A stretch of 64,000 bases of DNA from Thermodesulfobacteriota bacterium (lineage in GTDB: Bacteria > Desulfobacterota_D > UBA1144 > Nemesobacterales > UBA2774). Both the position numbers and the translations under genes were made by a program. The stretch's first letter is position 1. Each line of letters begins with the position of its first letter. The stretch is from the NCBI GenBank assembly GCA_963422265.1, contig OY729416.1, positions 1,440,001 through 1,504,000 of the forward strand. Reading direction: 5' to 3'. This document shows, one piece after another, positions 1 to 64,000 of the stretch. A model generated the notes under the pieces. It had not been told where the DNA came from. It saw only the letters and a program-made list of their open reading frames with translations, and did not search any database.

Positions 1-1
1 C

Positions 2-793
2 AAAGTAGATGGACTGAACATTATAGGAGAAGACGGAGTAGAAGACGCGAGCGAGTTCGACTACGTTTACTGGATGGGATGTTACGGCGGTTACGATCCC
101 AGGGGACAGAAGATAGCGGAATCCGTTGTAAGCCTATTAATGCAGGCAGGGGTTAGATTCGCCGTTCTCGGTCAGATGGAAAGCTGCTCAGGCGATCCAG
201 CTAGAAGGCTAGGAGAAGAAGCTCTTTATCAAATGCTTGCCACGCAAAACATTGAAAATCTTAAGGAACTTAAAGTTAAAAAGTTAATAGCCAATTGTCC
301 TCATTGCTTTAATACGATAAAGAATGAGTACCCTCAGTTTGGTGGCAACTTTGAGGTGATCAACCACACTCAACTCTTAAACGACTTGATAAAGCAGGGC
401 AAGCTAAATCCCACTAAGGAAGTTAATGAAAAGGTTGCTTATCATGACCCGTGCTACCTGGGCAGATATAACAGAGTGTTCGACGAACCACGGGAAGTTC
501 TAAGGTCAATACCAGGTCTCAGCCTTGTTGAGCTTGATAGAAGACGCGAAAGAAGTTTTTGCTGTGGTGCAGGTGGTGGAAAGATATGGATGGAGGAAGA
601 CGCTCCGCGCATAAATTGGAACAGATTTGAGGAGGTTGAATCTAAAAATCCTGACACGCTCGCCGTAGCTTGTTACTTCTGCGACACAATGTTTGAAGAC
701 GCATCAAAACACGCTGGGAACGAAAAGATGGAGATAAAGGACATATCCGTTATCTTGAGAGAATCAATAGAACGGCAGGTTAGCAATACCTAA
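2..793 (+). CDS. Fe-S oxidoreductase with two CCG domains (HdrD/GlpC/FadF-like), 5' end outside window
   Basis: Frame is open from position 2 (KVDGLNIIG...YVYWMGC); motifs ESCSGD, NCPHC, YHDPCYLGR, SFCCGAGGG, VACYFC. Confidence 0.88.
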   Translation, partial: KVDGLNIIGEDGVEDASEFDYVYWMGCYGGYDPRGQKIAESVVSLLMQAGVRFAVLGQMESCSGDPARRLGEEALYQMLATQNIENLKELKVKKLIANCPHCFNTIKNEYPQFGGNFEVINHTQLLNDLIKQGKLNPTKEVNEKVAYHDPCYLGRYNRVFDEPREVLRSIPGLSLVELDRRRERSFCCGAGGGKIWMEEDAPRINWNRFEEVESKNPDTLAVACYFCDTMFEDASKHAGNEKMEIKDISVILRESIERQVSNT

Positions 794-1403
794 ATTAAAC
801 AACATATAAACCCCATTGTTTACCGCTTTCCCTCACATGCACACGCTAACTGAAGTGCTGTTGTATAGGATGTTTATCTTATCACCCTTCTTACGCTAAA
901 CAAGTACCATTTCCTGAAGGAAGAAGACAGATGCAAATACCCTTTTAATGAGATTCGTAGATAGGCAGAAAACATCCTAACCTACTGCTATTATTAGATA
1001 TTTTAGGCAAGAGAGAGTTTAGTCTTTTAATTATAGTGTAGTAAATGATCCTTCTTTCTATCAATTATAGAACACAAACAACAGATAAATCAATGTACTT
1101 TATCAATACCCTTGCACGTAATTATAGTATCCAAAACAGAACAGCTACTTGTTTTTCTTACTCTTTTTTAACGACAGGTTTGGAGACCGGGACATTTGTA
1201 AGAGTTAATTGATTCTTTACTATTATAGGTCTATGATTCGCTACTATAGTAATAAAAGCTACACGTCTCGAACCAATTCCGTTTTTTAGCTTTGGCTCTG
1301 TGTAACTTACACCCGTAACACCATAGACTTCCCCTTTGTTTATGTTTTGATCCTTTTCGTGAGTTCTATGGTAATGGTGTCTGATCTGCTTTTTCTCGTT
1401 TGT

Positions 1404-1419
1404 CGTTTCACGTGCAACA
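1404..1419. promoter_or_regulatory. parS-like site
   Basis: cgtttcacgtgcaaca vs consensus tgtttcacgtgaaaca (14/16). Confidence 0.65.
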
Positions 1420-1543
1420 TGTCCTTTATTATTGTTGCATGGATTTTAGAGAATTCCGTCTCTTACATTGATATCTGCATAGGGCTTACTTCAACAGATT
1501 TTACTTATCTTGTAAATATAACCTATGGGGTTAAGCTTTCCCC

Positions 1544-2782
1544 ATGTATGAAACGACTTTGTACTCATCTCTCTTCTTAGACTCAGGAGGGGGCTGGCTA
1601 GGAAATTCTAACGTAAAAAATTCGTATATTCAGTTTAGTCGGCCTGAAGTTACCTTTTATTTTGATAACGGTCTTGTAACTATTAATTCTAAGGAAGGTG
1701 CTTCCAAATCAAGGTGCGATCCGTTATTGCTACTAGAAGATTTTTTGAAGAAAGGATATATCGCTACTGGCTATATAGGTTACGAGTTCTCTACCCATAC
1801 AGACACAGGTTTTATCCCTAGCTATGCAAAGAATGACAAGAGGTTACCGGATCTGTTTTTTTTGTTATTTAGACCTGACCAGGTGACAATGGGCGATTGG
1901 AGTAACCTTAAAGATGAAACCTGCCAAGCTACTAAGGACGCATATGAGCATGACGACCTATATATATTGTCTAATATGAGCAAGGATGATTATAAAGATA
2001 AGGTGAGATTAGCAAAGGGTTTCATAAAGAGTGGGGATATATATCAGGTCAACCTTTCACAGCGCTTTACATGTGCAGCTAAGTTTATTCCGCTCTCCTA
2101 TTTCCTGGAATTGTTTCACGTGCAACATGTTCCCTATGGTTGCTATATGGATTTCGGACAATTTCAGTTGATCAGCGGGTCAATGGAGCTTTTCCTCCGT
2201 AAAAACGGGGAAAATATAGCTACAATGCCAATAAAGGGAACGGCTAAAAGGGGGATTTCACAAAAGGAAGATGTGATGAACAAGACAAAACTGTTAGACA
2301 GCAAAAAGGAGAGAGCTGAGAATTTGATGATTGTTGATCTTATGAGGAACGATTTAAGCAGGATATGCAGACACGGCAGTGTAAAGGTCAATCAATTATT
2401 TAGTATAGAAAGCTATTCTACGCTTCATCAAATGGTATCGGAAGTAGAAGGTAAACTTAAAGACGGAACTAATCTTAGGGATATAATAAGAAATGTTTTC
2501 CCCCCGGGCTCAGTTACAGGAGCTCCCAAGAAGAGAGCTCTTGAGATCATAGACCTACTTGAACCTCATTACAGGGGACCATATTGCGGAACAGTTGGGA
2601 TTTTTTACCCGGATGGAGACTTTACGCTAAGCGTCGGTATAAGAGTGTTGGTAGTAGAGCAAAACACTGCTAGATATTGGGCTGGAAGTGGCATCGTATG
2701 GGATTCTGACCCCGACGAGGAATATGAAGAAACTCTATTGAAAGCGTCTGCGATAAGAAAGGCTTCGGAGATTACAGGCTAA
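1544..2782 (+). CDS. pabB: Aminodeoxychorismate synthase component I (anthranilate synthase component I family)
   Basis: GDIYQVNLSQRF, PIKGT, KERAENLMIVDLMRNDL, FPPGSVTGAPK; followed by a class IV aminotransferase. Confidence 0.88.
   Translation: MYETTLYSSLFLDSGGGWLGNSNVKNSYIQFSRPEVTFYFDNGLVTINSKEGASKSRCDPLLLLEDFLKKGYIATGYIGYEFSTHTDTGFIPSYAKNDKRLPDLFFLLFRPDQVTMGDWSNLKDETCQATKDAYEHDDLYILSNMSKDDYKDKVRLAKGFIKSGDIYQVNLSQRFTCAAKFIPLSYFLELFHVQHVPYGCYMDFGQFQLISGSMELFLRKNGENIATMPIKGTAKRGISQKEDVMNKTKLLDSKKERAENLMIVDLMRNDLSRICRHGSVKVNQLFSIESYSTLHQMVSEVEGKLKDGTNLRDIIRNVFPPGSVTGAPKKRALEIIDLLEPHYRGPYCGTVGIFYPDGDFTLSVGIRVLVVEQNTARYWAGSGIVWDSDPDEEYEETLLKASAIRKASEITG
2112..2127. promoter_or_regulatory. parS-like site inside pabB
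   Basis: tgtttcacgtgcaaca (15/16 to consensus); shares 18 identical bp with the site at 1404. Confidence 0.7.
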
Positions 2783-2798
2783 TTTCCGAGAGGTCAAT

Positions 2799-3611
2799 AT
2801 GAACGAACAAATATACGTGAATGGGGAAGTTGTCTCTAGTGATTTGCCTTTAAGGTCTTTGTTTTATGGCGAAGGGGTTTTTGAAACCTTTCGCTATAAA
2901 TCAAAGTTACCTGCTTATTTCCACAAGCATTATTCGCGAATGAGCCAAGGAGCTACATTAATTAAAATTCCCATACCGGACGCGGTTCACGTTAAAGAAC
3001 TTATTGATAAAGCAAGTTTCAACACTGATATAGAAGACGCCTATGTCAAAGTTTGCCTTCTCTCAGAAGGACGTTCAGAATTCCATAAATATTCTGAGAG
3101 TAGTAAAGCCCTTGTTATCATAAGAGAATATAAAAAGCCACCTGATACCGTAACCGTTTGGGTTAACTCGTTTAATAGAAATTCTTCGTCTCCAATCCTT
3201 CGGATTAAATCTTTAAACTACCTGGAAAATGTTTTAGCAAGACGAGCTGCAATCGATTTAGGGTTTGACGAAGCGCTTTTTTTGAACGATAGGCAAGAGA
3301 TCACCGAAGGGGCGGCGAGCAATATATTCTGGTTGAAAGATGAAGCCCTATTCACGCCATCTCCAGAGTGTGGACTCCTCCCAGGTGTGACAAGAAGCTT
3401 GTTGTTAGACATATCAGCAGAAATTGGATTATACGTTAGAGAGGGTAGATATAGTTTGCAGGATATACTAGGATCAGAATGCGCATTTTTTACGAATTCA
3501 GTTATTGGGGCAGTCAGAATTTCTAAAATAAATGAATCTGAAATGCCCATAGATAATGACGCGTTTACAGTGTTGGCAGTTAAACTAGCCCAAAAATTAA
3601 TGTGGGAGTAG
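2799..3611 (+). CDS. pabC: Aminotransferase class IV, probable 4-amino-4-deoxychorismate lyase
   Basis: YGEGVFET, IKSLNY, EGAASNIF, LLPGVTR; in operon with pabB. Confidence 0.82.
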   Translation: MNEQIYVNGEVVSSDLPLRSLFYGEGVFETFRYKSKLPAYFHKHYSRMSQGATLIKIPIPDAVHVKELIDKASFNTDIEDAYVKVCLLSEGRSEFHKYSESSKALVIIREYKKPPDTVTVWVNSFNRNSSSPILRIKSLNYLENVLARRAAIDLGFDEALFLNDRQEITEGAASNIFWLKDEALFTPSPECGLLPGVTRSLLLDISAEIGLYVREGRYSLQDILGSECAFFTNSVIGAVRISKINESEMPIDNDAFTVLAVKLAQKLMWE

Positions 3612-3980
3612 CAGCACCCCCGCCTGTCCTTATTCTACCTATCTTCATTCACTCTCTCAAAGTATATAAGCTGTTCTTTGCAAAGGTGATTCATACTCTA
3701 AATAACAATTTCCTAACAATGAAAGAAACGATTTGCAATTATGAAACAAAGTCAATTTATTCAATGATAACAGTATATTAGAGCAGAATAACGAGAAGAA
3801 GTTGGTATGAGAAAAGGGTTGGTCAAAAGGTCACCTAGCTAGATACCTCAGCTTAGGGCTTTTTGGTAGATGCGATAAAAACAATCTAGCCTTCATTCAC
3901 TCTCACTCTGGAGTGGAAACGACCAACCTAATAAAACAAGCTTTAAAATTCAAGTTTTATTTGCTAAGATCATAAATAGT

Positions 3981-4142
3981 TTCATTATCTTCACCGCCGA
4001 ACTGCCTAAAACGAGAAGTGGAAAGATAACGAGGAGGTTCTTAAAAACATCGCTGGAGGATCAGTCTGCGAGACACTACAATACTAGCTGACTGATCCAT
4101 TGTGAATGAACTCAAAGGGCAATATGAATATAAGGAGGGTGA
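3981..4142 (+). pseudogene. acs: C-terminal remnant of acetyl-CoA synthetase
   Basis: IIFTAELPKTRSGKITRRFLK, then after frameshifts DTTILAD*SIVNEL; no upstream portion. Confidence 0.75.
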
Positions 4143-4155
4143 TGAGACATATTAG

Positions 4156-4483
4156 TTATTTGACCCGCGCACGTGGAATGTAGGGACTAGTCGGATCGAC
4201 CGCAACTTCCCTGCGACTTGGGTTAATTACCAAATCCATATCTTCCATCGGCACTGCTCCCATCAACACTTCATCACCAAAAACCAGCGCCCCGACGTAG
4301 CAGAATCTCTTGTCAAATGTAATCTTTATGGGTCCAACGTATGGAACGTTTACGCTCTTACCGTCTGTAAACGAGACCTCCCTCATGGATTCAGTGTTGA
4401 GATCAAGTACTTTATACTTTAATAGAGGCTAAATCCTTACGCCTCGAATTGCTTAATTCTATCTCGGCAAAAGCGTATCCCAT
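4156..4483 (-). pseudogene. Clan AA (retropepsin-like) aspartic protease, disrupted
   Basis: RBS plus MGYAFAEIELSNSRRKDLASIKV* then LDLNTESMREVSFTDG...VPYVGP...LMGAVPMEDMDL; the catalytic DTGA segment is missing. Confidence 0.75.
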
Positions 4484-4580
4484 AATCTACCTCGCAAGCA
4501 ACTCTTAATACTATATACATTATTAGCTAAGGCTTGAGAACAGTTAAAAAGAGAGAACAGGTATTTCGTTAGCTGCCTTC

Positions 4581-5251
4581 TTACTTAATGTGTTTTCCCA
4601 ATACACTTTCGACATAATCTGGCGACATAATCTGGAAATTCTTCTTGCACCTTGGATGCCTCTTCACATAAGTGGTCGTATTCAATTACCTCTTTACCAG
4701 ACTATATAATAAATATCTAATCGCCTAATATCTCGCTCACAATATGACTATACGATTCTGGATATGCCCAATAGCACGACTGGCAAGTGTTAACTTCTTT
4801 GACTTTCCAATTTTCACAATTCTCGCAACTCCACGATTTAGCTCTATTGGCGGATGCGCATAAAAGCATATACTCTCTAGGATCATCAGAAAGCTCTCCA
4901 TTAACACATATTACTTCAAATGGGATTCTATGATCAATTTGCAATTCCCTGTCAGAAAACGTCTCAAGATAGATATTGCAACGAGAACCATATCTCTATC
5001 CACTAGTGCAAACTTGAGTTTAGAAGAGAACAATGTCCTACCGGAAAACTGAGTAGCTCGCACTTCCTACTAGTCTTCAATACGACGACCTTTCTACCAT
5101 CTGGACCTGTAACATAAAACTTTATTATCGGAATGCCTTGTTATCTAACATCTCGCACTGCTCACGGTGGATGATTGTAGCCGCATAACTCTTTCAATTC
5201 CTCCGTAGTGACCTAGAGAATGTGATCCTATTACAGCTCTAGGGCGTTTTA
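4581..5251 (-). pseudogene. HNH restriction endonuclease, SphI/NspI-like, multiply disrupted
   Basis: VTTEELKELCGYNHPP*AVRDVR*QGIP...GPDGRK; QIDHRIPF...LLCASANRAKSWSCENCENW...CQSCYWAYPESY; stops, frameshifts and a 13-bp tandem duplication at 4610-4635. Confidence 0.8.
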
Positions 5252-5291
5252 CTTTAATCCTAAAACTTTAGTCTCGAGATTTGGATACTTA

Positions 5292-5516
5292 CTAAACTTC
5301 AATAATGATTTTGTGCGAGTGGCTTTTAAGTTTTTTTAGCCGCTTGGGATTTAAGAAAGATTCCGAGACATTCCTTAATACAACAGTAGCGTTAAACATG
5401 CGAGCCAACTCCACAATCTCATCTAGGCTGTCCTCATATTCAATCACATCTAAAGAAACGTTGAATCCGATTTGTATAAGCTCTATGACTTTTGAAAGGT
5501 TGGGGGGGTCAGACAT
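5292..5516 (-). CDS. Hypothetical protein, 74 aa
   Basis: TGATG stop/start overlap with the AAA gene; protein-like alpha/beta pattern. Confidence 0.65.
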   Translation of the reverse strand: MSDPPNLSKVIELIQIGFNVSLDVIEYEDSLDEIVELARMFNATVVLRNVSESFLNPKRLKKLKSHSHKIIIEV

Positions 5517-6667
5517 CAGGCCATCTCCTGTTTGCCGGATACTAACTTGTCAAGTATTTCATTTTGAATACGTTCAATCTCACCTTTCGCGCGGGAAATT
5601 TCATCTATTGATTTACCTCTCTCCCTACACTCTTCCACAATTCTATCTAGCTCTGAGCCTATGTGCTTTAGCTTTGTCTGCGCCTCTATGCTTGCCTTTA
5701 TAGATATTTCTTCGCTTTCCCATTCGCGTTTTGAATAAGCGTTCAGCTCTCTTGCTTGAATCCGCAATTCCCTTATTCTGTCTTTATAGCCGTAAAGCGC
5801 TTGGTAAATCACCGAACGAATTTCAGATTTCTCTCCAGGATCTCTCCACAGTACGTTTTCCAGCAAACGCAGATCATCCTCCGCTACTTCATCATTGCCA
5901 TTCATGTAGGCTTTTGCCTTAAGTAGAGATACGGACTGCTTATACCTTCTATCTGATGGAGTTATACCTTTTTTGCTGAGCCCTTTTCTGATGCGCGATA
6001 TCAGAATAAGCACGTTTGCAGGCACCCTAACCTCACTCACCTGAGATTGACACCATTTCAACTCTTCCTGAGTTATTCTTATGGACCCATTTTGAACCGA
6101 GTCGCTACGTATCATTTTTAGAAATCTGAAATCCTCTTTTATATAATCAACTACGTATCTAAGTAGAAATCTGTCGTAAAGGGCTTCAAGCTCATCCTCT
6201 TCTGAAGGAAGCTCGTTGCTTGATCCGAAAACTGAAACAAGCGGCACGCTCAAAGCGTCTGTGCCATTATAAAATATCCGTTCGTTCATTACTGTAAGCA
6301 GGGTATTTAGTATTGAAGAGCTAGACTTAAACACCTCGTCCAAAAACGCTATATTAGCTTCGGGCAACTTCCCCTTAACAACCCTTCTATATTCGTCATT
6401 CTCAAGCCCCTTTAGGCTTACGGCGCCAAACAGCTCTTCTGGGGTCGTGAACTTCGTCAGTAGCCACTGAAAATATCGTGCACCCTCAATTCTATTGCAA
6501 AGCTCGTTAGAAAGCTGCGATTTAGCTGTCCCCGGAGGTCCTATCATAAGCAAGTGATTGCGTGTAAGCAGGGCGTAGAAAGCACCCTCTATGACGTCCT
6601 CCCTTTCGTAATACTTATTATTTAGGTCACTTTTTATCTTCGTTAATTTTTCTAAGACTCTCTCCAT
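5516..6667 (-). CDS. MoxR-family AAA+ ATPase, RavA-like
   Basis: GPPGTAKS, LLTKFTTPEELFG, FLDEVFK, ALYDRF, SDRR; coiled-coil C-terminus. Confidence 0.88.
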   Translation of the reverse strand: MERVLEKLTKIKSDLNNKYYEREDVIEGAFYALLTRNHLLMIGPPGTAKSQLSNELCNRIEGARYFQWLLTKFTTPEELFGAVSLKGLENDEYRRVVKGKLPEANIAFLDEVFKSSSSILNTLLTVMNERIFYNGTDALSVPLVSVFGSSNELPSEEDELEALYDRFLLRYVVDYIKEDFRFLKMIRSDSVQNGSIRITQEELKWCQSQVSEVRVPANVLILISRIRKGLSKKGITPSDRRYKQSVSLLKAKAYMNGNDEVAEDDLRLLENVLWRDPGEKSEIRSVIYQALYGYKDRIRELRIQARELNAYSKREWESEEISIKASIEAQTKLKHIGSELDRIVEECRERGKSIDEISRAKGEIERIQNEILDKLVSGKQEMA

Positions 6668-7776
6668 GCTATTATATCGACTACCGTCCTCTTGTTAGAC
6701 TTTGTCTTTTTTAAAATCGCTTCTATAATAGATTTAGTGGGAGCATATACGCCTAAGCTTCCTATAGACCTTACAGTGAAAGTCTCACTTTGCCCAGAGG
6801 AATGCGCAACGCCAGCCAATCCAGCGCTTATTTGAGCAGCCGGTTCTACGTCGTTCGCTATCTCCCTAGCTTTATTTAAGGTAATTATCGGGTCATCTTT
6901 CCTAGCCTCTATAACCCCTTTGGCTATTCTCTCAGCTACGTCGTCTGAAACTTCATTTACGTTAAACGCGTCCTGAGGACGTATCGCCGGCGCGGCTGAG
7001 GCTTTAACCGCGGCTATAATTACAGGCCTTGAAGCAGTGCTGAAATTTATCTTTTTATTATTTGGGTAAATGGTGACGTATCGCTTTATTTTATTGAAAA
7101 GTTCATCATCCATGCCATCTATTAAACGAATCTCTTGAACGCTATCCAACTTGCCGTCTTTTATGCTATAAGGACTTTCAAGACTCAGGTAAAAACCCGC
7201 CTGTGCGCCCTCAGGGTACTGATCATTTATCGCATTCTCTAGCGGAGCGTCAAGCCAGTTCACTAAACTTGCTATAAACCTTTCCGACTTGCCTTGATCA
7301 ATGTTAAGGTATCTAAAAAGCTCTCGTAACTCAATTAGTACCTGCCAGTCGATTGCGTTAGAATCCCTGCTAACTAGGGCATTCAGATTGATCTTAGACC
7401 TTTCATCTGTAACCTTAATGGATGCCCCACCGTTCCCAACTGGGAAAAATGGCACCTCAATTGTCCAATATCCGTCGTCGGAGCTACCACTTCCTCTACC
7501 CAATGCTGTATTTATGTCTATTATCCCTTCAGGTGCTCTCTGCCTAAGGGTTCCAGCCGCAATGTGAACGCCTGATTTAGCTATATAACGCGCTTTAATC
7601 TCATCCCTTGTATTTGACGATATTTCCATATCTATTCGGATAAAGTATATGAGATCGACGACAAGAATCGTGAGAACAGATAAAATTATTATCACTACTA
7701 TCAGCACGATTCCTTTCTCGGAATCCCTTTGTCTAACCGCGTCGTTTAAGTCACGCCTTTTCATATTATCCTGCAC
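6652..7776 (-). CDS. gspK: T2SS minor pseudopilin GspK
   Basis: KG/IVLIVV N-terminus; DERSKINLN, LVNWLD, EIRLIDGM, INFSTA. Confidence 0.9.
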   Translation of the reverse strand: MQDNMKRRDLNDAVRQRDSEKGIVLIVVIIILSVLTILVVDLIYFIRIDMEISSNTRDEIKARYIAKSGVHIAAGTLRQRAPEGIIDINTALGRGSGSSDDGYWTIEVPFFPVGNGGASIKVTDERSKINLNALVSRDSNAIDWQVLIELRELFRYLNIDQGKSERFIASLVNWLDAPLENAINDQYPEGAQAGFYLSLESPYSIKDGKLDSVQEIRLIDGMDDELFNKIKRYVTIYPNNKKINFSTASRPVIIAAVKASAAPAIRPQDAFNVNEVSDDVAERIAKGVIEARKDDPIITLNKAREIANDVEPAAQISAGLAGVAHSSGQSETFTVRSIGSLGVYAPTKSIIEAILKKTKSNKRTVVDIIAWRES

Positions 7777-7896
7777 GGCTTGCGCCGTCCGCTTAGAAGT
7801 AGAATCCTAAAACAGATTTCCTTATTACAGACAAGAAAATATAGATGCTTTTTACGCCTAACCCTTATGCACTCTCTGACAAGTCATATATGGCTG

Positions 7897-8565
7897 TCAA
7901 TTCGCCGCTGGCATCAACACCAGAGAGCTAAATTCAACGTCCTCTCCTCTTATATCTCTCATAACTAATCGCACCCTAACTGCCTTTGGCAAAGTGGAAG
8001 TTATGCTAGAGTCCCACTCCAATAAGTATTTATCATCAAATTTGTCTGGTCTTGGATCTTTTGGATTTAGAGGGTGCGCAAGGTCAAATCGGACGATCCT
8101 CTCGGATAATGTATATTGAGTGTTATTCTCCACTCCTAATACAGGTTTATTACCTCTAACAAGAGCGAAGAGATCGGCAGGGTCCTCTAACGGCTTTACA
8201 AAGTAGCTTATCTCAGTTTGATCAGATTCCCGATGATTAAAAGAAGGATTTCCAGACAAGGAAGTAAATTCCAATGAGCTGTTTCCATACTCTCGTTTTG
8301 CTAGAAAAAATTGAGAATTGGCATTATCTAATTGTGAATTAACACGTTTTATCGGGTGCGCGGATGCCAGGTCTTTTGTTATTCTTGACATTATAGCGTT
8401 TGCTTCGTGGTAAAACTCAAGCTCTTCTTCGGTTCTTTCCTTCGCTTTAATTATCTGAAAGAAAGAGACATAGAGAACGGTTAGGACTATAGACCCAATA
8501 AATATAGCTATAAGTACCTCAATAAGGGTAAATCCCTCATTTGTAGTTCGACATAGCAGTCGCAA
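7897..8565 (-). CDS. gspJ: T2SS minor pseudopilin GspJ
   Basis: G/FTLIEVLIA prepilin motif; WDS...LPKAVRVRL C-terminus; position in operon. Confidence 0.85.
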   Translation of the reverse strand: MRLLCRTTNEGFTLIEVLIAIFIGSIVLTVLYVSFFQIIKAKERTEEELEFYHEANAIMSRITKDLASAHPIKRVNSQLDNANSQFFLAKREYGNSSLEFTSLSGNPSFNHRESDQTEISYFVKPLEDPADLFALVRGNKPVLGVENNTQYTLSERIVRFDLAHPLNPKDPRPDKFDDKYLLEWDSSITSTLPKAVRVRLVMRDIRGEDVEFSSLVLMPAAN

Positions 8566-9007
8566 CCTTCAACTCCTTATTCCCTTTATCCCAGCTTATA
8601 GTTAGAAGGACAAGTCTTATATCTACCCCAAGGCTTTTTATATTGTAGGGGCTTATAGAAAGATTCCAATCAAATTCAGGATACTCTTTGAACGTTCCGC
8701 GACGTTCACCAACGCTAGGATAGCCTTCAAGTTCTAATTCTACAAGCTTGCTTTGAGCTAATGTTGACGCGACAGACAAGTTTTTTGATTGAAATGCTAG
8801 AGACAAACTCTTATTTACCGCTCCTAAGAGGATCGCAAATGAACCGCTTATAATCGCAAGCGCTACGAGCACTTCGAGCAGAGTAAACCCTTCTTCTCCG
8901 TTGTTTTGCCTAGCGCCCTCAAATGCCCCCTTTTGCTTCCCAATATCTGAATACACAATAGGAACAACACGCTTATTATTTTCTAAGAAGCTCGATGTAT
9001 TCATCAT
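8537..9007 (-). CDS. gspI: T2SS minor pseudopilin GspI (true start may be downstream)
   Basis: G/FTLLEVLVALAI; position between gspH and gspJ. Confidence 0.8.
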   Translation of the reverse strand: MMNTSSFLENNKRVVPIVYSDIGKQKGAFEGARQNNGEEGFTLLEVLVALAIISGSFAILLGAVNKSLSLAFQSKNLSVASTLAQSKLVELELEGYPSVGERRGTFKEYPEFDWNLSISPYNIKSLGVDIRLVLLTISWDKGNKELKVATAMSNYK

Positions 9008-9494
9008 ATACTTTCGTCCTACCCGTATGGGGCTTTGTCTCTAAGGTGTAATGGATTTTATTACTAGTCGTTTCCAAGTGAATAGCGGCGGGTTCTACAA
9101 AGCCAGTAGGTAGAAACAGTATAAATCTCTCAGAGTCTTTGAAACTGGCTCTCGCGAGACTACGCCCGGTTATCACGTCCTTAAAATAAACACCGGAGGG
9201 CAAAACTCTTTTTCTATGAGAGGGATCCGCAGATTTCACGTATCTGTTACCCTGAAGCGTCTCTATCCAATACTCACCAGTTTCTATATTGAATCTAAGT
9301 TTATATATATTTTTCTTAAAAACCGCCTCGTTATATAAATACTTAATCGTTCTGCTAAGGTTACGAGAGGCACTTTTAACTTTCGTTTCACCACCTCCTA
9401 TGTTGATTCTGGGCACGGCAACAAACACGAAAGCGCCTAGTAGCGTAATTACTACTAAAAGCTCAATAAGGCTAAATCCCTCGTCGTTCTTCAT
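8976..9494 (-). CDS. gspH: T2SS minor pseudopilin GspH
   Basis: G/FSLIELLVV; FLPTG motif; follows gspG. Confidence 0.8.
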   Translation of the reverse strand: MKNDEGFSLIELLVVITLLGAFVFVAVPRINIGGGETKVKSASRNLSRTIKYLYNEAVFKKNIYKLRFNIETGEYWIETLQGNRYVKSADPSHRKRVLPSGVYFKDVITGRSLARASFKDSERFILFLPTGFVEPAAIHLETTSNKIHYTLETKPHTGRTKVYDEYIELLRK

Positions 9495-9919
9495 TGCATA
9501 GTGCGGCTTGAAATATCATCATCGCTTTGTTGAACTCCATCCTCGCCAAGCGAGATTATCTCGTAAAAGCCATCGCCAGTTTGGTCTTGGCCTATATAGA
9601 TAAATTCATTTTTCCACCCGTCACGGGGCACCCGATTGCCATCTAAATAGCCCTCCCTAGCGTAACAACAAGGCTCCCTCCCAACGTTCGGCGCTTTCAC
9701 TAATGCTGCAAGACCCTGCTGGGTTTCGGGATAAAAACCATTGTCTAGCTTGAAAAGCTTCAGCGCATTCTCCAAGTTCTTTATCTGGATCTTCGTTTGC
9801 TGACTCTTTGCCTCGTCGAGGCTGCCGATTACGTTAGTTCCCACAATATAGGCAAGCCCGGAGATGATAAGTAAAACTACCATTACTTCAATAAGCGTAA
9901 ATCCACCTTGTAATCTCAT
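9491..9919 (-). CDS. gspG: T2SS major pseudopilin GspG
   Basis: G/FTLIEVMVV, ALKLFKLDNGFYPETQQGL, PRDGW, SLGEDG...DDDI. Confidence 0.95.
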   Translation of the reverse strand: MRLQGGFTLIEVMVVLLIISGLAYIVGTNVIGSLDEAKSQQTKIQIKNLENALKLFKLDNGFYPETQQGLAALVKAPNVGREPCCYAREGYLDGNRVPRDGWKNEFIYIGQDQTGDGFYEIISLGEDGVQQSDDDISSRTMQ

Positions 9920-9935
9920 TTTCTAATCCCTCCTT

Positions 9936-11141
9936 TTAACCTATCGTTGATGTCAAGCTAAATATAGGAAGGAGCACGGCAAAAACAATAAACCCCATTA
10001 TTGCCCCTATTACCATAATCATAACAGGCTCCATAAGAGACGTAAGGCTCGAGACGGTTGTTTCTACCTGTTCATCGTATATGTCGGCAATCCTAACAAG
10101 CATCACTTCCATCTCACCCGTCTGCTCACCTACGGCGATCATTCTGGTGACGAGCGGAGGGAATATGCCGCTATCCCGCAAGGGCGTGGCAAGGTCTGCT
10201 CCTTCTCTAACGCTTACGCCAACTTCTTGTAAAGTTTTTCCGTAAATCTCATTTCCCATAACAGCACCTCCTATCTTGAGGGCATCCAGAAGCGGTATTC
10301 CACTTGCCAGAAGCGTCCCTAGGGTGCGCGTAAACCTAGATATTACAACCATAGTGGTAATCTTTCCAAATATAGGAATTTTAAGTGACAAGCGGTCAAA
10401 AAACATCCTACCCCGCTTTGTCTTCTTAAACCGATAAGCAGCAACGACTATGAGCAGAGCGGCGAGCAGGATGAGGAGCACATTATTGGCTAGGAAGCTA
10501 CTTACCTTAATCAAAACAACCGTCGCTATTGGTAGGGCGTTGCCGCTCTCTTCGAATATGTCAGCAATTTTAGGTATGACGTAGGTCATTGTAAAAAACA
10601 GCACGCCGCCCCCTATGAAAAACATGAATAGGGGATATACGAGCGCGCTCTTTACGCGTGAGGCTAGAGCCGCTTGTTTCTCAAGGAAGTCGGCGAGCCT
10701 TAGAAGAACTACGTTCAAAGTTCCGCTGGACTCTCCCGCCCTCACGATGTTCACGTAGAGATCCGAGAATACGTTCTTGTGCTCCCCTAGAGCATTTGCC
10801 AAGGAACTTCCCTCGCTTACTCGTTCTTTAACCTGGGCAAGGATTCGTCCGAGCCTAACGTCTTCCGTCTGCTCTGAAAGTACGGACAGCGACTCCTCAA
10901 GGGGAAGTCCCGCAGAGATTAGCGCGGAAAACTGCCTTGTCGTTATGGAGAGCTCCGAGATGCTCACTCCCTTAAAAGGCAGAATGCTTCTGGTCTTTGA
11001 TTCCTTGATCTCGTGCAAAGATGAAAGGAAAGCTCCCTGCCGTTTTAACTTATCGGAGACTCCCCTGGGCGATTCTGCGTCAAGAATTCCCTGGATTAGC
11101 TTTCCGTTCTCGTCTATCGCGTTATATTTATATACGGGCAT
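9936..11141 (-). CDS. gspF: T2SS inner-membrane platform protein GspF
   Basis: TRQFSALISAGLPL, AGESSGTL, VGEQTGE, EP motif. Confidence 0.95.
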   Translation of the reverse strand: MPVYKYNAIDENGKLIQGILDAESPRGVSDKLKRQGAFLSSLHEIKESKTRSILPFKGVSISELSITTRQFSALISAGLPLEESLSVLSEQTEDVRLGRILAQVKERVSEGSSLANALGEHKNVFSDLYVNIVRAGESSGTLNVVLLRLADFLEKQAALASRVKSALVYPLFMFFIGGGVLFFTMTYVIPKIADIFEESGNALPIATVVLIKVSSFLANNVLLILLAALLIVVAAYRFKKTKRGRMFFDRLSLKIPIFGKITTMVVISRFTRTLGTLLASGIPLLDALKIGGAVMGNEIYGKTLQEVGVSVREGADLATPLRDSGIFPPLVTRMIAVGEQTGEMEVMLVRIADIYDEQVETTVSSLTSLMEPVMIMVIGAIMGFIVFAVLLPIFSLTSTIG

Positions 11142-11186
11142 AACAACATAAGGCGCGTTTATGCTTAAGCGCTAAAATCTAAGCCC

Positions 11187-12875
11187 CTACGAATCAAGAT
11201 TCTCTTCTTCGGTAACGCGCATGACCTCGTGTGCTGAAGTAAAACCCTTGATCACTTTATCTATCCCATCCGACTTAAGGGTAAGCATACCCCTCTCAAC
11301 GGCTTTCTTCTGGATAGTAGTAGAATCGGCATGGGTCAAAGTCATGTTCCTTATTTCATCGTCCATTACGAGTATCTCAAATATCGCGATTCTACCACTG
11401 TAACCCATCCCGAGACACATTTCACATCCCTTGGCGTCGTAAAGAACGCCGTCCGGGAGATCGCGGCGTCTTATCCCAATGCGGACTAGCTCATCATCGC
11501 TGGGGCGATAGGGTTTCTTGCACGAACCACAAAGAAGACGCGTCAGGCGCTGCGCAATAACCGCAACTAGAGAAGAAGCTACCAAGAACGGCTCTATTTC
11601 CATATCAATAAGTCTTGTAATAGCGCTGGAAGCGTTATTAGTATGTAGCGTGGAAAAGACGAGGTGCCCCGTCAGTGAGGCGTGTATAGCTATATCAGCC
11701 GTCTCCCTGTCGCGGATTTCTCCAACTAATATGATATCAGGATCCTGCCTTAGTATAGACCTCAGCCCATTCGCAAAGCTAAGATTGACCTTTGTATTAA
11801 CTTGGATTTGGTTAATTCCCTGAATCTGATATTCAACCGGGTCCTCAACGGTTATTATTTTTTCATTAGGTGAATTTATCCTCTGCAGAGCTGCATAAAG
11901 CGTCGTGGTTTTTCCACATCCAGTGGGTCCCGTCACTAGGATAATTCCATGAGGGCGGTGGATAAGCCCTTCCACCTTCTCAAGCTTGCTTCCTTCAAGA
12001 CCCAGATCCTCAAGGTTTAAAAGAACCGATGACCTGTCGAGAAGTCTCATTACGACGCTCTCGCCCCAGGTTGTAGGAACGGTTGAGACGCGCACGTCCA
12101 CATCTCTCCCAGCGACTTTTATGTGTATTCTTCCATCCTGTGGCTTTCTTTTCTCCGCAATATCCAGATCAGCCATAATTTTTACTCTGGATATAATAGA
12201 AGCCTGAAGCTTCTTTGGCACCGATGTTATTTCATGCAGTATCCCATCCTTTCTAAACCTTACCGATACCCTCTTTTCAAAGCATTCAATATGTATATCG
12301 CTTGCTTTTTCTTTTATCGCTTCAAACACGAGCGAATTCACGAACTTTATTATAGGCGCCTCATCTTCCGCGTCCAATAGGTCCTGAGGCTCGTGGATGT
12401 CATATTCCGCTATACTGAAGGCTTCATCGTCGTCAATTCCTTCTGACATTTCCTTCCCACGCTCGTACACGCGGTTTATGGCGTCGATAACCGTATGGTT
12501 AAGAGCTATAGTAGGCTCGATCTCACAACCGAATAAAGATTTAACCTCGTCAAGTACATATAGATTTAGCGGGGGGGCGAATATTACTACGACCTTACCC
12601 TCACTCTTCTGAAAAGGGATAAGCTTGAACTTTTTAGCAAAGCTTATGGGTATTGATTTTACAAGCGCTTCGTCTATATCTCTCTCAGAGATGTTAAGCG
12701 TGTAGGGAAACTCATAAAACTCAGACAAGACGCCAAGAAGCTCTCTATCATCCATCACTTTGGACTTTAATAAGTTTTGCTCTAGGCTTTCCCCATTCTT
12801 ACCTACAAGCTCTTCTATTTTGACGAGAGCTTCCGGTTTCCTTTCTCTTATTATTTCCTGAATGCTTTTCATCAC
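11187..12875 (-). CDS. gspE: T2SS ATPase GspE
   Basis: ASDIHIE, GPTGCGKTT, LRQDPD, STLHTN, tetracysteine motif. Confidence 0.95.
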   Translation of the reverse strand: MMKSIQEIIRERKPEALVKIEELVGKNGESLEQNLLKSKVMDDRELLGVLSEFYEFPYTLNISERDIDEALVKSIPISFAKKFKLIPFQKSEGKVVVIFAPPLNLYVLDEVKSLFGCEIEPTIALNHTVIDAINRVYERGKEMSEGIDDDEAFSIAEYDIHEPQDLLDAEDEAPIIKFVNSLVFEAIKEKASDIHIECFEKRVSVRFRKDGILHEITSVPKKLQASIISRVKIMADLDIAEKRKPQDGRIHIKVAGRDVDVRVSTVPTTWGESVVMRLLDRSSVLLNLEDLGLEGSKLEKVEGLIHRPHGIILVTGPTGCGKTTTLYAALQRINSPNEKIITVEDPVEYQIQGINQIQVNTKVNLSFANGLRSILRQDPDIILVGEIRDRETADIAIHASLTGHLVFSTLHTNNASSAITRLIDMEIEPFLVASSLVAVIAQRLTRLLCGSCKKPYRPSDDELVRIGIRRRDLPDGVLYDAKGCEMCLGMGYSGRIAIFEILVMDDEIRNMTLTHADSTTIQKKAVERGMLTLKSDGIDKVIKGFTSAHEVMRVTEEENLDS

Positions 12876-12883
12876 TAAAGCGT

Positions 12884-15190
12884 TTATTTCCCTTTGTAGA
12901 AGCCTCTTTCCTGTATTAGCATGTTGCGCTTTTGTTTCTCTTGCAGTAAAAGATCCATGTCTTCTTCGGTCTCGACAATCCTGGGCGTAAGTAATATCAT
13001 AAGGTTTATCTTCTGTCTCTGAGTGCTCTTATACTTAAAGAGATTACCTAGAATCGGAACGCCTCCTAATAACGGAACTCTATTTTGTAAAATGCTCTCT
13101 CTATCCTGAACGAGACCACCGATTACAATGGTCTGACCATCCTTAACCACTACTGACGAATCAGCCGTTCTGGTCGTCGTAGCTATACCAAACTCATTTG
13201 TGTTAAGTCCTTCGGGCGTCGCCCTTATAGCTGAGACCTCGGTTAGTATATTCAAGTTCAGGTACTCACCGTCGCTAATCTGTGGCGTTATTAATAACTT
13301 TATTCCCACAGGCTCGCGCTGAATAGTGCTGACGGTTACGCCACTGGTGCCGACGGTGCTACCCGTAGGAAAAGGAATAACGTCCGCTACTACTATTTTC
13401 GCAGTTTCGTTATCGGTGGTTATGATACTAGGCGTAGATAGCACATTTACGTCCGTAATAGATGTTATAGCCTGAAATAGCGCGGTAAAAGATGGGATTG
13501 CAGGTATTGGTCCCGACCCATCGGGATCAAGCTGTTTTCCTACAACTCCAAGAAACAGTCCGGATAGGCTACCCATAGTCTGTATGGCGGTTTGTGATTC
13601 AGCGGTAGCTAAACCGAGCAGACTTGGAACCCCTGGAAGATTAGCTCCACTAAAAGCCAGATTATCGTCATTAACTTTGAACCCAATACTCGAATTTGCT
13701 CCGAAAGATCTTAGGTTGTCCAAACTCACCTCGAGAATAGCTGCTTCAACAAACACCTGCTTTCTTCTTACATCTAGTTTTTTAATTACTCCTTTTATCT
13801 CTTCGTAGTCTCTCCTCGACCCGATGACGATTATGGAGTTGGTAGCAGGATCGGCTGTGACCCTTAGTCCCTCCGCCTCGGCGACTATGGATGACCCCGA
13901 CGGGCTTCGTCTCCGTATCCCCTGTGTTGAAAAACCGCTTTCTCCAGCAAAGCCGGTAGTTGAATCCGTCTGAGATCCGCCTGACGAGGCGACCGACGCA
14001 GTCCCCCCTCCCCTACCACCTAATAAATTGGACAAAACGTTCACTAACTGCTCTGCCTCAACATTCAAAACCTGAATTACGTATATGCCTTCTTCAGCCT
14101 GATCCGTCTTCACGTCTAGCATTTCTACTACAGCTTTTATTTCCTCCATGTCATCCGGGTAAGCTATGATGATAAGAGAGCTAGTCCTTTCATCCAAAAT
14201 AACCTTAAACCCGATAGCAGACGACTTAGCCGTCGAGAAAGAATAAGTCGTTTGCTCTTGTTGCCCAGCCTTGCTCGCTACACCTTTGCTGCCAGACTTT
14301 TTTATCTGCTTAGTCTGAGAGCGGCTTTGCGTTGCCCCTGTGCCACTAAAAATCTCCACGAGCTTAATTGCCACTTCGGCCGCCTCAGCGTTATGTATAT
14401 TTATGAACTCAATTTCCGTTTGCACGTCAAGGTGTTCAAGTATTGTTAGTATTCTATTCAGGTTATCTACCGTCTCGACGATAATAAGCGTATTAGTGCC
14501 GGGGTGAACTATCATGGCTCCCTCTCGAGAGATTAAGGGTTTAAGCATTTTAGATGCCTCTTGCGCCTCTACGCTTTTTAATTCTACAAGCCTAGTAACA
14601 TAGTTGTCGGAAGGCTCACCATAAGCCGTGCCAATATCGGTTGGAAGGCTTTTAATCCTAACGTCCCTTTTTAGGATTATTATGTTCGTCCCGTTCTTCT
14701 TCACAAGGGAGAGCCCATTTAAGTTCAGCACCGTCTCAAAGAGCCTCATAGCGTCTTTTTTTCTAAAGCCCTCCGGAGCTACTACCCTAATTCCTTTCTT
14801 CTTTACCGATCCATGAAGTATAAAGCTCTCCCCAGTAATCTCGCTTATAGTTTTAATGAGATCATGAACGTCCATCTCAGATTGCAGGTTTACTATTTCA
14901 TCCTCGGGGACGACAATTGTGGCTTTCTCTTCTGATTTTGGTTTCTCAGTTTTAGCATCAGCGTTGCGTCTAGTCGGAGATGGATCCTTGGGCGCCTCTT
15001 TTGATTCTACTATCTTAGTCTGAGGTTTATTGGCTAGTTCTTTGGGCTCGTTAGATTTTTTGTTGCTAAGCTCTATCGTTTCAGCGGCGTTTTTCTCCGT
15101 CGCGGCCTTATCGGCAGAGCTCATATGGACGTAAATAGTTAATAAAAATAAGAGAATCATCGCTGCGTTGATCAAAATCGCTTTCATCAA
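12884..15190 (-). CDS. gspD: T2SS secretin GspD
   Basis: Signal peptide, N-domains, LDVRRKQVFVEAAILEV, VPLLGGVPILGNLF, NLMILLTPRIV. Confidence 0.95.
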   Translation of the reverse strand: MMKAILINAAMILLFLLTIYVHMSSADKAATEKNAAETIELSNKKSNEPKELANKPQTKIVESKEAPKDPSPTRRNADAKTEKPKSEEKATIVVPEDEIVNLQSEMDVHDLIKTISEITGESFILHGSVKKKGIRVVAPEGFRKKDAMRLFETVLNLNGLSLVKKNGTNIIILKRDVRIKSLPTDIGTAYGEPSDNYVTRLVELKSVEAQEASKMLKPLISREGAMIVHPGTNTLIIVETVDNLNRILTILEHLDVQTEIEFINIHNAEAAEVAIKLVEIFSGTGATQSRSQTKQIKKSGSKGVASKAGQQEQTTYSFSTAKSSAIGFKVILDERTSSLIIIAYPDDMEEIKAVVEMLDVKTDQAEEGIYVIQVLNVEAEQLVNVLSNLLGGRGGGTASVASSGGSQTDSTTGFAGESGFSTQGIRRRSPSGSSIVAEAEGLRVTADPATNSIIVIGSRRDYEEIKGVIKKLDVRRKQVFVEAAILEVSLDNLRSFGANSSIGFKVNDDNLAFSGANLPGVPSLLGLATAESQTAIQTMGSLSGLFLGVVGKQLDPDGSGPIPAIPSFTALFQAITSITDVNVLSTPSIITTDNETAKIVVADVIPFPTGSTVGTSGVTVSTIQREPVGIKLLITPQISDGEYLNLNILTEVSAIRATPEGLNTNEFGIATTTRTADSSVVVKDGQTIVIGGLVQDRESILQNRVPLLGGVPILGNLFKYKSTQRQKINLMILLTPRIVETEEDMDLLLQEKQKRNMLIQERGFYKGK

Positions 15191-15281
15191 TTAGTCCCCT
15201 CTTGAAATAGTTTATCTAAGTATTCTTAGCGCATTGAACTTAAGCCAATGATAACTCATGATATATAAACTTAAAACCCAA

Positions 15282-16181
15282 CTATTTAACTGTGTACTCG
15301 TTTACGTAGTTCTTTCCAGCTCGAGTGTATTCAATAGTAAAATAGCTTTGCGTCCTAAGCTCATTAAACACGGGTAAAGCCTTTTCAACATTGTTAAGCT
15401 CAACTTTGTTAATTCTCTGCAGCGTGTCCCCACTTTTAAGCCCGATTTTCCTTAATATGCTGCCTGATCTTATCCCAAAAAATTTGATGCCGTTCTTTTG
15501 GGGAATGATACGAGCCTGTTGGATAATTGTATTCGGATTGCTAAGCGTCTCCTCTACTAAACGCTTGTCTATCTCGTATTCGTTTTCCCCAATTTTGTTG
15601 ACGCCCTTACTATCACTTTTATTGCTGACCGAACGAGCACTTGGACTAGAGGCAATTTTAGTAACCTTACTTGTCCCTAAACTCTGGCATTTTATAGTCT
15701 CATAACCTTTTCCAGGTCGCTCTATCACAGCCATGCAATTTTGCACCTTTATTAACTTTACGTTTTCGGTCTTAACGACTTTTATAGTCTCACCACCTTT
15801 GTAGCCTCCTATTTTATCGTTGCCAACGTTCTTTATTATCGCGACGGATTGGTCATTCGGCTTCATTATTGTGCCTAGCAACGCAAGATTTAGTTTAGAT
15901 TCGGGTAGGGTTTCTATCCCTCTTGTTGCCTTTGCTATATTCCGTATCCCAAATATATTCCTGGTAGTAATTACTTGATAGTGAGATAAGGGCGGATTTT
16001 CTTTGAATTGATCCACGGTTGGCATCTTATTTTGAGAGACCCCCTGCAAAGCGACCGAGCTTTGGGAGCGCAAGCCGCTCTCTATTTTCCCGTTGATCAT
16101 GAGAGCAAGTGAGTAAGCAAGTCCAGCGAGAAGCAGGATATTAATAAGCCAAGTATATTTTTTTGCAATCTCAATGATCAT
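15282..16181 (-). CDS. gspC: T2SS protein GspC with PDZ domain
   Basis: N-terminal TM, RNIF, LALLGT, IGLKSGD PDZ; first gene of the gsp operon. Confidence 0.85.
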   Translation of the reverse strand: MIIEIAKKYTWLINILLLAGLAYSLALMINGKIESGLRSQSSVALQGVSQNKMPTVDQFKENPPLSHYQVITTRNIFGIRNIAKATRGIETLPESKLNLALLGTIMKPNDQSVAIIKNVGNDKIGGYKGGETIKVVKTENVKLIKVQNCMAVIERPGKGYETIKCQSLGTSKVTKIASSPSARSVSNKSDSKGVNKIGENEYEIDKRLVEETLSNPNTIIQQARIIPQKNGIKFFGIRSGSILRKIGLKSGDTLQRINKVELNNVEKALPVFNELRTQSYFTIEYTRAGKNYVNEYTVK

Positions 16182-16293
16182 TTAATTAGAGCTGATATTT
16201 AAGTAGATTGCTTAATATCAAGAAGCAACATAAGGCTTTTCACTTCGCATGTCAAACGTAAAATACGGACAGCGGAGAATATCAATTATACTA

Positions 16294-17601
16294 TCACTCC
16301 TCAAAAGGGTCTGTAAGTTCCGGATGCCACAGCTTAAAATGGTTTTTGTGATTCTCGGTGTAAGCACCCGGTGGGTAGTATTTATCATAAAAATCCAAAT
16401 CCAGATGATGAGCTTGAACCATAAACCTTAAAAACATAGGATCCGAGAAAGCAGGGAACCTTCCGTAAGTATCGTAGATATAATTGCATATATCTTTTAC
16501 GACCTGTATCTCCTCTTTACCTGGCCTCTCTACCTCTTGTAGAACACCCTCTGGGGTTAAAAACGGCATCGCATGTGATTCCCAGTTGCTCCATTTGGCG
16601 TCATTAAAAGCCTCAACAGCCTCTCCCATATCCTTGTAATAAGGGGGACAAAAGGCATGAAATAAATTATCCCTCCCCACGGCTACGGGATTGGGATTTC
16701 CTGTATCGCCTTTTATTGCAGGCGTGATGAATCTAAAACCAAGCCCTCTATTGAAAGGCGTGCCTCCGAGCATAAACATGCTTGCGAATCCGCTGAATAG
16801 CCATCCCCCTAATCCGAGAGTCTGAAGCGTTAACACCATGTTCTGTCCCATAAACGCCTGCTCCGCTATATAACCATTAGCGAATCTGAGCTCGGCTTCT
16901 ATAAGAGGCATTCGTTTGCCCTTATCCAGGAATCCGTTATCTACCCACTTTGTGGTTCCAGGGAGCCTTAATCGGTGAAGCTCATCCACAAAATTAAATC
17001 TGTGATCTGGTCTCATATAAAAGAAAAAGAGGTTAATAATACAGGAAGACAAATCAGTCACAGGCATAAAAAGGGTAGTTCCGGGTTTGTTTACGTTCCA
17101 GAGATTATGCCCGGCTATACCGGGTGGCTTCGTTGGTAAGTCAGCGCGCTTATCCTCGAGCTTGACCCTCGATTCTCTGAACAGCTCAAGAATTTTATCT
17201 ACCCTTCGCTCGCGGCTAAGCACTTCGAGCCCTTTGAAATCGTCGGGGCGCTTATCGTGCATTTTCACCATGTAAGAGCCCTCGTCATTCGTATAAAAAA
17301 GCTCCGTCCTGTGAACGTCTCCAAGAGCGGGAATAGTCTTACTTGTAAACTGCATTTCGAGATCCAGACCCACGTGGGGGGGGAAGTCAGAGAGGTTGAT
17401 GTTTTTAATTCCGAGCCCATTCCAGATTATTATAGCTTCCTCAAGCTCTGTTAAGGGAACGGGAGCGTGTTTAGACTTATAGGCAAGCGGACCTTTTTCG
17501 ATCTGCATTCCTAAGCCGAACCTTCTGGAGCGCCTCTCGAAAAGGGCATCCATAAACCTATAATCAACCGCAACGTCTAGTCCGGGCGGGTATTCGCTCA
17601 T
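16294..17601 (-). CDS. Uncharacterised protein, probable nitroreductase-superfamily (SagB/ThcOx-like) flavoprotein
   Basis: ERRSRRF near the N-terminus and EQAFMGQNMVLTLQTLGLGGW resemble nitroreductase FMN-binding motifs. Confidence 0.55.
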   Translation of the reverse strand: MSEYPPGLDVAVDYRFMDALFERRSRRFGLGMQIEKGPLAYKSKHAPVPLTELEEAIIIWNGLGIKNINLSDFPPHVGLDLEMQFTSKTIPALGDVHRTELFYTNDEGSYMVKMHDKRPDDFKGLEVLSRERRVDKILELFRESRVKLEDKRADLPTKPPGIAGHNLWNVNKPGTTLFMPVTDLSSCIINLFFFYMRPDHRFNFVDELHRLRLPGTTKWVDNGFLDKGKRMPLIEAELRFANGYIAEQAFMGQNMVLTLQTLGLGGWLFSGFASMFMLGGTPFNRGLGFRFITPAIKGDTGNPNPVAVGRDNLFHAFCPPYYKDMGEAVEAFNDAKWSNWESHAMPFLTPEGVLQEVERPGKEEIQVVKDICNYIYDTYGRFPAFSDPMFLRFMVQAHHLDLDFYDKYYPPGAYTENHKNHFKLWHPELTDPFEE

Positions 17602-17839
17602 TTATTTCCTATTTCCCATATCCTAATTTCTTATCTCCATCTCTTGTCTTCTATCACGGTTATTATCTTACATTTATTTCAGATACTTCAGACGCCATTG
17701 AACTCCTTCTCATTTTTAGTCGCTAGCCTGCTTATCTTTATTTGTCAGCTTCGATTTTCCAGTTACTAGAAAAGTGATAATGGCAATATAAAAACCATCC
17801 TTCAATTCACCGATTAATGGAACGCGAACCATTTTTTCC

Positions 17840-18922
17840 TTATAGCTTCTGCAGCTGCTCGTATATCTTCTTCTCTTCCCTAGAGGGCTTTCTAGGAATT
17901 TCTACCTGAATTTTTACGTAAATGTCCCCCCGCCTTCCTGTTCTCAAATTAGGAAGCCCTTCGTTCGGGATTCTCATAGTAGTGCCTGGCTGGGTGCCCG
18001 GAGGAATTTTCATCCGCACCGCTCCAACCAAAGTAGGAATATCCACTTTCGCCCCAAGAACCGCTTGAGAGACGGTTATATTTTCCACGTGGTGGAGGTT
18101 ATCGCTTCTTCTTTCAAATCTTGGGTCTTTTTCTGTCTTTACTATGACAATAAGATCGCCCGGATGTCCTTCGGGATCAGGATTTAAATTACCATGCCCC
18201 GTAACGCGCAGACCCATCCCCTCCTCAATGCCGGGCGGGATATTAACCTCTATTTTAGTCTCCCCCCTAACGTTACCAGAGCCACCACACTTAGGACAAA
18301 AAGCCCTAATAAAAGAGCCTTTACCCCGACAGGATGGACAAACGGCGACCTGTTGAAAAGTCATTCCCTGTTGCCGACTGGTATAAACCTTTTGTCCAGA
18401 CCCGCCACACTCTTTACAATTTTCGGGCGTCGTTCCGGGCTTAGCTCCCGAACCATCGCACGATGCGCAGGTCTTGGAGCTGTTGTAAGCCAACGTTTCC
18501 TCCCCACCTGTAAGTATCCGCTTAAGTGGCACGACGATCTCTACTTCTACGTTCTGACCCTTTCTTGGTCCCCTTCTGTGACCAAAGCCAAATATATCGT
18601 TAAATATGCTACCACCGAATCCCCCACTGCCCGAACCACTTCCAAATATATCTCCAAAGTTGATACCACTGAATATATCCTCTGCCGACATGCCGTCGAT
18701 ACCCGCAAAACCTCCCCTATCGTAACGCGAGCGCTTATCCTTATCGGAAAGCACACCGTAGGCTTCGGACAGCTCCTTAAACTTTTCTTCCGAGTTTACG
18801 TCTTTATTGTGATCCGGGTGATATTTCAACGCAAGCTTGCGGTAAGCTCTTTTTATCGTCTCCGGGCTTGCGTCTCTCGACACCCCTAGAACCTCGTAAT
18901 AGTCGCGCTTTCCTAAAGCCAT
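17840..18922 (-). CDS. dnaJ: Chaperone DnaJ (class A)
   Basis: [13 protein letters not shown] region, four CxxCxGxG repeats. Confidence 0.95.
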
Positions 18923-18937
18923 GCAATTACACCCCTT

Positions 18938-18971
18938 TTAAGTTTTCAATCTAGTTAAGTTTTCAATCTAG
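18938..18971. repeat. Perfect 17-bp tandem duplication upstream of dnaJ
   Basis: ttaagttttcaatctag x2. Confidence 0.9.
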
Positions 18972-19096
18972 CTTTTGTGGCTTATCAAGTCTTTTGAGGT
19001 TGATACCCTGCTTAATTGCTTAGAATAACATATCACACAAACAGAGCATTCTATACTCAAATTAATGACTTAAAGACGAAAAAGCCCTATAATTTG

Positions 19097-21838
19097 TTAT
19101 GGGGAACGCGATAGAACCTCTTTCAAGAACCTAGCCGTATGAGACTGCTGGCTTCTCCTCACAACTTCTTCAGGCGTGCCCTCCGCCACTACGTTCCCTC
19201 CCATTTCACCTCCCTCGAGACCCATATCTATTATATAATCAGCAGACTTTATTACGTCAAGGTTATGCTCAACTACCAAAACGGTATTTCCAGCAACTAC
19301 CAGCTTATTAACAATCTCGAGAAGCTTTTTAACGTCCTCGGCGTGAAGCCCTACAGTCGGCTCATCTAGCACGTAAAGAATATCCTTTCCTCCTTTCCTG
19401 CCGAGTTCTCTGGCAATTTTTATCCTCTGTGCTTCCCCTCCAGATAAGGTAGGGGCCGGCTGTCCTAGCCTTAGATAACCTAGCCCTACGTCCTGAAGGA
19501 TTTTGAGCTTCCTGACTATGGAGGGAAGCTTAGAAAAGAAAGTAATCGCCTCGTTCACGGTGAGAGCGAGAACCTCGTTAATATTCCTATCCTTGTATTT
19601 CACGGACAAGATTTCCTTTCTGAAACGTTCTCCGTCGCATTCCTCGCAAGTAATCAGAACGTCGGCAAGGAAGTGCATTTCTATTTTCTGCCTCCCTTCT
19701 CCCTGACAAGTCTCGCATCTGCCCCCCACTACATTGAAGGAAAAATGAGATGGGGTAAATCCTCTAGACCTAGCATACCAAGTAGCCGCGAATGTTTTTC
19801 TGATTTTATCATAAGCTTTTATGTAAGTAACTGGATTAGACCTACCACTTTTGCCTATTGGATTTTGGTCGAGCATTATGACGTCCGAGACGTGCTGATC
19901 TCCCCTAATCTCCTTATACTTGCCCACGCGCTCGACATCTCCGTGAAACCTCCTTGCCAGAGAAGAATAAAGAACGTCACCTACGAGTGAGCTCTTACCA
20001 GAGCCAGAAACTCCGGTTACACATATAAAAGTCCTAAGTGGAAACGAAACGTTCAAGTTCTTTAAGTTATTTTCCTGCGCCCCAATAATACTAAGACTCT
20101 TACCACTACCCTTTCTTCTCCGTGTGGGGACGGGAATACGCTTCTCTCCCGTTAGATAGAGCTTGGTTAGAGATTGCGGTGTCTTGTTTAATAAACCCTT
20201 TATTCCACCTTCATATGCTACTTCTCCACCCTTTTCTCCGGCATGGGGACCAAGTTCCACTACGTAGTCAGCCGACTTAATCATCTCGAAGTCGTGCTCA
20301 ACGACGACGACCGTGTTATCCCTGTCCCTTAGCTCTTTGATTAACAAGGTTAGACGAGATATATCCCTTGGGTGAAGTCCGATTGAGGGCTCGTCCATAA
20401 TATATAGTGTTTCAGTCAGGGTAGAACCTAATTGACAGGCAAGGCTAACCCTTTGCGACTCGCCTCCCGATAGCGATCGCGATAGTCTTGATAGGGTTAA
20501 GTACTCAAGCCCTACTCTGATCAGGAAATCTATCCTGGAATTGATTTGTTTTAAGATTTCAGAGGCGATGTCGTTTTCATAATCGCTTAATGAAATCTCT
20601 TCAAAAAAAATTTTGAGACCAGTGATTGGCAAGACCGATAACTCGTGTATGTCCTTTTTGTCAACCTTGACCCATAGAGCTTCTTTTTTGAGCCTACTGC
20701 CTCCGCATAGCTCACAATCCACCGCCGAGCGGTATTTGCTTAGAAACGCCCTGACGTGCATTTTATAGCTCTTACGCTCTAAGTAACCGAAAAACCCATC
20801 TATCCCCTTGAATCCATCGTCTCCCTCGAATAAGGCTCGCTTGTCTCTTTTTGAGAGCTTCTTATACGGCTTATTAATATCAATCCCCTTACCTTCGGAA
20901 AAGTTAATGAGTCTTTTTATCCAGGACATGTACGAAGGTTTAGTAAAGGGTTCTATAGCACCTTCCGCAAGGCTTTTCTCAGGATCAGGAACAACTAAGT
21001 CAGGATCGAGCCTAAGGACGTTTCCGAACCCCCTGCACTCATAACACGCCCCCTGGGGGCTGTTGAATGAAAAGAAAAGAGGGTCAGACTCGTCAAAGCG
21101 AGTCTGGCACGTTGGGCACTCAAGCTCTTTAGAGTAATAGAACGCCACACCTTTCATAATGTGGACTTTCGCGTAGCTGCACTCTCTGAACGCAGATTCC
21201 AAGGAATCAACTAAACGGGCAAAGGACTTTTTCTCTAGCGCAATGCGATCTACTAAAACCTCTGAGCCTTTCGGCAGCTCATCTATACCCTCAACCTCTA
21301 TCAACCCCTCGCCTTTTAGGATTCTGACAAAACCTTTGGAAAGAAGCTCTTCTGCAGAGGTGGCTATATTGCGCAATGGGAAGGTTATAAGCGCTCCCTT
21401 CCCCTCATGATTTTTGAGTAAATCCCGTGCTATGTCCTCAGGGGATGACCGTTTCACTTCCGCTTTGCACTTAGGGCAAAAGGTTCTTCCAATCTTTGCG
21501 TATAAAAGCCTCAGATAGTCGTAGATTTCCGTAGTAGTTCCAACGGTGGAACGTGAATTTCTAACCGTGTTCCTACTCTCAATAGCCACTGCAGGGGGAA
21601 GCCCAGATACGTTGTCAACGTCTGGGCGATCAACCCGTTCGAGAAATTGTCTGGCGTAGGTCGATAGACTTTCTATATATCTTCTGAGTCCTTCCGCATA
21701 AAGCGTATCCAAGGCAAGAGACGTCTTGCCCGAGCCGCTCAAGCCCGTAACAACCGTGTAGCTGCGCAGGGGTATTGAGACGTCTATGTTCTTTAGGTTG
21801 TTTTCCCTTGCCCCGCTTATTTTAATTTCGCTATTCAT
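19097..21838 (-). CDS. uvrA: Excinuclease ABC subunit A
   Basis: GARENNLKN, two GxSGSGK Walker A, LSGGE signatures, zinc fingers. Confidence 0.95.
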   Translation of the reverse strand: MNSEIKISGARENNLKNIDVSIPLRSYTVVTGLSGSGKTSLALDTLYAEGLRRYIESLSTYARQFLERVDRPDVDNVSGLPPAVAIESRNTVRNSRSTVGTTTEIYDYLRLLYAKIGRTFCPKCKAEVKRSSPEDIARDLLKNHEGKGALITFPLRNIATSAEELLSKGFVRILKGEGLIEVEGIDELPKGSEVLVDRIALEKKSFARLVDSLESAFRECSYAKVHIMKGVAFYYSKELECPTCQTRFDESDPLFFSFNSPQGACYECRGFGNVLRLDPDLVVPDPEKSLAEGAIEPFTKPSYMSWIKRLINFSEGKGIDINKPYKKLSKRDKRALFEGDDGFKGIDGFFGYLERKSYKMHVRAFLSKYRSAVDCELCGGSRLKKEALWVKVDKKDIHELSVLPITGLKIFFEEISLSDYENDIASEILKQINSRIDFLIRVGLEYLTLSRLSRSLSGGESQRVSLACQLGSTLTETLYIMDEPSIGLHPRDISRLTLLIKELRDRDNTVVVVEHDFEMIKSADYVVELGPHAGEKGGEVAYEGGIKGLLNKTPQSLTKLYLTGEKRIPVPTRRRKGSGKSLSIIGAQENNLKNLNVSFPLRTFICVTGVSGSGKSSLVGDVLYSSLARRFHGDVERVGKYKEIRGDQHVSDVIMLDQNPIGKSGRSNPVTYIKAYDKIRKTFAATWYARSRGFTPSHFSFNVVGGRCETCQGEGRQKIEMHFLADVLITCEECDGERFRKEILSVKYKDRNINEVLALTVNEAITFFSKLPSIVRKLKILQDVGLGYLRLGQPAPTLSGGEAQRIKIARELGRKGGKDILYVLDEPTVGLHAEDVKKLLEIVNKLVVAGNTVLVVEHNLDVIKSADYIIDMGLEGGEMGGNVVAEGTPEEVVRRSQQSHTARFLKEVLSRSP

Positions 21839-22032
21839 TCAGTATTACTATTTTATCGCCAAAGCTAAAAATTATGGCTTTTTGAAGGGAATCTAACTGG
21901 ATCAAACCCAGCGCAAGCATTGGATAAATCATAGCATAAAGTCTAAGTTAAGCCATTTTTAATCTGCTAGCTAAGTTCAGGGTTCAGAGTCGATTTCTCA
22001 CCGTCATTTCACTGTGGACTTTTGAAATAAAT

Positions 22033-23475
22033 ATGCGTGGCGGTTACTATGGAAGTCTCAATATGAGCAATATGAGAAGGTATTTATTTGCTTTACTCGC
22101 TTTAATCCTCTCAATCACCTTAAGTGACAGTAATGCTAGTTTGGCTAGCGCGTTATATGCGTCCCAGATTGAGTCTTTGGTGCCCAAGGAAGCGAGAAAC
22201 AATGGAAAGCTCGGCGTAGTCGTCAGATCGCTCACGACGGGAGAGACCATATTTGAGCACAATCCTCAAAAGCTATTTATACCTGCTTCTAACGGCAAGA
22301 TAGTAACGTCCGTCGCAGCGTTAGCTCTTTTAGGCAACGACTACAGATTCAAGACAGAATTCTATTCAGGAGGGGTTATACGGGAAGGTGTTCTTTACGG
22401 TGGGCTTTACGTTAAGGGCTATGGAGACCCAACCTTTGCTAAAGAGCATTTAGATAGTGTAGCTTCCTATTTCAAGAGAATAGGCATTAAAAGCATAAAA
22501 GGCGGAATCATCCTAGATGACTCTTATTTTAGTGCTATAAGGTATCCAAAGGGATGGAAAGAAGGTTGGAAGAAGGACTTCTACGGGGCGCCTATAAGTG
22601 CTTTATCTTATAACTACAACGTAATTGAGCTTAAAATTTCTTCTTCAACAACAAGTAGCAAACCTAAGGTCGAGATTGTCCCGATGGGGGCAAACGTCAG
22701 CGTTATCAACAAGGTGCTTACAAGTAGAAAGGGGGGCTTCCTCAAAGCTACTTGGCAAAACCGCAGGACTATTCTGCTCAAGGGCAAGGTCAAGAGCAGG
22801 TCCAGTTTTAGCCTAAAACTCCCAGCTCAGAACCCCACTCTATTTACAGGCGACGTAATAAGGAGCGCACTAGCGAGAGCGGGGATCAAGGTCGAGGGAC
22901 ATCTGATCATGGGCGCGGTGCCAACGTCGGCAAATCTATTCTATACTCATTACTCTGAGACGCTTTCTTCAATCATGACTGCATACAACAAAAATAGCAT
23001 TAACATTATAGGCGAAAACATCATTAAAGCCCTTGGGGCGGAACGCAAAGGGGCGCCCGGAACCTGGGACAAGGGATCCGAATCTATATCCGAATTTTTG
23101 AACGAGGTAGGAATCAAAAATGGATTTAAGATAGTTGACGGGTCAGGACTCTCCCTTGAAAACAGGATGTCTCCGGAGGTGCTCACCGACGTTCTTAGCT
23201 ACGCGTATAGGAATCTGGCGCTAGCCTCCATTTTCATAGATTCCCTTCCTATAGCTGGCGTGGACGGCACGCTCGAGAAGAGATTTAGGGCAACCGAGAT
23301 TAAGGGTAGGGTCAGGGCGAAGACGGGTTATTTAAAGAACGTCAGAACCCTTTCTGGATACGTTTTCACTAAGCAGGGAGACGTGTTGGCATTTTCCATT
23401 CTCGCAAATGGACTCGGAGTCAAGACAAAAGAGTTTCAACGCAATCTGCTGAGTAAACTGACGAACTGCTGTTAA
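22033..23475 (+). CDS. dacB: D-Ala-D-Ala carboxypeptidase/endopeptidase (PBP4, peptidase S13)
   Basis: PASNGK (SxxK), SIN (SxN), DGSGLS, AKTG; signal peptide. Confidence 0.92.
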   Translation: MRGGYYGSLNMSNMRRYLFALLALILSITLSDSNASLASALYASQIESLVPKEARNNGKLGVVVRSLTTGETIFEHNPQKLFIPASNGKIVTSVAALALLGNDYRFKTEFYSGGVIREGVLYGGLYVKGYGDPTFAKEHLDSVASYFKRIGIKSIKGGIILDDSYFSAIRYPKGWKEGWKKDFYGAPISALSYNYNVIELKISSSTTSSKPKVEIVPMGANVSVINKVLTSRKGGFLKATWQNRRTILLKGKVKSRSSFSLKLPAQNPTLFTGDVIRSALARAGIKVEGHLIMGAVPTSANLFYTHYSETLSSIMTAYNKNSINIIGENIIKALGAERKGAPGTWDKGSESISEFLNEVGIKNGFKIVDGSGLSLENRMSPEVLTDVLSYAYRNLALASIFIDSLPIAGVDGTLEKRFRATEIKGRVRAKTGYLKNVRTLSGYVFTKQGDVLAFSILANGLGVKTKEFQRNLLSKLTNCC

Positions 23476-23579
23476 TCTAAGTGATTAACAGTTAGAAAAA
23501 TCATATTAAGTCGTCCCCCTAGTGAAATTAAAATAGTAGAAGCTGCGTAAGGGCAATCACGTAGCTTACCGCTACTTTA

Positions 23580-23789
23580 CTAACGTAAAAGTCTTAGGGG
23601 TAATTTTAGCAAGTAGAGGATTACGGCAGGTTTTAGGAACATAGAGGCAAACTGCCATAAATCCGCAGGGGTCATGTAGATTTTGGAATCCCAAACACCC
23701 ATTTGTCCGGTTAGAACAACAAACTCTCCCTCTACAGCAGCATCCTTAACCTTGATCTCAAAATCTCCTGCTTCACTGCTGACTTTCAT
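23580..23789 (-). CDS. Small hypothetical protein, 69 aa
   Basis: Strong ggagg RBS directly downstream of aroE. Confidence 0.7.
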   Translation of the reverse strand: MKVSSEAGDFEIKVKDAAVEGEFVVLTGQMGVWDSKIYMTPADLWQFASMFLKPAVILYLLKLPLRLLR

Positions 23790-23804
23790 AACACCTCCGA
23801 TCTA

Positions 23805-24653
23805 CTAAACAAGCGCTTTCATCATAATATCAACTGGGGCACCCCTACCAGTCCAAATCTCAAAACTTCCTACTCCCTGATAGAGCAACATGCTAATCCC
23901 CCCAGAGGCTTTGTATCCCAGCTCTTTCGCCTCTTTCAAAAGGCTTGTTTCCTTTGGCTTATATACTAGGTCATACACGGCTGCGCCCTTTTTAAGGCTC
24001 GGAAGCGGTATATCTAAAGCTCCCACTCCATCCATGCCCGCAGGAGATGCGTTTACTAGGAAGTCAGTCTCCTTGAGCTTACTTTCTATCACGCCTCGAT
24101 TTTGAATCTCTATAGACTCAACATTTACATCGTGGAAATTCGCGCTAAATTCGTTTGCAAGGTCAGCGGCTTTTTCCCTTATTATATCAGTTACGTAGAT
24201 TACAGAGGCTTCTCTGTTACAGCATCCGGACAGAACAGCTCGGGCAGCTCCTCCAGCGCCGACCAGAAAAACCGTCTTCCCTTTGGGGCTAAAATCTAAA
24301 TCCTCTTTTATTGCTCTAAGAAATCCCCCCACGTCAGTATTATAGCCCGACAGCTTGCCGTCTTCGTTCTTAACGGTATTGACGGCTCCAGTAAGCTTAG
24401 CGTCAGGGGATATTTCATCCAGAAAGGGCATTATCGCCTGCTTATGCGGAATAGTAGCGTTGATTCCCTTTATTCCCATTAGCCTTATGAAGTGAACGGC
24501 GTCTTCAATATTCTCAGGGGCTATATCAAAAGCCACATATATGGAGTCGAGCCCAAGGGCGTCAAATGCCCCGTTATGCATATTAGGAGACAAGCTATGT
24601 CTGACTGGATGCCCAAAAATCCCGTAAACGTCCGTAGTAGCCTTCACTTTCAC
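23805..24653 (-). CDS. aroE: Shikimate dehydrogenase
   Basis: HSLSPNMHN, NATIPHK, GAVNT, NTD, GAGGAA, DLVY. Confidence 0.95.
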   Translation of the reverse strand: MKVKATTDVYGIFGHPVRHSLSPNMHNGAFDALGLDSIYVAFDIAPENIEDAVHFIRLMGIKGINATIPHKQAIMPFLDEISPDAKLTGAVNTVKNEDGKLSGYNTDVGGFLRAIKEDLDFSPKGKTVFLVGAGGAARAVLSGCCNREASVIYVTDIIREKAADLANEFSANFHDVNVESIEIQNRGVIESKLKETDFLVNASPAGMDGVGALDIPLPSLKKGAAVYDLVYKPKETSLLKEAKELGYKASGGISMLLYQGVGSFEIWTGRGAPVDIMMKALV

Positions 24654-24797
24654 AATAGTTGCCTCAGTTACCCTTACCCAATTAGTTGCCCCTCATCGCA
24701 TTTCCTAATTTTCATCCAACGTATTTCATCTAACTGTCTAAGAAAACTAGACCCTACTTATGTATTATTGTGAATTTCAATCTGTAATTATATTTGG

Positions 24798-25715
24798 CTA
24801 ATTGCTCAACAGCAATCTCTTTACATTCTGAACGTCCTTTTTTATTTGTTGAACAAGTGCATACGCTCCATTAAACTTCCTCTCGTCCCTTACCCTGTCA
24901 ACAAACTCTATCCTTATCCTTTTGTCGTAAATATCTTTATTAAAATCAAGGACGTGGATCTCTATCAGAAGCTCATTATTCCCAAACGTAGGGCGGTAGC
25001 CTACGTTAGTTATACTGTTCAATACCGCGCCATCTACGTGGGCTAAGGTAGCGTAAACGCCGACTTTCGGGAGAACATCCCAGTCCGTATCTAAATTAGC
25101 CGTTGGAAATCCTATACGTCTTCCCCTTCTTTCACCAATCTTGACCCGCCCATCAATAGAGAAATTATAACCCAAGAACCTCTCCGCCTTTTTGACGTTC
25201 CCCTCTCTTATCAAATTCCTTATTGCGGTGCTGCTCACTACTTCATCGTCAATACGAGCGGGATCTATCACCATAGTGTCAAAGTCGTGTTGCTCTCCCA
25301 TAATCTTAAGGAGGTTGATGTTGCCCTGTCTTTTGCTACCAAAAGAAAAATCTTGCCCAACTACCAGATGCCTGACGTTAAGCTTGCCGACTAAGACATC
25401 GGACACAAAGTCTTCCGCCGATATTTTCGCAATCTCCTTTGTGAACGTATAGCAAACAACTAAGTCAACACCTTCTCTCTCAAGCAGTTTTAACCTCTCT
25501 ATCATTGGGGCTAAGAGTGGCACGTCTATATTCCTTAAAACCTTCTGCGGATGGGGATGGAAACTTATAATGCAGGGGGTAAGCTCCCCCTGTCGGGCTT
25601 TTTCCTTAACGGCTTTGATTATTCTCTTGTGCCCTATGTGCACGCCGTCAAAGTTTCCTATGGTGGTGGACGTGCGTGTCTCTATAGGCTCGTCCGGATC
25701 TACAATTACTTTCAT
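24798..25715 (-). CDS. ribF: Bifunctional riboflavin kinase/FAD synthetase
   Basis: GNFDGVHIGH, VSSTAIR, GFPTAN, NVGYRPT. Confidence 0.96.
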   Translation of the reverse strand: MKVIVDPDEPIETRTSTTIGNFDGVHIGHKRIIKAVKEKARQGELTPCIISFHPHPQKVLRNIDVPLLAPMIERLKLLEREGVDLVVCYTFTKEIAKISAEDFVSDVLVGKLNVRHLVVGQDFSFGSKRQGNINLLKIMGEQHDFDTMVIDPARIDDEVVSSTAIRNLIREGNVKKAERFLGYNFSIDGRVKIGERRGRRIGFPTANLDTDWDVLPKVGVYATLAHVDGAVLNSITNVGYRPTFGNNELLIEIHVLDFNKDIYDKRIRIEFVDRVRDERKFNGAYALVQQIKKDVQNVKRLLLSN

Positions 25716-26012
25716 GTTTCAGAATTCGCTACCGCGGCGCACTTACCTTATACTATAACATACAGAACATTACACCATAACTGCTCAAAAGTAAAACGTT
25801 TGAAGGGGCTTATACCTGTTGAGTCCATACGTCAGATGGACGATACGCGGATGTATTCCCGCACTGCAGGTTTACGGTTCCCCACTCGATGAACGCGGAT
25901 ATTATCTCGCTCGCGTTGTGGACTTGAAAACCCCGCTTCACTAATTCAAAACAATTTGCTATAATAGGATAGTTTGTTATGTAGCCGAAAAACAGTAGAG
26001 GAGGTTCCAAAA

Positions 26013-26900
26013 TTGTCTAAGCGGTTTTTGGCCGCTTTAATAGTGATAGGGTTGCTATCGGCAACAAACGCCTTTGCTAGAGAGGGTCTATACTTTGGTG
26101 CCGATATTGGGGCGGCCATACCACAGAAGCTGAACTCCAGCCACAGAGACACGGATGTTCCGACGAACTGCGATCAGCTCCTAACATCCTGGGGAAAGAT
26201 ACTTTCATTGAAGGACGATAAATGCAAACGCGGGCAGGATAAATGGACTAATAGCTTTGATCTTGGAACTGGTATCCTAGCAGGCGTCAATCTCGGTTAC
26301 TCTTTGCGCAAACTCCGCGTAGAGGCTGAATACTTTCACCGGGGGCAGAGCGGCGAAATCTCAAAGATTGACACGATCACGGTGGGAAACAAGAATGCTG
26401 AGTTCGTCAACGCCGACGGAAGGATCAGCGACCTTCGTGGAAATCACTTTTTCGCAAATCTCTACTATGACTTTCAAAACTTATCATCAACTAGAATGAT
26501 ACCTTACGTAGGTGCTGGCGTCGGCTTTACGTATGTCAAAATGGACTTTTCCGAGAGATTCATAAGAAGCTCAGACCGTGGTTACATAGAAGAAATAGGA
26601 AGGAACCCTAACGCAGCGGGCACTGCTACGCTAGCCGACCATGAGTTGTCTGATACCTTGTTCGGCTATCAGTTGATGGCAGGTTTTGATTATGCGTTAA
26701 GCGAGTGGTTTTATGTGGGAGTGAAGTCACGCTACGGAGATTACTTTGGGGATTTCAAAGATGGCAACGCCTGGGATCAGTTGAGAAGCCATGAATCTAG
26801 GTTTGAAGAGAGCGGGGACATCGTCCGCTACAGGTTTAAGACGAATGATCTACGCTTCTGGGGTGTTTCACTGAACCTCAAGTATTTTTTTGAGATCTGA
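26013..26900 (+). CDS. Outer-membrane beta-barrel protein (Opa/Msp4-like porin family)
   Basis: gaggagg RBS plus TTG start, signal peptide, LRVEAEY, NLYYDF, PYVGAGVG, GYQLMAG, aromatic C-terminus. Confidence 0.8.
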   Translation: MSKRFLAALIVIGLLSATNAFAREGLYFGADIGAAIPQKLNSSHRDTDVPTNCDQLLTSWGKILSLKDDKCKRGQDKWTNSFDLGTGILAGVNLGYSLRKLRVEAEYFHRGQSGEISKIDTITVGNKNAEFVNADGRISDLRGNHFFANLYYDFQNLSSTRMIPYVGAGVGFTYVKMDFSERFIRSSDRGYIEEIGRNPNAAGTATLADHELSDTLFGYQLMAGFDYALSEWFYVGVKSRYGDYFGDFKDGNAWDQLRSHESRFEESGDIVRYRFKTNDLRFWGVSLNLKYFFEI

Positions 26901-26920
26901 CGCGGGCTAGGTGTAGTGAT

Positions 26921-27670
26921 ATGGAGTCAGTCACCGTTAGAACTTTAACGATGTTTCCTAGTAAGAGTAAGGTGAGCGTTCTTTTAGGGGATGCAAACGA
27001 ACTCATAAAGGAGATAGACAGTAATTCAGTAGATTTGATCGCTACCGATCCACCTTATGAAATCAACTTTGAGAATAATGACTGGGATGAGCCTAATTCC
27101 TTAAACTGGCACTACTTAGCCAGTGAATTCAAGAGAGTATTAAAACCTGATGGGAGTCTGATAGTATTTCAGGGCTGGTCTCAAGTATGTAACACCAAAG
27201 CTGTATTGGATAATTACTTTACAATAAAGAATTGGATTATCTATGACAGGGTAAAGGGCAGGGGCGCTAAAACTAATCTGGTATCTACTAGAGAAGATAT
27301 TTTATGGTATGTAGTAGATGATAGTAACTATACTTATAATAAAGTTAGATCTAACATAAAGAAAAAGACTGGCGGTATGGGGATAAAAAATGGTAATGAA
27401 TATAGGGCATTATCTAATGTATGGACAGATATATCTCCTATTGTCCCTTGGTCCGCGGAGAGAGTATCCCATCCTACGCAAAAGCCATTAGAATTAATGA
27501 CAAGAATTATTGAAATATATTCTAATGAGGGTGATATGGTATTGGACCCGTTTTGCGGAAGTGGAACGTCAGCGGTGGCTTCTAAAATTTTACACAGGCA
27601 ATTTCTTGGTTTTGAGCGTGATAAAGCCTACTATGAGATAAGCAAAAACAGAGTAGATAATTGTGAATGA
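26921..27670 (+). CDS. Site-specific DNA methyltransferase (beta class, N6-A/N4-C)
   Basis: DPPY precedes HPTQKP and LDPFCGSGT. Confidence 0.92.
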   Translation: MESVTVRTLTMFPSKSKVSVLLGDANELIKEIDSNSVDLIATDPPYEINFENNDWDEPNSLNWHYLASEFKRVLKPDGSLIVFQGWSQVCNTKAVLDNYFTIKNWIIYDRVKGRGAKTNLVSTREDILWYVVDDSNYTYNKVRSNIKKKTGGMGIKNGNEYRALSNVWTDISPIVPWSAERVSHPTQKPLELMTRIIEIYSNEGDMVLDPFCGSGTSAVASKILHRQFLGFERDKAYYEISKNRVDNCE

Positions 27671-28216
27671 TAGCTTCAGAGATGGAATAATAAATCTTCA
27701 TACCCGGCAGTTTGGCAAAGTAGTCGAACTGATAGTTCAATTACTCAGGGATTATCAAGACAGTAATCAGTTGGATTTTGATTTGTTTGATCCAGACACC
27801 AATAAACATATAGAAGTAAAATCATCAAGGGTATTTAAAGAAAACAGATTAGAGTTAGAGTTAAGCAATCTATATGCACTAATTGTTAATAATTCTAATA
27901 GAAATAGGCTGCTGAAGCAGAATCAGGCGACTGATGTAAAATTTGATGTAATATACAGCAGATAAAAATAGAGTTGTTTGATACAATGTATTACCTGTTA
28001 TTTTTTTACGATATTATAGAGATATTTAAAATTGACAGTAAGCAGGTAAAGAAAGATAGAAACCTCAATTACAGAAACAAGCAGCACAGAGGTAATGAAG
28101 GGGAAGGTCAATTTCATATCAATCAAAATAATTACCAGTATCATAAAAACAACTATTTTTTACAGTCTGTTACTTATGAAAAGATAAAAGAGCTATTACT
28201 AAAGAGGGTTAAATAG
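27663..28216 (+). pseudogene. Putative type II restriction endonuclease (PD-(D/E)xK), frameshifted
   Basis: Overlaps the MTase stop; FDLFD...IEVKSSR; adding one base near 27947 joins the two ORFs (FD[C]NIQQIKIELFDTMYY). Confidence 0.7.
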
Positions 28217-28321
28217 TAGCACCTAAGTAAAAAACGAGCAAAGAAACTGAAGATAAGCCAAAGCTGACTTTTCAAATCAGAACCCTAAAGGCACAGTAAA
28301 ATATGAAGAAACAGAAATAAA

Positions 28322-28399
28322 TGGTAGCCCCTACGGGATTTGAACCCGTGTTTTAGCCTTGAGAGGGCTACGTCCTGGGCCAGGCTAGACGAAGGGGCC
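28322..28399 (-). tRNA. tRNA-Glu (anticodon CTC)
   Basis: Acceptor ggcccct/aggggct, anticodon arm tagcc-ctCTCaa-ggcta, T-loop ttcaaat, encoded CCA. Confidence 0.97.
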
Positions 28400-28479
28400 T
28401 TACGCTAAATTTAGAGTATAAAATCTATCACAAGTAATAAAGAAAAGCAAAGAGGCAAAAGCATCTTGAGCACGGGCGA

Positions 28480-29037
28480 TCAGCCTTCTCTTTTCAACTG
28501 TTTTTTAAAACGCTTAAAATTCTTTACGTAATGATCCGCTGAGAACCTTAAATCTTCTATCTCTTGCGGCGTTACGTTCCTAATAACCCTACCGGGCGAG
28601 CCTAAAACCATTGAATTATCGGGAATAACCTTTCCCTGCGTAATTAGGCAATTAGCCCCGATTATACAGTTATCGCCGATCTCGGCGTTGTTTAATATGA
28701 CGGCGTTAATTCCAACTAGGCTATTATCCCCTACCTTGCACCCGTGCAGCATCGCATTATGCCCCACCGTTACCCCATTTCCTACGTGAGCGGTAATTCC
28801 TTCATCGGTATGAATCACAACCCCATCCTGAATATTTGTATTTTCTTCTATTGTAATCAGATCGTCATCGCCCCTTATCACCGCCCCAAACCAGACGCTT
28901 ACGTTATTATGAATAATCACCGAGCCTATTACTACAGCACTATCTGCTATGAAATAATCTTTTCCTATAATACGGACACGCCTTTCACCGAGTGAGTAGG
29001 GCAATTGTTTCTTCCTCCTTATATCAGTCTGTGCCAA
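28480..29037 (-). CDS. Gamma-class carbonic anhydrase family protein
   Basis: [31 protein letters not shown] hexapeptide repeats. Confidence 0.92.
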
Positions 29038-30008
29038 CCCCTTATTCCTCTCACCAAAAACACTTCAAAAGTAGGGCTGACTTGCAGATATTGATATACT
29101 TCGTTCGCTTCTTTCTCGTCCGTAAAAGCTGCAAACACTGCGGAGCCACTTCCCGTCATCTGAATGTTCTGAGCCCCCAACGACTCAAACACTCGTCTAT
29201 AAGCCATTATCTGCGGGTAAAGCTCGCTTGCGGGCGACTCAAGATCATTTTTAAGGGGAAGAGTACCGTTTTTGCTATTTGCAAAGCGCCCCTGTTTGTA
29301 ATCAGGACGCCATTTAGCAATCTCCGCGTGGCGCCCTGAGTTGGTGGTCTTTAGATGCGGTTGATGATCGCCTCTTCTAGCGTTTTGCTCGTCCCATTTC
29401 ATATAAACTTCTTTGGTGGATACATGGAGATTGGGATATATAATAACGTAGAAAAACAGGGGAAAATCCTTTAGCGGCGTTACTCTCTCGCCTACGCCCT
29501 CGACCAGAGCCGTTGCTGAATTGATAAAGAACGCTACGTCGGAACCTATTTGGCTCGCTAGGCTAAATAACACCTCGTCGGTGAGCGCCGAGGAGAGCTT
29601 GTTCAAGCCTACCAGGACGGAGGCGGCGTTACCGCTTCCCCCACCTAATCCCGCCCCTAAAGGGATTTTCTTTTTTATGAATACGTTTACGCTTAGTCTA
29701 AGACCACTTTGTCTAAGAAAGAGCTCCGCTGCCTTATAAGCTAGGTTGTCCTCATTATCCGGAAGTTTAATCCCGCTTGAATCAATCTTGATACTTCCCC
29801 CTTCTACAAGCGGCCCGGACATGCTCACTAACCGCTCAGGACGACGCCCCTTATCTATATCTATAACTACCTCATCAAAGAGATCTACTGGCTGCATTAT
29901 AGATCTTACATTGTGATAGCCATCCGATCTGACACCTAGTATCTCCAAGGTCAAATTAACTTTTGCAGGGGAAAGAAGCGTTACTTTAGCCACGGCAATA
30001 TTGAACAA
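29019..30008 (-). CDS. ispE: 4-diphosphocytidyl-2-C-methyl-D-erythritol kinase, with two insertions
   Basis: [39 protein letters not shown]; true start probably GTG near 29993. Confidence 0.93.
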
Positions 30009-30230
30009 ATATTACATATAACTAGATTTTAGCAAATACTACTAAGTAGTGCTCGTTGTTCTCCTTCACATATAATATGCTCCCAATTTCTTAGTAGTTT
30101 TTTAAGTTGTCAACTTAAATTTTATGGAAGGAATGTGGCGAGGGGGCATAAAAGCGTAGTAATTGCAACAAGTTATAACTATATACGATGCCATAGGGAA
30201 ATTATTTCCAAATTGATATTAAAATAACCC

Positions 30231-30351
30231 TTGACTTTCAAAGTATTATGCTTTATTTTTATATCAAAAGTTAAACGTTCTACTTAAATCATACTCCATC
30301 CTCCTTTGAGAAAACGGGAGTGCTTTTCACCGAGAAGCACTTCCGTTTTTC
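30231..30351 (+). ncRNA. Candidate ~85-nt small RNA, including its promoter
   Basis: ttgact-17bp-tatttt promoter, C-rich ctccatcctcct tract, strong terminator, no ORF. Confidence 0.45.
30310..30351 (+). terminator. Intrinsic terminator
   Basis: aaaacgggagtgctt...aagcacttccgtttt stem ending in a T-run. Confidence 0.75.
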
Positions 30352-30403
30352 ATCTTTGGCGCGCATAGCTCAACCAACTTAAATGTGTTAGCTTACCCGT
30401 GAA

Positions 30404-31810
30404 ATGGACCGCGTTAACCCGTCAAGAGAAGATACTATCGCAGCGATAGCCACAGCAGAGGGTAATGGAAGCATTGCTGTGATTAGGGTAAGTGGAGATA
30501 AGACTAGACAAATAATAAGGGATATTTTCAGAGCATCTGGCTCAAAAGATATGATAACCGAGCTAGAGTCGCATAGGCTCTACTACGGTCGCATAGTCAA
30601 GCCCGAATCTCTTGATTTGATAGATGAAGTTCTCTGCGTTTATATGGAGTCTCCTAGGTCATATACAGGCGAGGACGTAGTGGAGATACACTCACACGGG
30701 GGCTATCTAGCACCAAGGAACGTGCTTGAGGTCATTTATAAACTGGGGGCTAGACCTGCAAATCCCGGAGAATTCTCGCTAAGAGCATTTCTAAATGGAA
30801 AAATGGACTTAGCCCAGGCGGAAGCAGTAGCGGATATAGTGAATGCGCAGACAAAAGAAGGATTAAAGCAGGCGGAACTACAGCTTGAAGGCGCGCTTTC
30901 AGAAAAGATAGGGGGTTGTAAGGAAACAGTCCTAGATGTATTAGCCGAAGTTGAGGCTCAGGTTGATTTTCCTGAAGAGGACATAGAACCAATAGCTAAA
31001 GAAAGTATGGAGTTGCGGGCGACGGGGCTGATTGAAGAGATAAAATTACTCATTGGCACTTATGATGAAGGAAGAATAATTAAATATGGGGTAAGAGCGG
31101 CAATACTGGGAAAACCAAACGTTGGAAAATCAAGTTTATTAAACTGTCTTCTAAATAAGGACAGGGCTATTATTAGCCCACGTCCCGGCACTACCAGAGA
31201 TTTTATACAAGAAAGCATCAACATCAGGGGAATACCGCTTGAGCTCACGGACACAGCAGGTATAAGATCAACGAAAGATGAGATTGAGCAAGCTGGCGTA
31301 GAGCTGGCAAAGAAAAAGGTCAGGCAAGCTGAGCTTTTGATTATCGTCATAGATGGAAGTTCGGAGCTGAGCGATGACGATTATGAGGTATTAAGTGAAA
31401 TTAAAGGAAGGCGGGCAGTCGTAGTATTAAACAAGTCCGACGTTAGCTCAAGGGTAAAAATAGAGATGCTAACCGATTATATGTCAAGGGACTTAATTAT
31501 AAGCACGTCCGCAAGGTATGGTGCTGGGATAGAAGAGCTCAAAGACGGCATAGAAAAAGTGCTACTCAATAGGGACTGCGCGCCTCAAGGGAATGAAATA
31601 GTCTTGACCGAGCTTAGACACAAGCTCTCCCTAGACAAAGCGCTGCAAAACCTGCTTTCCTTTATTGAGATTCTTAGGATAGATGAATCGCCCGAGTTCT
31701 TAGCACTTAACCTAAGAAGCACTCTTGACTCGCTCGGAGAAATAACCGGTGAAGTAACGACAGAGGACGTATTGGGAAGAATTTTTAGCAAATTCTGCGT
31801 GGGGAAATAG
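30404..31810 (+). CDS. mnmE: tRNA modification GTPase MnmE
   Basis: DTIAAIAT, SYTGED, GKPNVGKSS, GTTRD, DTAG, FCVGK C-terminus. Confidence 0.97.
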   Translation: MDRVNPSREDTIAAIATAEGNGSIAVIRVSGDKTRQIIRDIFRASGSKDMITELESHRLYYGRIVKPESLDLIDEVLCVYMESPRSYTGEDVVEIHSHGGYLAPRNVLEVIYKLGARPANPGEFSLRAFLNGKMDLAQAEAVADIVNAQTKEGLKQAELQLEGALSEKIGGCKETVLDVLAEVEAQVDFPEEDIEPIAKESMELRATGLIEEIKLLIGTYDEGRIIKYGVRAAILGKPNVGKSSLLNCLLNKDRAIISPRPGTTRDFIQESINIRGIPLELTDTAGIRSTKDEIEQAGVELAKKKVRQAELLIIVIDGSSELSDDDYEVLSEIKGRRAVVVLNKSDVSSRVKIEMLTDYMSRDLIISTSARYGAGIEELKDGIEKVLLNRDCAPQGNEIVLTELRHKLSLDKALQNLLSFIEILRIDESPEFLALNLRSTLDSLGEITGEVTTEDVLGRIFSKFCVGK

Positions 31811-31893
31811 GGAGTTACAAACCTTGATAATCACGCGTCCTTAGCTTACTATCTTTCCCATAGTAACTAGCTGTTGTCTAAAGGAGATATGTA

Positions 31894-32392
31894 ATGCAGG
31901 AATTACATCAGGATCCCCTTCGTGGATTTCAGTCTCCATCTCAGAGTCAGGGACATGCCTACAAGTTAGATGAGGCAGAATCTAACAAAGAGGGAGCTTC
32001 AATGGGTAAAGGCGAAATAGAAGAGATAAAGAAGGTATTCAGAGAAGTTTTTGAGGAGTCGAGAAAGGAAACGAAAGCAGACCTGCAAAGAATAGAGGAT
32101 AGAATAGATGACAGGTTTAATAGAATAGAGGGCAAGTTTGGTGAAGTAGAATATAAGTTTGAAAAAAGATTTAGTGAAATAGAAGATAAATTCGAGCATA
32201 GGTTTAATAAAGTAGATGATAAGTTTGCGAAGGCATGAAGATAAATTTGATAATGTTAATAAAGAGGTTGCGGGAATAAATGCAACCATTAGTGAGAAAT
32301 TCGCGGAATTGTATAAGTAGCAGGTTGGAATTTTACTTGCGTTTCTCACTAGTATGGTTCTTCTAATTTTTGGGGACGTAATCCTGAAATAA
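31894..32392 (+). pseudogene. Coiled-coil repeat protein with C-terminal TM (DUF1640/Bdr-like), disrupted
   Basis: IDDRFNRIEGKFGEVEYKFEKRF repeats; frameshift near 32233 and TAG at 32318 before QVGILLAFLTSMVLLIFG. Confidence 0.65.
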
Positions 32393-32460
32393 GCTGTGCT
32401 CTTCTAAACAATCAGCTCTACTACTGAGCGAACAATACTAAAAACTACACGTCAAAAACT

Positions 32461-32630
32461 TGGATTCTCGCTCGGGGGTGGGAATGACGGGTAGGGTATT
32501 ACTGGTATGGCGGTAGTACCATACTGTCCTTCCTATTTGGATGTTTCCCCATACGTATCAAGCAGGAAGTGGGAATGAATTAAAGACTAGAGTTCTGGGG
32601 CACAGGCTCGGACTTGGAATCTGCCTGCTA
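32461..32630. repeat. Degenerate REP-like palindromic elements
   Basis: tggattctcgctcgggggtgggaatgac; gtgggaatga; gagttctggggcacagg resembling 35459 gagttcagggcagg. Confidence 0.5.
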
Positions 32631-32659
32631 GCCCTCATCGCTGTTAATACTCGGTCTCT

Positions 32660-33463
32660 TTAAGATAACGGGTTGGCAGACTTATTTCGTATATTGTTTA
32701 ACAGTTTTGACGCTTTATTAGAATACTTAGCGCTCGGGTATTCCTGAATGAGTTGGCTCAGAGCCTTTCTCGCAAGATCAAACTCATTCTGCTTAACGTA
32801 AGCCTCTCCCAAAAGATATAATGCCTCTTCAAGCCGCTTGGTGTCTTTGTAATTCGTAACTACTACGCTGTATCTACTTGCGGCAGCTCTGTAATTTTTA
32901 CGCTTAGAGTAAAAATTGCCTATATAAATCTCGCGCTTTGCGAGCCTATCTCTGCACTTAGCTATCTTCTTTTGAGCCTCAGCAATCAATGAAGAATCTG
33001 GATGTTTAGAAATGAATTCGTTAAACCATTTAATAGCGGTTCTGGCGCTTGTAGGGTCTTTTTCAGCATTTGATAGCCTCTCAAAATAAGAAAGGGCTAA
33101 GCGGTAAGTAGCGTACCCTACCTCTTTATGTCTAGGGTGACGCTCTATAAACTCCTCGTATCCAACGGAGGCTTCCTCATACTCACCCTTTTCAAAGTAG
33201 GCATCAGCCGTCCTAAGCTCCGCAAGGACCGCATAAGGACTATAGGTGTATCTAAGTTGCACCTCCTTAAGAAGTTCAAATATCCTATCGTAATCCCGCG
33301 CAGAAAAAATCCACAGAAAACCCCTGTCGGCGGACTCCATCTCTTCAATAGCAACCTCATATAACTGCTTGTCCGTCAATCCCCTAGGGAGTTTTTTGGA
33401 ACCACAGCTAATAATGAAAAAGGGTGAAATAGTAATAAGCAACATCGCAATTATTTTTGTCAT
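32660..33463 (-). CDS. bamD: Outer membrane protein assembly factor BamD
   Basis: Lipobox IISC, TPRs, YSPYA..AEL..AD.YF, FI..HP.H, LAKREIYIGNFY. Confidence 0.9.
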   Translation of the reverse strand: MTKIIAMLLITISPFFIISCGSKKLPRGLTDKQLYEVAIEEMESADRGFLWIFSARDYDRIFELLKEVQLRYTYSPYAVLAELRTADAYFEKGEYEEASVGYEEFIERHPRHKEVGYATYRLALSYFERLSNAEKDPTSARTAIKWFNEFISKHPDSSLIAEAQKKIAKCRDRLAKREIYIGNFYSKRKNYRAAASRYSVVVTNYKDTKRLEEALYLLGEAYVKQNEFDLARKALSQLIQEYPSAKYSNKASKLLNNIRNKSANPLS

Positions 33464-33562
33464 AGGCTTTATAGTATGGACAAAAGCCTAAGTGTCAAGT
33501 GCAGTTGACGCGTTAGGGGGGGGGGTAGAAGTAGGCAAGCTGGGAAGGTAGGGATTCTCATT

Positions 33563-33593
33563 CCCTGTATCCCTCTGGGAGAGGGATACAGGG
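33563..33593. repeat. Perfect 14-bp inverted repeat (REP-like)
   Basis: ccctgtatccctct-ggg-agagggatacaggg. Confidence 0.8.
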
Positions 33594-33713
33594 TGAGGGA
33601 CATGGATTTTTGGGATGGAATGAAATGATAGGCTATGATTAAAAGAATAAAGAACAAATCCTCCCAATGTGTCCCCCTTTAGATAAAGGAGAGTGCTAGG
33701 GGAGAATAATAAA

Positions 33714-33755
33714 GAGACCCAGCGGTTGAGGTTATCGTCTCAACCGCTGGGTCTC
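33714..33755 (-). terminator. Intrinsic terminator of the porin gene
   Basis: 17-bp perfect IR gagacccagcggttgag/ctcaaccgctgggtctc followed by a T-rich run on the minus strand. Confidence 0.8.
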
Positions 33756-33831
33756 AGAGGTTCTAAAACCAGAATAAAAAAGGAGATGACTTAGTTTTTA
33801 ACAACCTTTATTCAAGCTCGCTCAGACGATC

Positions 33832-35085
33832 TTAAAAATACGCCTGAAGCTGAAGAGCGAATGTGTTTTCTTCTTTATCTTTTTTAGCACCCGTATATTC
33901 ATTCGTCGTGCGCAGGTACTCAGCCTGAATCTTCCATCTGTGGTCGCCCGAGAGATAGTAGTTAACCGCTGAGCTAATCGTCCATTTCTTATCGTCCCCG
34001 CCTTCAGCTAATTCTAAATCTTTGACCTTCGTATCATAATCTATCAATGAATACCTTCCAGTAACTTCAAGCTTTTTAGGAACTATGAAAGCGCCCGCCT
34101 GAACGTTGTAGCCAGAATCATAAGCCTCACCCACGTCCTTTTTTGGTCCAGATTGGGGATCTATCCATCTGCCGTAGTAGGAACCCTGAACGTTGAAAAT
34201 CGGCATCTTAAAGCTCGCGTCAGCAGTGATTAACCTCAGATCAACTTTATCACCTTCGGCTCCTGTTTTGTCTGAAAAATCAAGAGCTGTAAGCCTTTTA
34301 CAGTGTCCCTTACCGTCCGGAGTTCTTACTCCACAATTAAAGTCAGACATCATTGCTCCACCTATGCCAACCACGAACGTATGAGCCTTAGCGAAGTTGG
34401 GCTTAATGCTATAAGCGCTTCCAGTAGCGTAAGAGGAACCAGCCTTAAACTTATCGCCCTTTCCCCCATAACCGAACTGAATCCTACCAGCGTAAAGCAT
34501 TTCTGATATGTCTCCTTGACCAGCCGAGTCATTTTTCCCAGCGCCGTTAAACGCGCCAAATGAATATGAGAAGTTATTCATAGGACCAAACCCACCCATA
34601 ATCGCTGCGCCAAGGTCTCTGCCCAATCCAAATTCCGAGTTGACAATAGACCTGTTAATGAACTGAAGTGCTGAAGACGAGGTAAGTTCCTGTCTGTTAA
34701 AAGGAACCTTCCACTGCCCAATCCTAGGGATAAAACTATTATTACGCGCTACAGTGAAATACATATCCCTCATGTCCAGTGTCTTGGGTGTGTTAATCTG
34801 GACGGTGTAGAGGAACCAGGGTTGATAAGCATATCCGTTCCATTTGAACCTGAGCCTCGGAACGCTGAAGTTTGTCGTATTATTATCATCTGAGTCCTCC
34901 ATCTCCAAACGAAATTGACCCCTTGCCCTGAACTTCATCTTGAACTCATCGCCAGCTTGAAGAGTCAGACCCTTCTTATACTTAATCTTAAACTTGTCAT
35001 ACCAAGCGTCTTGCGCCTGAGCGTCAGCGCCGAGAAAAGACAAGCCTAACATTGCCATTAAAAGCAGCCTTAATAATGATTTCAT
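33832..35085 (-). CDS. Phosphate-selective porin (OprO/OprP family)
   Basis: Signal peptide, GQWKVPFNRQELTSSSALQFINRS, GRDLG, C-terminal LQAYF; divergent from phoBR. Confidence 0.82.
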   Translation of the reverse strand: MKSLLRLLLMAMLGLSFLGADAQAQDAWYDKFKIKYKKGLTLQAGDEFKMKFRARGQFRLEMEDSDDNNTTNFSVPRLRFKWNGYAYQPWFLYTVQINTPKTLDMRDMYFTVARNNSFIPRIGQWKVPFNRQELTSSSALQFINRSIVNSEFGLGRDLGAAIMGGFGPMNNFSYSFGAFNGAGKNDSAGQGDISEMLYAGRIQFGYGGKGDKFKAGSSYATGSAYSIKPNFAKAHTFVVGIGGAMMSDFNCGVRTPDGKGHCKRLTALDFSDKTGAEGDKVDLRLITADASFKMPIFNVQGSYYGRWIDPQSGPKKDVGEAYDSGYNVQAGAFIVPKKLEVTGRYSLIDYDTKVKDLELAEGGDDKKWTISSAVNYYLSGDHRWKIQAEYLRTTNEYTGAKKDKEENTFALQLQAYF

Positions 35086-35142
35086 CTCTCAACCTCCTCC
35101 TTACATAAAAATAGATTTTGGATTACAAGATATAGAAGGAAA

Positions 35143-35180
35143 GTAAATTTGATGTGAAAGTAAAGTTAAGGAATTGTTAA
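35143..35180 (-). promoter_or_regulatory. Pho-box-like array
   Basis: Minus strand TTAAC-N6-TTAAC-N6-TTCAC-N6-TTTAC with exact 11-bp period. Confidence 0.75.
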
Positions 35181-35243
35181 GAGAGGCGTGGCGTTCTTGT
35201 AAGAGGAAGTGGTTGGCTATAGTCTGTTTTTGGTTAAAAATTT

Positions 35244-35488
35244 AGATTCCTCAGACTCAGAATGACAGGGATGAGGGACGAAAGACACGCGGAAATCGTC
35301 TCCTGAGGGGGCTTATCCCTGCAGTTATATTAAGCAGGGACAGGAATCCAGGGGGGGATAGAGAAACCACGCCTGTTCCCAACCCGATTGGGAACAGGTT
35401 ACCCCTACAGCTTAGAATAATGAAAGAGAGTTAAAGAGAGAAGATAAAACCCTGAAACGAGTTCAGGGCAGGCAGGGCTAGAATGACG
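35244..35488. repeat. Cluster of palindromic REP-like elements
   Basis: gattcctcagactcagaatgac; caggaatccag; perfect IR cctgttcccaa/ttgggaacagg (35372-35398); ccctgaaacgagttcaggg (35450-35468). Confidence 0.7.
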
Positions 35489-35540
35489 ATTCAGGAGTAA
35501 GGGAAAGATAGGGAATAATTACTACTAGGAGAAGCTCATT

Positions 35541-36233
35541 ATGACTGAAAAGCTGATTGCGATAGTTGATGACGAAGAAGATATAGTCAAGCTAGTGAGT
35601 CACCACCTAAAGAGGGAGGGATTCAGGGTTAAGGAATTTCACAACGGTAGGGACTTTCTCTCCTACATAGAATCAGTAGTGCCTGATATGGCGGTGCTTG
35701 ATCTTATGCTGCCCGGCATAGATGGACTTGAAATCTGCAAAATCCTAAAAAGCAAGAGCTCTACCGCCGCCGTTCCCATCATAATGCTAACGGCGAAGGC
35801 GACTGAAGCCGACATAGTCGTCGGGCTTGAGATCGGGGCTGATGACTACGTAGTAAAACCCTTTAGCCCGCGCGAGTTCGTAGCCAGAGTAAAAACCATC
35901 CTAAGGCGAACGGTGAATAGCGAGGTGGAAGACAACGTTATCAAGGTAGGTCCGCTTAGCATTAATACCGGCACTTATGAGGTAACAGTTGAGAAAAACA
36001 AGGTAATCCTAACCACTACGGAATTCAAAATCCTCGAAGCGCTTGCCAACGGTAGGGGCAGGGTATTCACAAGAGACCAACTACTCAAAAAGAAACGCCT
36101 CTGGGGCGACGACAAGCTGGTTTACGACCGAACGATTGACGTTCACATCAAAAACCTCAGGGAAAAGCTTGGAATTGCGGGTAATATGATTAAAACTGTA
36201 AGGAGCATAGGTTATAAATTAGAGGAAGAGTAA
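35541..36233 (+). CDS. phoB: Phosphate regulon response regulator (OmpR family)
   Basis: VDDE, LDLMLP, GADDYVVKPF, RTIDVHIKNLREKL. Confidence 0.8.
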   Translation: MTEKLIAIVDDEEDIVKLVSHHLKREGFRVKEFHNGRDFLSYIESVVPDMAVLDLMLPGIDGLEICKILKSKSSTAAVPIIMLTAKATEADIVVGLEIGADDYVVKPFSPREFVARVKTILRRTVNSEVEDNVIKVGPLSINTGTYEVTVEKNKVILTTTEFKILEALANGRGRVFTRDQLLKKKRLWGDDKLVYDRTIDVHIKNLREKLGIAGNMIKTVRSIGYKLEEE

Positions 36234-36240
36234 GAACCGT

Positions 36241-38034
36241 TTGAGTATATTTTGGAAACAGTTCATTTCCAGCTTTCTAATCATATTCCTCGTCCTATTC
36301 TTATTTACTTTCCTCGTAATAGGCGAATTAAAGAAATACGATGCCTCCCTGACAAAAGAGAGGCTTCTGACGGCGGCTGGGCTAATTAGCGAAGCCTTCA
36401 AACCTTCCCTGCCAGAACTTAAACCGATCCCTGCTCAGAGACGGGGACACGTTGAGATACAAAACCTAGTGTTGAACCTAGGTGAGAAAACAGGCGTAAG
36501 AATCACGGTATTAGACCAAGATGGCAGGGCGCTTGGCGATTCAAAAAAAAGCCCCAGACAATGGGAAAACTATTCCGATAAACCCGAAGTTAAGGAAGCT
36601 ATACAAAATCGCATAGGGGAAAACAAGCGTTACAGCGGGACGATTCAAAAACAGATGCTTTACGTGGCGGTCCCGCTCAGAGACGAAAATGGAAAGGTAA
36701 ACCTAATTATACGTACGGCGCTTCCGCTTAATGCTATTCAGCGAACCCTTGCGCCCATAGAGTCCAAAGTCATATATCTGGGCGTGGTTCTCACGGTAGT
36801 AGCATTACTGATCTCGCTTGCGGTCTCAAAAACAATCACAAAATCCCTTCAGTCAATCATCAACGTTTCAGAAGAACTAGCTAAAGGCAACCTGAACGTA
36901 AACATCCCGATTATGCACAGCAAGGGTGAAATACCTAAAATAACGAAAGCGCTACACCAGATGGCTCAAAAATTAAACGAGCTTTTTAATCAGCTTTCCC
37001 GCGAAAAGAACCAGCTCGAAGCCGTATTAAGCGCTATGGGCGAGGGCGTTATGGTTATATCCAACGAGGGAAAGGTAACTATTGTAAATAATGCGCTAAA
37101 GGAAATGTTCAATTTCAAAGACGACCCTTGCCAAAAGCTATACTGGGAAATACTGAGAAACAAGGAAATCATAAGGCTGGTGGAGTTCTCGCTCGAAAGC
37201 TGGACTCCTGAAATCAGGGAAATATCGTCTCTTTATCCTGACGAAAGATGCTACTTGGCAAACGCAATACCGATCAATTCTCCTACTAGAGAAATCATCC
37301 TTGTAATGTTCAACATAACCGACTTTAAGAGATTAGAAAAGATTAAGGCGGATTTCATAGCTAACGTATCGCACGAACTAAGAACCCCACTAACGGCTAT
37401 AAAGGGCTACACGGAAACCCTTGAAGAAGGCGCTTATGAAAATCAGAACGACCAGATGCACTTCCTAAGAATTATCAGCAGAAACGCCGACAGGCTAATA
37501 AACATCGTATCCGATCTCTTGGTGCTCTCGGAGGTTGAAAGCAGAGACTCATCATCGGGTGAAAATGCTACGTCCGACTTTGAAGACGTTAATATAAGCG
37601 CCTCAATAAAGTCCATCCTGGAAGCCCTCAAATCTAAAATCGGAGAGAAACTCCTGGAGGTAAACCTGAGCAACGCAAACGGCGACCACAAGATCAAAGC
37701 GAACAGGTTTTTAATTGAGCAGATGCTCATAAACCTTATAGACAACGCGGTAAAATACACCCCGGACGGCGGGAAGATACGCATAGGCGTCTCCAGCGAC
37801 GACTCACAGCTAAGGATAGAAGTAGAGGATACGGGCATCGGCATTGGCAAAGAGCACCTGCCAAGAATCTTTGAGCGGTTTTACAGAGTGGATAGAACCC
37901 GCTCCAGAAGCATGGGAGGAACGGGTCTCGGTTTGAGTATAGTTAAGCATATAGTTATCACGCACGGCGGCAAAATAGAGGTTCAAAGCGAAGAAGGGAA
38001 GGGAAGCAAATTTACAATCGCGATGCCTCGCTAG
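36241..38034 (+). CDS. phoR: Phosphate regulon sensor kinase (HAMP-PAS-HisKA-HATPase)
   Basis: DFIANVSHELRTPLTAIKGY, NLIDNAVKY, FERFYRVDRTRSR, GTGLGL. Confidence 0.85.
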   Translation: MSIFWKQFISSFLIIFLVLFLFTFLVIGELKKYDASLTKERLLTAAGLISEAFKPSLPELKPIPAQRRGHVEIQNLVLNLGEKTGVRITVLDQDGRALGDSKKSPRQWENYSDKPEVKEAIQNRIGENKRYSGTIQKQMLYVAVPLRDENGKVNLIIRTALPLNAIQRTLAPIESKVIYLGVVLTVVALLISLAVSKTITKSLQSIINVSEELAKGNLNVNIPIMHSKGEIPKITKALHQMAQKLNELFNQLSREKNQLEAVLSAMGEGVMVISNEGKVTIVNNALKEMFNFKDDPCQKLYWEILRNKEIIRLVEFSLESWTPEIREISSLYPDERCYLANAIPINSPTREIILVMFNITDFKRLEKIKADFIANVSHELRTPLTAIKGYTETLEEGAYENQNDQMHFLRIISRNADRLINIVSDLLVLSEVESRDSSSGENATSDFEDVNISASIKSILEALKSKIGEKLLEVNLSNANGDHKIKANRFLIEQMLINLIDNAVKYTPDGGKIRIGVSSDDSQLRIEVEDTGIGIGKEHLPRIFERFYRVDRTRSRSMGGTGLGLSIVKHIVITHGGKIEVQSEEGKGSKFTIAMPR

Positions 38035-38232
38035 TGGAAAACGTCCAAGGATGAATGAACTTAGGCTATTTGAAAATCAAAACTAAATTCTAAATCCACC
38101 GAGGTATCACCACTCCTAATGTAGGCATCCCTTGACATCCCACCCGTTTGACAAACGCCAACACAAGTATTACTCTCACGAGTGCAGCTAACATTGACTG
38201 AGCGCAAGAATTGCAGAGACGGGGGCTGAGAG

Positions 38233-38577
38233 ATGCGTATAACCCGAAAGGGACAGGTAACAATACCGATTGCCATAAGGGAAAAAGCAGGCTTCTTGCC
38301 TAACACGGAAGTAGATTTTGTTATGGAAGATGGTGAGGTCAAAATAGTGAAAGCCCCTAGTCAAAAGGTTACGAAAGTGAGCGACGAATTCGTCAGGCAT
38401 TTCAAGGAAGCTGCAAAAAATTTGAAAGTGAGCGACGAATTCGTCAGGCATTTCAAGGAAGGCGCAAAAAAATGGAAAATGAGCGATTTGAGCACCGATG
38501 AAATCATGGAGATGACAAGAGACCGTAAACTAGGGGAAATACCTGCCCCGCTATCGAAAAAATACACCAGAAAATGA
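38233..38577 (+). CDS. AbrB/MazE/SpoVT-family antitoxin with an internal duplication
   Basis: MRITRKGQVTIP..IREK.G; 51-bp tandem repeat. Confidence 0.88.
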   Translation: MRITRKGQVTIPIAIREKAGFLPNTEVDFVMEDGEVKIVKAPSQKVTKVSDEFVRHFKEAAKNLKVSDEFVRHFKEGAKKWKMSDLSTDEIMEMTRDRKLGEIPAPLSKKYTRK

Positions 38578-39014
38578 GAAAGCAAGCGGGTTCTGTGGCA
38601 CTCGTCGACAGCAACGTTATCATTGACCTGCTCAATCAAAACTCAGAATGGATGGACTGGGCTCTCGTTACAATTGCAAGGATGCGCAAAACCACAGCTC
38701 TAGTAATCAACCCTCTAATATACGCAGAGATTTCTGTTCATTTTGACACCCCGGAGGAATTGGAGGAAGTGGTTTCCCCTCACTTATTCGGACGAGAGAA
38801 ACTTCCATTCGAGGCAGCCTTTCTTGCCGGAAAATGTTTCCGTAAATACAGAAGGAGAAGGGGAGCAAAAACCTCTCCACTGCCGGACTTTTACATTGGG
38901 GCTCACGCGGCAGTTATGGAGTGGAGCCTACTGACACGCGACGAAACATACCGAACATATTTTCCCGAGCTTAAAATCATATCCCCAGCCTCTTTCCTAA
39001 CACAGTCACAGTAA
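38574..39014 (+). CDS. vapC: VapC (PIN domain) toxin
   Basis: LVDSNVIID, YAE, LPDFYIGAHA, LLTRD; ATGA overlap with the antitoxin. Confidence 0.9.
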   Translation: MRKQAGSVALVDSNVIIDLLNQNSEWMDWALVTIARMRKTTALVINPLIYAEISVHFDTPEELEEVVSPHLFGREKLPFEAAFLAGKCFRKYRRRRGAKTSPLPDFYIGAHAAVMEWSLLTRDETYRTYFPELKIISPASFLTQSQ

Positions 39015-39515
39015 TTATTCCTCCGCAGTTTGACGCTCGCCAAGTTGCGCGTCCAATATAATCAGGGCAGCTCCACTATCGCCAGCAAGTTTTAGCTTCT
39101 CTAGCACGTCGCTTGCACTTTTCTCTTCTTCCACCTGCTCCTGAATAAACCATTGAAGCTCTACCGCCGTCGCATGGTCATCCTCATTCAACGCCAGCTC
39201 ATAGAGCTTATTAATCATCCCAGTAACTTCCATCTCGTTATCCAGAACCTGCTGAAACATATTGGTCAAAGACTTAAACTGCGATTGAGGCTTACCAATA
39301 GCTTGCAAGGTAACTTGCGCTCCACGGTCTATAACGTAATCAAATAGCCTCATAGCGTGCCCAAGCTCTTCCTCGCTTTGCCTCCTCAGCCAGTTTGCGA
39401 ACCCCGCCATATTAATAGACTCACAATGAGCCGCCATAGAGAGATAAGTGTAAGATGCAAAGTACTCATTTTTAATCTGGTCATTCAGCGCGTTTAGCAA
39501 TTGTTTACTCAGCAT
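39015..39515 (-). CDS. ftnA: Ferritin
   Basis: LNDQIKNE, QSEEELGHA, WFIQEQVEEE; aaggagg RBS before ATG at 39515. Confidence 0.92.
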   Translation of the reverse strand: MLSKQLLNALNDQIKNEYFASYTYLSMAAHCESINMAGFANWLRRQSEEELGHAMRLFDYVIDRGAQVTLQAIGKPQSQFKSLTNMFQQVLDNEMEVTGMINKLYELALNEDDHATAVELQWFIQEQVEEEKSASDVLEKLKLAGDSGAALIILDAQLGERQTAEE

Positions 39516-40144
39516 GTCAACCTCCTTCAATTGGATTATGTTATAATGCTAACCAAGTCTAAAATATATCAACCCCAAACATCTTTTGCCTTAATTATCC
39601 CATATAATGAGACTAAGTTCAAGTAGTTACCATATGCAAATAATTACCATCTAATTTTTCAAGGGGCACCGCTTTGAGGCAACTCAGAGGTCGATAGAAA
39701 CTCTCGCTTCCTATACAGTCGTAACCCCTGAACGGCACTTACGCTTACTCCACCTTATCATTGCTCGCTTTCCTAGTTACTATAATAAGTCTCCCAGCTA
39801 GGCAAGTACCTAAATAGTTACGTGAAAGCAAAAAACTTGGACAATACATAACAGAATTCGGGAATAAGATATATTACATAGTGGGTTTCATTGTAGGCAT
39901 ATCTACAATAGTTACCATACTGGTAAACTTTCTTGGTTAATAGAGATTACCCCATAACTAGTTACTGAGTGGTACTTGCTCTAATTTAATGATCCTCATA
40001 AATCCCTAAAGCCTATCATCACCTACAGAGTTGGGACACGATGGCTTGGACGACTACCCAAGCAGGTCGCCTGTTGCGTTTTACCCCAATTTCACTATCA
40101 TTTGTCGTATAAAGCGCGTGCTTCAGCACGTGATAATTAAATAT

Positions 40145-41344
40145 ATGGATATTCTCACTGCCCTTGAAACGTCGTATAGATCAATAGCGGCAAACAAAAT
40201 CCGCTCCATATTGACAACGCTTGGGATTATCATAGGCGTCGCCGCGGTGATTATACTCATTTCCGTTACGCAGGGAGCCAAACGGAAAATTGAAGAACAG
40301 GTAACGGGGCTAGGTGGAAAATCGCTTATCATTAAGAGAGGGAAGAGAGGGGTTGAAGGTAATAAACTCATAAATCTTTCAGATAGAGACGTAGAAGCGA
40401 TAAAAAAATTAGAAACCGTGCAATATGCAGTACCCCTAAATGATACCGGATGGCAAGTTAGCAGAGGCGACAAGAGCTGGTTCACAACTATTCTAGGTAC
40501 CTCGCCAGATTTTGTATTTATAAACGATTGGTTCACTGGAAAGGGGAGTTTCTTTAATAGTCTTGACGTCCAGGGGTCAAAGAAAGTCTGCGCACTTGGA
40601 AGCACGGTGGCTGAGAGGTTATTTGGCAGTCAAAATCCCATACATCAACACGTAAGAATAAAAGATAACTCCTTCCTAGTAATCGGCGTTATGCGCCCGC
40701 TGGGTCCGACCCCGACAGGGAAGGGGCAGGATGATCTGATAATAATTCCTCACACTACGTATAAGAAAACAATAGAAGCATTTTCAACCTTAGAAGCCAT
40801 CTCGGTATCAGTAAAAAACAAGGAAGAGATATACGTTGCGGAGAAGGAGATAGGCAATCTGATAAGAGAGCGCAATAATCTAAGCCCCGACGATAAAGAC
40901 GCCTTCTACATACGAAATCAAACTTCGGTTATAAACAGAATCTTTACCATCACTAAAATAATGAGCGTCCTGCTTGGCGGTATCGCCTCAATTTCGCTTA
41001 TCGTAGGCGGCATCGGAATAATGAACATTATGCTCGTGTCGGTTAAAGAAAGAACCAAAGAAATTGGAATAAGATTAGCCGTGGGGGCAACGGAGAAGGA
41101 TATACTGACCCAGTTTTTAGTAGAGGCGATCCTGCTCTCGTCCGTAGGGGGTGCAATAGGCATTCTGGTTGGTATAGCAGGGTCTCATATAGCAACTAAT
41201 CTTACAAACTGGACAACTGCCGTAACGCCCGGCTCGATTCTCATCTCCTTTGGCTTCTCCGCCGCTATAGGAATATTTTTCGGATTATACCCTGCCGTTC
41301 AAGCCTCAAAGATGAACCCCATACAGGCTCTGAGATATGAGTGA
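40145..41344 (+). CDS. MacB/FtsX-family ABC transporter permease
   Basis: RSILTTLGIIIGVAAVI, VGGIGIMNIMLVSVKERTKEIGIR, ALRYE. Confidence 0.9.
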   Translation: MDILTALETSYRSIAANKIRSILTTLGIIIGVAAVIILISVTQGAKRKIEEQVTGLGGKSLIIKRGKRGVEGNKLINLSDRDVEAIKKLETVQYAVPLNDTGWQVSRGDKSWFTTILGTSPDFVFINDWFTGKGSFFNSLDVQGSKKVCALGSTVAERLFGSQNPIHQHVRIKDNSFLVIGVMRPLGPTPTGKGQDDLIIIPHTTYKKTIEAFSTLEAISVSVKNKEEIYVAEKEIGNLIRERNNLSPDDKDAFYIRNQTSVINRIFTITKIMSVLLGGIASISLIVGGIGIMNIMLVSVKERTKEIGIRLAVGATEKDILTQFLVEAILLSSVGGAIGILVGIAGSHIATNLTNWTTAVTPGSILISFGFSAAIGIFFGLYPAVQASKMNPIQALRYE

Positions 41345-41465
41345 CCCCGTCGCGTCACTCTTGTAAAAGTTATGCGTAAACCTATCTTTGATCGTAAGCG
41401 GAGCTCGTAAACCTAAAAAACAGGTAGCTTTTGCAGTCCCGAGCAACAAGCAAATTGATCGAGAA

Positions 41466-42767
41466 ATGACTACCTCAGTCTCAAATACAAAAAAGCGCGG
41501 CGAAGCGCTTAGCTGGTGCATGTATGATTGGGCAAACTCCGCTTTCGCGACTACCGTCATGGCAGCCTTGCTCCCGGTCTACTACAGCAGGGTTGCAGGA
41601 GCCGGCTTATCGCCTAGCACCGCTACGGTATATTGGGCATATACTACTGTCATAGCCCTGCTTATCACGGCGCTTTTAGCCCCTATAATGGGCGCAATAG
41701 CAGATTACAAGGGTTACAAAAAGAGGTTTCTCGCTGCTTTTGCGGCGCTCGGCGTCTTCGCCACGGCGCTTCTATATTTTGTAACTACCGGTGATTGGAT
41801 CATAGCATCCTTGTTTTACGTGATAGGCAACGTGGGTTTTGCAAGCTCGGAAGTGTTCTATAACTCTCTATTGCCCAACGTGGCAGAGCCGCAACGCATG
41901 GATTATTTATCCACGAAGGGCTACGCCCTGGGCTACCTCGGCGGGGGCGTCTTACTCGGCGTAAACGTTCTGATGATTGAGCTTATGCAAGATAAAGAAC
42001 TGGCTACGCGCCTCTCCTTTGTTGCTGCGTCAATATGGTGGGCGGTCTTTACTATTCCCATACTGCTTAACGTAAGAGAATCTAAAACGCTTAATAAAAA
42101 CGCAAGTAAGGAGAGCCTCCCCGCGCTAGGAGTCGGAGACGCGCTCTCTACTGGCTTTACGAGACTCTTGAAAACCTTTAAGGAGCTTAGGAGACACAGG
42201 GAACCATTCCTCTTTCTCATAGCCTTTTGGGTTTATAACGACGGAATAGGCACAATAATAAAAATGGCGACGATTTACGGAGTTGAGGTTGGTATCGACC
42301 AAATGGCTCTCATAGGAGCGCTCCTAATGACCCAATTCGTAGGTATTCCCTTTTCATTAGCCTTTGGCAGATTGGCGGGTTACATAGGCGCTAAAAACTC
42401 TATCTTTATCGGACTGATCTCTTACACGTTGATCTCTATAGGTGGTTACTTCATGCAAACGGCGCTCCATTTCTGGACGCTGGCATTTTTCGTAGGAGTC
42501 GTGCAGGGGGGCACCCAGGCGCTAAGCAGGTCGTTTTTTGGTTCTATGCTACCTAAAGCTAAGACGGCAGAGTTCTTTGGCTTCTACGGAATGAGTTCAA
42601 AGCTTGCGGGAATCGCAGGACCGCTCTTATTTGCAGTCGTCTCTCAGATAGCTGGCTCAAGTCGCTTGAGCATAGTATCTCTAATAGTATTTTTCATCTT
42701 GGGGGGCGCTTTGCTGAGCCTTGTAAATGAGAGGAAAGGCGTATGCGCGGCTAAACATTATAGATAA
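41466..42767 (+). CDS. MFS transporter (UMF1/Atg22-like)
   Basis: WCMYDWANSAF, YNSLLP, GYALGYLGG, QALSRS, EFFGFY. Confidence 0.9.
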   Translation: MTTSVSNTKKRGEALSWCMYDWANSAFATTVMAALLPVYYSRVAGAGLSPSTATVYWAYTTVIALLITALLAPIMGAIADYKGYKKRFLAAFAALGVFATALLYFVTTGDWIIASLFYVIGNVGFASSEVFYNSLLPNVAEPQRMDYLSTKGYALGYLGGGVLLGVNVLMIELMQDKELATRLSFVAASIWWAVFTIPILLNVRESKTLNKNASKESLPALGVGDALSTGFTRLLKTFKELRRHREPFLFLIAFWVYNDGIGTIIKMATIYGVEVGIDQMALIGALLMTQFVGIPFSLAFGRLAGYIGAKNSIFIGLISYTLISIGGYFMQTALHFWTLAFFVGVVQGGTQALSRSFFGSMLPKAKTAEFFGFYGMSSKLAGIAGPLLFAVVSQIAGSSRLSIVSLIVFFILGGALLSLVNERKGVCAAKHYR

Positions 42768-42861
42768 AGTTATACAACCCCCTTTTGTAGAGAAAGAAAT
42801 TCTCTGTTTTCAGTAACGAATGAGCTTAACTACCTGTCAACATTGAAAATAAAAAAGATGC

Positions 42862-42974
42862 TTGACAACATACTCAGCCGTCCGTTATTATGAGTTCGCC
42901 TGTTTTATTGCTGCATATCTTGTCCAAATCCTACTATCAAAGTTGTCCACATGCTGTTGACTGCCTGTTGATAA
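42862..42974 (+). promoter_or_regulatory. dnaA promoter with DnaA boxes
   Basis: ttgaca-18bp-tattat; boxes ttgtccaca (42943), tgttgataa (42966), ttgtccaaa (42920). Confidence 0.7.
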
Positions 42975-43010
42975 CCTGTATTTATGTTAACGGAGGGTTA
43001 ATAGGAAAAG

Positions 43011-44567
43011 ATGGAAGAAGAAACAAAACTCATCAAATACGATTTGAGGTCGGTTTTTTCAAAACTAAGCGAGGGTGAGAATAAAGGGCTGGAGATATTA
43101 ATAAAGCAGGCTATTCGTCAGGACGAAACAACGGCAAGATGCTTTCCTACGCGCTTTAAACCTGAAACTGAACGGACGGAACACCAAGCTAGAAAAGCAT
43201 CCTGGAAAAAGGTTTTAGAGATTATAGAGAGAAAGTCCAATCCGCAGGTATTCTCTTGGTTTACCCCTCTAAAAGCTTTGGTAGAAAGCGAAAAGAGTCT
43301 TGCTCTTGAAGCGAGCAGCGAGTTTGATAGAGACTGGATAAACAACAATTACATGGGTTTTATTAAAGAGGCTGTGGAAGAATTATACGGCGACGCGGTC
43401 GAGCTGAAAATCGTATCGCCCCTTCAGCAACCCCAGGACCGGGAGGACCAGGACACTACGCTCCAAAACACATTTAGCCATGGAAAAGAATCCGCTCCTA
43501 AAGGAGGACACAAAAAACGTGACGAAGGACACCCAAAATTAAACCCAAACTACTCATTCGACAGATTCATCGTAGGGCCTAGCAACCAGTTTCCCCATGC
43601 TGCTTCAGTAGCAGTCGCAACTAATCCGGGCAAGGCTTATAACCCCCTATTTATTCACGGAGGGGTTGGGCTTGGCAAAACACATTTACTTAACGCAATT
43701 GGGAACTATATAAAAAGCTCACAGCCCAATGCAAGGATATGTTGCATCTCAGCAGAGAGTTTTACAAATCAGATGATAAATAGCATAAAGTCTAACAGAA
43801 TGGAAGAGTTTAGAAGCAGATACAGATTCGGGTGCGATGTTTTATTAATTGACGACGTGCAGTTCATTGCAGGAAAGGAAAGCACGCAGGAAGAATTTTT
43901 TCATACCTTCAACACCCTTTACGAATCAAAAAAACAGATTGCGCTTACAAGCGATAAATCCCCAAAGGATATGTCGTATTTAGAAGAGAGGCTCCGCTCC
44001 AGATTCGAATGGGGACTCATAACCGATATACAACCCCCAGAGACCGAAACCCGGACAGCTATCATAAAGAACAAGACGGATTCAGAAAGAGTCGCGGTTT
44101 CAGATGAAGTAGCACTTTATTTAGCTAAAAACACATCTTCAAATGTTAGAGAGCTTGAGGGGATGCTCACTAACATAATAGCCCGCGCAAGACTGCTGAA
44201 TACCGAAATTTCACTAGAACTTGCTAAAGACGTTCTAAAGACCATTGTAAAAAAACAGGAAAAGAAGCCTCTTACCATAGAATTTATACAAGGAGAGGTA
44301 GCTAAATTCTACGGATTAAAGATAAGCGAGCTAAAATCTGAAAGAAAGCAGAAGAATATAATCCAGCCTAGACAAACTGCAATGTATTTAGCAAGAAAAT
44401 GTATAGGGGCATCATATCCTGAGATAGGTGAAAAATTCGGTGGCAAGGATCACTCCACCGTTATCCACGCCGTCAAGAAAATAGAAAAGAATCTAGCCGA
44501 AGACCACTCCTTAGCAAAGACCTTGGATTTCTTCTCTCAAAAATTTGAAACGTTAACTCAGGAGTAA
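43011..44567 (+). CDS. dnaA: Chromosomal replication initiator DnaA
   Basis: YNPLFIHGGVGLGKTHL, LLIDDVQF, RLRSRF, FGGKDHSTVIHA. Confidence 0.98.
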   Translation: MEEETKLIKYDLRSVFSKLSEGENKGLEILIKQAIRQDETTARCFPTRFKPETERTEHQARKASWKKVLEIIERKSNPQVFSWFTPLKALVESEKSLALEASSEFDRDWINNNYMGFIKEAVEELYGDAVELKIVSPLQQPQDREDQDTTLQNTFSHGKESAPKGGHKKRDEGHPKLNPNYSFDRFIVGPSNQFPHAASVAVATNPGKAYNPLFIHGGVGLGKTHLLNAIGNYIKSSQPNARICCISAESFTNQMINSIKSNRMEEFRSRYRFGCDVLLIDDVQFIAGKESTQEEFFHTFNTLYESKKQIALTSDKSPKDMSYLEERLRSRFEWGLITDIQPPETETRTAIIKNKTDSERVAVSDEVALYLAKNTSSNVRELEGMLTNIIARARLLNTEISLELAKDVLKTIVKKQEKKPLTIEFIQGEVAKFYGLKISELKSERKQKNIIQPRQTAMYLARKCIGASYPEIGEKFGGKDHSTVIHAVKKIEKNLAEDHSLAKTLDFFSQKFETLTQE

Positions 44568-44804
44568 AAGATGTGTATAAATTGTGGAATAATTTCCAAC
44601 CACTCTGTGTATAAACTTAACTATAAGGCTTCTGTGGATAAAGCTTAAAAGAGACTCCATGCTTTCAACATAATTATCAACATGAAAAGACTAATATATA
44701 TAGTAGGATAGGATACTTTTACACAAGTCAACAGTTCCTACTAGTACTACTATTGAATATTTAGAATAATTTCTTTTATTAATCATAGTGAGGGAGTAAT
44801 AGTT
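44568..44804. other. Replication origin oriC (DnaA boxes, DnaA-trios, AT-rich tract)
   Basis: Boxes tgtgtataa (44572, 44606), tgtggataa (44633), ttatcaaca (44674), ttttacaca (44717); trios ctactagtactactat (44738-44753). Confidence 0.88.
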
Positions 44805-46067
44805 ATGAGATTTAGAACCCAAGTAGAAAATTTCTCGTTAAGACTAGGGTTGGTTCAGGGTATTTCTGAAAGGCGCGCCGCCATGCCAGTATTATCCCAC
44901 GTCCTAGTTACAGCCAAAGAAGACAAGATAGAGATTTGCGCGACAGATTTAGAAACCACAATGGTGACCTGGTGTCCGGCTGACGTCGTGCAGCAAGGTA
45001 GTTTAGCCTTGCCAGCGAGAAAGCTGTTTGAAATAGTGAGGGAGTTGTTAAGCGGAGACTCTGCCCGTGAAGGAGAGATTGAAATAGATGAGATAGGCAA
45101 CCATTGGGTAGAGGTTAAATCTCTCTCCACGAATTTTAAGATAGCCGGGTTGCCTAGCGAAGATTTTCCTATAATTCCTGAGTTTAAATCGGATTCCCTT
45201 CTCTCTCTAAAGAGCTCCGTTGTTGAAGCAATGATATCAAAGACTATATTTGCGGTGTCCTCCGATGAGCTAAGAAGAAACTTAGCCGGGATATTTTTTG
45301 ACGGGAGCAATGCCCCAAACCAGTCTTTAGAATCCACCCGTGAGGGATCCCAAGGCAGCTCCCTAAGGTTGGTAGCGACTGATGGGCATCGCTTGTCTAT
45401 CGTAGAAAATAGTATGGACGTCGTCACTAATCTTGACAAACAAAGTGCCGTTGAGGGTGAACAGGTGGTTCAAGATAGTGAAGACGCCAGTCCAGAACTT
45501 ATTTTAGGTTTTGGCGAAGGTTTTGTCGTTCCTAAAAAAGGGGTTGCTGAGCTTAGAAAGATTTTGAGGCTATCAGAAACCGTTAGGATAGGACTGGGGG
45601 AGAATTTCTTCACGGCTGAAGGCGAAGAGATAATACTTATTTCAAGGCTAATAGACGCTGAATTTCCCAATTATGAGCAAGTTATTCCTAAATCTTCTAA
45701 GACAACTATTATAATTACTCGTAGTGAGTTTTTAGGTGCTCTAAAGAGGGTATCTATACTTTCATCTGAAAAAACCAGGGGTGTAAAGTTTAAATTAGGT
45801 CAGGATGGCATAACCCTAGTTACCATATCTCCAGAAGTAGGGGAGGCTAAGGAACTTGTGCCGGCAGAGTATTCCGGAGAGCCTATGGAGCTTGGATTTA
45901 ACTCAAGGTATTTATTGGACGTTTTAGAGGTAATAACTCATGATAAGGTGCAGTTAGGTCTGACGGACGAGCTCAGCCCTGTCGTAATCAAGCCTGATCC
46001 TGAAACAAGTTCTGGACTGGTTGAAGGGGAGTCTTACCTGTCCGTTATAATGCCTATGAGGATTTAA
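44805..46067 (+). CDS. dnaN: DNA polymerase III beta clamp, with insertions (420 aa)
   Basis: ATDLE, VATDGHRL, SRLIDAEFPNY, GFNSRYLLD, IMPMRI. Confidence 0.97.
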   Translation: MRFRTQVENFSLRLGLVQGISERRAAMPVLSHVLVTAKEDKIEICATDLETTMVTWCPADVVQQGSLALPARKLFEIVRELLSGDSAREGEIEIDEIGNHWVEVKSLSTNFKIAGLPSEDFPIIPEFKSDSLLSLKSSVVEAMISKTIFAVSSDELRRNLAGIFFDGSNAPNQSLESTREGSQGSSLRLVATDGHRLSIVENSMDVVTNLDKQSAVEGEQVVQDSEDASPELILGFGEGFVVPKKGVAELRKILRLSETVRIGLGENFFTAEGEEIILISRLIDAEFPNYEQVIPKSSKTTIIITRSEFLGALKRVSILSSEKTRGVKFKLGQDGITLVTISPEVGEAKELVPAEYSGEPMELGFNSRYLLDVLEVITHDKVQLGLTDELSPVVIKPDPETSSGLVEGESYLSVIMPMRI

Positions 46068-46080
46068 TCCCCCCCATTAT

Positions 46081-46863
46081 ATGTTGGACCTGCTATTCCC
46101 TAATACGTGTGCTTACTGCGAAAGGATGACCACCGAATGCTATAGCCGAAATCACCAATTGTTAGGAAGCAAGGCTATATGTGATGAGTGCAGTGGCAGC
46201 ATAAGATTTATAGATAGGTTTTCCAGTTGCTCTAAGTGTGGGGTTCCATTCGGCTTTTTCGTATCTTCCGCCGAGCATTCTCCGATTACCCATGAATCAG
46301 AAAATAACTCGGCTACGAATAATCATTTATGCTCCGACTGCTTAAAAGGGAAATTCCATTTTAATAAGTCTAGGTCCGTTGCTTTATACGAAGGCAAAAT
46401 AAGAGATATGATTCATAAGTTTAAGTATGATGGGTATTTGGTTTTTGGAGATTCCCTGTCCGACGTATTGGTAATGAACTTGCCTCAAGACTTGGATGAG
46501 TTTGAGTTGATAGTTCCCGTTCCACTCTACATAGGTAAACTTAGAGCAAGGGAATTTAATCACTCAGCCATCTTCGCCAATGCGTTATCCCGTTCTACCG
46601 GGGTGAAGTGCGATGTTATGGGGCTAAAGAAAATTAGAGAAACAAGACCACAATTTCAAATTAAGGGTGAGATTGAAAGGCAAAAGAATGTAAAAGGGGC
46701 ATTCTCTGCTCCTGTTCCACACAGTTTCAGACGTAAGTCGGTACTGATTGTGGATGATGTGTTTACAACCGGATCAACTAGCGACGAGTGTGCTAAAATC
46801 CTGTTTAGATCGGGGGCGTCTCTGGTTCAAGTACTCACGATTGCAAGGGCGAAAGCTATGTAG
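46081..46863 (+). CDS. comF: ComF-family protein (zinc ribbons plus PRTase)
   Basis: LLFP..C..C, VPVPL, REFNHS, IVDDVFTTGST. Confidence 0.88.
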   Translation: MLDLLFPNTCAYCERMTTECYSRNHQLLGSKAICDECSGSIRFIDRFSSCSKCGVPFGFFVSSAEHSPITHESENNSATNNHLCSDCLKGKFHFNKSRSVALYEGKIRDMIHKFKYDGYLVFGDSLSDVLVMNLPQDLDEFELIVPVPLYIGKLRAREFNHSAIFANALSRSTGVKCDVMGLKKIRETRPQFQIKGEIERQKNVKGAFSAPVPHSFRRKSVLIVDDVFTTGSTSDECAKILFRSGASLVQVLTIARAKAM

Positions 46864-46984
46864 GATAAGTTTGACTTTGAAATACTTTTGTTTTAGAATT
46901 GGTATCTTACTTAAAAGCGTAGTTTTTAAGAGCGTGTAGAACTAAGATGCGTAATTTTAGACTATTAGGAGTGTAGAATATGGA

Positions 46985-48463
46985 GTGTGGTGCACAGTAA
47001 TGTACGGAAGGTTTGCAGGACTGGACGTAGGTAGAAAAGGGACAAGAATCTCCTTAATCAAAAGAGGGTTGAGGGAAACCCGGTTGCTCCGAACAATCCA
47101 CTCGAGCTCTTTGGACGAGGTTTTTAATGATAAATCTTTACCTAGAGGCGACTTAGCCGTTTCTTTGGCGTCTTCCCCGGTTTCTATTAGGTCAATCGGG
47201 TTTCCCTTCGCGGACCATAAGAAGATTGATCAAACTTACGAGTATGAGCTAGAGAGCGTGTCCACATTTGATCCGCGTGAAAAAATACATGCTTACCATC
47301 TCGTCAAGAGAGAAAAGGGAGCGGAAGCCCTGACTTGCGTTTTTGAAAAGTCCCAATTGGCAAAGCTGCTTGATTCTTACAATAAGGCTAAAATTGACCC
47401 TAAGGTTGTTACTTACGGTGCTATTGCCTTAGGGGCTTTGGATGGAGTGGTTGAAGGTGCTAGACCGCTTATCTTAATTGATATAGGGGATGTGGAAGTG
47501 TGCTTTACGCTGTTTGATAATAGGGGGGTCAGGCTAGTCAGGTCGTCAGAAGAGCCAATATCCTCGCTTTATGAAGGTATAGGTCAGAAGCTGGGCTTGT
47601 CTGATAACGAGGTCGATTTTTCGAAGCTGAACGTTAATCAGGAATCTCTTAAGGAATGTTTGGCGCATTTAATTAGAGAAATAAAAAGGACTATCAAATT
47701 CTTTGAGATTGAGTTGGAAGACGAGGTTAAGACCGTCCTGATTTCAGGCTTGGCGTCTAAAATCCCTGGTTTGAGGGATTTATTAAAGCGGGAGCTTAAT
47801 AGGGACGTTGGGTATGTACTTATACCTGATCTGGGGGTTGACCAATCTCCCGCGTTTGCCAAATCGTATGCGCTCGCCCTATACGGTGGCGTTTTTAAGA
47901 AAGGATATTTGAATTTTAGAAAGGGCGAATTTAGTTACGTAGGGGCGGGCTGGGAGCTTAGAAAGGCGTTTGCGACTCCTGCCATATTGCTCGCAACGCT
48001 TATTTTTCTTCTCCTGTTCAGTTCCGCTCTGCGCTACTTTGATCTGAGTAGTCGTGTGAGAACAGTGGACGCTCAGATTGCCCAGATTGTTAAGGATACT
48101 TTTCCAAAAGTCGAGGTGATTCCCAAACCGGATGAATTTATGGAAAACGAAGTCGCTAAGGTTAGGAGTAGGTTCAATCTCATGCAAGGGGCGGGGAGTG
48201 AGCCTAGCCCGCTAGACGTTTTGCGAGCCATATCTGAGAGTCTCCCGGAAAGTCTTAGTTTGACCGTGAATGAGATTAGGTTCGAGGGCACTAACAGGGT
48301 TAAGATAAGAGGAATATGCAACTCATATCAAGAGGTGACCGAGATAGAGGAAGCCCTTTCTAAATCAGGCGTATTTGAGACAGTTAAAAGAGATCAGACG
48401 GGTAACGCCGTTGACGGCAAGACTAAGTTTGAAATATCCACGATGTTAAAGTCGAAGGTGTAA
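46985..48463 (+). CDS. gspL: T2SS protein GspL (PilM-like cytoplasmic domain plus TM plus PilN-like domain)
   Basis: GLDVG actin-like start, LIDIG, LNFRKGEF, TM, SPLDVLRAIS. Confidence 0.78.
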   Translation: MWCTVMYGRFAGLDVGRKGTRISLIKRGLRETRLLRTIHSSSLDEVFNDKSLPRGDLAVSLASSPVSIRSIGFPFADHKKIDQTYEYELESVSTFDPREKIHAYHLVKREKGAEALTCVFEKSQLAKLLDSYNKAKIDPKVVTYGAIALGALDGVVEGARPLILIDIGDVEVCFTLFDNRGVRLVRSSEEPISSLYEGIGQKLGLSDNEVDFSKLNVNQESLKECLAHLIREIKRTIKFFEIELEDEVKTVLISGLASKIPGLRDLLKRELNRDVGYVLIPDLGVDQSPAFAKSYALALYGGVFKKGYLNFRKGEFSYVGAGWELRKAFATPAILLATLIFLLLFSSALRYFDLSSRVRTVDAQIAQIVKDTFPKVEVIPKPDEFMENEVAKVRSRFNLMQGAGSEPSPLDVLRAISESLPESLSLTVNEIRFEGTNRVKIRGICNSYQEVTEIEEALSKSGVFETVKRDQTGNAVDGKTKFEISTMLKSKV

Positions 48464-48470
48464 TGGAAGT

Positions 48471-49070
48471 ATGGACGTAAGCGCTCTGGTCTATAGGATA
48501 AAAGAGTTTGTTGCTCAGGTTCGTGAGAGAGCACAGGTTTTTTCAATAGCTGAAAGGGATAGAAAAATCCTATTGATGGGTTTGTGCATGCTTTTCATTA
48601 TTCTCCTTTCCCTTGTTTTTCACTCGTTTTCATCAGGAGCTGAACAGCTTGAGAGGCAGGCGCGGCAGCTTGAGGCGCGGCTCGGCAACGTAGAGGCACT
48701 TAGCGTTGCATACAGGGGTTTTCAGGAGAGGTTCAAAGAGCTTTCTAGTAAAGTAGAGAAGGATGAGGGTCCTCTCATATCGGTGGTCGAAAAGATACTT
48801 TTATCCGGGCAAATTGACAGAAGAAGGTTTTCTATAAGGGACGTAAATTCACCGGCTTTAGAATCGGACGATTTCTTCGAAGAACAGAGCGTGGACGTTG
48901 AGCTCAAAAAGATACCGCTAAACGACTTGGTTGGGGTATTGTATAAGATTCAGACGAAGTCGTCTTTTTTGAAGGTGTCGAACTTAAGCATTAGCACTAG
49001 ATTCGATAAATCGGACGCGATGAACGTTAGACTCAGGGTGTCGACCTATAGGATCAAGCAGGTGAGTTGA
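48471..49070 (+). CDS. gspM: T2SS protein GspM
   Basis: ERDRKIL-TM-coiled coil, VDVELKKIPLNDLVGVLYKI. Confidence 0.75.
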   Translation: MDVSALVYRIKEFVAQVRERAQVFSIAERDRKILLMGLCMLFIILLSLVFHSFSSGAEQLERQARQLEARLGNVEALSVAYRGFQERFKELSSKVEKDEGPLISVVEKILLSGQIDRRRFSIRDVNSPALESDDFFEEQSVDVELKKIPLNDLVGVLYKIQTKSSFLKVSNLSISTRFDKSDAMNVRLRVSTYRIKQVS

Positions 49071-49071
49071 A

Positions 49072-49968
49072 ATGAGAGGGAAAATCGCGGAAAAAATTAC
49101 ACGATTTAGGTATCTTAAACCGCTCTCTTACGCCCTATTGTTCATATTTGCATTTATTGCCTTTCTGTTCGGTACATTTCCTACTGATATCCTTAAAGGG
49201 AGGATTATAAAAGAGATAGTTGTTAATACCCCGTTTGAGGCTGAAATTAAGAGCATAAAGATTTCGCCGCTTCTCAGCGTCCGCTTAGATGGGATCAAAA
49301 TATACAAATCAAAGGATAGCTTCCTAGAAATAAACAGCTTGAGGATAAATCCTTCGCTATTTGAGGCTGTATCGAAGAATCCTAAAATTCCGTTTGAAGT
49401 CGAGTTTCTGGATGGACAAGCTAAAGGCTCAATTAGATTAAATAAGCAAAATGGAAGCCTGCAAGAGGTGGGAGGAGACATAAAGGGGGTAAGCCTTGAC
49501 CCACTACCCGCGCTCTTGTTTCAGAAGGCTGAGGAAGCCTTGTTGCTGCGCGGCTCTCTAGATGGACAGTTCTACGTTAACTTTGATCCTGTGCCGAGCG
49601 GAGATTTTCAGTTTGATGTAAATGGGCTTGAATTGAGCAACGTTGTGGTTAAGCAAATCACTCTTCCGAGTTTTGGAGGTCTTAGCTCATCGCTAGAGGG
49701 TAGCATTGAAGGGCAAACCACCAAGATAAAGGAATTCAGCATTCGTGGAAATGGTTTGGATCTTCAAGTTACCGGTAGCACCCCGCTAGTTTGGGAATTT
49801 TCCAAAGGGGGTATCGTAGATTTAGCGTATCGGGTTAAAATTACAGGTGGCGAATTTGCCCAATACAAGACGCTTCTGTCAGCCTATCTACCTAAGCAGG
49901 GAGATGGAGGCTTGGGCGGGAAAATTCAAGGCACCGTTAACAGTCCAAGGTTTGAAGCGGGTCTGTGA
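49072..49968 (+). CDS. gspN: T2SS protein GspN
   Basis: N-terminal TM plus TFP, beta-rich, ends GTVNSPRF; follows gspLM. Confidence 0.75.
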   Translation: MRGKIAEKITRFRYLKPLSYALLFIFAFIAFLFGTFPTDILKGRIIKEIVVNTPFEAEIKSIKISPLLSVRLDGIKIYKSKDSFLEINSLRINPSLFEAVSKNPKIPFEVEFLDGQAKGSIRLNKQNGSLQEVGGDIKGVSLDPLPALLFQKAEEALLLRGSLDGQFYVNFDPVPSGDFQFDVNGLELSNVVVKQITLPSFGGLSSSLEGSIEGQTTKIKEFSIRGNGLDLQVTGSTPLVWEFSKGGIVDLAYRVKITGGEFAQYKTLLSAYLPKQGDGGLGGKIQGTVNSPRFEAGL

Positions 49969-50458
49969 AGAGAGTCGAGTGTAATTAAAGAGGATCAAAA
50001 GCCCCAGGTAGGTAAGCCGTCACGGCAAGATCCGGGTGCGCCGGTTAAACCAGAGCCGCCGGAGCCAGTAGTAGTTACTGAGTCTTTTCTGCCACTTAAT
50101 ATCATAAAGCCCAACCCCCCTAAAGTGGGTATATTTAGCTATTTTCGCCGCCCTACAAGTGCGGTTCAAGAAATCATTACAAAATTTGAGAACCCGGAGA
50201 GTGATATTGAGAAATAGCTGGGTATCTTTAATAGATTTGCCTACACACAACTTTTTATTACTTGCGTATCTTGTTAAATGACGGCTAAATACGACTAGCG
50301 AAGTATGCGGAGGCGTGAGGTTGGCGTAAAAACTGGTAGTAGAATCGACACCTTTTGTGAATTACCTATCCCCTTTGCGTTTCTTCCCTCCCGTCGTTTC
50401 AGGTTCCCCTCCGAATTTGACACGCTTTTAGGCTGTCGCTATCATCATTGAGGTACTG

Positions 50459-51547
50459 ATGGTTTCCTCCGATAACCTCCGAGAGCTTAGGGAAAGGATA
50501 GATGAGTTAGATCGCGAGATACTGCGGCTATTGAACGAGCGTGCGAGCGTTGCCCTTGGCATCAGAGAGCATAAGCGGGAAAGCCGAGTCTCGGTTTATG
50601 ACCCAGCTAGGGAGAAAGAGGTTGAGAGGGTGTTGGTGGAATTAAATTCGGGACCCTTGCCCGACGATTCTGTTTTGAGCGTTTACAGAGAAATAATTTC
50701 GGCGTGCAGGGCGCTTCAGAGTCCTCTCAGGGTGGCTTATCTTGGTCCTGAGGGGAGCTTTTCTCATCAGGCGGCGTTCAGTGAGTTTGGAAGCTCCTCT
50801 GCGCTTATTCCGTTTCGGGGTTTCGAAGAGGTGTTTGAAGAGGTTGAAAATGCAAGAGCCTCGTTCGGAGTAGTTCCCGTGGAGAACTCGATTGAGGGAT
50901 CCGTGGCGGTCGTGCTTGATTTATTATCGCGTTCCAGTCTTAAGGTGTCCGCCGAGATATTTCTTAAGATAAATCATTTCTTTTTGTGCAAGACTGGAGC
51001 GCTAAGTGACGTTAAGGTGGTCGCCTCTCATCCGCAGGCGATTGCTCAGTGCAGGAGATGGCTGGATAGGAATCTTGGCAGTTCTCGGATTCGTGAGACT
51101 GCCAGCACCGCTGAGGCTGCTAAGCTAGCGTCCAAAGAGAAGGAGATAGCCGCTGTCGCAGGCAGGCATACGGCTTCAATTTATGAGTTAAAGATTGTGG
51201 GAAGTAATATAGAAGACAACAATTGGAACACGACCAGGTTTTTCGTGATTGGCAATGAAGCCGTCCGTCCTACGGGAGAGGACAGGACGTCGATCGTATT
51301 TTCGTTAAAAGACAAGCCAGGGGCGCTCCAGAAGGCGTTTTTCCAGCCCTTTGCGGAGGCAAGGGTGGATCTTACCAAAATAGAGTCGAGACCGTCTAAG
51401 GAAAGACCTTGGGAGTATCTATTTTTTGCCGACTTTAGAGGACACAAAGAGGACGCAACAATTAAACCTCTGCTGTCAAAGCTGAGCAAGAACTGTATTT
51501 ACTTAAAAGTGTTAGGCTCTTATCCAGTGGGGGAGTCTAGGCGTTAA
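50459..51547 (+). CDS. pheA: Chorismate mutase/prephenate dehydratase
   Basis: LRERIDELD, AYLGPEGSFSH, VPVENS, NTTRF, IESRP. Confidence 0.95.
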   Translation: MVSSDNLRELRERIDELDREILRLLNERASVALGIREHKRESRVSVYDPAREKEVERVLVELNSGPLPDDSVLSVYREIISACRALQSPLRVAYLGPEGSFSHQAAFSEFGSSSALIPFRGFEEVFEEVENARASFGVVPVENSIEGSVAVVLDLLSRSSLKVSAEIFLKINHFFLCKTGALSDVKVVASHPQAIAQCRRWLDRNLGSSRIRETASTAEAAKLASKEKEIAAVAGRHTASIYELKIVGSNIEDNNWNTTRFFVIGNEAVRPTGEDRTSIVFSLKDKPGALQKAFFQPFAEARVDLTKIESRPSKERPWEYLFFADFRGHKEDATIKPLLSKLSKNCIYLKVLGSYPVGESRR

Positions 51548-51563
51548 GTTGTTCGCGTAGGGA

Positions 51564-52775
51564 ATGGGTGGAGGTCAATTCATGGCTGATAAACTAACAA
51601 TTAACCCTCAACGCATTAAATGTATGATGGAAATCTTCGGGCTTTCTGAAGGGGATTTGTTAGAACTAGTGAGCACCGGATTAAAGAATAAAATTAGAAA
51701 AGAAGCAGTTTTCACGCCGCATATTAAAAAGAGTCATCTTAAAAAAATTGATGAGGTATTTTCCAAGGGCCTTTCTTTTTATACGGATCCCGAAGAACTA
51801 AGAAAGGAAAGATTATCCAGCGTATTCTTTAGAAAAGATAATTTCAACTCAGATATTGCGTTAGGTGATAGGCAAATTGTCCATAAAATGGAAACAAGGA
51901 TTCATTCCTTATCTGCTCTGTCGAAACTCTCGGGTTATGAAATTGGAAGGAAGCTAAACATATTCTCAGTTACTGATAGTCCGGAAGAAGTTGCTAGTCA
52001 AGTTAGAGAAAACTTACATCCGGATAAACAAATAAATAGAGATAGGGATTTTTTAAGAGCATTAATAGATAAGCTTGCTGAGTATAATATCTTAGTTTTA
52101 GAGTTTGTCGAAAGCTGGAATAGAAAAAACAAATCCAATATAAACGGTTTTTTTATTACTCCTAACAATATTGTTATCAAAAGACAGCAAAACTCTCTCA
52201 AGAGAGAGATATTTACACTAGCGCATGAACTGGGGCATTATCTCTTAAACGATGAGCAGTTAGATAATATACAATTTAACCAACCCCAAGAGAGTAAAAA
52301 CATAGAAAACTGGTGTGATAGCTTCGCCTTTGCCTTTCTAGTTGGATATAGGGAGATAAAAGGCTTAAAATCAATATCTTCTGATGTTAAATATAATGAT
52401 GCGCAAATAGAAGCTATCTCCAAGCAACACCATATCAGTCGTTTGGCCTTGTTTGTCCACTTAGCAATAAATAAACGAATAGCTTGGGAGGGATATAATA
52501 AGCTCAAATCTGATCTTGAAAAGGAATACGACGCCAAGAAGCAAAGGGAAAAAGAAGCGGAGAAACAATTGAATAAAGAACATGGGAAAACAGTAGGATA
52601 CGGTAGTTCTAAACCTATTCCGTCTCCATTGGAAAAGGATATTTATACAACGGCTTATTGTGAAGGGGTTATTGATGAATATGAAGCCTTATCTTACTTC
52701 AACAAAAATATCCCTTCGACAGGCTCAGGACATCCCTCAAAGCAGAAAAGCTTAGACGATTTCCTCTATGAATAA
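51564..52775 (+). CDS. ImmA/IrrE-family metallo-endopeptidase
   Basis: FTLAHELGH, E.WCD.FA..FL; AT-rich. Confidence 0.85.
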   Translation: MGGGQFMADKLTINPQRIKCMMEIFGLSEGDLLELVSTGLKNKIRKEAVFTPHIKKSHLKKIDEVFSKGLSFYTDPEELRKERLSSVFFRKDNFNSDIALGDRQIVHKMETRIHSLSALSKLSGYEIGRKLNIFSVTDSPEEVASQVRENLHPDKQINRDRDFLRALIDKLAEYNILVLEFVESWNRKNKSNINGFFITPNNIVIKRQQNSLKREIFTLAHELGHYLLNDEQLDNIQFNQPQESKNIENWCDSFAFAFLVGYREIKGLKSISSDVKYNDAQIEAISKQHHISRLALFVHLAINKRIAWEGYNKLKSDLEKEYDAKKQREKEAEKQLNKEHGKTVGYGSSKPIPSPLEKDIYTTAYCEGVIDEYEALSYFNKNIPSTGSGHPSKQKSLDDFLYE

Positions 52776-52854
52776 ATATAAGGCAGTAGAAAAAAGGACT
52801 TGAAATTTTATGGTTTCTCGCCACCGGCTTTAGTGGGTAAGGGTGATGGATAAA

Positions 52855-54303
52855 CTATCGTTTTCTTATATAGATTAATTTGTGCTCAGAAGACTGTTCG
52901 TAATTTTGGGCTATTTCTGGATGATTTGTATCAAAAACTGTCCACCTTTTATGTTTGATAATAACTTTAGGCTGGAGTTCCTTAATTATCAGAATTGGAT
53001 CATAATCGTAGTTGCGAAAGCTTTGGTAGGCTTCTAAACATCTCTTCGGTCTTGTGCAAAACCAGAAGAAGTCTGCATCTTTTCTAAAAAGACTGTTTCG
53101 GCTGTCTTCATAAATAGTGTCTTGAGTATCAGAGACGGAGAGGACGTATTGTATCCTCGATATGTTGTCCCTTCTTTTATCTACCTGCTTTGCTAAACCT
53201 TTTCCGTAATAACAAGCGGAGAGCAGAACGAAAATAGTAAGGCAGATCGTTATTCTTGAATTTTTGAAAAGGCTGCGCAGAGCAGCGGAGGCAACCATAA
53301 CAACAAAAGGAGCACTTGGCAGAAACCATTGGGTATAGGGCAATTTGGCAAAGAAAATTGAGACAATAAGCCCAGCTCCCATGAACGCTGCCAGTTTATG
53401 GAGTTTTCCATGTTTGAGAAAGCAGCCCCGGATGAATAGAGCAATGAGCCCAACCGCAATTATTGTCATGAAAACCTTCCTGGACCACCGGGTGAGGGGA
53501 AAATGATTCAGCGGAGAGAAACTTTCCATTATTTTCATATTAACCAGCCAGTTAAAGTCAAAATAGTTGCCCAGTCCACCTGTAATATATAGGAAACTCA
53601 GGTAAGCAGTGGGTAAAATCAGAAAGACTGCCCAGTAGAGAACAAAATCTCCCTTTTTAATTTCCTTGGTAAGCAACAAATACAGTTGGATAATCCCTAG
53701 TAGAAAAACAAAAAAGATCGCTTTTTGAAGGGAAAGAAAAGCAAGAGAAAGCATCAACGCGCTCAAAATAAGACACTTTTTTGTTCTATTTTTCAGATAA
53801 ACTGTTAGTAGATAAAACGAAGTGAGACCAAATAAGGACTGAAGAATATCAGGTCTAATTTCCATTCCTTTTCGAATGTAATAAGGGAACGTGAGAAGTA
53901 GGACTATTGATATTAAAGAGGTCTTTCTATCGTAAACCTTCTTGGTGAGCAAAAATGCTACGACTATAGTTATAGTAAAGATTACAAAGGCAAAGGCTTC
54001 GGCTAAGTAGAGCGAGGAAAGCGTCTCTCCACCAATTTTTACAATAGGAACGAGCAGATAGTAAAACAGCGGGTGGTGATGCTGAAAGAAATCTTTATAT
54101 ATAGCACCCCCATCAAGTATTTTCCAAGCCGTTTGAACACCCTCAATCTCATCTGCATCATGTTTCCAAAAAAAACCACAACAAGCTGCGATAAAACATG
54201 AAAACCCAATTAAAAAGTGATAATATGATAATGATCTAAACGCTTTTTGGCACCATTCTTCCACCTTCATCTGGACTAGCTTGCTCTTCGATATACTCAG
54301 CAT
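52855..54303 (-). CDS. GT-C fold (ArnT/PMT-like) membrane glycosyltransferase; true start probably near 54273
   Basis: HDADE, IYKDFFQHHHPL, EIRPD, many TM helices. Confidence 0.75.
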   Translation of the reverse strand: MLSISKSKLVQMKVEEWCQKAFRSLSYYHFLIGFSCFIAACCGFFWKHDADEIEGVQTAWKILDGGAIYKDFFQHHHPLFYYLLVPIVKIGGETLSSLYLAEAFAFVIFTITIVVAFLLTKKVYDRKTSLISIVLLLTFPYYIRKGMEIRPDILQSLFGLTSFYLLTVYLKNRTKKCLILSALMLSLAFLSLQKAIFFVFLLGIIQLYLLLTKEIKKGDFVLYWAVFLILPTAYLSFLYITGGLGNYFDFNWLVNMKIMESFSPLNHFPLTRWSRKVFMTIIAVGLIALFIRGCFLKHGKLHKLAAFMGAGLIVSIFFAKLPYTQWFLPSAPFVVMVASAALRSLFKNSRITICLTIFVLLSACYYGKGLAKQVDKRRDNISRIQYVLSVSDTQDTIYEDSRNSLFRKDADFFWFCTRPKRCLEAYQSFRNYDYDPILIIKELQPKVIIKHKRWTVFDTNHPEIAQNYEQSSEHKLIYIRKR

Positions 54304-55714
54304 CTTGATTTACCTTCCAAGTGTCATATATTTCTTTCCCAGTGATAATATTCTCAACTGTGAGCATCGCCGTCATCATCGCGTGATCTTGATTGTTGTA
54401 TTTGTGCATTCCGTTCCTCCCAACTAGATAGAGACCGGGATAGTTCTCTGAAATCGAGCGGCGGACAATATCAACGTTTTGGGCGTATTTGTCATCATAT
54501 ACCGGGTAAGCCTTTTTTTGTCTGACTACAAACCCATCCATTAAATCCCCCGGCCGGGCAAGTCCGAGTCTAATCAGTTCGTCCATTGCAAGTTTTGTTA
54601 AATCCTCATCCTTGCTTGTCCAGATGCCATCTCCTTCAAAGCAGAAATACTCCATGCCATAACAGTTTACGCTGGTTTCGGGTACCATTTCAGGGGACCA
54701 AGACTTAAAATTCTGTATCCTGCCAACTTTCACCGTCGGATCGTGAATATATATCCAATTATCATCAAAAATCTTCCTGTCCTTAGTTATGAGACCAACT
54801 ATTAGAAAATCCCTGTAACTCAATGAAGTCGCTGCTTCAACAACGTCCTTAGATGGTTTGGGTTTAATAGAGTTGATAAGCTCTCTAATTGGGGCGGATG
54901 ATATTATAAAATCGGCTTCGTGGTGAGTCTCAGCACCGTCGGCGGCGGAGCGAGAAATAATGCTCCACCTACCCTCAGGTTTGTAGTGCAGACGAACAAC
55001 TCTTTGTCCCATCTTTATTTCTCCGCCCTGTTCTCTAATTTTGCGTCCCGCTGTTTCCCACATCATTCCAGGACCCTTGCGCGGATAGTGAAAAAAATCA
55101 ATCAACGTTTTCACCACTTCTTTGTCAGAAGTGCTACTACGGAAAAGAGCATTCTTCAGCGCAGACCACAACGACAGTCCTTTTATGCGTTGAGCCGCCC
55201 AATCAGCCGAGATTTCCGTGCATTTCATGCCCCAAACCTTCTCCGTGTATGACTTGAAGAAGATTGAAAACAGCCTGTGTCCAAACCTATTTCTCACCCA
55301 CTCCTCAAAGTTTTTGGGATTCTTCACGGGACACGCCGATGCTTTTAGGTATGAAAGGATGCAAAGGCTGGATTCAACAATACCAAGATTTCGAATAGCA
55401 TTCCCAGCTTTCAGTGGATAATCAAAGAATTTCTTCTTGTAGTAGATACGTGATTTTCTTGGTCTTTTAATAAAACCCTCTTCAAGGATTTCATTCCACA
55501 GATTTACGACCTCCTCGGATTTTGAGAAGAAGCGGTGTCCCCCTATGTCGCAAAGAAATCCCTTGTGCGAGACGGTTTTCGATATACCCCCCAAATACTG
55601 TGGATCAGCCTCGAGAACAGTTACGGCAATCCCTTTCTTCGAGAGTAAGTAGGCACCGGTGAGTCCAGCGGGACCCCCACCTATACATAAAACTCGCTTA
55701 TTCGGTAGTGGCAT
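54236..55714 (-). CDS. FAD-dependent oxidoreductase (UDP-galactopyranose mutase/protoporphyrinogen oxidase-like)
   Basis: IGGGPAG, DIGGHRFFSK, YTEKVWG, KAYPVYD, GRNGMHKYNNQDH. Confidence 0.85.
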   Translation of the reverse strand: MPLPNKRVLCIGGGPAGLTGAYLLSKKGIAVTVLEADPQYLGGISKTVSHKGFLCDIGGHRFFSKSEEVVNLWNEILEEGFIKRPRKSRIYYKKKFFDYPLKAGNAIRNLGIVESSLCILSYLKASACPVKNPKNFEEWVRNRFGHRLFSIFFKSYTEKVWGMKCTEISADWAAQRIKGLSLWSALKNALFRSSTSDKEVVKTLIDFFHYPRKGPGMMWETAGRKIREQGGEIKMGQRVVRLHYKPEGRWSIISRSAADGAETHHEADFIISSAPIRELINSIKPKPSKDVVEAATSLSYRDFLIVGLITKDRKIFDDNWIYIHDPTVKVGRIQNFKSWSPEMVPETSVNCYGMEYFCFEGDGIWTSKDEDLTKLAMDELIRLGLARPGDLMDGFVVRQKKAYPVYDDKYAQNVDIVRRSISENYPGLYLVGRNGMHKYNNQDHAMMTAMLTVENIITGKEIYDTWKVNQDAEYIEEQASPDEGGRMVPKSV

Positions 55715-55721
55715 GTTATTC

Positions 55722-56762
55722 TTACGAAAACATTTTCAGCAACCAGATAATACCCATCTTAGCGCTTCTCCTGTGGGCTGACACGTCTTCCCGGTTTATA
55801 GATTCAGCATTGTCAGTATAAAATTCATAAGCTCTGTAAAGCATCTTTTGATTAGTCATTGTTGGCGACCACCCCAGAGCCTTTTTTATTTTTGACGTAT
55901 CGAAAATGAAATCTTCGCTAATCATTTTATACTGATAGGGTCCAAGTGGAGAAAGTCCTAAAAGATAAAGTAGCTTCATCATAAAAATTGTCGGAGTTTT
56001 CGGAAGGCTGGCAATGCGCGACTTTGTTCCGGCTTGGAGAATTAAATGCCCATAAACCTCACGAAGTGAAGGGACGTTATCTGAACCCACGTTGAACACA
56101 TCGGATTTTTTATAATTAATACCTTTCATGCATGCGTCAACTAGGTCACCCGCAAACACGAATTGATAGCGGTTGCCGCCGTCACCGACAACCCATACCT
56201 TGCGCCCTTCTCGCACGAATTCAAACAGTATTCCAAGCAGTCCTATCCTTCCTGCGTCAATTATAGTTGGACACCTCAAAATAACGGAGGCAAAACTTTC
56301 CGAGAAGGACTGGAGAATTTTCTCTCCTTCCCACTTTGATTTTCCATATATCTCAACCGGTTCAGGGAAGTCATCTTCAGTAACCGGTCTGCCAAAGTTC
56401 TTTGCCCACAGACAATTTGAAGACGTATAGACGACGTTTGTAACACCATGTTTATGACACATTCTAGCAACATTCGCCGTTCCATGCACGTTTGATTGCC
56501 AAAGGGCAGTTTTATCCTTGATTTCGTGAGCAAGCATTGCTGCGCAATGAAAAACCCCATCTATCTTCCTTGAACTGAAAATATTATTCAGAGTATCTAT
56601 CTCTCTTATATCACCCTGAACTGACGTGAGGAATTTGTGTGAATCTTCATCCCGCTCAAGGTCAATAGATATGCAAGAAAAACCCTTGTCTAGGAGAGAT
56701 CGTTTTAGAATTCCCCCAAAGAATCCTGCTCCTCCAGTGATTAAAAATGTCCTATTAGTCAA
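55722..56762 (-). CDS. NAD-dependent epimerase/dehydratase
   Basis: TGGAGFFG, YGKSK. Confidence 0.88.
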   Translation of the reverse strand: MTNRTFLITGGAGFFGGILKRSLLDKGFSCISIDLERDEDSHKFLTSVQGDIREIDTLNNIFSSRKIDGVFHCAAMLAHEIKDKTALWQSNVHGTANVARMCHKHGVTNVVYTSSNCLWAKNFGRPVTEDDFPEPVEIYGKSKWEGEKILQSFSESFASVILRCPTIIDAGRIGLLGILFEFVREGRKVWVVGDGGNRYQFVFAGDLVDACMKGINYKKSDVFNVGSDNVPSLREVYGHLILQAGTKSRIASLPKTPTIFMMKLLYLLGLSPLGPYQYKMISEDFIFDTSKIKKALGWSPTMTNQKMLYRAYEFYTDNAESINREDVSAHRRSAKMGIIWLLKMFS

Positions 56763-56763
56763 A

Positions 56764-57231
56764 CTAATAATCCTTGAACGCGTAGTATTTTGTCAGAATA
56801 AAATTTAGCAGGAAACCTGTGCATATGGCAACACATCTTGCGAGGAAAAGTCCTTCAAACGGAGGGAAATTTGAGAAATGTATCTGACTGAATTTAAGAA
56901 CGTCAACCAGCAGAAACATCACGAGCAAATTTACACCAAGAGCAATAACGCTGGACAGGTATTTTCGCCTTAATGCCACAGTCCACGAGTGCTCATGCAG
57001 ACGAAATATAAATTGAAGGCATATAAAGAAGTTTATAGCAGTTCCTACAAGGAACGATACCGACGCTGAAATCATGTGGTGAAGTTTCAGATGTTCCGCT
57101 AGAAAACTGAAGACTGCTAGATCGAAGGCGGCTGCTATTACGCCAACTATCGCATATTGGAAGAGTTGTCGGAACCATACCCTTTCGGGTACTGTTCTAG
57201 TTGAATCGGTGAAACCTTTTATATTGTGCAA
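56764..57231 (-). CDS. GtrA-family lipid-linked sugar flippase
   Basis: YAIVG..AAAFD, NF...FIF, four TMs, ends NFILTKYYAF. Confidence 0.82.
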   Translation of the reverse strand: MHNIKGFTDSTRTVPERVWFRQLFQYAIVGVIAAAFDLAVFSFLAEHLKLHHMISASVSFLVGTAINFFICLQFIFRLHEHSWTVALRRKYLSSVIALGVNLLVMFLLVDVLKFSQIHFSNFPPFEGLFLARCVAICTGFLLNFILTKYYAFKDY

Positions 57232-57289
57232 GACGAAGATTTTAGCTGACTATATCAATCATACAAGGATTGTTCAAGAACTTAAATTT

Positions 57290-58432
57290 CTAAGGGAGAC
57301 CTAGCAGTTTCTTAGCTCTTTCTTCCCAAGTGTAACCTCTAACGTCGGATTGGGCTCTTTCAGATATTGCGCAAGCTAGGGCAGGGTTGTCAAGCACTTC
57401 CCGCAAACCTTCGCATAATGACTCTGCGCTGTCAGGATTGACGAGGACTGCATTCTCCTTATGCCTTAGTATTTCGTGCACAGTAGGGAGCGAGGTAGCC
57501 ACTATAGGGCGTCCCGCCGCCATGTATTCAAACAGCTTTATCGGAGATGTAAATTCAGCGGCTTTTGTCCCACCCTTTATAGTCATACTGGATGTATAAG
57601 GCATTACAAGAATGTCAGAGGCTAGCAGGTAAGTTGGCACAGATTCGTGGGGCACGAAACCTACAAGCTGGATGTTGTCAGCTCGCTTTTTCTGGGCAAT
57701 ATCCCTATATACTTTTACGTCCTCTTCAAGACCGCCAACAATGAGGAAAGTAACTTCCTCTAGCCTTAAGGATGCATCAATAAGGAGTTCAATCCCCCTG
57801 CCTTCGTATATATTCCCAGAGTAACAAACGATTTTCCCATTCAAAGGGAGTCCTAGCTTCTTTCTAGCCTGTTCTTTTGAAGGGGCTTTCTCAAATCCCT
57901 TTAGGTCAACACCATTATGAGCAACTGTTAGCTTGCTAGTGGGAAGCCCATGTCTAAGATAAATATCGGCGAGACCCGCTGAATTGGTGGAAAATCTTAC
58001 TAGGTGCGGGGAGTTCTTGAATGAGTTGAAGAGACGAGAAGCACCTTTGACAAGGGGATGATGAGCGTCATAGACGGTCGGAATCTTAAAGAGCTTAGTA
58101 GCGCAATAGGCGAATACTATATTTCTAGTAACTACAATGTCATACTCTCTCCTCTTAGTTTTTATGAACAGAGACGCGGCAGTTCCATGCGTTACGTTTC
58201 TTAGGAGCGTGTTCGTAAAGTAGGGGAATGAGGTGATTTTGAAGTTAGGCTCAACCCCATAGTATCTGCAAATTTCACCGATTGGTTTATTTGCAGGTAT
58301 AAGGAGCTCCGTATCAACGCCCAACCTTGCCATCGCCTGACACATCTTCATTACGTGTATAGAGCTAGCCCCTCTGGAAAAAAGCTCCGGGCTTGCAACG
58401 TAGATAACTCTTGGCAGTTTGTTACTCGTCAT
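57290..58432 (-). CDS. Glycosyltransferase family 4
   Basis: HVMKMC, HNGVD, SPIKLFEYMAAGRPIV, YTWEERA. Confidence 0.9.
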   Translation of the reverse strand: MTSNKLPRVIYVASPELFSRGASSIHVMKMCQAMARLGVDTELLIPANKPIGEICRYYGVEPNFKITSFPYFTNTLLRNVTHGTAASLFIKTKRREYDIVVTRNIVFAYCATKLFKIPTVYDAHHPLVKGASRLFNSFKNSPHLVRFSTNSAGLADIYLRHGLPTSKLTVAHNGVDLKGFEKAPSKEQARKKLGLPLNGKIVCYSGNIYEGRGIELLIDASLRLEEVTFLIVGGLEEDVKVYRDIAQKKRADNIQLVGFVPHESVPTYLLASDILVMPYTSSMTIKGGTKAAEFTSPIKLFEYMAAGRPIVATSLPTVHEILRHKENAVLVNPDSAESLCEGLREVLDNPALACAISERAQSDVRGYTWEERAKKLLGLP

Positions 58433-58805
58433 CTTGGGGAGCGTTACTCCTTAGAATAATTAGTGGAATATCCCGCAACTAGCGTAGCATGTAAGTAAGT
58501 AAGGGGCTAATAGTGAATAATGATGCAAAGTTATCGGGCGATCCTTGCTAACGGAAGTTACCCTTCGGCAGGCTCAAAGTAGTATTACTCTGGTGTAAAG
58601 AATAAAGCTTGATAAGTGTCTCACTTATGATACACATAGAGTACTTAAATTCATGTCCTCTACAAATCCGAGAATAAATGAGATTTTGATTCTCTCAATT
58701 CTCCATTGGAAAACTATCTATTGAGATATCTATAGCTTTCTATTTCTCTCTTTATAGCTCTGACGTCTTCAACTGATAAGTCTTCTTTGAATAGGTTGTG
58801 CGAAT

Positions 58806-59346
58806 TTAAGCGTCTTCACATAACTTATCTATATCAAGGGTGGGAGCTTTCCTTGCGTACTTACCTGCGGCTTCCTCTAACTTTTTTAACTCTTCGTGCG
58901 CGGTGAAACCCAGGTCTATAGATGCAAGCGTATCCTCTAGTTCTTCAACAACGTCCTTCATCTTTGTAATTAAGCGGGGGGGGACATTTATCATAAGCGG
59001 TTCTAATTTCTTCATTCCTATCTAACAAATTTAACATTTCCATAGTAGCGTCATGTATATTTCTCAGTGTTTCAGTGTTCTGCTGGACAAGAGACTCAAG
59101 ATCATTCTTCTCGTAATCATCCGGCGTAAAAGTATTGAGCATAGCCCTGAACCACAGGATGTTGGACTCTAAACCTAAAATTGCTCCCTCTATCACCTTG
59201 ATTTTTAAGGTTATGGAATGTTTGTTTCTTCTTTGTATAATAAGTTCCCTAAATCTTTGGATAGCCTCCTGCAGTCCATACGCGAAGTCTGATTGGAAGC
59301 CAATAAGACACTCGAGATTTCCCTCTACCTTTGCTAATGAATTCAT
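58806..59346 (-). pseudogene. Helical hypothetical protein split at a C8 tract
   Basis: Two overlapping ORFs join into about 179 aa if the 8-G run at 58976-58983 were 7 G. Confidence 0.5.
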
Positions 59347-59530
59347 AAAATATCTCTCTAACTACAGAATCTACCTGAAGTTTGACATTAATTGGATCTG
59401 GCGGTCAAGAGACAGGAAGTACCTCTCCAAACAGATTTGGAAACGGGGGGTGGTTTGTCTTCGTATTTTAGGCTTTTAAGTGGCAAATGAGATGTTGTTA
59501 AAGTTGGTTTAATCTGGGTTTAAGCAGCGC

Positions 59531-59752
59531 TTAGCGTGTCCTTAATTGGAATAATCGTTTCCCTTTATGATTGCTTGTTTCAACGTCAATGCTCGTAATA
59601 TCAAACCCCTTACTTTCCATGTGAGCTGCCTGATACCCTGCCCCCCCACCGATTTCCAGTATTGCGTTGCTCTGCATCAGGGATATATAATCACATATTC
59701 TTTCTGCTTCCTCTTCTCTGACGTATTTCGTGAATTCGGGCTTGGCTCTCAT
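59531..59752 (-). pseudogene. Truncated class I SAM methyltransferase
   Basis: ILEIGGGAGYQA motif I, then ends at 73 aa. Confidence 0.7.
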
Positions 59753-59929
59753 TATTTTTCAGTCGGCAGTTTCAGCAGATCCCCTAGCTTTCTGTCCCAG
59801 TAATCTGGTGAAAACCGTTCCATTCCACTCCCCGGATAGAAGGTTACTTCACCAAAGACTGTTTTTCCATCAACACCATACATATCAACGCGTGCGAATG
59901 TAGTATCGCTGTCGGGTAATTTTTCTCAT
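59752..59929 (-). pseudogene. C-terminal remnant of a TupA-like ATP-grasp amidoligase
   Basis: FARVDMY...VFGEVTFYPGSG..RF.P..WDRKLG; no in-frame start. Confidence 0.75.
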
Positions 59930-60735
59930 GTAGCATCAAAATGGCTCGTTAAACGACCATACATTCTCCGAAGGGATCTCTTCAGTGCTCTGCCGAATAC
60001 TTTTCTTAATACGCCCCTCCACAAAAGAGTTTTCATTGTAGGCTGTGCATATTGTCTGTAGTAAGATGGGTGCACAACTGAAAGCGTCAATCTTTCTCTC
60101 GGAATGTATTGAGCATTGACCTTAGGGATTTTGCCTTTATGAGTATAAAGAACTATGTTTTGTCTATAATGATCAATGATTTTATCATCATTCCATATCT
60201 TATCCCTTATAAAAGAAAATGGAACATAGTCTCTTTTTTCAAACAGGTCAGCCCAGTAATCCTGCCACTGCTCATTTAAATGATTTGTTCCCCCCTGAAA
60301 AGGTATCGCCGCTGAAAAAAGGACAAAATCCCCAGCCCGTTCAGTGGGGAGATGTTCTGCAACTTCAAGACTGATAGCAAGATCAAACTTTTCATGCAAC
60401 ATAGGAAATGTTTTTGAGAGATCAGCTTCAACAAACTCTTCTTTGGAAATTTTGAGAAGGTCACTGTAAACCCACTCTCCATCAATCCCTTTAACCCTTT
60501 CCAATTCTACCTGCTCCTTCAAAACAGCAAGCCAAAGCCCTGTTCCACACCCGACATCAACGGCAGATTTAATTGGCGACAAAGATTCCGTCACAATTTC
60601 AAGTATCCTCTCTGCCGAATACGAAAAACGCTCTCCGTCACGTTTCTTGTAGAAATAACTGTCGTATTTGTCTGTATTTAGGATTCTGCTCAATTTCTTA
60701 TTAACTGCTCCACTTTTTCCGCGGCAAGAGACCAT
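59926..60735 (-). CDS. Class I SAM-dependent methyltransferase (glycan locus)
   Basis: VDVGCGTG.WL, SLEVAEHL, FSAAIPFQGGTNHLNEQW. Confidence 0.82.
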   Translation of the reverse strand: MVSCRGKSGAVNKKLSRILNTDKYDSYFYKKRDGERFSYSAERILEIVTESLSPIKSAVDVGCGTGLWLAVLKEQVELERVKGIDGEWVYSDLLKISKEEFVEADLSKTFPMLHEKFDLAISLEVAEHLPTERAGDFVLFSAAIPFQGGTNHLNEQWQDYWADLFEKRDYVPFSFIRDKIWNDDKIIDHYRQNIVLYTHKGKIPKVNAQYIPRERLTLSVVHPSYYRQYAQPTMKTLLWRGVLRKVFGRALKRSLRRMYGRLTSHFDAT

Positions 60736-61802
60736 TTGAAGTTTCGCTCCACTCTTTCTCTGGCTTTGGTTCCCATAGCTTGAATGTCCGGACTTTCAAT
60801 CATTTTCTTTAGTGCATAGCCCCAAACTTTGGGGTCACGGGAATCCAGCAGTATGCCGGTTTTGTTATTGACAACGATTTCTTTCATACCGTCGTTTGCT
60901 GTTGCCAACACCGGAACTCCACAAGCCATCGCCTCCACAAGGGTAATGCCGAAAGCCTCTTTTCCTACGGACGGCTGCACAAGAATGTCAGCGAGGCGGT
61001 AAAATTTTGCCAGTTCTTTATTGTCCACAACTCCTGTGAATACAACGCGTTCCGCAACACCGACCTCTCTTGCAAGAATTTCCAATTTATTACGGGCAGC
61101 TCCGTCACCCACGACAACATAGCATATGTCTGGAACCTCAGACAGAGCGCGAATCACTATATCAAGACCCTTCCATCTAACCAGTCTTCCGACGCTTATT
61201 ATTAACTTGCAGCTGTCTGACAAACCCAGTTTGTTGCGCAATATAGACGGTGGTTCCCCCGGAGAGAAAATCTCAGTATCCACCCCATTGTAGATTGTTT
61301 TTACATCCTGACTGTAGCGCTCCCTTATATCATGCGCATTGGCGTTACTGCATGAAACATATGTGTCAACAGACCCGGCAAAAATCCTGTCTCCTAGATA
61401 GAAGTCGCTGCCGCCTGAAGCGAAGACGACATGTGCCTTCAGCCCCTTGCGTTTTGCCAGCCACATTGTGGGGAAATCGGTGGGTTTATGGATTATCACG
61501 ATGTCATATCTGCCTGTTAATAGAGCAGGAAGGGCGGATTTTGCAAAAGAGATTCTTTCCAGAAGTTTGCGAAAAACCGGTCGTCCAAGATCGGGGAAAC
61601 ATTCGCGGGAGCGGAAGGGGAAACCTTCATAATTAACAAATTCATTGCGCTTATAAACCGGTTCGCCTGTGAGAATAGTTACTTGGTGTCCCCTTAGCAC
61701 TAACGTCCTGCCAAGTTCCCAGCAGTAGGTTTCAATTCCACCGCCTTCGCGTTTCCCGGCGGCAACTTCAAAAAAGGCAATTTTCATATCTCTGCTGCTC
61801 AT
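60690..61802 (-). CDS. Glycosyltransferase family 4
   Basis: GGIE, YNGVD, VGRL..WKG, EAFGITLVEAMACG. Confidence 0.92.
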   Translation of the reverse strand: MSSRDMKIAFFEVAAGKREGGGIETYCWELGRTLVLRGHQVTILTGEPVYKRNEFVNYEGFPFRSRECFPDLGRPVFRKLLERISFAKSALPALLTGRYDIVIIHKPTDFPTMWLAKRKGLKAHVVFASGGSDFYLGDRIFAGSVDTYVSCSNANAHDIRERYSQDVKTIYNGVDTEIFSPGEPPSILRNKLGLSDSCKLIISVGRLVRWKGLDIVIRALSEVPDICYVVVGDGAARNKLEILAREVGVAERVVFTGVVDNKELAKFYRLADILVQPSVGKEAFGITLVEAMACGVPVLATANDGMKEIVVNNKTGILLDSRDPKVWGYALKKMIESPDIQAMGTKARERVERNFKWSLAAEKVEQLIRN

Positions 61803-61910
61803 ATGAAGGGCAATTTTAGATTATACTGGGAAGCCATTATAATAAGAAACCCTTTTTATAGTATATTATAATTACAAACTACAAAACTTTCTTGTTGAGT
61901 CCGTTTAGCA

Positions 61911-63080
61911 ATGTCCAAATCTTCAACAGCTCGTATAAAAAAGTTGGTCTATGTTCACCGCTCTCCTTTTCCGGGAGAAAAGGCTCATCACGGAGCAATA
62001 GCAAAAATGATTGATGCCTTTTCAAGAAAATTGGACGTTACCCTTGTGTTACGCAAATATCGCAGAGACTTTACGCATAACATTCAAGACTATTTCGGGC
62101 TGGAGAGGGATTTGAATATAAAAGATTTACTCTCGCTGGGGGTTCTTCCTTTTAGTATGGATTTTGTTTATCACCGCTCGCTTGACGGAGAATTTCTCCG
62201 ACTCTCTAAAGACTTTCCCTACGGAGAAGTTGCAGTCTATTACAGATATTCGAAATCCACCGGGGAAAGAATGGCAGCTCACGCATACAGGCACAAAGTT
62301 CCTTTTTTCTGCGAGGTACACACTCCTCTCAAATCCCGCAGTGAAGTTGATTCTCTGAGAGAAATGAAAGGGATTGTTGTTATTACCGAATGGCTGTTCC
62401 AACACTTAACTGATATGGGTGTCAGCCCCGGAAAAATTTTAAAGGCTCCTAGCGGTGTTGACATAGATTTTTACGACAGAAAGCGCGACTGCTCCAAAGA
62501 AGAAATTAGAAGAAAACTGTCCATTCCGGCGGATAAGTATCTGGTTGTTTACACTGGCAAGCCATATGAGGGAAGAGGCACAGAAACCCTAATTGAGAGC
62601 GCAAAGTTCCTTGACTGTCCTACACAGGTTTTAATCATTGGATGCAGACCGGAAGATTTGAAACGGCTCGGGGTGACAGTTAAAAAATACGGGTTGTGGG
62701 ACAAAGTGAAACTTGAGGGACACAAGCCGCCAAATCAGATTCCTCTTTACCAATTAAGTGCTGATGTTCTTGTAATGCCGTATTCGCAAGAGTGGGATCT
62801 CCAGCAATCCGCTTCTCCGGTTAAGATGTTTGAGTACATGGCTTCCGGCAATCCGATTGTTTCAAGTGATTTCCCAATTATAAGGGAAATCTTATCGAGA
62901 AAGAACAGCGTCCTACTCGCACCTGACAATCCGCATCTTCTCGCCGAGGGGATAACAAAGTGTCTTAAAGATTCATCTCTTGTGAATTCAATAACGAGAA
63001 AAGCCCTGAAACAAGTCAGACAGTATAGTTGGGATAACAGGTCTGTGAGGGTTACAGATTTTATGAACTCTGTTTTGTAA
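61911..63080 (+). CDS. Glycosyltransferase family 4
   Basis: PSGVD, SPVKMFEYMASG.PIV, YSWDNR. Confidence 0.9.
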   Translation: MSKSSTARIKKLVYVHRSPFPGEKAHHGAIAKMIDAFSRKLDVTLVLRKYRRDFTHNIQDYFGLERDLNIKDLLSLGVLPFSMDFVYHRSLDGEFLRLSKDFPYGEVAVYYRYSKSTGERMAAHAYRHKVPFFCEVHTPLKSRSEVDSLREMKGIVVITEWLFQHLTDMGVSPGKILKAPSGVDIDFYDRKRDCSKEEIRRKLSIPADKYLVVYTGKPYEGRGTETLIESAKFLDCPTQVLIIGCRPEDLKRLGVTVKKYGLWDKVKLEGHKPPNQIPLYQLSADVLVMPYSQEWDLQQSASPVKMFEYMASGNPIVSSDFPIIREILSRKNSVLLAPDNPHLLAEGITKCLKDSSLVNSITRKALKQVRQYSWDNRSVRVTDFMNSVL

Positions 63081-63199
63081 CACCATTCAAATTACCATTA
63101 TTGCTTGACAGGTTTGCTGAATAGATTAAATGGTAACGTGGGTAGTGATATAATTATTCCTCTCTGTTTTCCGATTGAGCAAATAATTTTCACGAATCA

Positions 63200-63838
63200 A
63201 TGAAAATGTCTTCCTCAAATTCTTGCAATATTTTTCTGATAGGTTATCCGGGCGCTGGGAAAACCACGCTGGGAAAACTTGTGGCGGAGAAAACCGGTTT
63301 GAATTTCTTTGACGGCTCCGTGGAACTAATGCACCGTCAGAAAATGAACAGTTCCGATATAAAATATGTCTATGGTCAATCCGGTTACGGAGATTTGATC
63401 AGGAAGATTATACTAGACACGGTTAATTCAACCCGAGGCAATGTAATAACCGTTCCACTTACTGCCATCCTCGACCCAGCATTTTGCGGTTTGATTAGGG
63501 AAACAGGCACGGTTTTCTATTTGTTTGTTCCGCAGTCGGTTATTGAACAAAGAAAGACTGATCGGAAACAGGTGCCTCTAATGAAAAAATGTTATTTTGT
63601 GCTGAGGAGGTTGCGCAGCCATCTGTATTCGCTTTGGTTAAAACAGACGGTCAAGGGAAAAGGGAAGAGTGAGTATGAGGAACGAAAGACTGTCAGGAAG
63701 TTGAGAAATTTGGTAGAGCATGAGTCGGAACTTCTTTTCCGTCAAGTTGCCTCCCATACTATTGATAATGCAGAACTGAATTTGGAGCAAGCAGCTGACA
63801 GAATTATAAAAATGGCAAATGCGGGAAGAAAATGCTGA
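63200..63838 (+). CDS. Shikimate-kinase-like P-loop kinase, divergent
   Basis: NIFLIGYPGAGKTTLGK..A; lacks the usual GGG motif. Confidence 0.7.
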   Translation: MKMSSSNSCNIFLIGYPGAGKTTLGKLVAEKTGLNFFDGSVELMHRQKMNSSDIKYVYGQSGYGDLIRKIILDTVNSTRGNVITVPLTAILDPAFCGLIRETGTVFYLFVPQSVIEQRKTDRKQVPLMKKCYFVLRRLRSHLYSLWLKQTVKGKGKSEYEERKTVRKLRNLVEHESELLFRQVASHTIDNAELNLEQAADRIIKMANAGRKC

Positions 63839-64000
63839 CGAGTTCATCCGCTGAAAAAAAGAGTTTTCTCAAAAATGTTTCATGGCTTTTTGGCGGCGAA
63901 ATAGTCAGCTCGCTTTTTGCCATGCTTGAGACGGTGGCCCTTGCCCGTTTTCTCGGACTGGAGCAGTTTGGTCTTTTCAGCCTGGTTGTCGCATATGTGA
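63832..64000 (+). CDS. Wzx-like oligosaccharide flippase, N-terminal part (runs off window)
   Basis: MLTSSSAEKKSFLKNVSWLFGGE...LARFLGLEQFGLFSLVVAY. Confidence 0.78.
   Translation, partial: MLTSSSAEKKSFLKNVSWLFGGEIVSSLFAMLETVALARFLGLEQFGLFSLVVAYV

Follow-up and report, generated by a model that had tools for sequence, protein, structure and literature searches.

Probable in-frame copies of a short, dispersed hairpin repeat in the sliding clamp gene of a Dadabacteria-like genome

Results

An over-long sliding clamp with four insertions

The window, the whole 64,000-nt stretch of DNA analysed here, contains dnaN, the gene for the beta sliding clamp (Table 1), to which there is one match only in the 1.78-Mb genome (G000). 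The encoded DnaN has 420 aa, compared with 366 aa in same-family relatives; 29 of the 31 aligned relatives outside the species have a DnaN of 366–368 aa, the exceptions being L003 (391 aa) and L019 (383 aa). Alignment with 17 and 31 relatives, including a codon alignment, delimits the 54 additional residues as four insertions, at aa 84–89, 166–179, 213–238 and 399–406, in agreement with a preliminary description of this DNA that had noted an unusually long DnaN with about four extra segments. That description had also proposed mapping the inserts onto an AlphaFold model, with loops expected. The AF2 model (TM 0.82–0.89 against solved clamps, normalised by target length) places all four in low-confidence loops: inserts 1–3 correspond to loops with pLDDT < 50 (aa 86–88 for insert 1, aa 169–184 for insert 2 and aa 207–235 for the insert 3 region), and insert 4 to a block at aa 401–410 with a mean pLDDT of 60.

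Insert 1 is also present in the L003/P0036 lineage, and insert 2 is confined to the species-level clade studied. Insert 3 is composite, with an unexplained left part followed by a copy of a repeat (copy A) and a 12-nt tandem duplication; in the contig of strain X1, the 12 letters at 45506 are absent, and with them the duplication. Insert 4 can be read as PETSSGLV (45999–46022) or as DPETSSGL (45996–46019) with equal fit to the relatives, and the native codons on its two sides, KP and VEGESY, align with KPLEGEDF of L043. Unrelated inserts occupy the same DnaN loops in other Dadabacteria (32 aa in P0065; 14–20 aa in P0067, P0073 and P0081; 17 aa in L003/P0036).

Table 1 Features of the window, with positions counted from its first letter
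Feature	Position	Strand	Description
Intergenic family copy	35451–35472	+	CCTGAAACGAGTTCAGGGCAGG; PWM 39.9 bits, second best in genome; outside ORFs ≥90 aa
Doubtful weak match, DnaA domain-II linker	43421–43442	+	PLQQPQDR; PWM 16.4 bits
dnaN (beta sliding clamp)	44805–46067	+	420 aa; ORF; Pfam PF00712, PF02767, PF02768; sole copy
Insert 1	45054–45071	+	6 aa, GDSARE; boundary slides by one codon; family motif absent
Insert 2	45300–45341	+	14 aa, DGSNAPNQSLESTR; codon alignment; family motif absent
Insert 3	45441–45518	+	26 aa, QSAVEGEQVVQDSEDASPELILGFGE; codon alignment
Repeat copy A (probable)	45487–45508	+ (tag-first on +)	Read (A)SPELILG; PWM 22.6 bits; nhmmer E 0.085
12-nt tandem duplication	45506–45517	+	GFGE beside GFVV; direct repeat, spacing 12
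Insert 4	45996–46022	+	8 aa = 24 nt = one repeat unit; codon alignment
Repeat copy B (probable)	45999–46020	− (tag-first on −)	Read PETSSGL; PWM 20.4 bits; nhmmer E 3e-4
Family copy in Peptidase_M78/IrrE-like ORF	52713–52734	+	403-aa ORF (51564–52775; Pfam); CCTTCGAC-type stem; PWM 16.6 bits

A dispersed family of tagged hairpins

Read tag-first, the repeat unit is [C/T]GTC-(A)-CCTGAA-CTYGT-TTCAGG-ATC, a stem of 6–8 bp with a 5-nt loop, tagged with CGTC or TGTC, and the genome holds about 60–70 copies, mostly intergenic. The family position weight matrix (PWM) was built leaving out both dnaN copies, with the reversed genome as control. At ≥20 bits it gave 43 matches in the genome and none in the control, so that a REP-like family, as the preliminary description supposed, does exist; one control match appeared at ≥16 bits, and at ≥14 bits there were 70 genome matches against five. 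Across 433 kb of the dnaN, cca and nrdJ loci of relatives, nothing reached 16 bits. A count of intragenic against intergenic copies, which had likewise been suggested, places 18 of the 70 within ORFs of at least 90 aa and 52 outside; such ORFs make up 87.6% of the genome, and the extragenic bias is accordingly strong (binomial P 1.6e-32).

The intergenic copy at 35451–35467, previously described as matching the core of the dnaN 22-mer at 15 of 17 positions, does so and is a high-ranking member of the family (Table 1). Two other intergenic copies, at genome positions 564051 and 26454, have the form CGTC-ACCCTGAA-TTYRT-TTCAGGGT-C, in which the stem is 8 bp and the loop 5 nt long; most of the rest have a stem of 6–7 bp and a 5-nt loop. 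Among 14 intergenic CCTGAA-type copies of this genome, the tag is CGTC in two, TGTC in five and GGTC in one, and six have none. Rfam at gathering scores finds one tRNA only in the whole 64-kb window, with no hit at the repeat copies.

The family extends well beyond this genome. Its pattern occurs 0–194 times in each of 40 relatives (control pattern, 0–3), with 194 copies in G002 and 85, 50 and 45 in G019, G012 and G016, respectively. Many phyla contain the exact 22-mer, with at least 120 stretches found, and in many the unit forms the tip of hairpins that are host-specific. Complementary flank stems of at least 7 nt accompany 12 of 20 sampled copies in the relative G002, compared with 17% in mismatched-flank controls; around the copies of the present genome no such enrichment was seen (1 of 14 and 2 of 26).

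Two inverted copies in dnaN

Copy A on the plus strand and copy B on the minus strand are identical at 20 of 22 positions, as first reported in the preliminary description. The match exceeds what shuffling produces: the two-match outcome arose in 0 of 100 shuffles of the window, and an inverted match of 20/22 in 0 of 150 codon shuffles of dnaN, in which the maximum was 19, seen in six. Taken alone, nhmmer ranks copy A as weak (Table 1); with the family profile, it found no match below E 0.3 in dnaN of 31 relatives. Both copies carry AGTC in place of CGTC/TGTC, and their stems are down to five of six pairs. In strains X1 and X6, a C at 45505 gives copy A the TTTCAGG of the family. On this evidence, in-frame solo copies of the dispersed hairpin probably make up all of insert 4 and the final third of insert 3.

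All four inserts are kept in contigs from three studies and in the 96%-identical protein P0001, and the repeat copies are thus fixed in strains from three studies. No empty-site allele was found at the dnaN inserts in the contigs of runs X1, X6, X2 and X3 (three studies), which says little either way since contigs drop rare variants.

The two copies share TTCTGG, where the family has TTCAGG, and may therefore not be independent insertions. It is possible, if doubtful, that only one was a true insertion and that it served, through template switching or local re-insertion within the gene, as the source of the other, inverted copy, later gene conversion having kept the pair alike. The shared TTCTGG is synonymous in both frames and occurs in no other family copy of this genome. 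Strains X1 and X6 have an A at 46018, where the T found here is complementary to 45489 in copy A, and dnaN shows other local duplication in its 12-nt tandem repeat, which is polymorphic among strains. However, with A at 46018 the ancestral copy B is 21/22 identical to CCTGAAACAAGTTCAGGACAGG, a common variant of the family; TTCTGG could, moreover, derive from a master copy since lost. The likeness between the two copies also ends at the unit ends (a 29-nt extension is just 83% identical) and gives way to native codons, which is easier to reconcile with a discrete unit than with duplication of an arbitrary segment.

Insertions in other genes, and segments unrelated to the family

The CCA-adding enzyme of the same genome contains a clean 8-aa insertion derived from a single copy of the 24-nt unit, absent in 23 of 23 relatives. 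The linker of its ribonucleotide reductase (RNR) exceeds that of same-family relatives by about 28 aa, and within it lies a copy read PFNRLRTR. Within the window, the copy in the Peptidase_M78/IrrE-like ORF is read in frame as PSTGSGHP, 12 aa upstream of the stop. A match in DnaA was rejected as an insertion; it is too weak, and no insertion can be delimited there because the linker varies across all the relatives.

The proposal that the family adds loop peptides to core proteins thus finds support in the right part of insert 3, insert 4, cca and the RNR linker, but not in insert 1, insert 2 or the left portion of insert 3. For these segments (the left 46 nt in the case of insert 3), blastn-short against the genome returned nothing below E 0.1 and nhmmer with the family HMM no match; Smith–Waterman alignment of inserts 1 and 2 to the unit gave no signal. 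In reversed orientation the left part of insert 3 gave a weak alignment, with a score that 7 of 500 shuffles reached, which is not significant given six tests.

An xxEG word had also been put forward as common to the inserts. SAREG, STREG, SAVEG and GLVEG do lie at the coordinates first given, but their standing as a shared element was not upheld, since the underlying 15/19 direct repeat is matched (≥15) in 93 of 150 codon shuffles, as expected by chance. The VEG residues of GLVEG probably belong to the native protein. The 19-nt word common to inserts 1 and 2 (SAREG/STREG) occurs nowhere else in the genome.

Association with GIY-YIG nuclease genes in relatives

A mobilising GIY-YIG, DUF559 or RAYT gene had been suggested for the family, and the GIY-YIG part of this suggestion finds support in relatives. 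At 4 of their 24 small GIY-YIG loci (in G028, G008, G009 and G005), inverted copies flank the domain on both sides at 26–92 nt; three more loci have one copy within about 210 nt, and at the remaining 17 no copy is nearby by the family pattern used. None of four UvrC-type loci has adjacent copies. The cassette hairpins are of the form CGTCATCCTGAACTTGTTTCAGGATC, those in G009 and G005 having CGTCAT and CGTCAC tags, and the right-hand hairpin encodes the nuclease C-terminus, ...DPETSSG-stop, a peptide also found in DnaN. One of the cassette nucleases is a 108-aa ORF at L250:1495–1818. The small proteins give Pfam GIY-YIG matches of about 50–70 bits, no NCBIfam family above cut-off, and a weak match in the PDB to the UPF0213 protein 1zg2 (E 0.0085).

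The present genome has no such gene: by Pfam, its only GIY-YIG protein is a 609-aa UvrC-like ORF, and tblastn gives a best E of 0.5. PF01797 (Y1_Tnp), the RAYT domain, was not found either, and DUF559 is represented by one partial 22.9-bit match within a 792-aa ORF. The copies in this genome are therefore orphans and, with no small GIY-YIG gene present, no enzyme can be tied to the dnaN insertions. The idea that the family is mobile in this lineage at present is not supported, there being no candidate enzyme here and no empty-site allele in the contigs. A gene for a four-helix-bundle 23S-IVS protein was considered as cargo and rejected; there is one such gene and, with up to five mismatches allowed, no copy falls within some 380 nt of it.

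It is conceivable, although rather unlikely, that a GIY-YIG (Ssn-like) cassette spread across phyla has the 24-nt hairpin as its smallest mobile form, in a version whose AT-rich stem escapes the published SRM pattern (see Discussion). Such a form may prefer the exposed loops of DNA hairpins as insertion sites and would also reach essential genes; the dnaN pair would mimic cassette ends around 490 nt of coding sequence and could make that segment a substrate for nuclease-driven recombination.

Mobilisation as a classical REP by a RAYT (Y1 transposase) is very improbable. The unit is a short, mostly extragenic palindrome, some CCTTCAAC-type copies lie inside GTAG-ended hairpins, and one Y1_Tnp ORF in G002 is 0.9–2.7 kb from three unit copies. 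Unlike GTAG REPs of the REP/RAYT (REPtron) type, however, the unit has no GTAG tag, and the domain, not found in this genome, turned up in no more than 3 of the 24 same-family genomes searched and in none of the copy-rich G019, G012 and G016, so that its presence in relatives is unrelated to copy number.

There is similarly little chance that the inverted dnaN copies are kept for pairing, as a long-range mRNA duplex or DNA cruciform over 490 nt that serves regulation or recombination, for instance in the manner of nuclease-cassette ends. The RNA arms would form 20 Watson–Crick pairs and one G–U pair over 22 positions; the strain-specific change of 46018 from A to T adds a pair, that of 45505 from C to T turns G–C into G–U, and a tag-first copy followed by a reversed one is the orientation seen around GIY-YIG genes. 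Set against this, 45498 C>A in strain X6 breaks a pair, the informative changes number only two or three, the cca insertion is a single copy, and the genome is without the nuclease.

Least probable of all is that the extra loops arose by ordinary lineage-specific expansion, through slippage or duplication, and resemble the intergenic repeat by coincidence: unrelated inserts at the same loops in other Dadabacteria, the 12-nt slippage polymorphism in insert 3 and the lack of the motif in inserts 1 and 2 speak for it, and by default it still stands for those two inserts, but for the right part of insert 3 and for insert 4 it is contradicted by two matches of at least 20 bits in a 1.26-kb gene against none in the reversed 1.78-Mb genome, by an insert 4 of exactly one 24-nt unit and by the exact 8-aa insertion of the same unit in cca.

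Discussion

The reading preferred here, of solo repeat copies inserted in frame, suggests the following course of events. Being 24 nt or eight codons long, the unit would keep the reading frame on insertion; copies in surface loops of essential proteins would be tolerated and then fixed, and most other coding insertions presumably purged, which would leave the family as strongly extragenic as it is. Both the spreading of hairpins by a GIY-YIG nuclease and the route by which a solo 24-nt unit inserts are presumed in this scheme. The streamlined genome may have lost the nuclease or never had one, and its roughly 60–70 orphan copies would now drift by point mutation and slippage.

Rickettsia palindromic elements (RPEs) lie in frame in housekeeping genes, whose products tolerate them as additional peptides at the surface. 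Elements of the classical RPE-1 type are far longer than 24 nt (about 100 bp or more). The present unit behaves like an RPE in being a palindromic repeat in frame in housekeeping genes, but it is not a member of that group: it is 24 nt long, its host is Dadabacteria-like and, in relatives, it also forms the end of a GIY-YIG cassette.

Judged by sequence, the architecture of the unit resembles that of two kinds of published hairpin, the CGTC-tagged REPs and the NTS/SRM hairpins that serve as substrates of Ssn-type GIY-YIG nucleases. As described in the available text of PMC3733652, the former have a stem of 8–9 bp, a loop of 4–5 nt and CGTC at one end, occur in tens to hundreds of copies that are distributed very unevenly among species and are mostly extragenic, and have no associated RAYT; some lie in frame inside known genes, many of them replication or repair genes, and the intragenic CGTC repeats of R. 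conorii are RPE-4 and RPE-6. The present family is likewise a small, dispersed, mainly extragenic stem-loop without a RAYT, with in-frame units in dnaN, cca and the RNR gene, and the 8-bp stem and 5-nt loop of two of its intergenic copies fit the size of CGTC-tagged REPs (PMC3733652). It differs from them in that its stems are AT-richer and often of 6–7 bp, TGTC is at least as frequent a tag as CGTC, and single 24-nt units give 8-aa loops (PMC3733652). In-frame REP insertions, including those in replication genes, are thus already in print, and the dnaN case adds to a known kind; neither dnaN nor polymerase III is named in the main text of PMC3733652, its supplementary host-gene list aside. 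A literature search on Dadabacteria repeats, or on the peptide and DNA words of the unit, found nothing relevant.

In the NTS-ssnA-NTS arrangement, hairpins of the form CGTCAT-stem-loop-stem are inverted around a small single-domain GIY-YIG gene; hundreds of solo NTS/SRM copies occur, in many phyla, Ssn-family nucleases (CDD cd10448) cleave single-stranded DNA near the hairpin, and NTS-ssnA-NTS-like units have been proposed to behave as mobile elements (PMC11893778, available text). The inverted hairpins on both sides of small GIY-YIG genes resemble this arrangement in relatives only, the present genome lacking the gene (PMC11893778). By tying the orphan repeat of one genome to the nuclease cassettes of its relatives, the analysis supports that proposal. 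The available text of PMC11893778 makes no mention of in-frame copies within essential genes.

If the dnaN, cca and RNR copies are what they appear to be, a streamlined genome has accommodated a 24-nt selfish hairpin in the genes for its sliding clamp, CCA-adding enzyme and ribonucleotide reductase while the cell stayed viable, and the insertions provide natural maps of loops in these three proteins that accept 8–26 additional residues. For annotation, such insertions would account for essential proteins that seem too long, and for spurious small ORFs, in uncultured lineages.

AT-richer variants appear to escape the published SRM search pattern. Were the hairpin indeed the smallest mobile form of a nuclease cassette, the reach of the Ssn/SRM system would be far greater than has been described. 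The degenerate pattern (PMC11893778) fits none of four cassette hairpin stretches and no dnaN site; it has six matches in the genome against three in the reversed genome, with one canonical NTS-like copy at genome position 1668598.

Four insertions lengthen DnaN

The host genome (a single contig of 1,783,595 bp, 44% G+C) contains one dnaN match, an ORF with all three beta-clamp Pfam domains, and the best named relatives of its product are from 'Candidatus Dadabacteria' and Thermodesulfobacteriota MAGs. The preliminary description of an over-long DnaN with about four extra segments was borne out by alignment to 17, then 31 relatives, in which the 54 extra residues resolve into four insertions; the same-family orthologues cut out are all 366 aa long. 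Insert 1 is common to the lineage of L003 and P0036, which has an additional, unrelated 17-aa insert at site 4, and inserts 2, 3 and 4 are limited to the species-level clade of the host. Insert 4 has a nucleotide length of exactly 24 and two equally good readings, CCTGAA...GGTT or GATCCTGAA...CTG, the latter of which leaves a native KP|VEGESY, matching KPLEGEDF in the related locus L043.

Positions of dnaN, its inserts and neighbouring features in the window
Feature	Position	Strand	DnaN residues	Length
dnaA (precedes dnaN)	43011..44567			518 aa
dnaN	44805..46067	+		420 aa
Insert 1	45054..45071		84-89	6 aa
Insert 2	45300..45341		166-179	14 aa
Insert 3	45441..45518		213-238	26 aa
Copy A (in insert 3)	45487-45508	+		22 nt
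Insert 4	45996..46022		399-406	8 aa
Copy B (in insert 4)	45999-46020	-		22 nt
C-run after dnaN stop	46068-46080
Peptidase_M78/IrrE-like ORF	51564-52775			403 aa

In the AlphaFold2 model of DnaN (mean pLDDT 78.8; TM 0.82-0.89 to solved clamps, normalised by target length), inserts 1-3 lie in segments with pLDDT < 50 between regular strands or helices, and insert 4 falls within a block of mean pLDDT 60. Other Dadabacteria DnaNs (P0065, P0067, P0073, P0081 and P0042) carry unrelated inserts at the same clamp loops, including 32 aa with an internal tandem duplication at site 1 of P0065 and 14-20 aa, reading ...ERSE...EG, at site 3 of P0067, P0073 and P0081. The loops are recurrent sites of tolerated insertion.

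Two inserts contain copies of a dispersed hairpin family

Copies A and B are, as originally claimed, reverse complements at 20 of 22 positions. Such an inverted match was reached in none of 150 codon shuffles of dnaN (19 in six of them), and the two 22-mer matches arose in none of 100 window shuffles. The xxEG word said to be shared by the inserts carries no weight, because the 15/19 direct repeat behind SAREG and STREG was equalled or exceeded in 93 of 150 codon shuffles.

A position weight matrix (PWM) built from 15 copies outside dnaN gave 43 matches of ≥ 20 bits in the genome and none in the reversed genome (70 and 5, respectively, at ≥ 14 bits). Copies A and B score 22.6 and 20.4 bits, and the proposed intergenic relative at 35451 is second best genome-wide (39.9 bits). 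A family HMM recovered both dnaN copies (B at E 3e-4, A at E 0.085), gave nothing below E 0.3 in the dnaN genes of 31 relatives, and matched neither insert 1 nor insert 2, nor the left part of insert 3. The idea that a REP-like family adds loop peptides holds for two of the four inserts and is not supported for inserts 1 and 2, which lack a family HMM match; that the family is mobile, we infer.

In the genome, 52 of the 70 copies lie outside ORFs of ≥ 90 aa, though such ORFs make up 87.6% of it. The stem occurs in two versions: CCTGAAAYGAGTTCAGG-type copies with unrelated flanks, and CCTTCAACAAGTTCAGGACATC-type copies within longer composite repeats. Both dnaN copies have TTCTGG for TTCAGG, seen in no other family copy of this genome; they may share a source, or one may derive from the other.

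Contigs covering dnaN came from runs of three studies, one near-identical run of which may be the source of the assembly. All four inserts are kept in every contig compared, and also in protein P0001, which is 96% identical. Positions 45505 and 46018 are C and A in two other strains, in agreement with the family consensus, and ancestral copy B therefore matched the common variant at 21/22 positions. In one strain a 12-nt stretch (45506-45517), corresponding to one unit of the GGTTTTGGCGAA/GGTTTTGTCGTT tandem repeat, is missing; insert 3 thus also grew by slippage. The C-run ahead of the next ORF (46081) varies in length among strains (four more C's behind 46068 in contig X6, one letter fewer at 46069 in X1); poly-C is abundant in the genome, with the C 12-mer counted 202 times.

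The 70 family copies are clustered: the final 83 kb of the contig account for 23 of them and its initial 100 kb for 10. A far more abundant, different palindromic repeat, TCCCCCTTTAGAAAAGGGGGATTTGATAG (12-mers counted ~110-138 times; for example, genome positions 1772500-1780500, locus L069), often adjoins CCTTCAAC-type family copies, and a whole-genome 12-mer count gives 58-59 copies of a CRISPR-like repeat, GTTTCAATCCCTTATAGGTAGTCAAA.

The 24-nt unit in other genes and genomes

The unit found in DnaN also accounts for an 8-aa insertion, (D)PSASSGH(R), in a beta-hairpin turn of the CCA-adding enzyme, which Pfam identifies at genome 1702498-1703913; all 23 of 23 relatives lack this insertion. 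In a class-II-like ribonucleotide reductase (1619268-1621886), the linker before the C-terminal zinc finger exceeds that of same-family relatives by ~28 aa and reads PFNRLRTR. No PWM match of ≥ 16 bits was found in 433 kb of relatives' loci around the dnaN, CCA-enzyme and ribonucleotide reductase genes. The Peptidase_M78/IrrE-like ORF contains a family copy, read PSTGSGHP, 12 aa before its stop. In DnaA, ~11 residues near aa 39-50 are extra, and the domain-II linker is longer than that of the related locus L001; a weak family match at 43421 reads PLQQPQDR.

A degenerate 20-mer pattern (≤ 2 mismatches) found 58 copies in the host genome and 0 to 194 across 40 relatives, against 0-3 for the pattern backwards. 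At least 120 stretches of the species-representative collection contain the 22-mer CCTGAAACRAGTTCAGGACAGG without a mismatch, the hosts among the matches listed being Bacteroidota, Saccharibacteria and other Patescibacteria, Caldisericota, Elusimicrobia, Cyanobacteriota, Nitrospirota, Nitrospinota, Planctomycetota, Alphaproteobacteria, Thermodesulfobacteriota and others. The flanks of this 22-mer vary from host to host and are often mutually complementary. Very often the unit lies at the apex of host-specific hairpins (G002 loci L047-L066; L126-L205 from many phyla), some of the unit's own kind (ATGCCGAA...TTCGGCAT); complementary flanking runs of ≥ 7 nt accompany 12 of 20 sampled copies in G002, versus 17% in controls.

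Relation to known repeats and GIY-YIG nucleases

On its opposite strand, the unit reads [C/T]GTC-(A)-CCTGAA-CTYGT-TTCAGG-ATC, the same build as that of CGTC-tagged REPs (PMC3733652) and of the Neisseria NTS, CGTCAT-stem-loop-stem (PMC11893778). PMC3733652 reports intragenic REPs of 20-40 bp from several species, many of them within genes for replication and global repair, infers insertion from alignment to shorter homologues, suggests a flexible-loop location, and equates intragenic CGTC repeats of R. conorii with RPE-4 and RPE-6; its main text does not name dnaN. PMC11893778 describes Ssn GIY-YIG nucleases that cut ssDNA near NTS-type hairpins, and likens NTS-ssnA-NTS to an insertion sequence. 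In-frame intragenic REPs and hairpin-linked GIY-YIG nucleases are, on these sources, already known. To them we add a host lineage and host genes that are new, together with a minimal unit of 24 nt and a stem richer in AT; the hairpin does not fit the published degenerate SRM pattern, which misses it. The sole convincing match to that pattern in the host genome is a single canonical NTS-like hairpin, CGTCATTCCCGTGAAAACGGGAATCTAG, at genome position 1668598, outside the window.

The suggested search for a mobilising gene gave no candidate in the host genome: there was no Y1_Tnp/RAYT and no GIY-YIG beyond a UvrC-like ORF, and tblastn with four cassette nucleases gave a best match no better than E 0.5. 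The family copies here are orphans, with no candidate mobilising enzyme in the genome. The suggested GIY-YIG link did emerge in relatives, whose small GIY-YIG genes encode 84-130 aa: 4 of 24 such loci (G028, G008, G009 and G005) have inverted family hairpins on both sides, 26-92 nt from the domain, and three further loci have one copy near, as compared with none of four UvrC-type loci. In the G009 cassette (CGTCATCCTGAACTTGTTTCAGGATC - gene - GATCCTGAAACAAGTTCAGGATGAC), the nuclease C-terminus, ...DPETSSG-stop, is encoded within the right hairpin; the same peptide occurs in DnaN.

RAYT is an unlikely driver; its presence in relatives does not track copy number. In G002, the relative with most copies (194), three unit copies lie at a distance of 0.9-2.7 kb from a 209-aa Y1_Tnp ORF (locus L122, G002:C8:96000-107000), and each of the three is nested within a different palindromic element, ...ATTGCCGCGGTCGCGAT[unit]GGCGCTCCCTCGCAA...
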